43,102 nucleotides of DNA from NCBI GenBank assembly GCA_040326155.1, contig JBEQLE010000035.1, forward strand, positions 1 through 43,102, written 5' to 3'. The notes beneath the pieces were generated by a model. The model searched no databases, was not told the origin of the DNA, and saw only the letters and a program-made list of their open reading frames with translations. Source of the DNA: Leptospirales bacterium (GTDB taxonomy: Bacteria; Spirochaetota; Leptospiria; Turneriellales; JAOUFE01). Made by a program: the position numbers and the translations under genes. This document shows positions 1 through 43,102 of this stretch, piece by piece (position 1 is the first letter of the stretch; each line of letters starts with the position of its first letter).

Positions 1-73
1 AACAATCGGCTATGGCCCGGGCGAAACGAAACAACGATCCAGTAAATCCATATTTATTGATCAAACCGGGTAA
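1..73 (+). CDS. 3' end of probable flagellar export chaperone FlgN (partial)
   Basis: Frame 2 reads TIGYGPGETKQRSSKSIFIDQTG* ending 17 nt before flgK; position and C-terminal style fit flgN. Confidence 0.5.
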   Translation, partial: TIGYGPGETKQRSSKSIFIDQTG

Positions 74-90
74 TACGAAAAGGAGTTCGT

Positions 91-1998
91 ATGGGATCCA
101 CATTTTCAGGACTGGAAATTGCAAGAAAAGGTCTTGCAGCACACCAGCAAGCGTTACAAACAACAGGGCACAATATTACCAATGCCAATAATAAGCATTA
201 TGCGCGACAAAGGGTAAATATATCTGCCTCCGATCCATTGTATAACCCATCGTTGAACCGTGCGAACGGTCGTGGTATGGTTGGCCAGGGTGTAGAAATT
301 CAAAGTATTGAAAGAATACGCGATGAATTTGTAGATGACCGAATTATTTCAAACCAGCAAGAGAAGTCATACTGGTCGGTGCAGAAAAGTTTTTATAAGA
401 AAATTGAAAACATATTAGACCAAAATGCCCCACACAGTATAAACCACTCCTTGAATAATTTGTGGAAAGCTTTTCAAGACTTAAACGACTATCCCGAAGA
501 ACAAGCTAATCGTAATATTATTAAAGAGAATGCCAATGCGGTGATATCGAATATTCACCATGCTCATAGTGAACTTCAAAATTTACGACTGGAAGCGGAC
601 AGCAATGTAAGACAGACAGTAAATGAAATCAATAATATTTCAACGGAAATACGAGACCTGAACGAAAGAATCTTAAAGTCTAAGGCGATTGGGGACAGCC
701 CGAACGACCTTATGGACAGAAGAGACATGCTGATCGAGAAACTTTCCCAGTTGGCCGACATCTCTGTTTCACGACTGGATAAAGATGAGATTATGGTTTA
801 TATTGGCGGCGAAATGTTGATTCAAGGCGAATCGCAAAACAGACTTGCTGTTGAAAATGACCCAGGCAATGAAGGCCTGGCAAAAGTTACCTGGGAAAAA
901 GACGGGTCCAACGTAAATGTACAAAATGGAAGCCTGCATGGGTTTTTACATGTACGAGACAACGTTATTAAAGGTTATATCGACGATATAGATCTACTGG
1001 CAATTAACCTTCACGACACTATAAATGAAATACACCGCGATGGGTTCAGCTTAACAAAAGAAACCAACATCGATTTTTTCGAGATGCGTACTCTGCCCGA
1101 AGATATTAACGGAAATGCAGATCTCGACAATGATGGTCAAATTGACTCAACCACACTTTTTCGTGTTACGGGAAATAATAAAGTAAATGCAGAGCAGCCC
1201 GTTGGCTTAGACGGGGTTCTTACGTTTGTAAAAAACGATGAAGCTCATACCGAAGTTCAAATTTCTTATCGAGCGGATGATACGCTTGAAGATGTTATGA
1301 AACGGATAAACAAGACCGACGCTGGTGTTGTGGCTTACATGAACCATGAGGGCAAACTTGCTTTAAAGGCAACGAAAGCCGAAGATGATTCGGGCAAGAA
1401 TTTTATGCTCCGTCACATGGAAGATTCCGGTGAGTTGTTGGTTGGTTTTGCAGGTATACTGCAAGGGTCCGGAGAAGCGGGCGCTTTTGATTATCGTAAA
1501 ATTAATGAAATAATGAAGCTTCAGTCGAGTGGAGAAAATGTTACTTTTACGCCGGCTTTTCACCCTGCCGGGGGTATCAGTTTAAATCAGGAAATTAAAA
1601 ATAACCCTGGAAAAATTGCCGCAGGTTCTGGAACCGATGTGGGTGGAACCGGTGACCCTAATCAAGCAAACGGATCGAAAGATGGTTCCTTTTCATTACT
1701 AATGGCCCAGGCTTTACGACACAATTCTAATATGGTCGGTAATTCTTTGAATACCGAAGATTTCTTAAAAAACATGAATAGCAGACTTGGAGCTGAAAGT
1801 GCTACCGCCCAGTCGATGCATACATCGAAAGATCTGCTGATGCAAAACCTCGAACAAATAAGGCAGTCGGTAATGGGTGTGAATATGGATGAAGAGATGT
1901 CCAATATGGTACAATTTCAACATGCGTATAATGCATCTGCTAAAATTTTGCAGACAATGAATGAAATGCTCGATTATTTGATTAATCGTTTGGGATAA
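91..1998 (+). CDS. flgK: Flagellar hook-associated protein 1
   Basis: N-term MGSTFSGLEIARKGL..LQTTGHNI.N; C-term GVNMDEEMSNMVQFQHAYNASAK; SD AGGAG. Confidence 0.97.
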   Translation: MGSTFSGLEIARKGLAAHQQALQTTGHNITNANNKHYARQRVNISASDPLYNPSLNRANGRGMVGQGVEIQSIERIRDEFVDDRIISNQQEKSYWSVQKSFYKKIENILDQNAPHSINHSLNNLWKAFQDLNDYPEEQANRNIIKENANAVISNIHHAHSELQNLRLEADSNVRQTVNEINNISTEIRDLNERILKSKAIGDSPNDLMDRRDMLIEKLSQLADISVSRLDKDEIMVYIGGEMLIQGESQNRLAVENDPGNEGLAKVTWEKDGSNVNVQNGSLHGFLHVRDNVIKGYIDDIDLLAINLHDTINEIHRDGFSLTKETNIDFFEMRTLPEDINGNADLDNDGQIDSTTLFRVTGNNKVNAEQPVGLDGVLTFVKNDEAHTEVQISYRADDTLEDVMKRINKTDAGVVAYMNHEGKLALKATKAEDDSGKNFMLRHMEDSGELLVGFAGILQGSGEAGAFDYRKINEIMKLQSSGENVTFTPAFHPAGGISLNQEIKNNPGKIAAGSGTDVGGTGDPNQANGSKDGSFSLLMAQALRHNSNMVGNSLNTEDFLKNMNSRLGAESATAQSMHTSKDLLMQNLEQIRQSVMGVNMDEEMSNMVQFQHAYNASAKILQTMNEMLDYLINRLG

Positions 1999-2015
1999 AT
2001 TAGAAGGTTATTATT

Positions 2016-3272
2016 ATGATGCGCGTTACAAATAACATGATTCATTCGAACCTGGTGAACAACTTAAATCGCCAGCAAGAAGCAATGTCAAAGAATCAAA
2101 TGGAGGGTTCAACAGGAACCCGTATTAACTCCCCCTCAGATGACCCAGCTGGCTCCGCTCGAAAAATGTTTTATGAAACCCGATTGGCCGAGTACGAGCA
2201 ATATGGTAAAAATGTAGTATCTGCGAAAGGCAGAATGGAATTCACAGATGGGCAGTTGGCGGCCGTAACTGATATTTTACATAGAATTCGCGAAATTACC
2301 GTACAAGCGGCGAATGGTACTTATAATGAATTTGACAGAAGTGAAGCGGCTGGCCGAGAAGTAGAAGAGCTATTGATGGGTCTGGTTGATATTGCTAACT
2401 CAAAAGACCCTACAGGTCGAAATCTGTTTGGCGGCAGCGTTATTGAAAGAGAAGCGTTTCGTCCTATTTTTGCCAATAGTCTTGTTGAGGGTGTGGACAA
2501 TGGTCGAGCTTTAACCGGCGTTGTGTACCAGGGCGATAACCTTGGTTTAGCAAGAGAAATTGAACGCGGTACACAAGTCGATGTGAGCACACCGGGCAGC
2601 AAAGCTTTCTGGGGAACGAACATGACGATTTCTTCCAATCAAGATGCGTCGAACTTTGTGGCGCTTGGCGATGGTTCGTTTTCAATCGATGGAATTCGTA
2701 TTGAAGTAAATGCAGGCGACAACCTGGATGATATTGTAAATAAAATCAATAATTCACCAATTGAAGTTTCGGCGTCTGTTGGTGGTAATAATGGTCTGGT
2801 CTTAACCTCCGATACCCCCCATCAAATCTGGATGGAAGATCGGGCGGGCGGAACCATTCTACAAGATCTGGGTTTAATCGACCCTGCGAACACCACCCCT
2901 GGTAATAATATAAACCCCGCCGCTATTGTCGCGGGGCAGTCCATTTTTGACGTTGTAATACAACTTCGCGATGACCTTTTAAATAATGATGTGTTATCCA
3001 TTGGCGGAAGAGACCTCGAAGGGCTCGATATGGCGATGGAAAATGTTCTGCGGTACCAGGCTGAAGTAAGCAGCCGGGTTGGCAGACTGGATAAACATTA
3101 TCGTCGGTTAACGTGGGATCATACCATGACCCAGGAATTGAGATCGAAAAATGAATCGGTTGATTTTGCCGAAACGATAATGAATTTTAAATGGCTTGAA
3201 AATGTTCATGGCTACACACTTCGTGTAGGCGCGGACCTCATTAAACCAACTCTGATGGATTTTCTAAGGTGA
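2016..3272 (+). CDS. flgL: Flagellar hook-associated protein 3
   Basis: MRVTNNM...STG.RINSPSDDP; C-term PTLMDFLR; follows flgK. Confidence 0.96.
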   Translation: MMRVTNNMIHSNLVNNLNRQQEAMSKNQMEGSTGTRINSPSDDPAGSARKMFYETRLAEYEQYGKNVVSAKGRMEFTDGQLAAVTDILHRIREITVQAANGTYNEFDRSEAAGREVEELLMGLVDIANSKDPTGRNLFGGSVIEREAFRPIFANSLVEGVDNGRALTGVVYQGDNLGLAREIERGTQVDVSTPGSKAFWGTNMTISSNQDASNFVALGDGSFSIDGIRIEVNAGDNLDDIVNKINNSPIEVSASVGGNNGLVLTSDTPHQIWMEDRAGGTILQDLGLIDPANTTPGNNINPAAIVAGQSIFDVVIQLRDDLLNNDVLSIGGRDLEGLDMAMENVLRYQAEVSSRVGRLDKHYRRLTWDHTMTQELRSKNESVDFAETIMNFKWLENVHGYTLRVGADLIKPTLMDFLR

Positions 3273-3730
3273 AAAAAATGAAAATAGAAACAAAAGCGTA
3301 CGGCGATATAGAAATAACAGAAGATGATGTAATCAGGTTTCCAAATGGAATACCTGCGTTCGAAGATTATACCAGGTTTATTGTACTTTCCGATGAGGAG
3401 CAAAGTCCCTTTCATTGGTTGCAAAGTATAGACGACCCTAACCTGGCGTTTTTAATAATGGACCCAGGTATATTAATGCCGGAATATCAACCAGAAGTTC
3501 TTGCTCATGAAGTGAAAACTTTATTCGGCGATACAAACTACGAGAATTTGAATCTGTGGTGTATCTTGACTATTCCAAAAAGTCATCCGGAAAATATGAC
3601 AATTAATTTACAAGGTCCGGTTTTAATCAGTCTCGAAAAAAAACTGGGTGGACAGTTTATATCCAATGATGACAGTCATCAAGTAAGGACGCCTGTTCTC
3701 GAATTATCGGAGGCCGGTGAAACCGCTTAA
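3269..3730 (+). CDS. fliW: Flagellar assembly factor / CsrA antagonist
   Basis: [33 protein letters not shown] motifs; between flgL and csrA. Confidence 0.95.
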
Positions 3731-3963
3731 TGCTGGTATTGAGTAGAAAAGTAAACGAATCCATAATAATAGGTGAAAACATCGAAGTGATGGTTGTCGA
3801 AGTAAAAGGCGACCAGGTGAAACTTGGTATTAACGCTCCGAAAGATATATCGTTATATCGCGGTGAAATCTTTCAGGCAATTCAGGAAGAAAATCGGGAA
3901 GCGGCGTTGTCGCACCTGCCTGAAAAAGCCGGCGATATGATTCGATTGAAAAAGAAAAAATAA
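3730..3963 (+). CDS. csrA: Carbon storage regulator CsrA
   Basis: [15 protein letters not shown]...[22 protein letters not shown] coupling to fliW. Confidence 0.97.
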
Positions 3964-3976
3964 TTCTTGTTTTAGT

Positions 3977-5626
3977 TTAAATTCTAATAATATTTATAAA
4001 AGGGTTTTTTTGTAAAACCACAAGGTTGATTTTGGCTATTTTCTGCTGAAGCTTTTTATTTGCATTTAAAGATTCGCTGGCAGCATTGGCCTTTAACACT
4101 TCTTTTATTTTAGTTTCCAGATCTGGAATATGTTTCTGAATAAAATTCTTTGTGCCGGTACCAACATATTGAAGCCGTACAAGCTCCCAACTGTTTTCTT
4201 GTATAATAACATTGCAAATGCCGGACGTAGAAAGACTTCTTCTGTGGCGATACAAAGAAGGATCAAAATGCAGCTCACCGGGCTCTTTAAGACCTGGCGA
4301 CGAATCGAAACTGACAATTCTGTTAAAATCGGGGCAGAGTTCATATAGAGTTCCTTCGGTTAGAACTTTAACCTGAGATGACTTTGGAACGAGTTCTGCA
4401 ACACCTTGAAAATGGATGGGGTCACCGTGAACGGGTATAATGGTTTCGGGTTTTACCCAGTCGATGAGTTTGCGTAAATCGTCCTTTCTGGCATGTCCAC
4501 TGGTATGAACAACAGGGTGTTCATCGGCTATACCAACAATGGGAGTTCCTCTTAAGGCAATATTATTCAGAGCTTCATACACATACTCGGTATTGGAGGG
4601 AATAATCGAGCCGGAATAAATTAAGAGGTCTTTGGAGGTACAATGAAGTTTTGATAGTTCATTTTCAGCCAGACGGCGAAAAGAGGAACCTTCATCAGCC
4701 TGGCATCCGGCGACTATCCAGATGGCCCTGGCGTTTTGCGGAGAAGGGTTATTTAAGCGCGTTGAAGGCTTTGGAAATTCCTCCGATTCAAACGCTGCTT
4801 GAAGATGAACGCGAATAGAACGACCTCGAATTCCAACCGGACGCCCCGTTTTTTCGGCAATTTCATAAATATATCGAATTCTTTCGATTTGCGATGAAAA
4901 GGTGGTAATAAAAATTCGTCCTTCCCAGTTACGAATTGTTTTTTCAAGTCCTTTAATGACTTCCGTTTCATCTGGAGCGCTTCCTGAGCTTAGCGAACCA
5001 GTAGAGTCGCAAAAAAGGTAATCGACCGGGCCGTATTTTTTTATATCTTTGGGAGAGTGGCGTTTTTCGACACCATGTATTTTAAAATCACTTGAAAAAT
5101 ATATTTTTTTGCCCTCTGGGGTTTCAATACCAACAGAAAAAGTCTGGGGTATAGAATGTGGCATAAAAAAAGAGGACAGGCGAAATGGTCCTTCCGTAAA
5201 AACTGCGTTTTGATCAACTATTCGAAATGAAAATTTATCGATGGCAAGGTCGAGTTCTTTGAGGCGTGTTTTCAGCATAGAAAGCGTAAACGGACTGGCA
5301 TACACCGGTGTATTTGCAGGTATTAAATCGTATAAAAAAGTAAAAGCGCCAATGTGATCTTCATGAGCGTGCGTTAATATAATAACATTTGGTGGGAACT
5401 TTTTTACAATGTCGTAAGATGGGATAGTACGTTGTAGACCAGGTTGGTCATAGGCCGGAAACCCTGCCCCGGTATCAATCCATAAAGTGAAGCCATTGTT
5501 TTGAAAAACAGTAAAATTCTGTCCAAAACGCCCTACCCCGCCTCCGAAAAGAAAATAAGTTTTATCGGGTTTTAAACGAAGTTGCTGGTCCGAATTTTCG
5601 GGTTTAATGTTTTCCTGTAGATCCAA
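3977..5626 (-). CDS. rnj: Ribonuclease J-like metallo-beta-lactamase/beta-CASP nuclease
   Basis: GGVGRFGQN, THAHEDH, HSIP, SDFK, TFSSQIER, HTSGHA, PVHGD motifs; likely TTG start at 5626 after AGGAG (ORF track extends to 5710). Confidence 0.85.
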   Translation of the reverse strand: MDLQENIKPENSDQQLRLKPDKTYFLFGGGVGRFGQNFTVFQNNGFTLWIDTGAGFPAYDQPGLQRTIPSYDIVKKFPPNVIILTHAHEDHIGAFTFLYDLIPANTPVYASPFTLSMLKTRLKELDLAIDKFSFRIVDQNAVFTEGPFRLSSFFMPHSIPQTFSVGIETPEGKKIYFSSDFKIHGVEKRHSPKDIKKYGPVDYLFCDSTGSLSSGSAPDETEVIKGLEKTIRNWEGRIFITTFSSQIERIRYIYEIAEKTGRPVGIRGRSIRVHLQAAFESEEFPKPSTRLNNPSPQNARAIWIVAGCQADEGSSFRRLAENELSKLHCTSKDLLIYSGSIIPSNTEYVYEALNNIALRGTPIVGIADEHPVVHTSGHARKDDLRKLIDWVKPETIIPVHGDPIHFQGVAELVPKSSQVKVLTEGTLYELCPDFNRIVSFDSSPGLKEPGELHFDPSLYRHRRSLSTSGICNVIIQENSWELVRLQYVGTGTKNFIQKHIPDLETKIKEVLKANAASESLNANKKLQQKIAKINLVVLQKNPFINIIRI

Positions 5627-6050
5627 AGCCACCTTCTCCTCTTTCAGTTTGCCCCAGAGTGGTTTCGACCCACTCAATTTCATAAGTTTTTTCGAGTACG
5701 AGCTGTGCAATTCTATCGTGAGGTTTTATTGTCACGAGTTTGTCGCCCAGGTTTATCGTTAGAATTTGAATTTCTCCGCGAAAATCTGAGTCGATGGTTC
5801 CGGGGGAGTTGACCATCGTCAGGCCTTCTTTAATCGCCAGACCGGACCTTGGACGAACACTCAAAATAAAGCCTTGTGGAATTTCGACCCGTAAACCGGT
5901 GGCGATGGCTTTTCGCTGCCCCGGTTTCAGTTCAATTTCACTGTCTAAAGCAGCCCTTATGTCGTATGCTCCGGCGCCGACTGTCTTTTTCTCCGGTAGA
6001 GAAAAACCTTCGCGCAATAATTCAAATTTTACTTGAACAAGGTCACTCAT
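5604..6050 (-). CDS. dut: dUTP diphosphatase
   Basis: AGAYDI, RPRSGLA, NSPGTIDSDFRGEI, RIAQL, RGEGGFGSTG. Confidence 0.97.
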   Translation of the reverse strand: MSDLVQVKFELLREGFSLPEKKTVGAGAYDIRAALDSEIELKPGQRKAIATGLRVEIPQGFILSVRPRSGLAIKEGLTMVNSPGTIDSDFRGEIQILTINLGDKLVTIKPHDRIAQLVLEKTYEIEWVETTLGQTERGEGGFGSTGKH

Positions 6051-6171
6051 TAATTAAACGAAAATAATCAAGTGAATGGTGGTGGCAAGTAAAAACAGGG
6101 GGTGCGCGTATATATGTATGAGCGTTACGGTGTGGGTAATTAGCCCGGAATTTTCCAGAGCGGGCTGGGTA

Positions 6172-6735
6172 TTACCAGTAATCGCCGGGTTTGTAATATA
6201 TGAATTCGAAGTGTTGGTGTCTTATGCCAATGGTGTGGAATCTCACACCACGGTAAATCTTAATACCCAGGCATTTCCACGCCGGACCACTGAACCTGCC
6301 ATTACGGTCCCGGGAGCGCCCAATATAGGGAAACTTGCTCACCAAATCATCCAGATACATCGCCAGCGCCAGACGAACCAGATGACTCATCGTGCATCCC
6401 ATTTTAGCAGCAGCAATTCGAATAAACAGCTCGTCCTTACCGTACAGACAAAGTCGATGTCTGTGCTTCTTCTGACTATTGCCTCTTTCGCTTCGCACCA
6501 CGTCATTTAGCTTCGTAATTTTAGCCGAGCGCAACCCCGCATTTTCGTCATCTGGATGAAATTGCCCGCTTCGTTTAATCATCCGAAAAACAGCATACCG
6601 AACCACCCAGGAATGGGTTCTGAATGTACAGATTGCCACCCATTTTACTTTATTCCAGGACAAAGGAGGTAGCCGAATTTCTAAAACATTGTCAATGGGT
6701 ACCTTCAATTTTCGATACGTAGTTATATTCTTCAT
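6172..6735 (-). CDS. Hypothetical protein with two ribbon-helix-helix-like repeats (DUF1564-like)
   Basis: VLEIRLPPLSWNKVKWVA..TFRTHSWVVRYAV and HRLCLYGKDELFIRIAAAKMGCTMSHLVRLAL both fit beta-alpha-alpha RHH spacing. Confidence 0.55.
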   Translation of the reverse strand: MKNITTYRKLKVPIDNVLEIRLPPLSWNKVKWVAICTFRTHSWVVRYAVFRMIKRSGQFHPDDENAGLRSAKITKLNDVVRSERGNSQKKHRHRLCLYGKDELFIRIAAAKMGCTMSHLVRLALAMYLDDLVSKFPYIGRSRDRNGRFSGPAWKCLGIKIYRGVRFHTIGIRHQHFEFIYYKPGDYW

Positions 6736-7220
6736 ATAAGTGTAATAGGCAAAAGTTGGATTTTTTTTCAGTTTTTGCTATTTTTTTCGCCTTTAAGTTC
6801 ACACAAAAAATCCTTCGGTTTTTTGGCGATCTTTGTTAATCTAAAGTCGCCAACTTTACCATTGTTTCTTACGCGCACCCGTGCAATATGCTTCATACAA
6901 TTTTTTCTATTCGTAATGTTTTCGGTTATTCTTCTGGTAGGGAATTCCACACCCAGAATTTTCATAATTCGAAACCAATAATATAAAAGGGGTAGCGTAA
7001 AACCGCGTCGTAGACGTGGGTCTTTCGCCAAAATATTGTTCAAATTTCGACGGACCTTCGGCCTAAACGCTACCGCTATCGGCCTCAAGCCAGCCGAGGC
7101 GATAATCGAGTCGGTTGAATGCAATGCCTCTTTTCCCCGCATAATTTTATTTTTTGTAAAGTTTCTGTAAAACACAAATTTCTTGGTTTACTAAATGGGG
7201 ATGTGATATTATACGGATGA

Positions 7221-8174
7221 ATGCTTATTACATTCTGGGGAGTTCGTGGCTCTCTGGCATCACCGATGCGGACCGTTGAGTTTAAAATTAAATTGAGGGA
7301 TATTCTGTATTCTGTTCAAGGGCAAAAATTAAATAATGATGCACAAATTGATAAATTTATTGAAGCGCTTCCAGACGGGTTAAAAAATGTAACAGGTGGA
7401 AATACAACATGTGTTTCTGTAGAGGATTCCGATGGCGGTATTCATATTCTAGATGGCGGTTCGGGGCTGCGAGTTTTAGGCGATAGAATGATGAAAGGGG
7501 ACGCCGGCCAGGGAAAAGCAGAATTTAATATTTTTTTAACTCATACGCATTGGGACCATATTTGTGGAATTCCCTTTTTTAAGCCTTTATATATACCAGG
7601 CAATAAGGTAAATTTTTATTCGACTATTCCTGATCTTCATGAACGTTTACGGTACCAGCAAGATGAGCGATTTTTCCCAAAGGAATTTGATGATCTGGAG
7701 GCTGACAAAGTTTTTCATACAATGGAACCTAAAAAACCATTTGAGGTTAAACCGGGACTTATTGTAACTCCGTTTCCGTTGCGTCACCCTGGCGGCTCTT
7801 CTGCGTATAAATTTGAAAACGATAAAAAAGTTTTTATTTTTTCAACTGATGTGGAAATTACGGGTGCAGATTTAGAGAACGTAGATGATGGAATTACATT
7901 TTTTGATGATTGCGACGCTTTGGTGATTGACGCACAATACACTCTGGACGAGTCTTTTCAGAAGTTCGACTGGGGGCATACGAGCATTACGATGGCGGTC
8001 AATTGTGCCTCTCGTTGGAGAGCGAAAAACCTGTTTTTAACCCATCATGAACCTGCATATTCAGATCTAATGTTGAATCAGAATCTGGAATTGGCGAATG
8101 AACATGCTGAAGCATTGATGATCGACAATTTGAATATTTATCTGGCAAGGGAAGGAACAAAATTCCGCATATAA
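7221..8174 (+). CDS. MBL-fold metallo-hydrolase (phosphodiesterase-type)
   Basis: FWGVRGS, GGNTTCV, THTHWDH, HPGG, DAQY, WGH, THHEP motifs. Confidence 0.9.
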   Translation: MLITFWGVRGSLASPMRTVEFKIKLRDILYSVQGQKLNNDAQIDKFIEALPDGLKNVTGGNTTCVSVEDSDGGIHILDGGSGLRVLGDRMMKGDAGQGKAEFNIFLTHTHWDHICGIPFFKPLYIPGNKVNFYSTIPDLHERLRYQQDERFFPKEFDDLEADKVFHTMEPKKPFEVKPGLIVTPFPLRHPGGSSAYKFENDKKVFIFSTDVEITGADLENVDDGITFFDDCDALVIDAQYTLDESFQKFDWGHTSITMAVNCASRWRAKNLFLTHHEPAYSDLMLNQNLELANEHAEALMIDNLNIYLAREGTKFRI

Positions 8175-8177
8175 ACA

Positions 8178-8906
8178 ATGGGTTTGTGCCAAGGTCCTGA
8201 TGGTTCGTGTAGTTCCTGTTGTGGTTTATACAATCTTGATTTTTCCGTAAAAGAACGCGAAAAGTGGCTTACTACATCAACAAATAATTTCTTGCAACTG
8301 GACCTGACAGATTCACTGTCTGTGTATAAGTACAGACTCTCCGTTGAACCCAGTTTACGCTTAAAATCAATTCTAAACGATGTCTATGTTTGTCCTTTTA
8401 TTGGATGGGTAAATGGGGAAAAAACCAGAAGTGGTTGTTTGTTACACCCGGAGGGGTCGCCTCACCCAACAACGGACAAACTAGATCATCCTCAGAGTTA
8501 CTCTTTTTATGGGCAGAGTATTTGTCAAAATTATAATTGTTCTTCAAAATCGAAAGTGTTGCCGTTTACATGGAAATCTTTATGGCAAAAAAATATCGAT
8601 CCATTTTTATATGGAAGAGTTGTTTCGAACCATAATTTATTGAATGTGATCTCTGAAATTACACAGAATAAAAAATATTCGGTACAAAATCTACTTTCCA
8701 TCGTTTTAAAATATGCAGAAAAGTACCCGGTTCCCGTTACAAGTTTCGAGATGACTCTTTCATTTGGTTTTTATACTCCCGATCAATTGTGGGACGTGTT
8801 GGGGACTCTATTTGATAAACAATCTTATGGTAAGAATGCATTCGTCCTTACAAAAGAAGGAAAAAAAATCGGAAGTTCCATACGATCTGAAATGGCCAGA
8901 ATTTAA
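8178..8906 (+). CDS. Cys-rich hypothetical protein, possible Zn/Fe-S binding
   Basis: CQGPDGSCSSCCGLYN, CPFIG, GCLLHP, CQNYNC; starts 3 nt after MBL gene. Confidence 0.7.
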   Translation: MGLCQGPDGSCSSCCGLYNLDFSVKEREKWLTTSTNNFLQLDLTDSLSVYKYRLSVEPSLRLKSILNDVYVCPFIGWVNGEKTRSGCLLHPEGSPHPTTDKLDHPQSYSFYGQSICQNYNCSSKSKVLPFTWKSLWQKNIDPFLYGRVVSNHNLLNVISEITQNKKYSVQNLLSIVLKYAEKYPVPVTSFEMTLSFGFYTPDQLWDVLGTLFDKQSYGKNAFVLTKEGKKIGSSIRSEMARI

Positions 8907-9691
8907 GAATGTGGATGATCTGTTTTTGGAATTTCGGGAAGTCGAAGAGCATCGATACCCTCACCTAAAAAGACAACAGACTTTTGAACAACAGTTGCTA
9001 CGGACTGACTATTTAAAAAAGAGTGTTCTTCAAAACGGGGATCGTATGCAATTAATTCGGTTCGGTTGGTACATTTTGTTCCGTGATTGCCAATATCCTC
9101 ATTTATATCGGCCCAGAAATTTTTTACACTTCTTAAAAATGTGGCGCCCTCGTTTAAATATTGTCTGGCATATCTTCTTCTCATTTCAAGTAGCTGGCTT
9201 TTTGCGTCGTCACGCGTTGCAATGTTATAATCTTCTTGAGTTTCGGCAAACATCTTTTCATATCTTTTGCAGTTTGCTAAAATCGAGTAATGGGTATCTC
9301 GCTCATTATTCAAGGAGTAGTCCAGTTTTACATGTTTATCGAAAAGGGCGGTCATAAATACCCCTTCCCAGGCACGTAAAATGGTATACATAAGATTTAC
9401 ATCTTTGTCGGTACTGCTGGGGCAAATTAATGTCATTGGAAACTTGCGTAAAAGTGTGTACTTCGTAAAATCGGGTTCATTTGAAGATTTTTTACCGTCG
9501 TCAAGTGTAGGCGCAGCTTCATACAGACCATGCGGATCGAGTTCCTCAATGCGCTCTTTAATTTTCTTTAACTCTACTTTTGATCGCTGTAGTTGCTCCG
9601 CGCTTCTTGAGGTGCGAATTAGCCCCTCGTACTGCTTTTCAAGTTTTTTAAACTTCGTAAGCTCTTCAGTTAGTTTAGATGATAGTGCCAT
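8903..9691 (-). CDS. Hypothetical protein with N-terminal coiled coil
   Basis: 262-aa ORF, normal composition. Confidence 0.75.
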   Translation of the reverse strand: MALSSKLTEELTKFKKLEKQYEGLIRTSRSAEQLQRSKVELKKIKERIEELDPHGLYEAAPTLDDGKKSSNEPDFTKYTLLRKFPMTLICPSSTDKDVNLMYTILRAWEGVFMTALFDKHVKLDYSLNNERDTHYSILANCKRYEKMFAETQEDYNIATRDDAKSQLLEMRRRYARQYLNEGATFLRSVKNFWADINEDIGNHGTKCTNRTELIAYDPRFEEHSFLNSQSVATVVQKSVVFLGEGIDALRLPEIPKTDHPHS

Positions 9692-9748
9692 TGCGCTAAT
9701 TTAATAATATTATCTTTTGTGTAAACTAAAAAAATAGTCTTTCTCACT

Positions 9749-11419
9749 TTATCGGTATTCGATTCTCATATCCTGAGGGTATTCAATGTAGTATTCGATA
9801 TCAATTACCTGTTTTTGCTTAGGTTTTATGCGAATTTTCCAGATCAGTATTCCGGGTAGCGTTGGATTGGCCTCTTCCGGCTCGGGCGATAGTTTCGTTG
9901 CTTCCACTTTAATGTTTTTATTCTTTGAGACCGGAATACGATCTCGAATTTCAACGGTTATATAGTCGTCACGAAGATTCTCCACTTCAATTCTATAATG
10001 ATAGGAGATACGAGTTTTTTTCCCAAGGCCGGAATTTTGACGGAAATCTTTTATTTTGGTTCGCGTCACCTTGAATTTTTCATCCGGTCCGAAGGGTAAG
10101 GTGAAAGTTTCTTTTGGGGCTACTCTGGGTAGAGAGGTTGTTCCAATATAGCTATTGTTAACAAAAAGAGCGGCTGGGCCTGGCAATATGGGGTAATTAA
10201 GACGATTTCGTATTTCCCCTTGAACAAATACAGCAGTACTAAGCATAGGAACCGTATTATATTCGAGTTTTGCGGAGAGTTTATCGGTAGTTATGGGTAT
10301 GGAATATCCGGTGCCATCGCTGGGAATATCGGCTGGTTTTCTGACATGAAAAGTCGTAGACGAGAACTCTTTTTGGACCCTTGTTACAGGTTTTTCTTCT
10401 TCTCTTTCTGCGGGTCCGGATCCGGCTGAATCCCCACTCATCATCGGAGATTCGTCAGCTTCTTCGCTATATCGGGAGCGTCCTTTGCTACTTTCTTTCT
10501 TTTTCTTATAGCGGCTAACATATTGGTCTACAGTGAGAGTTTTTAAATACGGAGGTTTTATTCCTTGCGCCGGTCTGGCGGTTGATAAAATCAGTTTTAC
10601 CTGATTCCAGGATTCTCCCGTGTTTTGTTTTATTTCGCCCATATATGTCAGTTCAACTTCGCGCCCATTGTCGGTTCGAATTTCATATTTAGGTCGCCAG
10701 GAGGCGTGTCTCATAATATAACTTATTTTAATGGTAACATTTGCCGAAACGAAAGAGTCAAGCCCGACTTGTAATACTTTTATACCTTTTTTTCTGCCTG
10801 AATAATTGGAAATTTGCTTGGAAATAGCCGATTTTTTTTCGTCAATCTCTTTGATTGCTCGCTTTAAACGTCGTTTGTCATCATCAATTTTTACCGCAGA
10901 TGTATAATAAAAATCTAACAGGGACTGCCAACTGCTGACATCAATTTTATTGACTTCAATTTCCCGATTATTCTCCTTAATCGATTTTATTTTTATGGAA
11001 GTTAGTATTTTTCGTTTTTCATCCAGTGCGCGAGATCGGGCGTATAATGCGTTACGATCTTGTTGTAGTTTATCCAACTGCTTTCGCAAAATTTCAACTT
11101 CTTCTTCCTTGTTTTCTTCCAGGTAGTTTGTTTTCAAGTCGTAATAAAATAACCTTACCCTGGCACCTTCGTTAAAGGATACGCGAACCGATCTTGAATC
11201 CAAATTCAGCGGTAAATCGGTGACCTGAATAAACATGCTCCCTTTTTCAAGTTTCAATGTTTTTTCTCGAGTGACCAAAGCCCGGTCATTGTAAACGGTT
11301 ACTTCAGTAGGTTTCGTTTTAATTGTAAGTATTTTTTTTTCTGCCGGTATCGATGGTGTAATTACAGGAATTCCTGAAATCATCGCGACAATTAAGATAA
11401 GATGGCTAAATTTTTTCAT
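9749..11419 (-). CDS. DUF4140/DUF4139 (MuiA-like) secreted protein
   Basis: Signal peptide; VTVYNDRA.VTR, ASWRPKY, QNTGESW..V.L.LSTA.P, ILPGPA.LF, FGPD, DRIPVS. Confidence 0.88.
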   Translation of the reverse strand: MKKFSHLILIVAMISGIPVITPSIPAEKKILTIKTKPTEVTVYNDRALVTREKTLKLEKGSMFIQVTDLPLNLDSRSVRVSFNEGARVRLFYYDLKTNYLEENKEEEVEILRKQLDKLQQDRNALYARSRALDEKRKILTSIKIKSIKENNREIEVNKIDVSSWQSLLDFYYTSAVKIDDDKRRLKRAIKEIDEKKSAISKQISNYSGRKKGIKVLQVGLDSFVSANVTIKISYIMRHASWRPKYEIRTDNGREVELTYMGEIKQNTGESWNQVKLILSTARPAQGIKPPYLKTLTVDQYVSRYKKKKESSKGRSRYSEEADESPMMSGDSAGSGPAEREEEKPVTRVQKEFSSTTFHVRKPADIPSDGTGYSIPITTDKLSAKLEYNTVPMLSTAVFVQGEIRNRLNYPILPGPAALFVNNSYIGTTSLPRVAPKETFTLPFGPDEKFKVTRTKIKDFRQNSGLGKKTRISYHYRIEVENLRDDYITVEIRDRIPVSKNKNIKVEATKLSPEPEEANPTLPGILIWKIRIKPKQKQVIDIEYYIEYPQDMRIEYR

Positions 11420-11568
11420 ATTATTTCTCCGGCTGGTTCTCGTACTCTCATTGGGAAACGATACACTGATTTATACACTACCGTACCTATTGTCAATAAA
11501 TTCTTGCAGGATAGAGGATAAATAATATCGACCTCACTTTTATTGACAAATTATAATTTTAATTGGCG

Positions 11569-12090
11569 TCATTTAGAATTTGCTAATTTCGAGATTTCAC
11601 TTTTCTTTTTATCTGAGATCTCGCCGGTTTCGGCGTAAGTTTTCCAGTCGCTCATAAAACCCTTGATCTGCTTAGCAAATTTTTGCTGTATCGCTTTTCC
11701 CAGCAAAAAACCTTTTAGACCTTGGACATCGGCCGTAATGTTCGAAGAAATTCTACAGTTGTCTGCGTCTATTTTTTCAACTCTGAGGGCATTTTGAAGG
11801 CCTGAAACAAATTTTGGTAGTTTTTCTCCATGCGCATTCCAGGATATTTCATGTTTCTTCTCATCAAAATGTATAATTCTTTCATCAAAAATCCCGAAAG
11901 AACCCAGGTCGCAAAATCGCCCCCCGGCGGGCGCGTTTGTCTGTTTTTTTGACACCGACTCGTTTTCCCATGACTTTTGTATACCTCTGGCCCAATCAGC
12001 AATATTCACAAAGTCAGGCCCGATGACCCCCCATGCCTTGGCGGCATTTGTATTTACCTCATATGATTGTTGTATTTCCAGTTTTCCCAT
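11569..12090 (-). CDS. SRPBCC (polyketide cyclase/START) family protein
   Basis: A.KAW.VIGPDF.NIADW, GGRFC, ERIIHFD; SD AGGAG before ATG 12090. Confidence 0.8.
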   Translation of the reverse strand: MGKLEIQQSYEVNTNAAKAWGVIGPDFVNIADWARGIQKSWENESVSKKQTNAPAGGRFCDLGSFGIFDERIIHFDEKKHEISWNAHGEKLPKFVSGLQNALRVEKIDADNCRISSNITADVQGLKGFLLGKAIQQKFAKQIKGFMSDWKTYAETGEISDKKKSEISKLANSK

Positions 12091-12120
12091 TTTGATCTCC
12101 TTTTTATAAGTATTGTGTTT

Positions 12121-12232
12121 AAACATTTGTTAAAAACAATCGTATTGTCGGTGCAACTGCCTTGATAAATGTAACACTTGTTACATTGTACACAAATAAC
12201 AAAAAAATGGCCAAAAAAAATAACATTTGTTA
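12121..12232. promoter_or_regulatory. Three candidate TetR operator sites between the divergent SRPBCC and TetR genes
   Basis: Perfect AATGTAACA-ct-TGTTACATT at 12168-12187; related AACATTTGTTA at 12122-12132 and 12222-12232. Confidence 0.7.
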
Positions 12233-12245
12233 CATTTTCTATAAC

Positions 12246-12857
12246 ATGTCAGATTCAAAAAATCGACTGCTACGAGCAGGCCTGGAGCTATTTGCAGAAA
12301 AAGGGTACAAATCAGCTTCGGTTCGTACCATTTGTGATCGCGCAGAAGTCACAATCAATATGATTAGTCATCATTTTGGAGGAAAAAAGGGATTGTTGCA
12401 GGCTGTTATAAACCGCTTTGGGCAAGATGTCTATATTGCGCCTTTGCGCATTATTCGCGAAGAAGCAAAAAACAAAGAAGATTTTACTATACGGCTGAGA
12501 TTATTCACATATGAAACAATGCATGCTATGTTAAACAATAAGGCATTATTGAAAATTCTCTATAACCCAGGGGAATTAACAGAAATTATTGATGCAAAAG
12601 AAGTGTTTGCTCAGGTAATCGAATACCAATCGAAGTATCTCGATTTTTTAAAATCGGGTGTCAAAGTCCGGGCTGTTCGTAGTGACATAGATCTATCCAT
12701 GCTTACTGGTTTGCTCTGGGACCGTATGGTGTTTCAGGTTCTCTATCAAAAAACTATGGTTGATATATTTCAAGGACCGGATATTAGCGAACAAGAATAC
12801 CGGCAAGAGTGGCTTGATGCAAATCTTGAGCTATTTTTAAAGGGGTTACTAACTTAA
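12246..12857 (+). CDS. TetR/AcrR family regulator
   Basis: RLLRAGLELFAEKGY...SVRTIC.RA.V..NMISHHFGGKKGL HTH; ATG 12246 preferred. Confidence 0.92.
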   Translation: MSDSKNRLLRAGLELFAEKGYKSASVRTICDRAEVTINMISHHFGGKKGLLQAVINRFGQDVYIAPLRIIREEAKNKEDFTIRLRLFTYETMHAMLNNKALLKILYNPGELTEIIDAKEVFAQVIEYQSKYLDFLKSGVKVRAVRSDIDLSMLTGLLWDRMVFQVLYQKTMVDIFQGPDISEQEYRQEWLDANLELFLKGLLT

Positions 12858-12902
12858 AGTTTTATATAATGAGAAAATTTTACCTTACACCGTATATCCT
12901 GA

Positions 12903-12932
12903 TTGACACGACATGATGGGAAAATATATTAT
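12903..12932 (+). promoter_or_regulatory. Sigma70 promoter of rpmB, probably giving a leaderless mRNA
   Basis: TTGACA 12903-12908; TATATT/TATTAT 12925-12932; ATG at 12938; no SD. Confidence 0.6.
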
Positions 12933-12937
12933 CCATT

Positions 12938-13162
12938 ATGGCTAGACGATGCGAATTAACAGGGAAGGGAACCAGAACGGGTCACAATGTGAGCCACTCC
13001 CACCGCAAAACAAAAAGAACTTTCAAAGCAAACGTACATAAAAAGAGAATTTTTCTGGAAGACGAGAAAAAATGGGTAACCATGAACGTCTCCACACGAG
13101 CTTTGAGAACTATCCAAAAAAATGGCGTTCGTTCGCTAATGAAACAAAGCAAAGCTACCTGA
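12938..13162 (+). CDS. rpmB: 50S ribosomal protein L28 (single-Cys form)
   Basis: [10 protein letters not shown]...[19 protein letters not shown]. Confidence 0.97.
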
Positions 13163-13178
13163 TACGATTCTCTTTGTG

Positions 13179-14309
13179 TTAGTCTAATCGACTACTCGCT
13201 TTAGTATGTTTCGAATTATTAGATTCGTCTGGGTTTTTTATTTCAGTAGTTTCTGCTAGAACTCTATCAATAAGCGCATCTTGAAATTCAGTTTTATATT
13301 GATGATTAAAGTAGTGTCCACCTTCGAACCAGATCAGGGTTTTCCCCTTTGGGGCTATCAGTGAATTGAAATATCGCTCTGCTACAGAGCCAAAAATAAT
13401 AGTGTCATCTTTCCCCATTAATAAATAGACAGGAACATCTAATCGAGGAACTGTCTCAAACAAATTTACTGCAAATACTTCTTTAAATAAATGATTAAGA
13501 GAAAACTCTATGGCTCCCGGAACTCGTAAAGATTCGAAAAATGTATATTCACTCGCCCCCAACAAGTACGAAACGACTAAACCCTGCATGGTCGCATCAA
13601 ATTTATTTCCAAATTCTCCCAGCCATTTTCTAGAATTCATAAAGTCTTCGAGACTTTTATAAGGTGGAGTACCGATCTCTTTTAGCTCTTTCAGTGCTTC
13701 CTCATTGCCGGCTTCTTCAGCCTTTTCCAGCATCATATTGTACCCCAGTAGTTCACTTTCTAAAACGTTCGTCATTTGCCCGACGCCAATATATGCTTTT
13801 ACTAAATCGGGGCGACGACTTGCGGTCATTGGTCCGACAATGGCTCCCCAGGAAAGTCCACATACATAAACGCTGGAAACCCCAAATCTATTTTTTAAAT
13901 ATTCAATTACCTCAATAGTATCCACAACAAATTGCTCTATATTCATTGTCTCCAGGGGTATGTCCTGGTCATAAAGCTTTCCCGCCCCCCGTTGTTCCCA
14001 GGAAACCACGACAAAATGGTTTTCCAGTTTTTCGGTTACATGTCGGGAGTACCCTATGAGTGGCATTCCAGGTCCACCATGCAATATCAGTAAAACCGGG
14101 TTTGAACTGTCGACGCCGCGAAACATCATTTGTTGTTTTATATTACCAATGTCCAAGGTCTCTATGGTAGCGATTGAATTTTCACCTTCAATATCTGCTG
14201 TGGAAGATGTCCGTAAGCTCTCTTTGGTCAACCATGCCCCGGCTAAAAACAGTACAATTAAAATAATTCGGATTAATATTTTTTTTATATTTTTTTGTTT
14301 CTTTTTCAT
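13179..14309 (-). CDS. Membrane-anchored alpha/beta hydrolase (proline iminopeptidase-like)
   Basis: N-term TM; LHGGPG, WEQRGAG, GLSWG nucleophile elbow, GKDD, GGH. Confidence 0.88.
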   Translation of the reverse strand: MKKKQKNIKKILIRIILIVLFLAGAWLTKESLRTSSTADIEGENSIATIETLDIGNIKQQMMFRGVDSSNPVLLILHGGPGMPLIGYSRHVTEKLENHFVVVSWEQRGAGKLYDQDIPLETMNIEQFVVDTIEVIEYLKNRFGVSSVYVCGLSWGAIVGPMTASRRPDLVKAYIGVGQMTNVLESELLGYNMMLEKAEEAGNEEALKELKEIGTPPYKSLEDFMNSRKWLGEFGNKFDATMQGLVVSYLLGASEYTFFESLRVPGAIEFSLNHLFKEVFAVNLFETVPRLDVPVYLLMGKDDTIIFGSVAERYFNSLIAPKGKTLIWFEGGHYFNHQYKTEFQDALIDRVLAETTEIKNPDESNNSKHTKASSRLD

Positions 14310-14564
14310 AGCCCATTCCCTGTTTCTATCTTTTTTTTGAAATTTATTATACAGTAATCAAATTTCGTACAACAGACTATTCGCATACATCTTTTAGGTA
14401 GACAACCCAAAAATATAAAAAAATCTTTTCTGGTGGGGTAGGTTAATTTTTATATTGGATGCTCGATTTGCATCGTTTCCCTGGATATATTATTACCACT
14501 TTTTGAATGCGCTCACGTCAGGAAGGACCTGGCATGAGCGCATCTAAAAGTTGCAATGTAAGGC

Positions 14565-15434
14565 TTAAAGACTAATAAACCCGAGTTCTCTAACGACGGC
14601 TTGCCCGGCCTCGCTTTTAATAAACTCAATAAACGGAGTCGCTTTTTCAAGAAAGGCATCATTGGTATACATTTGCAGTGTGCGTCCAAGAGGATACTTG
14701 TCTTTGCCGGAATTTGCAATCGACGGTAGAAAGTATTTTCCATTGTCTGGGTTTTCCATTTTCAACGACGTAACTTCGTCCGTCAACCATCCCATACCTA
14801 CATATGAAATAGCGCTTATATTTCCTTTTACCTGGTCAATAATTTGCTGAGATGAGTTTGCAAAAGTAATCGAAGTGCCATACTCTGCATCCGAGTCTTT
14901 TTTGCCCAGACGAACCACTTCTTCTTTAAAGTATACGTGAGTTCCGGAATTATTTTCCCGTGAAAGGGCTAGAATCGGAGAGTCGTTACCGCCCACCTCT
15001 TTCCAGTTAGTAATTTTACCAGTAAAAATATCTCTTAACTGTTTTAACGTAAGCTGCTTTACAGGATTGTCTGGGTGAACAACCACCGCAAGCATGTCAA
15101 TTGCCACAATGTGTTCGGTAATTTTAATACCTTTACCTTCGGCAAGTTTCCACTCTTTGTCTTTCATCGTTCGCGAGGCAGTGGCAATATCGGTCTGACC
15201 GTTCAGTAAGGTCGCTATACCAGTACCACTTCCGCCACCCGAAACCGAAACCATTTTAGTTGGGTTCACTTCCATGAATTTTTTTGCCAGGTTCTGTACC
15301 AGTTGAACCATAGTATCCGAACCGGAAACATTCAAGGTCTGGCTTTTTCCACCACACGCCGAAAGGGTCAGAATGGTGAGAAGGCTAACACCTGTAATGA
15401 ACCCTGTAATAAAACTTTTCTTCCTATTAAACAT
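14565..15434 (-). CDS. pstS: Phosphate ABC transporter substrate-binding lipoprotein
   Basis: Lipobox LSAC; GSDTM, GGGSGTGI, ASR, SRENNSGT, YPLGR. Confidence 0.92.
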   Translation of the reverse strand: MFNRKKSFITGFITGVSLLTILTLSACGGKSQTLNVSGSDTMVQLVQNLAKKFMEVNPTKMVSVSGGGSGTGIATLLNGQTDIATASRTMKDKEWKLAEGKGIKITEHIVAIDMLAVVVHPDNPVKQLTLKQLRDIFTGKITNWKEVGGNDSPILALSRENNSGTHVYFKEEVVRLGKKDSDAEYGTSITFANSSQQIIDQVKGNISAISYVGMGWLTDEVTSLKMENPDNGKYFLPSIANSGKDKYPLGRTLQMYTNDAFLEKATPFIEFIKSEAGQAVVRELGFISL

Positions 15435-15504
15435 TGTTTCTCCTTGATATAAATTTAAGCTTAATCCTTGTTAGACTAATGAAAAATATTCTTTTAATAA
15501 AATC

Positions 15505-15557
15505 AGTATACTACATCTGATTAAAACCGAATTAAACAAATGTTAATTTTGTGTTAA
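15505..15557 (-). promoter_or_regulatory. Pho-box-like array and -10 element upstream of pstS
   Basis: Minus strand TTAACA/TTAACA/TTAATT/TTAATC at exact 11-bp period; TATACT at 15510-15505. Confidence 0.75.
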
Positions 15558-15620
15558 AAGTCACAATGTCGTATAGTAACCAACTACTAAAAATTCAACT
15601 GTTTTTCTTGGTATTCATGA

Positions 15621-16946
15621 TTAAATGGACGCTGTTTTTGGAAGTGTGATGGTGAAAATTGTTCCCACCGGTGAATTTGCTCTTGCGCGGATGGTTCCCC
15701 CATGCGCTTCAATTATGGTTTTACACAGATGTAACCCGAGTCCATACCCCTGTTTTTGCGGGGTTCTGGCATTTTCAATTTGAAAAAACGGTTCGAAAAT
15801 TTTCTCTCTATACTCTTTAGATATTCCCTTGCCTTCATCTTGAATTTTCCAGATAAATTCAAGTTCATTTTCAAGAAGTGAAATACGAATTGTTCCCCCA
15901 TCCCCATGCTTCACAGCGTTTTCGAATATATTACTAATGACCCGGCTCCATTTTTCCGTATCTATTTCCACTTTTGTTAACGCTTTGGGTATTTTACTTT
16001 TAATTATTATATCAGGATGAACCTGTTTTGCCGCATCCATCGCTTTTCGGGTTATTACGGATGGGTCAATCAACGTTGTGTGAAGATAATCTTCACTTAC
16101 AGGTCGATAGGTTTCCAGTATTTCAGATATCAGTTTTTCGAGTTCAAGAATGTCCTCCATTGCCGAGACTTTCTCTTCACTTTTCGGTAGAAAATCTATA
16201 GCAAGTTTCAAACGGGTCAGGGGGCTGCGCAGTTCATGACTCATATCGCGCAACATTCTCTCCCGGTTCTCAATCATTTCGCCAATACGTTTTATCATAT
16301 TATTAAAACCCTGCGCGGTTTTTGCGAGCTCTCGGGGACGTTTCAGATCAAGTGTAGTATCGAGTTTACCGCTGGAGACTTCAGCAAATGCCCTCTCGAT
16401 TTTCTTTATCGGCAATAAAAGTTTACGTAAAATTAACCATGCAAAAAACAATACCAGAGTTAAAAAAACCAGTAGGGGGAGTACCCGATTGTACCCCGAA
16501 CCGCCACCTCGGTCGATCAAAAAGAGAATCTGTCCATTTTTTGTATTTTCTATTCTGTAAAAAGATCCCCTGAAAATACCATATGGTTTTTCACCGACAT
16601 ACGCTTTCATCTCTGCAATACCAAGGTCTTTGGGGTCGGTTTTCCAAGATCTCAAGTTTGTATTTTTTCCCGGTTCAAATACTATTTCAATAGCAATCTC
16701 TTTTCTGAGTTGCATTCCTTTTTCCAATAAAGGTGGGTCTCCTAATTCCTGAACAATGTATCCAACGTAACGGTCAAAGTGGGCCATCGCTTTAGAATCA
16801 ACGCCCTTGGTAATTTGAAAATATAAAATTACAGCGCCATGTATCGATATTGCCGCCAGAACAAGTATAAAAACCAGGTGAAAAAAAAGGGAGCGTGGGG
16901 CCTGCACCCTTCCCCGTCTTTTAGTGGGATTAAAACGATCTCTCAT
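15621..16946 (-). CDS. Sensor histidine kinase (2TM, HAMP, HisKA, HATPase)
   Basis: MSHELRSPLTRL H-box, ENAVKH, DEGKGI, GYGLGL. Confidence 0.95.
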   Translation of the reverse strand: MRDRFNPTKRRGRVQAPRSLFFHLVFILVLAAISIHGAVILYFQITKGVDSKAMAHFDRYVGYIVQELGDPPLLEKGMQLRKEIAIEIVFEPGKNTNLRSWKTDPKDLGIAEMKAYVGEKPYGIFRGSFYRIENTKNGQILFLIDRGGGSGYNRVLPLLVFLTLVLFFAWLILRKLLLPIKKIERAFAEVSSGKLDTTLDLKRPRELAKTAQGFNNMIKRIGEMIENRERMLRDMSHELRSPLTRLKLAIDFLPKSEEKVSAMEDILELEKLISEILETYRPVSEDYLHTTLIDPSVITRKAMDAAKQVHPDIIIKSKIPKALTKVEIDTEKWSRVISNIFENAVKHGDGGTIRISLLENELEFIWKIQDEGKGISKEYREKIFEPFFQIENARTPQKQGYGLGLHLCKTIIEAHGGTIRARANSPVGTIFTITLPKTASI

Positions 16947-17635
16947 ATATCCACCGTTAACATGTAACCCTGCCCGTGTAAAGTTTTTATAAATCTAGGT
17001 TTTTTAGGGTCATCATTAATTTTTCTACGAAGGCGACTCACCAAAATATCCACCGAGCGTTGAAAAGGATCAAACTCATCGCCATATAAAGCTTCGGTAA
17101 TCTGCCCTCGGGTCACAACCGTGTTTCGGTTTTCCAACAAAAATTCAAGCAACCGAAATTCATTAGAAGTAAAGTCGGACTGTTTTCCATCGACCAGAAC
17201 GGACCGTCGTTGCAAGTCTACCTTTACCGGCCCAAATTCAATTTGTTTACCTTCGGGAATTTTTCCTGTTGTTGAAGTGCGCCGCAAAACGGCTTCCATT
17301 CTCGCTTCAATTTCGGTCGAATCAAACGGCTTGGGAATATAATCGTCTGCGCCTAAACGCAACCCCACCACTCTGTCCGAGGTGTCCCCGCGAGCGGTAA
17401 GCATAATAACTGGAATTTCACTGAATTTGCGGATTTTTCTTAAAACTTCGAACCCGTCATCTCCGGGCATCATCACATCAAGTAGTACAAGATCGTATTG
17501 TTTTTTTTTCAGGGCATGTATTCCCTCTACCCCATTAGGGGCCGAGTCGGGATTGTACCCCCGCTCGGCAAAGAAGCGCTGCAGGAGGGTGCAGAGCTTA
17601 GCGTCATCATCAATAATCAAAATCTTTTTTTTCAC
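16943..17635 (-). CDS. OmpR/CpxR-type response regulator
   Basis: IIDDD, LLDVMMP, MLTARG, GADDYIPKPF, winged helix IKTLHGQGY. Confidence 0.95.
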   Translation of the reverse strand: MKKKILIIDDDAKLCTLLQRFFAERGYNPDSAPNGVEGIHALKKKQYDLVLLDVMMPGDDGFEVLRKIRKFSEIPVIMLTARGDTSDRVVGLRLGADDYIPKPFDSTEIEARMEAVLRRTSTTGKIPEGKQIEFGPVKVDLQRRSVLVDGKQSDFTSNEFRLLEFLLENRNTVVTRGQITEALYGDEFDPFQRSVDILVSRLRRKINDDPKKPRFIKTLHGQGYMLTVDI

Positions 17636-17681
17636 TTTTTCACTTTTTAATAATTTGTCATATGTTTAATTTATAATGACG

Positions 17682-17703
17682 GCCCCGCATTTTCAAACGG
17701 GGC
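17682..17703 (-). terminator. Stem-loop between the spy-like gene and the response regulator
   Basis: GCCCCG-N10-CGGGGC; no U-tract, so weak terminator or processing stem. Confidence 0.4.
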
Positions 17704-17729
17704 ATGAAATGATATTGGAATTATCGAGG

Positions 17730-18173
17730 TTATTTACTCCTGTGTTTCTTCCATTTCTCAACTACTTTCGCTCGTTGCTCCGGCGTCAATATATCATGAA
17801 ATTCCGCTGTCGATTCGACAACCAGTTTTCTCATTTTGGTTACATCTTTCTCAGCCCCGATCAATACTGAATTTACGGCGCGAGAATCAAAAGTATCACT
17901 TTCAAATTGTGCTAAAAAAACGTTCGCAACTTTCTCTCGCGTATCACGATAGCCAGGAACCTCTTTAACAATTTTATCTGTCAATTTATATAATCTTTCC
18001 TTTTGTTCCGAAGTCATGTCAAGTTTGGACGCAATCTTATCGGCCCCTTTATGCATATGTTCCGAACTAAATTTATGGCCGTACCCATGGTGTCCATAGC
18101 TGTGGCAACCAATAGCCATAACCCCACCGATGACGCCAACGATACCAGCGACTATTGCAATTGTTTTAAACAT
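17730..18173 (-). CDS. Spy/CpxP family periplasmic protein with His-rich N-terminus
   Basis: LDMTSEQK and ILTPEQR motifs; SD AAGGAG before ATG 18173. Confidence 0.85.
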   Translation of the reverse strand: MFKTIAIVAGIVGVIGGVMAIGCHSYGHHGYGHKFSSEHMHKGADKIASKLDMTSEQKERLYKLTDKIVKEVPGYRDTREKVANVFLAQFESDTFDSRAVNSVLIGAEKDVTKMRKLVVESTAEFHDILTPEQRAKVVEKWKKHRSK

Positions 18174-18216
18174 CTTATGCTCCTTCATTTTTGATAATAC
18201 TAGAATAAGAACCCGG

Positions 18217-18256
18217 TGTAACAAAGTTGTAACAAAATAGCAAAAAGTTGTAACAA
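18217..18256 (-). promoter_or_regulatory. Direct-repeat box for an OmpR-type regulator upstream of the spy-like gene
   Basis: TGTAACAA at 18217, 18228 and 18249. Confidence 0.65.
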
Positions 18257-18455
18257 TACTCGAAAATTTAGAAAAATTTATTCTGGGAAAAATACCTTAT
18301 TAAAGGGGAAAAGCGGGGTTTTTATTCTGCGCGAATGGAAACTGATCAGCGACAAGTGAATGATAAGTATAAAGCGTTCCTTGCATATTCTGCCTGCCTT
18401 ATACGAATTTGCGCTTGTCCGTCTGTATCCAAAATCAGTTAAGCTTACATTCTAT

Positions 18456-20006
18456 ATGAATGACCATGCATCGGAAAAAGTGTTTAGTGAAGCAGAGCTG
18501 GAAAAGTGCCTGGATGTGCTTGGCTCGTTGTCGAAAGATGCAACTTTATGGGCGCAGCTGAGCGAAGAGAGGCGAATTGCGTTTTCAAAAGTATGCGGGC
18601 AGTTGTCGCGTCCAGACCGTGATGAAATTCGTTTCCGGCGCAAGCAGATGCGAAAAGTCGAAAAGCAGAAAATCGTCTCGAAAGAGCGGCAAGCCAGGTC
18701 ACAAACCGGTATTCGTCAGGCCAGAACATCTGACGTATTTACGGCCCCCGTTAAGTCGCAGCTAACGGACAATGGTCCTAAGGCCGAGAGACCGCAACTT
18801 AATTCTCCGCGCAACTGTTATGTCTGTAAAGCCGAGTATGTAAAACTGCACCACTTTTACGACTCCATGTGTTCGGAGTGCGGCGATTTTAATTACGAAA
18901 AACGCTTTGCCAGTTGTGACCTGAGCGGCCAGACTGCGCTCATTACCGGTGCTCGTTTGAAAATCGGTTACCAGGCTGCGCTTTTAATGCTTCGGTCCGG
19001 GGCGAACGTTGTGGTCACAACCCGTTTTCCCGTCGACGCCGCCACGCGCTACAGCAAAGAAGCTGACTTCGAAAAGTGGCAAGATCGTCTGCATATACAC
19101 GGTCTTGATCTGCGACATACTCCCAGTGTAGAATTGTTCTGCGATTTTTTTATCGGTCAATACAAACGTCTCGACCTGTTAATAAACAATGCCGCTCAGA
19201 CAGTACGGCGTCCGCCCGGATTCTACAGTCATCTTTTGCCAGTTGAATCTATGCACCAAAATGAACTACCTGAAAATGTACAACAATTGCTTGGCGATTT
19301 CACCGTCTGTAAAAACTTTCTGAGTTCAGCTGCGAGCAGTGACCAGTCAATTTCTACAACGTTACCTGCCGAGTGGCAAGACCGATCACCCGGTGTTGGC
19401 ATTCGAAAGTCTGCAACCCTGTCGCAAATACCATATACTCATGACGACCTTCAACTAAGCGAACCGATTTTTCCGGAGGGTAAGCTTGACGCTGACTTGC
19501 AGCAGGTTGACCTTCGAGAGACGAATAGTTGGAGGCTCAAGCTGGGGCAGATAGCTACGGCAGAAATGTTGGAACTTCAGTTGATAAATTCCGTTGCGCC
19601 TTTTGTTTTGTGTAATCGTCTGGTGGGTCTTATGCGGTTAGATTTTACAGGACAAAAACATGTCGTAAATGTCTCGGCCATGGAGGGCAAATTTTACAGA
19701 TTTAAAAAGGCCGACAGGCACCCTCATACGAATATGGCGAAAGCGGCCCTGAACATGTTGACTCACACTTCGGCCGGCGACCTTGCCAAAGATGGAATTT
19801 TTATGAATGCGGTGGACACCGGTTGGGTGACCGACGAAGACCCCGTCGCGCTTTCAGAGCTGAAGCAAAAGCAACATGATTTTCAACCCCCGCTTGACAT
19901 CGTCGATGGAGCCGCCAGAGTTTGCGATCCGTTTATTCACGGAATTCAAACCGGCGATCATGTCTGGGGAAAATTCCTGAAAGATTATAAACCCATCGAC
20001 TGGTAA
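18456..20006 (+). CDS. SDR family oxidoreductase with N-terminal Cys cluster
   Basis: [49 protein letters not shown] 18456 preferred. Confidence 0.9.
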
Positions 20007-20057
20007 CTGGAAACACGGCTGGCGAAGTCCCCTGTATTTTTTAAATGTAAAGGTCTT

Positions 20058-20093
20058 TTATTCCGCAGGTTCGCAGTGCGGTATTCAACCGAA
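20058..20093 (+). repeat. Dispersed repeat family A, copy 1
   Basis: TTATTCCGCAGGTTCGCAGTGCGGTATTCAACCG; inverted copy at 21047-21080. Confidence 0.8.
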
Positions 20094-20115
20094 ATAGAGA
20101 CCGGTTACCTTATTC

Positions 20116-20376
20116 ATGATAACTTTATTAGTTATGGTCAAAGAGAAAAAGTTTCAAAAAATTATTCTTTCTGTGCTGGAAACAGCTCAAAAAGATTCTT
20201 CATTAGAAGAGCTGGGCTTAACCAGTTTTGAGGACATGGGAATTTTGTTCCAGACCGGGGGTCTGGTTTTAAATGGTATATTTAAGAATATAATCGATCT
20301 TGAAGAGACTTTCCCGGCTTTCGGAATAACACCCGAGGTCGCCGTTAGACTGACATTTCGGTTGTTGAAGTTTTAG
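20116..20376 (+). CDS. Small hypothetical protein or gene fragment
   Basis: 86-aa ORF, no clear SD. Confidence 0.4.
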   Translation: MITLLVMVKEKKFQKIILSVLETAQKDSSLEELGLTSFEDMGILFQTGGLVLNGIFKNIIDLEETFPAFGITPEVAVRLTFRLLKF

Positions 20377-20460
20377 GTCTCTTGAGAAGTTAGAGGTAAA
20401 CGAAAGTTATTGAATGAAGTAAATTTTGAAATTATTTTATTATATTATAGAAGAAGCAAA

Positions 20461-20991
20461 ATGTTACCAGATTCTAAAGAAGAAAAATATAAACCCACGA
20501 AGTTGAAATGGTCAGGTGTTCTGCTAACTTTTTCTATTTTTGTTTTTGCCGGATTTTTGATGTCAGGGAAATCAGATCATACCGGTTTTGACTCTTTTAT
20601 GGGTATTTATTTGATGTTTTTTGGCGGGGTGGGAATTCTTGTCTCTATTTTGCAGTTTATTCCAAATGTATCTTTCTTGCGGTTAACCCCTGAAGGATTT
20701 GAAATGAAATCTTTAGGACGATGTCATTCATATAAGTGGTCAGAAATACGCGAGTTTGGTGTAGCAGAATTTCAAACCAGGCAGGGCGGTATGCAATCTA
20801 GTCACCGTTTGGTAGGTTTTAATTTCAAAAAACCGGGTAAAAGTGATGAAGTGGAAAATTCGATCAGGCGATTGAATCGGCGGGTCGTAAACTATGAAGC
20901 TGCACTACCGGACAATTATGGATGGAAAAACACCGAGCTTGCAACACACTTGAATGAATTGAGAATTTACTATGTGAATAAACTCAAGTGA
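20461..20991 (+). CDS. 2TM membrane protein with PH-like C-terminal domain
   Basis: Two hydrophobic helices then FLRLTPEGF...YKWSEI; ATG 20461. Confidence 0.7.
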   Translation: MLPDSKEEKYKPTKLKWSGVLLTFSIFVFAGFLMSGKSDHTGFDSFMGIYLMFFGGVGILVSILQFIPNVSFLRLTPEGFEMKSLGRCHSYKWSEIREFGVAEFQTRQGGMQSSHRLVGFNFKKPGKSDEVENSIRRLNRRVVNYEAALPDNYGWKNTELATHLNELRIYYVNKLK

Positions 20992-21046
20992 AAACGATCT
21001 GAAATTATTACTTACTCCATTTAACCGCGACCGCTAGGTCAAATGG

Positions 21047-21080
21047 CGGTCGAATACCGCACTGCGTACTTGTGGAATAA
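21047..21080 (-). repeat. Dispersed repeat family A, copy 2
   Basis: Reverse complement matches copy 1 at 30/34. Confidence 0.8.
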
Positions 21081-21206
21081 TCTACATTTACTCCTGGTTT
21101 ATTCCGGGGACGTCGTCGGCCAGATTATTTTTCTTTTTTTTCTTCGTTTCTCTTCTTTTTTTTCTTTAAAGTGAAATTTTTTTCAAAAAAAGGCTATTAC
21201 CCTGTT

Positions 21207-22544
21207 ATGACCATCACAATTACGAAAGATTTTAAGCTGGCGTTGCAGTGCATTGAAACGGGAGAGCGAAACTTGTTTATACATGGTAAAGCGGGAACCG
21301 GGAAATCTACTTTTATTGGGTTGCTGAAAGAGAAGTATTCGGTTGCTGAGAATGATGCGGCCAATACGGTTTACCTGGCTCCGACGGGGGTGGCTGCGGT
21401 GAATATTGAGGGCCAGACGATTCACTCTTTTTTTAGTTTTCAACCTCACTTTCTCGATGCTTCTAATATGGAAATTCGGCGAAGTAAAAAGTTTAAAACG
21501 GTGCGCAAAATTATTATCGATGAAATTTCGATGGTTCGGGCCGACCTGTTGGATGCTATCGATGTGGTTTTGCGAGCCAATCATAATTCCGCTTTACCGT
21601 TTGGCGGGGTAACGATGGTTTTTATCGGCGATACATATCAGCTTCCCCCTGTTGTAACCAGATATGAGCAACAAGTTTTTACAAAGAAAGGTTATAAAAC
21701 TCCATTCTTTTTCAGTTCGTTTGTATTTCTTGAAATGCTTGATAAACGAAATAACCTTCGGCCGTTATTTATCGAGTTTGTAACTATTTTTCGACAGAAA
21801 GATTCTGAGTTTATTCAGGTGTTACATTTAATTCGGAACGCCCTCGATAAAAAAACCGTTATGGAAAAGCTCGCGCTAAGAGTGGGTAACGAAAAAGATA
21901 TTTCGGGACCCTTTGTTATTTTGACCGGAACCAACAAGCTTGCCGCAACTTATAATAAAAGAAAACTGAAGGAAATTTCGAATAAGCAGTATACTTTTGA
22001 GGCTGAAATTTTAGACGATTTTCCAGAGAGAGATTTTCCAACTGAAAAACTTCTGGCGCTGAAAGAGGGCGCCCAGGTAATATTTATTCGAAACGAGGTA
22101 ATTAAACAGGAGTATGTAAACGGCGATATCGGTGTTGTTGAAAAAATAGATGAATTTAATATTACAGTAAATGTAAACGGTAAACTGGTTGAGGTTGAGC
22201 CTACGACATGGGAAAGATTCAGGTACAAACTAATCTATGGGCGTATCGTCCCTGTGGTGGTTGGTGAATTTTATCAGTTCCCGCTTAAGCTCGGTTACGC
22301 GATTACAATTCATAAGAGCCAGGGCCATACCTATGCACAAATTTTGCTTGATCTGGGTAAAAAAGCTTTCGCTTCGGGCCAGGTTTATGTGGCTTTATCG
22401 CGGGTAACGTCTCTCTCGGGAGTGTATCTAAGGAACTCATTGAAAGCCGATGACATCTTTGTTGACAAACGAATTTCCAGATTCTGGAATTCACTGGAAG
22501 AGAGTTCTCAGGCACGGACGTCGGTTCCCGAAGAGGCGGCGTAA
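21207..22544 (+). CDS. Pif1-like SF1B helicase
   Basis: GKAGTGKS, LAPTGVAA, IIDEISM, GDTYQLPPV, FRQ, QFPLKLGYAITIHKSQG, YVALSR. Confidence 0.93.
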   Translation: MTITITKDFKLALQCIETGERNLFIHGKAGTGKSTFIGLLKEKYSVAENDAANTVYLAPTGVAAVNIEGQTIHSFFSFQPHFLDASNMEIRRSKKFKTVRKIIIDEISMVRADLLDAIDVVLRANHNSALPFGGVTMVFIGDTYQLPPVVTRYEQQVFTKKGYKTPFFFSSFVFLEMLDKRNNLRPLFIEFVTIFRQKDSEFIQVLHLIRNALDKKTVMEKLALRVGNEKDISGPFVILTGTNKLAATYNKRKLKEISNKQYTFEAEILDDFPERDFPTEKLLALKEGAQVIFIRNEVIKQEYVNGDIGVVEKIDEFNITVNVNGKLVEVEPTTWERFRYKLIYGRIVPVVVGEFYQFPLKLGYAITIHKSQGHTYAQILLDLGKKAFASGQVYVALSRVTSLSGVYLRNSLKADDIFVDKRISRFWNSLEESSQARTSVPEEAA

Positions 22545-22687
22545 AAATGGATTCGTATGGTCCGTCTGTAAGGTTTATAGTCTGTTTCATATTCAGAACG
22601 GCAGGCGCTATGCAATATGTATTGAAAAGAATTCGTCGAAGGAAAATAAAGCAGGCCGAGACAAAATAGAGCCTCTGTCTTGTCTGA

Positions 22688-23119
22688 TTAACTTTTCGTA
22701 TTAACTTTATTGTAAAGCAGCATAAATTGCTCCGCCGACATTACAGGAATTTTAGAGTGTTTGTAATCTTTACTATTGCGAGTAATAATGTATTTAACGC
22801 CGGCTTCAACGGATGAAAAATATTGGAGGGCGTCTTCAAAGTCTGAGAATTTAGAATTCAAGCCCAGTGTTGTCGACTTTCGGGTTACAGGAATGATCTC
22901 CAGAATGGCTTCGAGTGTTCGAAGAGTTTTAATTGCCAGGTTTTTCGATTTGTATTTACTGAGTATATAAAACAGGTTTGAAAATACCAGAGGGGTTGTT
23001 ACAGCGTGAACTTTCTTTAAATCTGCCAGAGTCAATAATTCGGAAGCTGGATTATAAAATTTATCTCGAAGTAAAAAAATATCTAATAATATATCTGAGT
23101 CAATATAGATCTTTTTCAT
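22688..23119 (-). CDS. PIN domain toxin
   Basis: IYIDSDILLD, DFEDALQY, IITRNSKDY. Confidence 0.9.
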   Translation of the reverse strand: MKKIYIDSDILLDIFLLRDKFYNPASELLTLADLKKVHAVTTPLVFSNLFYILSKYKSKNLAIKTLRTLEAILEIIPVTRKSTTLGLNSKFSDFEDALQYFSSVEAGVKYIITRNSKDYKHSKIPVMSAEQFMLLYNKVNTKS

Positions 23120-23367
23120 AAAGAATGTTTTTTCAGTTGATATTCAAGTCGTTCTTTTTTATAATCGATATCTTTTACATCATTTAGAATGCCTGAAATT
23201 TGTTTTATGGACGCACTGATTGTTGTTGATTTGTTTGCCTTTTTTTCTGTAACAAAACGGAAGTACTCTTCTACCAGTTGTGAGACGCTGGAGTTGTGGT
23301 TTTTAGCATAGCTTTTCGCTCTATTGACAATTCCTTTGTCAAGTTTTAGTGTCAACTTTTGTTCCAT
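23116..23367 (-). CDS. DUF6364-type antitoxin
   Basis: KLTLKLDK..V.RAK.YAK...SVSQLVE.YF; overlaps the PIN gene. Confidence 0.85.
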   Translation of the reverse strand: MEQKLTLKLDKGIVNRAKSYAKNHNSSVSQLVEEYFRFVTEKKANKSTTISASIKQISGILNDVKDIDYKKERLEYQLKKHSL

Positions 23368-23403
23368 ACGTACAATATACCTCTATATGGTACGTAATGT
23401 CAA
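23367..23403 (-). promoter_or_regulatory. TA promoter with inverted operator, likely leaderless
   Basis: TTGACA-N18-TATATT-N6-ATG; TACGTAC (23367-73) and GTACGTA (23390-96) inverted pair. Confidence 0.7.
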
Positions 23404-23511
23404 TAATTTTTTTTACTTTAATATTCTGGAATTTTGGTTTTCCTCGCAGGCATTCTTGATCTTTTGGCCTGCGCTGCCAAACTATACTTCTTTGAATTAT
23501 AGAGGACTGGC

Positions 23512-26388
23512 TTATTGTAGCCACCGCTTTAAAAAATGCCCGGTCAGTGATTTTTTTTCTTTAATAATTTCTTCCGGGGTACCAAAGGCGATTACCTCAC
23601 CGCCTTTAATGCCACCTTCAGGCCCCATATCGATAATCAAATCGGCAGTTTTAATTACATCCATGTTGTGTTCGATGACGATAACAGTGTTTCCTTCGTC
23701 GACAAAATGGTGTAATACTTTAAGCAACTGGCGAATGTCTTCAAAGTGAAGTCCGGTGGTAGGTTCATCAAGTATGTATAATGTTCTTCCTGTGGAACGT
23801 TTCGATAGCTCCGTCGCAAGTTTTATACGCTGGGCTTCACCACCCGAAAGTGTTGTTGCCGGTTGCCCCAGTTTTATATACCCAAGCCCAACATCGAACA
23901 GTGCTTTCAGCTTTGCTTTCACAGGGGGTATGGCATGAAAAAATTCAAGGGCCTCTTCGACGCTCATTTGCAGAACTTCGTATATGTTTTTATGCGAATA
24001 AGTGACTTCGAGCGTTTCACGATTATATCTTTTTCCCTCGCAGACTTTACAGGTGACGTAAACATCGGACAAAAAATGCATCTCAATTTTTTTAACCCCG
24101 TCACCCTGGCACGCTTCACAACGCCCTCCGGGAACATTAAACGAGAAACGACCTGGTTTATAGCCGCGCATTTTAGACGCCTTTAACATAGAAAAAAGAT
24201 CGCGTATTGGTGTAAAAGCTCCGGTGTAGGTTGCCGGGTTCGAACGCGGGGTTCGCCCTATAGGGCTTTGGTCGATATCGATGACTTTGTCGATTTTATC
24301 AAGACCGGTAATTTTTTTGTGTTTCCCGGGAATAAGATGGCTTTTGTAAAGGTGCAGCGCCGCCCCTTTGTATAAAATTTCGTTTACCAACGTACTTTTA
24401 CCACTTCCGGAAAGTCCCGTAACGCAGATAAATTTGCCCAGATCAAACTGAACCTCAATGTTTTTTAAATTATTTTCTGCCGCGCCAGTAACTTTTATAC
24501 AGTTTTCGCCACCCTCGCGTCGCACTTCCGGAATCTCGATTTTTTTCTTTCCGCTTAAATAGTGACCCGTCATCGAATCTTTATCTTTCAAGATATCTGG
24601 AAAGGTTCCGGTAAAAACAACTTCACCGCCATGAATTCCCGCTCCGGGGCCAATGTCGACAATATAGTCACTCATTTCGATTGTCTCTTCGTCATGCTCG
24701 ACTACGATTACAGAATTACCCAGGTCTCTCAAGTTTTGCAACGTTTTTATAAGTTTCGCATTATCGCTCTGGTGCAAGCCAATGGAGGGTTCATCCAATA
24801 CGTATAAAACCCCGACAAGAGCCGAGCCGATCTGGGTAGCCAGTCGAATGCGTTGAGCTTCGCCGCCCGAAAGCGTTCCGGCCACACGGTCCATTGTGAG
24901 GTATCCTACACCGACCGAGTTTAAAAAACTGAGACGACTTTCAATCTCTTTCAAGGCTTGCTCAGCAATAATTTTCTCGGTTTTATTGAGCTTGAGTTCT
25001 TTAAAAAAATCTTCAGCCTCGAAAATACTCAGCCGGGTAAACTCGTTAATATTTTTACTCGCAATGGTAACAGCCAAAGGTTCGGGTTTTAACCTCGCCC
25101 CATCGCATTCAGGGCAATCCATATTGACCATAAACTGTTCCAGCCTGGTTCGTTGCTTGTCCGAAACAGAGGTCTCGTAACGTCGGTGCAAATTTGGAAC
25201 AATACCTTCGTAAGCACGCGAAAAATGAAATGAATTTTCGTTTTTATTCCACTCGTAGTCGAGCTTTTCCCCTTTCGTACCGAATAGAACAATTTTTTTA
25301 ATTTTTTCGGGAAGTTTTTTCCAGGGTGTATCGAGTGAAAAATTATATTTTTCAGAAAGAGCCTTCATAGAAGTTCTGTACCAATACCCGTCGACCGACC
25401 ACCCGAGCCCTTCAATAATACCTTCGCCTAATGATTTTTCAGGGTTACGAATTAACAGTTCCGGGTGAAATTCGGGAATAAACCCGAGCCCGGAACATCC
25501 CGAGCAGGCACCGTCCGGTGAATTGAAAGAGAAAAGACGGTGGGTCATTTCTGGAAAAGAAATGTCGCAATGAGGGCAGAACAGATGTGAAGAGAACATT
25601 TCGTCTTTTAACGAAATCTGTTTTTTATTTTTATCAAGCGCTTCAATAGAGACAAACGCCTGGCTTTCGCCTTTTTCAAGGGCAATTTCCATGGAGTCGC
25701 TTAAGCGGGAGCGTAAACTTTTGGTATCTTTTTTTCGTAACACAAGCCGATCAATGACTAGTTCAATAGAGTGTTTTTTATTTTTTTCCAGTATAATATC
25801 AGATTCCAGAGAGAGAATTTCCCCATCCACCCTGGCTCGAACAAAGCCTTCTTTTAAGAATTTTTGAAACAGCTCTTTAAATTCCCCTTTGCGACCTTTC
25901 ACAGCAGGCGCCATAATTTGAAGGCGAAAAGAGTCCGCTTTTGCATATTCAGCATGGTCGGGTATACCGAGAATATTTTCTACAATTGTATCGACCGGCT
26001 GGGCTTCGAGTTTTCGCTTGCATTTGGGACAGTGGGGTATTCCAATTCTTGCGTAAATCAACCTCAGATAATCGTATATTTCGGTAACCGTTCCGACCGT
26101 AGACCTCGGGTTTTTATGCGTAGTTTTTTGCTCTATGGAAATTGCTGGCGAGAGTCCTTCAATAGAATCGACATCGGGTTTTTCAAGTTGGCCTAGAAAT
26201 TGCCTGGCATAAGCAGAGAGACTTTCCACATACCTTCTTTGGCCTTCCGCATAAATTGTATCAAATGCCAGAGAACTTTTTCCACTACCAGAAAGACCGG
26301 TAAATACAACCAGTTTGTTTCTGGGAATTTCCAGCGATATATTCTTTAAATTATGCTCACGAGCTCCGGTGATTTTGATAGAATCCAT
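23512..26388 (-). CDS. uvrA: Excinuclease ABC subunit A
   Basis: GAREHNLKN, two Walker A (GLSGSGKS), LSGGEAQRI x2, zinc fingers. Confidence 0.98.
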   Translation of the reverse strand: MDSIKITGAREHNLKNISLEIPRNKLVVFTGLSGSGKSSLAFDTIYAEGQRRYVESLSAYARQFLGQLEKPDVDSIEGLSPAISIEQKTTHKNPRSTVGTVTEIYDYLRLIYARIGIPHCPKCKRKLEAQPVDTIVENILGIPDHAEYAKADSFRLQIMAPAVKGRKGEFKELFQKFLKEGFVRARVDGEILSLESDIILEKNKKHSIELVIDRLVLRKKDTKSLRSRLSDSMEIALEKGESQAFVSIEALDKNKKQISLKDEMFSSHLFCPHCDISFPEMTHRLFSFNSPDGACSGCSGLGFIPEFHPELLIRNPEKSLGEGIIEGLGWSVDGYWYRTSMKALSEKYNFSLDTPWKKLPEKIKKIVLFGTKGEKLDYEWNKNENSFHFSRAYEGIVPNLHRRYETSVSDKQRTRLEQFMVNMDCPECDGARLKPEPLAVTIASKNINEFTRLSIFEAEDFFKELKLNKTEKIIAEQALKEIESRLSFLNSVGVGYLTMDRVAGTLSGGEAQRIRLATQIGSALVGVLYVLDEPSIGLHQSDNAKLIKTLQNLRDLGNSVIVVEHDEETIEMSDYIVDIGPGAGIHGGEVVFTGTFPDILKDKDSMTGHYLSGKKKIEIPEVRREGGENCIKVTGAAENNLKNIEVQFDLGKFICVTGLSGSGKSTLVNEILYKGAALHLYKSHLIPGKHKKITGLDKIDKVIDIDQSPIGRTPRSNPATYTGAFTPIRDLFSMLKASKMRGYKPGRFSFNVPGGRCEACQGDGVKKIEMHFLSDVYVTCKVCEGKRYNRETLEVTYSHKNIYEVLQMSVEEALEFFHAIPPVKAKLKALFDVGLGYIKLGQPATTLSGGEAQRIKLATELSKRSTGRTLYILDEPTTGLHFEDIRQLLKVLHHFVDEGNTVIVIEHNMDVIKTADLIIDMGPEGGIKGGEVIAFGTPEEIIKEKKSLTGHFLKRWLQ

Positions 26389-26467
26389 GTTTGTCAAACG
26401 GCTATTTATGGAACCATCGTCAACTTAATTCATTAAAAAGTATAATTTTCCACATCGGTTGTATTTT

Positions 26468-26869
26468 CTATTGCCGGTAAAATCGTAATTTTATAAGAAC
26501 TGAAATTGCAAAAATAATTATATAAAAAAGTAAAATATAAAAAATTCTTATAATAAAGCCTTTTAACGCAACCATGAATAAAGTCATTGAAATAAGATAG
26601 AGTATTATAAACAAGAGAATTGGCAACAGTAAATTTATCGATAGTTTCCTCTCATCCGATTTAAATAATCCAATGATTAATAATATAGGTGAACCAATCA
26701 ACATTAAACCCATCAGTATAGCAAAGGGTATATCGGTAATAGAATTGGATTTAATAAAATTGAAAAACTGCAGGTTTAGAAATAGTAGATCGAGACTTAT
26801 AACGACGAATATAATGTTCCCGATAATGGAAAATATTATAGATATTACATTGAATAGATTTTGCTTCAT
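26468..26869 (-). CDS. 4TM hypothetical membrane protein
   Basis: Highly hydrophobic 133-aa ORF; GGAT before ATG. Confidence 0.6.
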   Translation of the reverse strand: MKQNLFNVISIIFSIIGNIIFVVISLDLLFLNLQFFNFIKSNSITDIPFAILMGLMLIGSPILLIIGLFKSDERKLSINLLLPILLFIILYLISMTLFMVALKGFIIRIFYILLFYIIIFAISVLIKLRFYRQ

Positions 26870-26890
26870 GGAGTTTGTGTCAATATCCTT

Positions 26891-28306
26891 TTAAAAGGTA
26901 AACCTAGCATAGAAATCAATAAATATTTGTCTGGAGTCTTCCAGAAGCATACGACCGGGAATATCAGCATAACGATAATGTTCCGCTTTATTTTGAATGC
27001 CGGGTATGACAACATTGGTAAATCGAATGCCAGTTTCGAGTCGTTCATACCATTTTAAATAGGTAAGTATGGTCGCTGTATCGGTAATTAAGGATACTTT
27101 TCGTCCGCCCACAGCGCTTGCTTTATTTTGTTCCGGAATTAATATCAATATTTCATTTTTCAGATCGATGAAAAAGTTTTTCACAACATTTAATGTAAGT
27201 TCCTGACGTAAATAGACCCCCCATGTTTTTGAATAGGGTTTATAAAAATTGATTGGCTGGTTATTGTATTTTTGATCAACCGACAAATTCCAGAAATAAT
27301 CGAATCCATAGACTTGACTTTGCGCAAAATAATATTCAACATTCTCTCTGCCGTAATACCGTACTTCGTTTACAAGAGAAGCTTTAAGATCCATAAAAGC
27401 GGGGGCCGCCATATTAAAATCAATTCCGACTAAACCGGCGAGGGTGTCATCATTGACTGTAAAAGTATCATTAAAGTTGACTTTAACCGGAAAATAGGTA
27501 ATTCCGCCGAAATCACTTTGCCATCCCATAAGCATCGTTTTGTGGTTATAAAGGGAGTTAAAAACATAAGAGACTCCCGCTTCGCCATAAAACCGAAACG
27601 ATTTTGACGGTTTTATTTCAAATGTAATTCCGGGTACAACTCGATTGCCCAGGAAGTTACCCAATTCAAGCAGGACTCCTGCGCCAATCCACTTTTGAAA
27701 TGGATAAAAATACAGACCAAACAGGTCATCGTTAGGTTCATACCCATTGCCAAGCCATGTTACATCAATAGACCAATTTTTTCCTTCAAGGTCAATATGA
27801 GAACCTACACCGGTGTATTCAGAGAAAAAAAGGCCTTGGCCATGCGTAAAATCTCCTATGGTACCTAAATTGACATTTATTTTTAATCCATTATTTATTT
27901 TTTTTATTGAGCCTTTAGAACTTCCTTTCGAGTCATCTGTATCAGCTGGTATAAAGTCATGGTGATTGTTCAACGTTAATTGGGGAAGTAGTTTGAATTT
28001 AAAGGGATCTTGCGATAGACTATAAGAAAAACTGGATTTTTCTATTTGAATCCAGGACGTGAGCCATACATTTGGTATTATTTCATAACCACCGGTTAAA
28101 TGTATCCAGGAATAGGTATGGCGAAATTGCCACTTGCTTATATATGGAACGGTATAGGTAAATATACCATCCATGTGTATAAAATACGTATCATCTTCTT
28201 CGCTCGGGGTAAGTGTTTGCCAGCCGAGGGGGTTGGCCGAAGTCGTAAGAGCCAAATAAAACAGAATGAAAAATAGTCCCTTTCTAATTATCTTTTTAGT
28301 CTGCAT
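26891..28306 (-). CDS. Secreted, probable outer-membrane beta-barrel protein
   Basis: Signal peptide, aromatic-rich amphipathic strands, C-terminal YARFTF. Confidence 0.65.
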   Translation of the reverse strand: MQTKKIIRKGLFFILFYLALTTSANPLGWQTLTPSEEDDTYFIHMDGIFTYTVPYISKWQFRHTYSWIHLTGGYEIIPNVWLTSWIQIEKSSFSYSLSQDPFKFKLLPQLTLNNHHDFIPADTDDSKGSSKGSIKKINNGLKINVNLGTIGDFTHGQGLFFSEYTGVGSHIDLEGKNWSIDVTWLGNGYEPNDDLFGLYFYPFQKWIGAGVLLELGNFLGNRVVPGITFEIKPSKSFRFYGEAGVSYVFNSLYNHKTMLMGWQSDFGGITYFPVKVNFNDTFTVNDDTLAGLVGIDFNMAAPAFMDLKASLVNEVRYYGRENVEYYFAQSQVYGFDYFWNLSVDQKYNNQPINFYKPYSKTWGVYLRQELTLNVVKNFFIDLKNEILILIPEQNKASAVGGRKVSLITDTATILTYLKWYERLETGIRFTNVVIPGIQNKAEHYRYADIPGRMLLEDSRQIFIDFYARFTF

Positions 28307-28561
28307 CGGGCAATTTCTCTGGGTTCAATCAATAATAGTTTTAAATTGGTTATTTAGTAACCGGAGCTAGTTATTGACTCTATTTACATAAAATCAATCT
28401 ATCATAGCATGAATAGAAAAAAACACAAAACAACTCACTGCAAAATAGAGAAGTATTTGCATAAAATCCCTTGACACCTGCAATAATTATGACCTTATAA
28501 CTTATAAATGCACTAAATAGATCTTTGTTTTGAGGAAGGAAGAGAAATAGGAAGAGTATTC

Positions 28562-28588
28562 AAGCGGCTTAATTGCCGCTTTTTTTTT
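28562..28588 (+). terminator. Rho-independent terminator with no upstream plus-strand gene
   Basis: AAGCGGC-ttaatt-GCCGC followed by T9. Confidence 0.8.
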
Positions 28589-28694
28589 GAAAAAGCAGAC
28601 GGTGTTGCTTTTCAATATCGTCGTAAGATCGAAAGAACAAAGTTTCTTGAACGTTTATCAACAAATCATTACATGACATAAGAGACATAATAAA

Positions 28695-29939
28695 ATGGAA
28701 GAATTAAGTTTATCTTATGTTCGCTCAGAATTAGAAAAGTCGTTAGAGAAAAAAGGGCTGAGCGACCAAATGGCGCAAGTTAGCGTCGAAAAAGGAGAAT
28801 TCTGTCTTCGAATTTATCCTGAAAATTTAAATGATGCAGCTATCCAGGAAGCTCTGGTTTTAGCTAAAAAGTATATTAATAACTGGCGCATTCATACCTT
28901 TGAAAAAGGGTATATCAGCGTACAGGCTCTCAATGACAACATTTTCCAGACTGACGACATTCTGAATAACTTAAAATTAAAAATTAACGCGCTTTCCGGT
29001 GAAAGGGTAATTGAGATTACTAAAAAAGGCGTAATGAATCATGATGAGTTTACGCTTTTACAGAATTTTATTAAAACGTATGGAATTATATCAAAAAAAG
29101 ATCCCTTTGATAAATTAATCGATGCAGGGTGTCAGGTATATCTTCCACTGAAAGAAACTTTGGGGTGGGACGATTTTGCGGGGTATACTTCCATAAAAGA
29201 TCAGATTCTGGAGACTGTTGTTTTGCCCGTGCGGGAACCAGATGTGTACGATGCTATCGTAAAAAAAACGAGGAAAAAACAGGGCGAGAGCATTCGACCA
29301 AAAGCTGTTCTGTTTTCCGGTCCCCCCGGTGTAGGTAAAACCACCATGGCAAGAATTCTTGCTAAAGAGACAGGTCATGTTCTTGTCTATATTCCACTTG
29401 AAAATCTGATGTCGGCCTATTATGGCGAGTCGACGAAAAAACTGGCCGCTATTTTTGACATTGCGAGTGAAGCCAAAGAGACGGATATGATACTGTTTCT
29501 CGATGAAATTGATGCGCTTGCTCCTTCTCGAAACGATAATCTTTTTGAGGCAACCCGCCGCATGTTATCGGTTTTGCTGCGAAAAATCGATGGAATTGAA
29601 TCAAAAGATAATTACATTACCGTCGGGGCGACAAATAGAAGAACAGACCTTGACCCCGCTCTGCTTTCACGTTTCGATTCCATCATTGAGTTTCCCATGC
29701 CAACAGAATCGGACATTACGGAGTTATTAAAACTGTTTGCCATTCATCTTGATTCTGAACAAATGAAATCGGTCTCTATAAAAATGGCCGGGCTGGCCCC
29801 CAGAACCATTCGGGATATTTGTAAAAGAGCCGAGCGAATACAGGCCAGAAGAAATATTCTGTCGAAAAACAGAGAAGATTTGCCTGATGTAGAGGCTTAT
29901 TTTGAAGCCATATCCCAGTTGCCTTCGGATGAAATATGA
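28695..29939 (+). CDS. AAA+ ATPase
   Basis: GPPGVGKT, LFLDEIDA, GATNR..LDPALLSRFD. Confidence 0.93.
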   Translation: MEELSLSYVRSELEKSLEKKGLSDQMAQVSVEKGEFCLRIYPENLNDAAIQEALVLAKKYINNWRIHTFEKGYISVQALNDNIFQTDDILNNLKLKINALSGERVIEITKKGVMNHDEFTLLQNFIKTYGIISKKDPFDKLIDAGCQVYLPLKETLGWDDFAGYTSIKDQILETVVLPVREPDVYDAIVKKTRKKQGESIRPKAVLFSGPPGVGKTTMARILAKETGHVLVYIPLENLMSAYYGESTKKLAAIFDIASEAKETDMILFLDEIDALAPSRNDNLFEATRRMLSVLLRKIDGIESKDNYITVGATNRRTDLDPALLSRFDSIIEFPMPTESDITELLKLFAIHLDSEQMKSVSIKMAGLAPRTIRDICKRAERIQARRNILSKNREDLPDVEAYFEAISQLPSDEI

Positions 29940-30673
29940 GTCAAACTGCTGAACAAGTAAAAACCGATTTGCGGGCTTATTCCAATGCCAAAAATGCAGC
30001 TAATTTACAACGGTTTTTTAAAACCGCTAAAGGGGATTACGGCGAAGGCGATAAGTTTTTAGGAATTAAAGTTCCCGAAATTCGAAAAGTGGCCGCCAAA
30101 TTTATTGACCTTACATTTAAACATCTTGAAACCTTGTTGACTTCCTCTTTTCATGAGGAGAGATTTTTAGCCCTTGCTATTTTGACAAAAAAGTTTGCGC
30201 GGGCCAATTCTGCCGTTCCCGAAACCGAAACAAAAGAACAAATTTACGAGTTCTACATGGCCCACACAGACAACATTAACAACTGGGATCTTGTCGATGT
30301 CAGCGCCCCCCAAATTGTCGGGGGTTATCTTTATCCGTTGGGTTCTCGTTTCTGGTCTGTATTATACAAAATGGCTGAAGAAGATCATTTGTGGCGAAAG
30401 CGTATTTCCATTATTTCGACTTTTACATTTATTCGACAAGGCGTTTTTAAGCCCACCCTTGACATAGCCAAAATATTGCTCAACGACGAACACGATCTTA
30501 TACACAAAGCCGTCGGCTGGATGCTGCGTGAGGTTGCCAATCGCGATCGCCCCCCGGTCGAAAAGTTTTTACAAGAACACTGTAAAACAATGCCGCGCAC
30601 CATGCTGCGCTACGCGATAGAAAAGTTCCCCGAAGAGCTGCGGCAAGAATACCTGAAAAAGATCTGTAAGTGA
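29936..30673 (+). CDS. DNA alkylation repair protein (AlkD-like)
   Basis: FFKT..G.YGEGD.FLG.KVP, NNWDLVD, DLIHKAVGWMLRE, PRTMLRYAIE. Confidence 0.92.
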   Translation: MSQTAEQVKTDLRAYSNAKNAANLQRFFKTAKGDYGEGDKFLGIKVPEIRKVAAKFIDLTFKHLETLLTSSFHEERFLALAILTKKFARANSAVPETETKEQIYEFYMAHTDNINNWDLVDVSAPQIVGGYLYPLGSRFWSVLYKMAEEDHLWRKRISIISTFTFIRQGVFKPTLDIAKILLNDEHDLIHKAVGWMLREVANRDRPPVEKFLQEHCKTMPRTMLRYAIEKFPEELRQEYLKKICK

Positions 30674-30700
30674 AATTCACTTTAAATTAAAAGGATATTT

Positions 30701-30723
30701 GCAGGTGGGGAAAAAACCACCTA
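30701..30723 (+). repeat. Hairpin direct repeat left of the TA module
   Basis: GCAGGTGGGGAAAAAACCACCTA. Confidence 0.75.
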
Positions 30724-30811
30724 CAGGTTGTGGATCCCTGACTACTGATCTTTACTCAAGATTAACTTGACAGCAGAAATCAATTACTCTATATTAAATA
30801 AAAGGTTAAAC

Positions 30812-31024
30812 ATGGATAAGTTGTTATTAGATAAAGTTCTTGAAATGCCGCCTGCTGAAAGAGTCTCTTTTGCTGAACTGGTACTTGCTTCCATCGATCA
30901 CGAAGACGATGAATTAAGAAAGTCTTGGATAAGCGAAGTCAAGGATAGAATGCAAGCGGTCGAAGATGGCAAGGCCAGTTTAATTGACTTTGAAGATCTG
31001 TATCATGAAAGTACGGATTCATGA
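30812..31024 (+). CDS. Addiction module antitoxin
   Basis: LEMPPAER..AE.VLASID...SW.SEV..R; promoter TTGACA-N17-TATATT at 30767-30795. Confidence 0.85.
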   Translation: MDKLLLDKVLEMPPAERVSFAELVLASIDHEDDELRKSWISEVKDRMQAVEDGKASLIDFEDLYHESTDS

Positions 31025-31301
31025 GCTTGCTGCACTCGAATTAAATGAGGCGGTAGAATGGTATGAACTTCAGTCTGTCGGCTTGGGTCTACGATATAAG
31101 AAATCAATTTATGCGCAGGTTAACAAAATAAAAAACAACCCAAAGTGGTTTTTAATGGAAGAAGAGAATATTTTCAAGGCCTACATTCCAAAATTCCCGT
31201 ACAAAATATTATACTCAATAGAAGAAACAACAATTATTATTTGGGCGATTGCTCACTTGCATCGAGAACCCACCTATTGGCAAAATCGCCGAATAAATTG
31301 A
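31005..31301 (+). CDS. RelE/ParE family toxin
   Basis: IHELA..EL.EAVEWYE....GLG.RY, KFPYKILY, IWAIAH.HREP.YW. Confidence 0.9.
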   Translation: MKVRIHELAALELNEAVEWYELQSVGLGLRYKKSIYAQVNKIKNNPKWFLMEEENIFKAYIPKFPYKILYSIEETTIIIWAIAHLHREPTYWQNRRIN

Positions 31302-31318
31302 AAAACTGTTTACCGGTA

Positions 31319-31340
31319 GCAGGTGGGGAAAAACCATCTA
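31319..31340 (+). repeat. Hairpin direct repeat right of the TA module
   Basis: GCAGGTGGGGAAAAACCATCTA. Confidence 0.75.
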
Positions 31341-31432
31341 GTAGAAATCTATTTTGTACTTGTCAGGTGACTTTGTTGACTTTTTATAGAGTATGCGCCA
31401 TTTCGTGTTTTCCCTCAGTTTGTTGTTAAGGC

Positions 31433-31471
31433 GGAGCGGTCCTCCGAAACTTGAACAGAGTTTCGGTCGCC
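31433..31471 (+). repeat. Structured repeat family B, copy 1
   Basis: GGAGCGGTCCTCCGAAACTTGAACAGAGTTTCGGTCGCC; second copy at 36470-36508. Confidence 0.8.
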
Positions 31472-31548
31472 TCAAGTGAATTAGTTGAGACTTGAAAAAA
31501 TTTGCCTTCGGCAACAGATCAGTAACGACTTTATAAGGAGATAATAAA

Positions 31549-32136
31549 ATGAAAAAAAGAATAATATTGCTAATCATTGGTGTTATGCTATTAAGTTCTA
31601 GTTGTAAAGCAGAGCACAATTTGCAGTTGTCTATCAAGGCTGATAAAAAAAACTATAGCTCTGGAAATTTAATAAAAATAGAATATACTTTTACAAATAC
31701 AGGGAAGGATAGCCTGTATCTATCTATATATGATATTGAACACCGTCTAAAAGAAAATACTTTTCTCGAATTATCCAAAGATGTACGTTTGCAATTAAAA
31801 GATTGGACAAAAAGGAAAATGCCAATTGTCACAGAAGATAATTTTATTCTGCTGGAATCAGGGAAACAATATAAGATGGAAGTTGTTTTCGAAACTATCT
31901 TAAAAAACGATGATTCCTGGCGCTATCTGCAAACTTCAAAGAAGTATTCATGGCGTACAGGGGACACTCAGATCAAAAAAGGAACATATAAAATCGGTTG
32001 CATTTTTCAGAATAATGGAGATGATTTCGAAAAATTAATCCATAAAGATAAAATTATGAGACATGTAGATTCTGGCGCATCAAATGTATGGACGGGAATT
32101 GTATCATCGAATACTATTGACATTACAATAAAATAG
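31549..32136 (+). CDS. Hypothetical lipoprotein, Ig-like; cassette-type gene
   Basis: SD AAGGAG, lipobox-like LSSSC, followed by an attC-like site. Confidence 0.8.
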   Translation: MKKRIILLIIGVMLLSSSCKAEHNLQLSIKADKKNYSSGNLIKIEYTFTNTGKDSLYLSIYDIEHRLKENTFLELSKDVRLQLKDWTKRKMPIVTEDNFILLESGKQYKMEVVFETILKNDDSWRYLQTSKKYSWRTGDTQIKKGTYKIGCIFQNNGDDFEKLIHKDKIMRHVDSGASNVWTGIVSSNTIDITIK

Positions 32137-32140
32137 AAAC

Positions 32141-32198
32141 TTATAACAACGGTAATGCAGTCGATCCGAAAGAAGGGCGGCTGATTTTTTCATTATAA
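32141..32198 (+). other. Degenerate attC-like site
   Basis: TTATAAC-aacggt-AATGCAGTCG...CGGCTGATT-ttttc-ATTATAA; R' reads ATT instead of GTT; starts 4 nt after stop. Confidence 0.6.
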
Positions 32199-32200
32199 AT

Positions 32201-32551
32201 CTAAGCTTTCTTTTTTTCTAAAACTAAATAGAATAATGAACCAATAAAGCCAGTCATTAATATAATTATAAACCAAATTATTTTTCTTTCTTTTTCAATC
32301 GTATGGTTTTTTATTAAATCGACTATTGACCAAACCCATAGTAAAATTGAAGCTATACCAATGGCAATTATAAATATGTAAATTAAGGAATAAATTAGAG
32401 GAAAAAAGAGAGATTTAATAATATCAAAAGTATTTGGGTTGTCCACCGGAATAGTGGCTCTTGATACGAAATAAAGTAAAACAAATATCGAAAAAGTAAT
32501 AATTAAGAATAAAAATGTATATTTATATTTTTTGGGAATATTGTTTATCAT
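32201..32551 (-). CDS. Membrane protein with PLDc_N-like C-terminus
   Basis: WVWSIVDL...KIIWFIIILMTGFIGSLFYL; ATG 6 nt after GTTAAAA. Confidence 0.7.
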   Translation of the reverse strand: MINNIPKKYKYTFLFLIITFSIFVLLYFVSRATIPVDNPNTFDIIKSLFFPLIYSLIYIFIIAIGIASILLWVWSIVDLIKNHTIEKERKIIWFIIILMTGFIGSLFYLVLEKKKA

Positions 32552-32557
32552 AAAATC

Positions 32558-32578
32558 TTTTAACTTCTGTTGTGTGAA
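32558..32578 (-). other. Truncated attC (R'' and R' joined by 4 nt)
   Basis: Minus strand ttcACACAAC-agaa-GTTAAAA. Confidence 0.55.
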
Positions 32579-32607
32579 GGAATGTATTCGTAGAAATTTT
32601 CACTTTA

Positions 32608-33021
32608 TTAGAAATCGGTGACTCCCCAGGTATCATTGTATTTTTTGACCCAGACGGTATTCACTTCAGGTTCCCCGTCAATTTCAACAAATACTTTGAA
32701 TGCGATACCAGGTCTTTCCCCGTCGTTTTTCTTATCTCTTTCAATTTTAATTATTTTCATTTTACTGAATAATTCGAAAAGTTTTTCGCATGGGTTTCTT
32801 TTTTCAAACTGTTCTCGTAACACAGGATGAGTTGAAGCAAACAACATTTCACAATTTTGAGATTTTGCAGCTTTAAAAAAGGTTCTTATCATTCTTTCCG
32901 CTTGCGTGCTGTCTTTGTCTTTTATTAAAGAATTTTCTTTTTCAATATGTTGAATACAACCATTAAATAGAACTATATGAAAAAAGAATACTATGGCAAT
33001 ATATTGAAATTGGGGCTTCAT
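32608..33021 (-). CDS. Hypothetical lipoprotein, NTF2-like; cassette gene
   Basis: LFNGC lipobox-like; helix-helix-beta pattern; bounded by GTTGTGTGAA...TTCACACAAC. Confidence 0.7.
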   Translation of the reverse strand: MKPQFQYIAIVFFFHIVLFNGCIQHIEKENSLIKDKDSTQAERMIRTFFKAAKSQNCEMLFASTHPVLREQFEKRNPCEKLFELFSKMKIIKIERDKKNDGERPGIAFKVFVEIDGEPEVNTVWVKKYNDTWGVTDF

Positions 33022-33093
33022 AACAGCATTTCTCCTTAAACTACTACTCAAAGATAAACACATCTGGTCAAGTAAAGATAGATAATACTTTCT

Positions 33094-33150
33094 TTCACAC
33101 AACGGGTTTCGGTAATCCCTGTAAGTTCCCGCTTTGACGGGTAGGTCCAT
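33094..33150 (-). other. attC right half ending in R' GTTGTGT
   Basis: CCCGtcaaagCGGG hairpin then gggattaccgaaacccGTTGTGTgaa. Confidence 0.55.
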
Positions 33151-33154
33151 CCAA

Positions 33155-33414
33155 TCGAAAAGAGGCCGGTAAATTTATTGACCTTACATTTAAACATCTT
33201 GAAACCTTGATAACTTCCTCTTTTCACGAGGAGAGATTTCTCGCCCTTGCTATTTTGACAAAAAAGTTTGCGCGGGCCAATTCTGCCGTTCCTGAAACCG
33301 AAACAAAAGAAAAAATTTACGAATTTTATATGGCCCACACAGACAACATCAACAACTGGGATCTTGTGGATGTCAGCGCCCCCCAAATTGTCGGGGGTTA
33401 TCTTTATCCGTTGG
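33155..33414 (+). pseudogene. Internal 260-bp copy of the alkD-like gene (30082-30341)
   Basis: Ungapped alignment with 15 substitutions by manual count; lacks the alkD start and 3' half. Confidence 0.92.
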
Positions 33415-33459
33415 CCTGGAAGGGCTTTGCCCTTCTTTGCAGATTGAAATTTGTTAGAT
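33415..33459 (+). other. attC right half ending in GTTAGAT
   Basis: GAAGGGCtttGCCCTTC hairpin then gcagattgaaatttGTTAGAT; near-identical to 36713-36733. Confidence 0.55.
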
Positions 33460-33490
33460 GAAGTGCCAATTAATACCAATGAAGAATATG

Positions 33491-33793
33491 CTAATGAGTA
33501 TTTAGCCATTCCGGATCATTTGCTTTGTTTGTATAATTCCACATTAAGTCTTTGTTAAGAGTACGCCATACCGGGAGGTATAGATCACCATTTTGCTTGA
33601 GTAAATAATTCTCGTTATAATACTTGAGAACATGAATGATTTCCTTCTTTAAATCCGTAGGGATTGGTGCATCAGAAACAATGAATTTTTCGTTTTTGTA
33701 GTATATAAGCTTAAAGCGTACAAAGTAAATTTTGTTTAACCAGACAAATAGAATAACAACTATTGGTACTATCCAAATTGTGTGTTTTGCCAT
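33491..33793 (-). CDS. Small membrane-anchored protein, candidate immunity or partner
   Basis: ATG overlaps upstream TAA (TAATG); N-terminal TM. Confidence 0.7.
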   Translation of the reverse strand: MAKHTIWIVPIVVILFVWLNKIYFVRFKLIYYKNEKFIVSDAPIPTDLKKEIIHVLKYYNENYLLKQNGDLYLPVWRTLNKDLMWNYTNKANDPEWLNTH

Positions 33794-34627
33794 TACGGAC
33801 CCTTCCATTGAAAATTTTCATCATTAAACCAATAATCGATAATTTTTATTTTTGCAGATAATTTTTGAGACCAGTGCGCTTCCATGCGAAATGGCGCCGC
33901 GCCTCTATGTTTTTGCAAGAGAAGGGCGTCTTCATCCGAAATAGAACCAAAACCCGGTATGTACGCAGCGAGGCCAGCGTGCCAGTTATACGGATCCCAC
34001 CATCGATGTTTAACTATACCGGTAATGGTTACGTATTCGCCGTTCATGACTAACTTGAAATTCCCATGGGAAGTAATGGTACTAGTGCCACTGGCATAAT
34101 ACAACTCTCCAAATTGACTTGCAGTGAGAGAACGGTCCCAGTAGTCATGAAAATTCCGGGTACTATTATCTTTCATTTTGTCAGCGATATCGGATAGGGA
34201 ACCTTCAAACCTTTCTCTGTTTTTCTCTTCAGCATCCAAGACTGATTCAAAACCTCGAAGCCAGCTTACACTGAGCTTTTTTACCCCTCCGGTACCGTCT
34301 AAAAATCGCTCGAGATTATCAGCCGCTACATCATACCCATCCTCTCTTGCGGAAGTGATCATTTCTCTGTATCGTTTTTCAATTTCATCAAGCCGGGTAT
34401 TTAATTTCTTACTTTCATCTTCCTCTGTAGAATCTGCGGTAATATTCTTTGGACTGTTGGTATTTTTTTCTTGTCTTTGAATTTTGTTATCACTATTGTT
34501 AACAAAAATGTCTTTCCTTCCTATAGAAAATATGGGTGTAACAAATTTGTTTTGACAGGTATCGTGTACCCGAAAGAATAATTCGAGAGTTCCGGATCTG
34601 AGAATTTAATAAAAGGAGTGTCACACC

Positions 34628-35737
34628 ATGAAAACAATTGCACATTTAGGACTGGATGTCCACAAAGAAACCATAACTGCGGCCTTGGTCAAGTCTAATT
34701 CGAGAACATGCGAATTAACGCAGAAACTACCGCACCGTATATCGAGGATAAAGAAATATTTAAAAGAACTGAGTAAAACTTATGATTTACGGATTTGCTA
34801 CGAAGCCGGTTGCACCGGATTTAAACTCTATCGGGAGTTAACTAAAGTCGGCTACTCTTGCACCGTAATAGCCCCTTCTTCTTTGCCAAAAAATAATAAG
34901 AAAGTTAAAACCGATAAAATCGACGCACAGAATTTGGCTCTCTATTTTAAAAACGGACTGTTCAGCCCGGTAAATGTTCCCGACGAAGACCTCGAAATGG
35001 ACAAGGATTTAGTCCGTTTTCGCGAAACGCAGGTAAAAAACACAACCCGAGTAAAACTACAAATCAAATCGTTCCTGCTCAGGAAAGGCATTGAATATGA
35101 ATACGAAACCTGGAATAAGAGTTTCATGGACTTCCTTGGCACTCTTGAGTTAAATCGTAAAGACAGGGCCACCTTGAACATGTATCTCGGGCACTTGAAT
35201 TATCAAAGCAAACTAGTTGAAGAACTGACCCAGGAAATTTCTTCTCTTTCTATGACCGACCGATACAACGAGCCGGTAAAGATTCTTTGCGGTTTTCGCG
35301 GAATCCAGACGGTCACCGCGATGACTATTATGACCCACATTCCTGATTTCAGGGGGTTTTCTAATCCGAAATACCTGGCTTCGTATGTAGGTGTCGTTGC
35401 CGGTGAGCACTCATCCGGAGATACAAGAATCAACCTCGGGATCACCAAGCATGGGAATAGTCTATTGCGAAAGGCATTTGTGAGCGCCGCGCAGCATTTT
35501 ACCAGGGCCGATAAAACCGGGGAAAAATTGAGAAAAGATAGAGAGAAATTGCCGGCTAATATCAGGGCCATCATAGATCGCTCCGATCGGCGTTGCAGAA
35601 AAGTTCTCTATAAATTAATCCACAAGGGCAAACATATCAACAAGGCCAAAACTGCCATAGCCAGAGAATTGATCGGATTTACCTGGGAGGCCATGATGAC
35701 TCATTATAACGGTGAGCTTAAAGGACATGAAGCCTAA
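34628..35737 (+). CDS. IS110 DEDD transposase/recombinase
   Basis: GLDVHK, CYEAG, KTDKIDA, YVG...EHSSG, ITKHGN.LLR, AIAREL. Confidence 0.96.
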   Translation: MKTIAHLGLDVHKETITAALVKSNSRTCELTQKLPHRISRIKKYLKELSKTYDLRICYEAGCTGFKLYRELTKVGYSCTVIAPSSLPKNNKKVKTDKIDAQNLALYFKNGLFSPVNVPDEDLEMDKDLVRFRETQVKNTTRVKLQIKSFLLRKGIEYEYETWNKSFMDFLGTLELNRKDRATLNMYLGHLNYQSKLVEELTQEISSLSMTDRYNEPVKILCGFRGIQTVTAMTIMTHIPDFRGFSNPKYLASYVGVVAGEHSSGDTRINLGITKHGNSLLRKAFVSAAQHFTRADKTGEKLRKDREKLPANIRAIIDRSDRRCRKVLYKLIHKGKHINKAKTAIARELIGFTWEAMMTHYNGELKGHEA

Positions 35738-35964
35738 TATTTAGTAAGGCATATTGAGGTGGTACGGAAATCAAAAAGGACGTTGATGAATCACGACTCG
35801 CACTTGTGGTAACCAGTCCACGGATAACAGTTTGGTAAAACGCCGAATGAAAATTCCCGATGTCCGTACCAAGTCCTCGTGTTAGAATTGGAGGTTATTA
35901 GTATGAAATCATGATAATGGAACTTTGCGTTCTTAGAAGCGAAAAATCATTTTTTGCTTTGACA
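35738..35964 (+). ncRNA. Putative bridge/seek RNA region
   Basis: Stem GGTACGGA/TCCGTACC (35761-68/35863-70) enclosing CTCGCACT and ATAACAG, which match the target flank and the IS end. Confidence 0.7.
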
Positions 35965-36469
35965 TTACACCCATAACAGTGCGAGCGCTATCGGATTCAT
36001 TACTTTGTTGTTCATGTATATTATTTGATATATTTATTCCCAATTTTCTTTGTAAATATCCCGATTTCCATAAATGTTCTACTGCTCGATTTCCAATTGT
36101 GCGTTGCAAATACATGATATACTCGCGACGATTGGTTATAATCGCATTTTGAAAGGAATTCTTTGTCGATGAGCTACTATCTGTAGACGTCTTAGATGAT
36201 GAGCTTTTATCGCCTCCAGAATTCTTATTTAATGGAGAATGAAAGGACATATAAAGCAATTGTAATTAATGAAGATATAATTGCAACAATGTTTTTGTGG
36301 TGTAATAAACAGTTATCTGCAAAGATGGATTGTATTAAATGCATTGGCATTTTACATAACGTGGAGGTTTTGTCTGGTGTTTTGGGGCTTTCGTAGTCAG
36401 CCATGGGTACACCAAACTAACTCCCATAATTTGTGCGAGGCCGACATCCGATAGCGGCAGCGGTAGGAT

Positions 36470-36508
36470 GGAGTGGTCCTCCGAAATCTGCACAGGATTT
36501 CGGTCGCC
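36470..36508 (+). repeat. Structured repeat family B, copy 2
   Basis: GGAGTGGTCCTCCGAAATCTGCACAGGATTTCGGTCGCC. Confidence 0.8.
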
Positions 36509-36676
36509 AGGGCGGTTAAGCGAAAGTCGCGCCAAAATGTGGTTGAGCTATTTGCGAAAAAACAATTGATCTTATGTCTCTTTTGAAATAAGTGTAATTT
36601 TAAAATATAATATGTTGCTAAGGTCAAGTGCGCGCCAAAAAGGGCGAAGCCCTCTTAGGTCGCGACTGAGCCGTTG

Positions 36677-36733
36677 GCCAGTTGGCCCCTGCCAATTGGC
36701 CCCGGCCAATTGGCAGGTTGAAATTTGTTAGAT
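36677..36733 (+). repeat. 3x GCCARTTGGC palindromes (14-bp period) joined to an attC-like right half (GTTAGAT)
   Basis: Copies at 36677, 36691, 36705; GTTAGAT at 36727-36733. Confidence 0.7.
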
Positions 36734-36791
36734 AAGTGACCACTATAGAATTAATTCACTACGCTAAATCTTGAGCATGTAAGGAAAAGTT

Positions 36792-38741
36792 ATGTACAAA
36801 ATTTTTAAAACCGGTTTAATAAGTATATTCATAGTTATCTTGATAGGTTGTACCCAAAATGGAAACGGGGGAAACGGTGGAAATACTGGAAACGGGGGAG
36901 GACAGGCAAACAACTCGACGAATATTGAGTTTATGAAAGTAGTGCAAACTGATGCCGACCTTCCAAATTGTAACAACTCTAATGATGGAATTATGTACTA
37001 TATCATAGCTACGAATATAGTTAAATATTGTCTTAGTGGAACATATAGTGTTGCTAACTTTATTCCGGTATGCGGAAATAATAGTCTTGAAACTGGTGAA
37101 CAATGCGACGACGGGAACATTGTAAATGGTGATGGTTGTGATAGTACTTGTCATAACGAAAATATTTCATTCTTATGTGGAAACGGAACAATTGACCAAG
37201 GGGAGCAATGCGATGATAGTAACTTAATTAATGGTGATGCATGTGATGACACATGCCATTATGAACTCGATCCATTCGTTGTTGCTATAGATAAAATAAA
37301 TCTAAAAATTGGTTACCTACAACCCGACAACGACGATAACGTGACACAAGATATTAGTTTACCCACATCAGGTTTTATGGGCTCTACGGTCACCTGGACT
37401 AGTGATAATGCAGCAATAAATGTCAATGGGAACGTAAGTCGACCCGTTCAAGGTACTGGAAATTCGTTGGTAACCCTGACTGCTACCATAACGAAAAACA
37501 CAATTACTGATATAAAAGTATTCAATTTAACCGTAATCGAGACACCACAAACTGACAATGAAGCCGTGGCAGCAGATAAGTCTTCCCTTACGATTGCCTA
37601 CGGCGGAACAGATTCTGCCGGAAGCGTGACACAGAATGTGACTTTTTCGACCACCGGCTTAAATGGAACCACCATCACCTGGTCATCAAGCGATACCGGA
37701 GCTATTGCCACAAATGGTGCAGTGACCCGACCGGGTTTCGCTTCAGGCGATGCAGTGGTCACGCTAATAGCAACCATCGATAAAAACGGAATCAACGACA
37801 CCAAAATATTTAATTTGACCGTGATTAAATCGATTGCTGCTGTTGCCGGAAAGCAATGGGCGAATTCTGTGGGAGGTGTGGCCTTTAATATGGTTGAAGT
37901 GCCCGGAAAAACGACTTTTATCGGTGTAACAGATGCCATCCGGGTAAGTGTAGCCAATGACTATTTGATCGCCGAGACCGAAGTGACCTATGAGCTTTGG
38001 AGCGCCGTTAAAAACTGGGCCGATTCAAATGGCTACACCTTTGCCAATGCGGGTGTTATGGGCGATGGAACGGGCGATACAAACCAGCATCCGGTCACGA
38101 CGATTAATTGGCGTGATGCGATGGTGTGGACGAATGCTTTGACAGAGTATTATAACGCCCAGAATGCCACATCTCTCACAATTGTTTATACATCTGATGC
38201 CGATTATACAACTCCGATTCGCAGTTCGGCGGATGGTGTATTTGGCGCAACTTTTGATTATCCAAATGCGGGTAGTTTTGACGACCCCTATGTGACCCCG
38301 AATGCCACAGGCTTTCGATTACCGACGGATGTAGAATGGGAGCTTGCGGCGAGATATATCAACGATGCTAATGGGGATGGCGATATCATAGACCAAACTC
38401 CGATAATGGAATATTATCCCGGCGACCATGCCAGTGGGGCGACGGCAGATTATACAGACGTTACGGCAACAGGTCTTGTGAGCTGGTATAGTGTTAATAG
38501 CGGTAGTTCTACTCATGTAGTCGCCACAAAAACAGCCAATGCATTGGGTTTGTATGATATGAGCGGAAATGTATCGGAATGGGTTTTCGACTGGTACACA
38601 GTCAATTTTTCCCGTGTGGAGCATGGCGGAAGCTGGGACAATTCAGTGACGAACATCCAGGTTGGCGGCAGTGTGTTCAGCGTCAGCTCGTATAACGAGT
38701 ACGACAGGATTGGCTTCCGTCCTGCGAGATCGGCTATTTGA
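36792..38741 (+). CDS. Surface lipoprotein: Gly linker, 2 Myxococcus-type Cys-rich repeats, 2 Ig-like domains, C-terminal FGE-sulfatase (CLec) domain
   Basis: LIGC lipobox; CGN....GEQCDD x2; W.SS...I...G.V.RP x2; ETEVTYELW, HPV..INWRDA, FRLPT..EWE.AAR, NALGLYDMSGNVSEW, IGFRP. Confidence 0.9.
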   Translation: MYKIFKTGLISIFIVILIGCTQNGNGGNGGNTGNGGGQANNSTNIEFMKVVQTDADLPNCNNSNDGIMYYIIATNIVKYCLSGTYSVANFIPVCGNNSLETGEQCDDGNIVNGDGCDSTCHNENISFLCGNGTIDQGEQCDDSNLINGDACDDTCHYELDPFVVAIDKINLKIGYLQPDNDDNVTQDISLPTSGFMGSTVTWTSDNAAINVNGNVSRPVQGTGNSLVTLTATITKNTITDIKVFNLTVIETPQTDNEAVAADKSSLTIAYGGTDSAGSVTQNVTFSTTGLNGTTITWSSSDTGAIATNGAVTRPGFASGDAVVTLIATIDKNGINDTKIFNLTVIKSIAAVAGKQWANSVGGVAFNMVEVPGKTTFIGVTDAIRVSVANDYLIAETEVTYELWSAVKNWADSNGYTFANAGVMGDGTGDTNQHPVTTINWRDAMVWTNALTEYYNAQNATSLTIVYTSDADYTTPIRSSADGVFGATFDYPNAGSFDDPYVTPNATGFRLPTDVEWELAARYINDANGDGDIIDQTPIMEYYPGDHASGATADYTDVTATGLVSWYSVNSGSSTHVVATKTANALGLYDMSGNVSEWVFDWYTVNFSRVEHGGSWDNSVTNIQVGGSVFSVSSYNEYDRIGFRPARSAI

Positions 38742-38765
38742 CGACCTCGTGTTAGCTTAGAATCT

Positions 38766-39107
38766 ATGATCGGCTTGCCGTTTATGGAGTCTAAGCGAAT
38801 AGTGAAAAGCGGGGTTGGCGTAGTCGAAAATAGCACCATATACTTTATTATTATGGCAAGAAGCGATATCAATTATGACAACATTACAATAACTTTAAAA
38901 TATCGAGGCAGGGATAATCGGAAACAGGAACGAATATTTGATTTTGATTTCAAGCAATATAAGGACATTTACAGTATTAATCGAAAGGACTTACATGACA
39001 TCGCCGGAAATATCGAAAATATGACAAAAATAATAGACAAAAGGCTTGGAGTGATAGAGTGGAACTTAATAGATAAAAATTCAAAGGTAGATGAAGATAA
39101 TTTGTAA
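38766..39107 (+). CDS. Hypothetical protein, possibly a C-terminal remnant
   Basis: 113-aa AT-rich ORF, no clear SD. Confidence 0.35.
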   Translation: MIGLPFMESKRIVKSGVGVVENSTIYFIIMARSDINYDNITITLKYRGRDNRKQERIFDFDFKQYKDIYSINRKDLHDIAGNIENMTKIIDKRLGVIEWNLIDKNSKVDEDNL

Positions 39108-39432
39108 TGCTCAAGCATAGTAAAAAAACTTGTCGAATGTCGTATAGTTTTATATAATATTAAAAACGCACTCATATTGTTATTACTGGAAATTGGTATA
39201 TAGTTTGTTTTGACTTTAAATTCTCACTATGGATGAATTTATCTAAGGAGACTTTAATGGTATGTACAAATTTCTTATTGAATATTAAAGATTTATTTAC
39301 TGTCGGGCTAGTGTTCATGGGACGTTAAAGTCGGGCAAATAATGAAATATACGAATTGAGGTAATAATTCGGGTGATAAACACTAGGGGGCGAAAGCCCC
39401 CGCGCCCACCAGAATCATAAAAATATCATTTC

Positions 39433-39495
39433 ATCTAACGTGACGGTTTTATCTGATGTTTTGGGAAGCCTTGTGCAGATTAAAATCGGTTATAC
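39433..39495 (-). other. attC-like recombination site, 63 bp
   Basis: GTATAAC-cgatt-TTAATCTG...CAGATAA-aaccgtcac-GTTAGAT; stop codon of 39490..39894 lies inside R''. Confidence 0.75.
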
Positions 39496-39894
39496 GCTGT
39501 GTTTTTTTGTTACCTTCTGGCTTTTGGAGTAATTTATCAGTATATTCTTTGTAAACTCTAAATTGCTAGCAGCTCTAGTATTTATTGAATATTGTTGAAA
39601 AATTTCTGTGATATCTTGCATTAATGTTTTTTTATTATTAGAATATAATCGGTGAATTCGTCCATTTTTTTTATTTATAAGTAGATTAGTTTCCCCGTGT
39701 TTTTCCTTAATAATATCTTTCATATTGAAATTAGCATACTTTAAATGAATTGTAAGTTTTTTGTTATCTGAAATTTTCACTCTTGCTGAGTAGGGAAGAT
39801 CACCAGGTAAGAGGGCATTTTCGATATTAACATTTTCGATTTTCTCATGTAAATCTGAGTTAATATTTTCATGAATACGAACCACATACTTCAC
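39490..39894 (-). CDS. Hypothetical soluble protein, gene 2 of the two-gene cassette
   Basis: GTGA overlap with the upstream gene, GGGGA SD-like, stop in attC. Confidence 0.75.
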   Translation of the reverse strand: MKYVVRIHENINSDLHEKIENVNIENALLPGDLPYSARVKISDNKKLTIHLKYANFNMKDIIKEKHGETNLLINKKNGRIHRLYSNNKKTLMQDITEIFQQYSINTRAASNLEFTKNILINYSKSQKVTKKHSV

Positions 39895-40787
39895 AACATA
39901 TCCCCTTTCCTGTTAATTGCATTCTGAATAAATCTAATAAATGGGCTCAAAGATGGCAACATTTCATCGTCAAAGGGTGCCTTGGTATCATTATTATCAA
40001 TAATAAACACACAACTTGGATCATCTTCACTATCCACCATAGTAGTAGCATAATAATGAATTGATTTTCTGTCAATAACTTTTAGCTTATTAAGCGATTT
40101 AATATAACCTTGCTGCATATATTTATTCACCTTACTCTTTTTGTTTCTTGGTAGTTCGTCAATCGATTTAATGGAAGAAAGATCAATATCTTCGATATTG
40201 GGTAAAGTTTTTCTAATCGGTGTCATTTCTGCCCATGCTTTAGCTACAATACTATCTATATCACTTTGAGAACTTGGGACAGCAAATATAGTGCTCAGAT
40301 TTAACTGCTTAGGTGAACTCGTGCGACAATAAATTGTAAAGTAATAATTAGGTCTAAATGGGAAGTTTTTTAATATTAAGATTAGCTTTTTTTTGTTACA
40401 AAAATTTCCTATTCCTTTTATGAAGTTATGCCAAATGTAGATAAATATAGTGTTTACCCACCTTGTTTTCTTGAAGATAGTTATTCTTGTATAAATGTTT
40501 TTATTGTCAAAGAATATCTTAAGTACTTCTTCTATTGTTTTTAATATGAATTTTCGTTTAACTTGGCTAGGAAGTAGAAAATTTGCGTTTATTTGAATGA
40601 TTGATATGATGATAACGGAAAGAAAGATATAAAATATATTATACTCAATAAGGTGATTATTCAGATAGTAAATATAATTTAATAGAGTATGAGCTTCATT
40701 CTCAATGGATATGTTTTTCATGTATTGAAGGCATACGATTAAGCCACTAAAAATTGTATTGATAATTAGGTTCCTAATGCTTTTCAT
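39891..40787 (-). CDS. 2TM protein with GAF-like C-terminal domain, gene 1 of the cassette
   Basis: Two N-terminal hydrophobic segments; RITIF, TIYCR, SIVAKAW, HYYATTM, CVFIID resemble GAF topology. Confidence 0.75.
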   Translation of the reverse strand: MKSIRNLIINTIFSGLIVCLQYMKNISIENEAHTLLNYIYYLNNHLIEYNIFYIFLSVIIISIIQINANFLLPSQVKRKFILKTIEEVLKIFFDNKNIYTRITIFKKTRWVNTIFIYIWHNFIKGIGNFCNKKKLILILKNFPFRPNYYFTIYCRTSSPKQLNLSTIFAVPSSQSDIDSIVAKAWAEMTPIRKTLPNIEDIDLSSIKSIDELPRNKKSKVNKYMQQGYIKSLNKLKVIDRKSIHYYATTMVDSEDDPSCVFIIDNNDTKAPFDDEMLPSLSPFIRFIQNAINRKGDML

Positions 40788-40999
40788 TATGATTTCTCTA
40801 TGTCAAAGATAAATAACTATTCACTAAATATAATGTAAAGAACTAATTCTCTCTCATTTAAGAATGATTCACTATGTATACAATCACCCAAAAATAGCCG
40901 ATAACTATAATAAACCCGAAACAAAGATAACACCCTGAAGCGATTTTATCCCGGGGCTTCCTTACCAAAAAACTTTAAACTATAATTCCGAGCCGATTC

Positions 41000-41033
41000 T
41001 TCGGTAGCATTCCGCAGTGCGAACCAGTGGAGT
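41000..41033 (-). repeat. Dispersed repeat family A, copy 3
   Basis: Reverse complement contains GGTTCGCACTGCGGAATGCTACCGAA. Confidence 0.7.
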
Positions 41034-41484
41034 GTTATTGCTTAACTCTCGATATTCCATGGGTTCGTCATCTGCCAAAATTTTATTGGTTTTAAAGTCC
41101 CCAGTCTCGGGGGTATCGGAATTCTCGGTCGACGGTGGTTTCGGAGAGTTTGACTATGATGGGCATTTTGCGTTTAAACTGGGAGCGTTGCACTTTTTTA
41201 AATACCAGATCGAGATACAAATTGGAATTTTTATCTAAAGAGTTTTTTACTGCGAAGCGAATCCAATATAGAAAATTTTCGCCGCCAACGTCCCGAGTCC
41301 GTAACAAAAGTAAAGGTATTTTACACCACATACAAACCAGTGCCGTGTCTGTTTAATTTGTTCCGCTAGCCGTCGGCTAGCCAACGGCTAGCGCTTCACA
41401 AATTCAAGCGGAAACGCCACTTAGCTGCCTCTGGATAAAGTTTTTATTGAATAATAAAATAACTTATTATCCAGACACAGCACT

Positions 41485-41503
41485 AGTGCGGAATGCGACC
41501 GAA
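41485..41503 (+). repeat. Dispersed repeat family A, copy 4 (partial)
   Basis: AGTGCGGAATGCGACCGAA. Confidence 0.6.
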
Positions 41504-41553
41504 TAACTGGCAAGCGGCGTTGCCGGTTTGGCGTAAAGTTTAACGTGAAAATA

Positions 41554-41745
41554 TCAGATTCGTTCGGCATCTTTCAAAATGGTTTGAACCTGTTGCTCCG
41601 TAACTGTCGGATACTGTTCTAAAAACTCCTTAATGTCACTCCCGCCTTCAAGGTATTCAAACAAAAGCCTGATCGGAACTCTTGATTTTGAAAAAACAGG
41701 TTCTCCACCCAATATTTGAGAATCGATAGTTATTGGAGAATTCAT
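41554..41745 (-). CDS. DUF433 antitoxin-like protein (orphan)
   Basis: ITID.QILGGEPVF..SRVP...LF.YL.GG....EFLEQYPTV. Confidence 0.88.
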   Translation of the reverse strand: MNSPITIDSQILGGEPVFSKSRVPIRLLFEYLEGGSDIKEFLEQYPTVTEQQVQTILKDAERI

Positions 41746-41800
41746 AATAGTATTAATTTATAGAATAAAGCATGAAATGGCAACTCATATTTGAAGGTAG

Positions 41801-42031
41801 CTAGCCCTTCTCAGCCAAAATCCGTACCAGTAATTTCTCTGCCGGTTCGTCATTTGGATCTTGCGGCACAAGCTCACCACGAAAGGCCTTGGCCAACACC
41901 GACTGCGAGATTTTATCGATTTTTTCTTTGGAGTTTTTGTAATGACCTTCGAGTTTGTCGGCAATGGTAAAAAGGCGATCGACATGACGTACAATCTCTT
42001 TTTACTCTTCCAGCGGAGGGAGTGGATAGAG
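41801..42031 (-). pseudogene. hsdS: Type I R-M specificity subunit C-terminal remnant
   Basis: Frame not in the ORF track: PLPPLEE*KEIVRHVDRLF...QSVLAKAFRGELVPQDPNDEPAEKLL; TAA at 42004-42002 where Q is expected. Confidence 0.88.
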
Positions 42032-43102
42032 TAATAAAATAAAAACCAGCCACATTTGGGCTTGCAAGCAGAGGCCTAGCGGGTATGCATTTAGTATATC
42101 GTGATAAGAATTGGTATTGTCAAGCGATTTTGGAAAACTTCCCTTTTGAAAATTGCGCTTTATTTTTGGTTTAAACTTTCACTCACGCTTGTTCCCCAAC
42201 GCCTCATCACTTTTTTCCATATTAATGGAAAAGATGTTTGCTAATATTAAAAACATTGAAAGCCACGTAGAAATTATTTTAATATTATTCATTTTATAAA
42301 CTCCCCTAAGTTATAAATGACATATTATAGATAATATATAGGGTAAAATCCCTGCACAATCAAATAAGGCTTGACTTTATATCAGTATATTATAATATGG
42401 TTGTTTGTCTATGACAAATATAATTAATGATATAAAAATGATTACACGGCGATTTGAAGTTGATAACGGCCTCGGCTTTCTCTCTGGTAACGCAAAATCA
42501 TTTATCCAAATGCTTTTGCGTGAAGATGCTAGAAAAGAGCAAAGTAAATTGAAAATCGCCGTTAACCCAATCATAATAAAACCATTAGATAAGTAGTTTA
42601 TTGGAAATTTTTCGGGGGCTAACTCCCCCGTTTTTTTGTTAGTACTTATCATATGTATGGCATTTTGTATTTTTAAAAAATGTCAGTAAGGGGCTGATTG
42701 GTTAATGAGCCTCTCTCTGGTTTTAGCTTCTGAATCATTTTCACCCACTAGTATAACTGCTCTACGTTACCGATTAACCCGGAAATAAAGACTTATTTAC
42801 TTTATTGTAAATATAAGATCGGGGGGCAAATGATTTTTTAATGAGTTTTGCAGCGAAAGGCAAATTCAAAACGACAGAATGGGGATGAATTAAAAGCTTG
42901 CAATGGTCTAACAGAATCCTCTTCCGATTGTGAATCTTGATTTTCCATATTCACGACAAATCTCCCTTCGCAATCTACACCGACAAGCTAAAATCGTCGC
43001 AGATTATTCATCAAATATAATTCGACGTTTTCGAATTCTACGCGTGGGGTAGCGGAGGCTCTTTTGGTTGAAATCAACCAAAAAGCCAAAGCGAGGGGCG
43101 CG

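Follow-up and report, generated by a model that had tools for sequence, protein, structure and literature searches.

Guides from two loops lie side by side in the bridge RNA gene of an IS1111-type element from a Leptospirales bacterium, very probably a deleted form of a normal two-loop RNA

The mechanism of the element described here is already known (Durrant 2024; Siddiquee 2024). IS621, as presented in PMC11208160, carries its bridge RNA in the left end and has a CT core; the RNA forms two internal loops, target then donor, with four guides that each reach the core dinucleotide, the left guides lying 5' of the right guides, and guides and flanks covary. The same paper describes elements of the IS1111 group as having subterminal inverted repeats of 7–17 bp, a short left end and a long right end, and these unequal ends of IS1111-type elements are also set out in PMC11187229. 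For the IS1111-family seekRNA elements ISEc11, ISPa11, and ISKpn4, the latter source describes a long downstream non-coding region, subterminal inverted repeats, and target matches of which the top-strand match lies 5' of the bottom-strand match.

In the 43,102-nucleotide stretch of DNA analyzed here (the window), which belongs to the genome designated G000, an element occupies positions 34527–35977 with AG at each end (Table 1). Its ends were fixed by element pieces at other G000 contig ends. An AG-anchored pattern allowed ends to be called in 48 loci, every one of them with AG on each side, and for the multi-copy groups the same ends had come from a looser pattern. The recombinase shows the features of the IS110 family, a DEDD RuvC-like domain and a C-terminal Tnp domain with the SG serine; it scores 207 bits against NCBIfam NF033542 (cut-off 140), and its residues D10, E59, D96, D99, and S263 are invariant among 20 close relatives. 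As in that family, a short core is found at both junctions with no further target duplication, and the empty site can be restored: without the element the flanks join into one 339-codon minus-strand frame, which identifies AGTGCGAG as core plus host DNA. Neither part of the split host gene has a Pfam match, and its 5' part has paralogues in G000. The perfect 11-nt subterminal inverted repeats fall within the 7–17 bp of the IS1111 group, and a long non-coding region follows the transposase (left end 101 nt, right end 240 nt), this right end being the shortest among the 48 loci (next 281 nt). Judged from its sequence, the TTGACA hexamer that overlaps the right inverted repeat could be the −35 box of a promoter formed on circularization; a promoter scan returned 2 sites against 4.1 expected. 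We conclude with high confidence that the bridge RNA gene belongs to an IS1111-type, IS110-family element and that the window sequence is a deleted form of a normal two-loop RNA.

Table 1. Positions of the element, its RNA segments, and the interrupted gene in the window.
Feature	Positions	Strand	Basis
Host gene, split by the insertion (5' part 35980–36259, 3' part 33793–34524)	33793–36259	−	339-codon frame once the element is removed
Left core copy, AG	34525–34526	+	AG on both sides of the element; frame restored without the element
Short left end, 101 nt, with subterminal inverted repeat 34531–34541	34527–34627	+	Sequence shared with copies C99 and C16 begins here
IS110-family RNA-guided recombinase, 369 aa, open frame (D10, E59, D96, D99, S263)	34628–35737	+	Pfam PF01548 and PF02371
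Bridge RNA core, bounded by the outer stem strands; the L053 core is 53 nt longer	35761–35870	+	Fold, alignment with L053, model R1
5' strand of the target-loop closing stem, orphaned in the window, with its partner within the missing 53 nt	35784–35794	+	Complement search, pair probabilities
Right-target guide, reverse complement of core plus right target flank	35797–35804	+	Same position covaries with the right flank in relatives
18-nt hairpin, one copy left (two in L053), with the deletion join inside it	35805–35822	+	Comparison with L053, fold
Left-donor guide, same letters as element right end plus core	35823–35830	+	Same position covaries with the right end in relatives
Right subterminal inverted repeat, overlapping the TTGACA hexamer before it	35963–35973	+	11-nt inverted repeat
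Right core copy, AG	35978–35979	+	AG on both sides of the element; frame restored without the element
Right target flank TGCGAGC, host DNA, common to other insertions	35980–35986	+	Junction comparison

The original prediction had placed two guide segments inside an 8-bp closing stem, one on either side of a single hairpin, and the elements of this description were all recovered. The outer stem pairs GGTACGGA (35761–35768) with TCCGTACC (35863–35870), the hairpin is present, CTCGCACT is the exact reverse complement of AGTGCGAG (35978–35985), and ATAACAG at 35824–35830 is identical to the right end plus core at 35973–35979. Its interpretation of both segments as guides of a bridge RNA was borne out, the first serving the right target flank and the second the right end of the element, as was its report that no good guide for the left flank or the left end could be found, the longest exact match in the window copy being 3 nt for each. 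Among 20,000 dinucleotide shuffles of the RNA core, the 8-mer appeared in 1, the 7-mer in 106, and both in none; a looser test, which counted an 8-mer from anywhere in the 27-nt junction, in either orientation, together with a separate 7-mer, was satisfied by 50 of 20,000. The fold of the core gives a z-score of −2.25 (5 of 200 shuffles), and the hairpin has a predicted probability of 0.41, against 0.55 for pairing of the orphan strand with the hairpin. No Rfam family matched the window at gathering scores.

Relatives were taken from 132 loci, reduced to 107 with a near full-length protein, to 48 with callable ends, and to 46 in 21 distinct guide sets, parsed by the RNAs' own motifs; the window's own locus and the unparsed locus L071 were left out of the covariation count, and L116 was scored with its right-donor guide parsed one base off. 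Throughout the 21 sets the guides follow one order: right-target guide, hairpin, left-target guide, then right-donor guide, hairpin, left-donor guide. Mean fits to own versus shuffled flanks were 2.83 versus 1.23 of 4 for the left target and 4.09 versus 1.90 of 5 for the right target (each the best of two registers), 1.71 versus 1.15 of 2 for the two bases after the core, 2.81 versus 1.87 of 4 for the right donor, and 2.81 versus 2.08 of 3 for the left donor. Guide covariation across homologues, a check put forward with the original prediction, was found for five of five segments over the 21 sets, with 0 of 20,000 permutations each, a result that is overstated, most of all for the donor guides, because the sets include kin. 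Guide and flank also change together within close pairs and groups (L009/L010, L055/L062, and L101/L112/L132). The distance from the right-target to the left-donor guide is 80–134 nt in all 21 sets and 27 nt in the window.

RNAalifold, applied to 19 relatives, returned two loop-closing stems comprising 12 pairs, 3 of them with changes on both sides; the hairpins and the outer stem were not recovered. Model R1, built from 19 relatives without L053 and without the window, gave a single match in the whole window, at 35777–35854, with 19.7 bits and 66 positions skipped, and aligned to L053 over both loops with 30 bits. Separate target and donor loops with two guides each, which define a bridge RNA, are found in the relatives and not in the window copy; L053 has both loops, with a poor right-donor guide. 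The arrangement of the IS1111 elements, a top-strand target match 5' of a bottom-strand match, is seen in L053 and the relatives, and the window copy is without the second match. Among the near-identical elements L035, L036, and L038 (genomes G009, G013, and G119) the length of the target-loop hairpin varies greatly, and L046 has another sequence inserted right after its left-target guide.

L053, a metagenome contig, is the only close relative among the loci whose DNA was compared. Its gene is 87% identical to that of the window in protein and 88% in nucleotides, and its RNA core agrees at 105 of 110 positions outside one gap. L053 carries an identical 18-nt hairpin twice with 35 nt between the copies, the window carries it once, and the gap of 53 nt equals one repeat copy plus these 35 nt. 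The 53 nt absent from the window hold, in order, the left-target guide, the partner of the strand at 35784–35794, and the 5' half of the donor loop; the best downstream complement of that strand matches at 10 of 11 positions in L053 and at 7 of 11, far off, in the window. As in the relatives, the extra segment comprises a left-target guide with core, after which come two bases that open the left end, and this guide fits the left flanks of the C99 and C16 copies at 4 of 5 positions and that of L053 itself at 3 of 5. The L053 RNA folds with a z-score of −4.89 (0 of 200 shuffles), and its two hairpins have probabilities of 1.0 and 0.99, compared with 0.41 in the window. Against a deletion, the long form is seen in one close sequence, L053, which is an imperfect reference because its right-donor guide fits its own left end at 1 of 4 positions. 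On the 5' side of the second loop of L053, the letters entering the hairpin show direct similarity to the left end, at 9 of 11 positions by eye, which may be chance in an A-rich stretch. None of the other G000 copies spans 35637–35859.

The odd layout of the window, with the right-target guide beside the left-donor guide, comes from a 53-nt loss between two identical 18-nt hairpins, and the arrangement is derived from a two-loop RNA whether the join is natural or an artefact. The proposal of a natural multibranch or one-loop design was not supported: the guides come from two different loops brought together by the 53-nt loss. By analogy with IS621 and ISEc11, from which transcription, RNA binding, and catalysis of the element are extrapolated, a whole-form RNA such as that of L053 would be made from the right end and bind the recombinase. 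The target would be read by its first loop, in which the right-target guide pairs with core plus TGCGAG on the top strand and the left-target guide, beyond the hairpin, with the bottom strand; the second loop would read, in the same guide order, the element's ends as joined in the excised circle, and strand exchange by the recombinase would follow at the AG core. A join between the two hairpin copies would have cost the RNA its left-target guide, the target-loop stem's 3' strand, and the donor loop's 5' half, bringing the right-target guide next to the left-donor guide. We infer that the short RNA of the window does not work; if the join was made in a cell, the window copy would rely on whole RNA from another copy.

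As to how the 53 nt were lost, we lean towards an assembly mis-join. Collinear jumps at short repeats occur in just one of 320 contig ends of G000, and that contig end, C99, carries a copy of this very element: its last 245 nt consist of element pieces joined at 8- to 10-nt repeats by three jumps, nearly without substitutions and with exact overlaps of 10 and 8 nt. These jumps speak for a mis-join. A natural deletion in the cell is a serious contender, if not the favored one. Direct repeats of 18 nt placed 53 nt apart are a typical substrate for slippage, and a repeat shorter than the overlaps of 55 and 77 nt seen at G000 contig ends should not collapse in a de Bruijn graph, which favors either a natural deletion or a scaffolding join. 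Among the ten sequencing runs listed, none contained half of the query words, and no RNA run was among the matches listed; four of the ten, aligned to L053, left 1243–1350, the interval that contains the 53-nt segment, uncovered.

It is very improbable, by our estimate, that the short RNA is natural and working, its fused loop reading the right junction of an inserted copy as one substrate and, together with whole RNA from another copy, moving or excising that end. The recombinase is intact, the two guides flank one hairpin in the order and spacing of a normal loop of the clade, and a weak closing stem with 3 of 4 pairs can be drawn. Partial RNAs are moreover active in other IS110 elements: a target-loop-only RNA is described as supporting transfer of one junction (bioRxiv 10.1101/2025.10.25.684509), and half matches as recombining (bioRxiv 10.64898/2026.08.31.748434). 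However, the fused loop was seen once, in an assembly with other short-repeat jumps in the same element; its guide spacing is found in 0 of 21 guide sets of relatives; by prediction, the orphan strand disrupts the hairpin by pairing with it; and no compensating change closes the loop. A single loop reading a junction alone would also be new, because the junction substrates of IS621 excision are described as binding across both loops (PMC13626964). No natural fused target/donor loop is described in the titles or abstracts of the literature found, a scope that leaves most subscription papers outside. Were it natural and active, a one-loop junction RNA would load the recombinase on right junctions and, with whole RNA in trans, shift the balance among excision, direct transfer, and insertion, an outcome to which we assign very little weight; it would offer a new way to steer excision and a natural example of loop-half shuffling in bridge RNAs.

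We regard it as similarly far-fetched that the window form is ancestral and that L053 gained its 53 nt by duplication or mis-assembly. L053 alone among the 48 loci has an 18-nt direct repeat in the RNA region (the others have 6–9 nt), and its right-donor guide misfits. However, the repeat accounts for just 18 of the 53 nt; the remaining 35 nt provide the partner of a 5' stem strand still present in the window and a left-target guide where relatives have one, and two loops are present in all relatives. The 53 extra nt are thus not a plain duplication, because they pair with the strand kept in the window (10 of 11) and hold a guide fitting left flanks. That both segments are the sole guides of a complete multibranch RNA, one for target and one for donor, as the original prediction had offered, is hardly tenable, since relatives carry four guides rather than two and the two missing guide positions fall exactly in the 53-nt gap.

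The target motif proposed from the window, together with the suggested comparison of other insertions, proved sound: AG-TGCGAGC stands at all three assembled right junctions in G000 (the window, C41, and C16) and in L053, and TGCGAG follows 34 of the 426,873 AG sites of the genome. The window copy lies inside a gene, at a site with a complete fit to the right guide and agreement with the left guide at 2 of 5 positions. The other insertions sit in a family of long palindromic repeats (25 listed by inner motif and 36 by end motif), which begin with TAAC, end with GTT(A/G), and have attC-like end boxes; the usual target of the element is an arm of the inner hairpin in such a repeat. Among 13 uninterrupted repeat copies caught by pattern in G000, the core position reads CG in 6, GG in 5, TG in 2, and AG in none, and one further uninterrupted copy (C97) has AG at the core but another flank. 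Two explanations offer themselves: every AG copy already carries an insertion, or the donor writes the first base of the core. A loose end in sequencing run X1 was considered as an exact empty target and rejected, its core being TG, not AG.

Several further observations concern these repeats and the element's ends. Two copies of the attC-like repeat, recognized by their end boxes, lie in the window, one long (36357–36560) and one very short (39436–39492), in a region with many short unrelated genes, as in cassette arrays, and a tyrosine recombinase on C106 of G000 adjoins attC-like repeats. On the minus strand of G000 contig C90, near 41910–41866, 46 nt of an L053-like left end directly follow CCCATAAC-AG, which are the letters of the right end of the window element plus core, immediately upstream of a paralogue of the host gene that the window element interrupts. 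This site is either what remains of a circle junction that integrated or the product of insertion at a half-match site recognized by the donor guide only. Elsewhere in the window, two overlapping short frames at 30767–31301, the first matching Pfam Unstab_antitox and the second without a Pfam match, are probably a toxin-antitoxin pair, and the DNA alkylation repair gene at 29936–30673 is present a second time, in part, at 33207–33461.

As it stands, the element is one more bridge-recombinase element and matters little, and the window sequence is unfit as a template because its RNA is incomplete. The four-guide map and the covariation in this right-end, AG-core clade lead to testable targets, here AG-TGCGAG with some 8 nt on the right side. 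How loop halves can be lost or swapped is illustrated by a lineage with an identical 18-nt hairpin in both loops.

At E-values of 1e-80 or better, 34 proteins were found, those of the subclade being 50–87% identical. The recombinase had no close relative in 400 genomes of the phylum (one at 37%) and no phmmer match to solved structures at E 0.001. The right end had no DNA match in 40 related genomes, the right end of L053 had none in plasmids, and searches of viral contigs by pattern and by alignment found no relative. IS1663 was rejected as a clade member, its row in the Durrant supplement being without the motifs.

Compared with the known systems, the element resembles ISEc11, ISPa11, and ISKpn4 as they are described in PMC11187229 in its long downstream non-coding region and subterminal inverted repeats, and its clade resembles them in the order of top- and bottom-strand target matches. 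It differs in that the window copy is without a bottom-strand target match and that its protein, at 369 aa, is longer than the 330–350 aa given there for IS1111-family transposases; that account describes target matches, whereas in the clade analyzed here the donor loop was read too. Like the IS1111-attC group (ISKpn4, ISPst6, and ISPa25), the element inserts into palindromic repeats with attC-like ends, but the repeats here measure at least about 200 bp, it is an inner arm that carries the element, and the best match in G000 to the integron integrase profile TIGR02249 reaches 102.7 bits against a cut-off of 265. With IS621 the clade shares the two loops, target then donor, the four guides that each reach the core, and the guide-flank covariation, but its RNA lies in the right end, its core is AG, and its right guides come first. 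Another close known group is the ISSfr2/ISEc45 clade of ISfinder elements: a plasmid element annotated as ISSfr2 family has 35% protein identity, shares the AG core and the pattern of the ends, and has an RNA that reaches 102 bits on model R1. ISCARN28, one of six elements with guides drawn in PMC11208160, probably belongs to this clade as well, likened by motif only, from motifs seen by eye in its row of Durrant Supplementary Table 1. The candidate new programmable recombinase of the original prediction therefore holds as an ordinary new clade member and not as more than that, since the clade already contains named elements such as ISSfr2. In a recombinase tree that took in this clade only, the window element falls in a separate subclade with 100/100 support, which is set apart from ISSfr2/ISEc45 by a target-loop stem of its own and, in L053, by identical hairpins in both loops.
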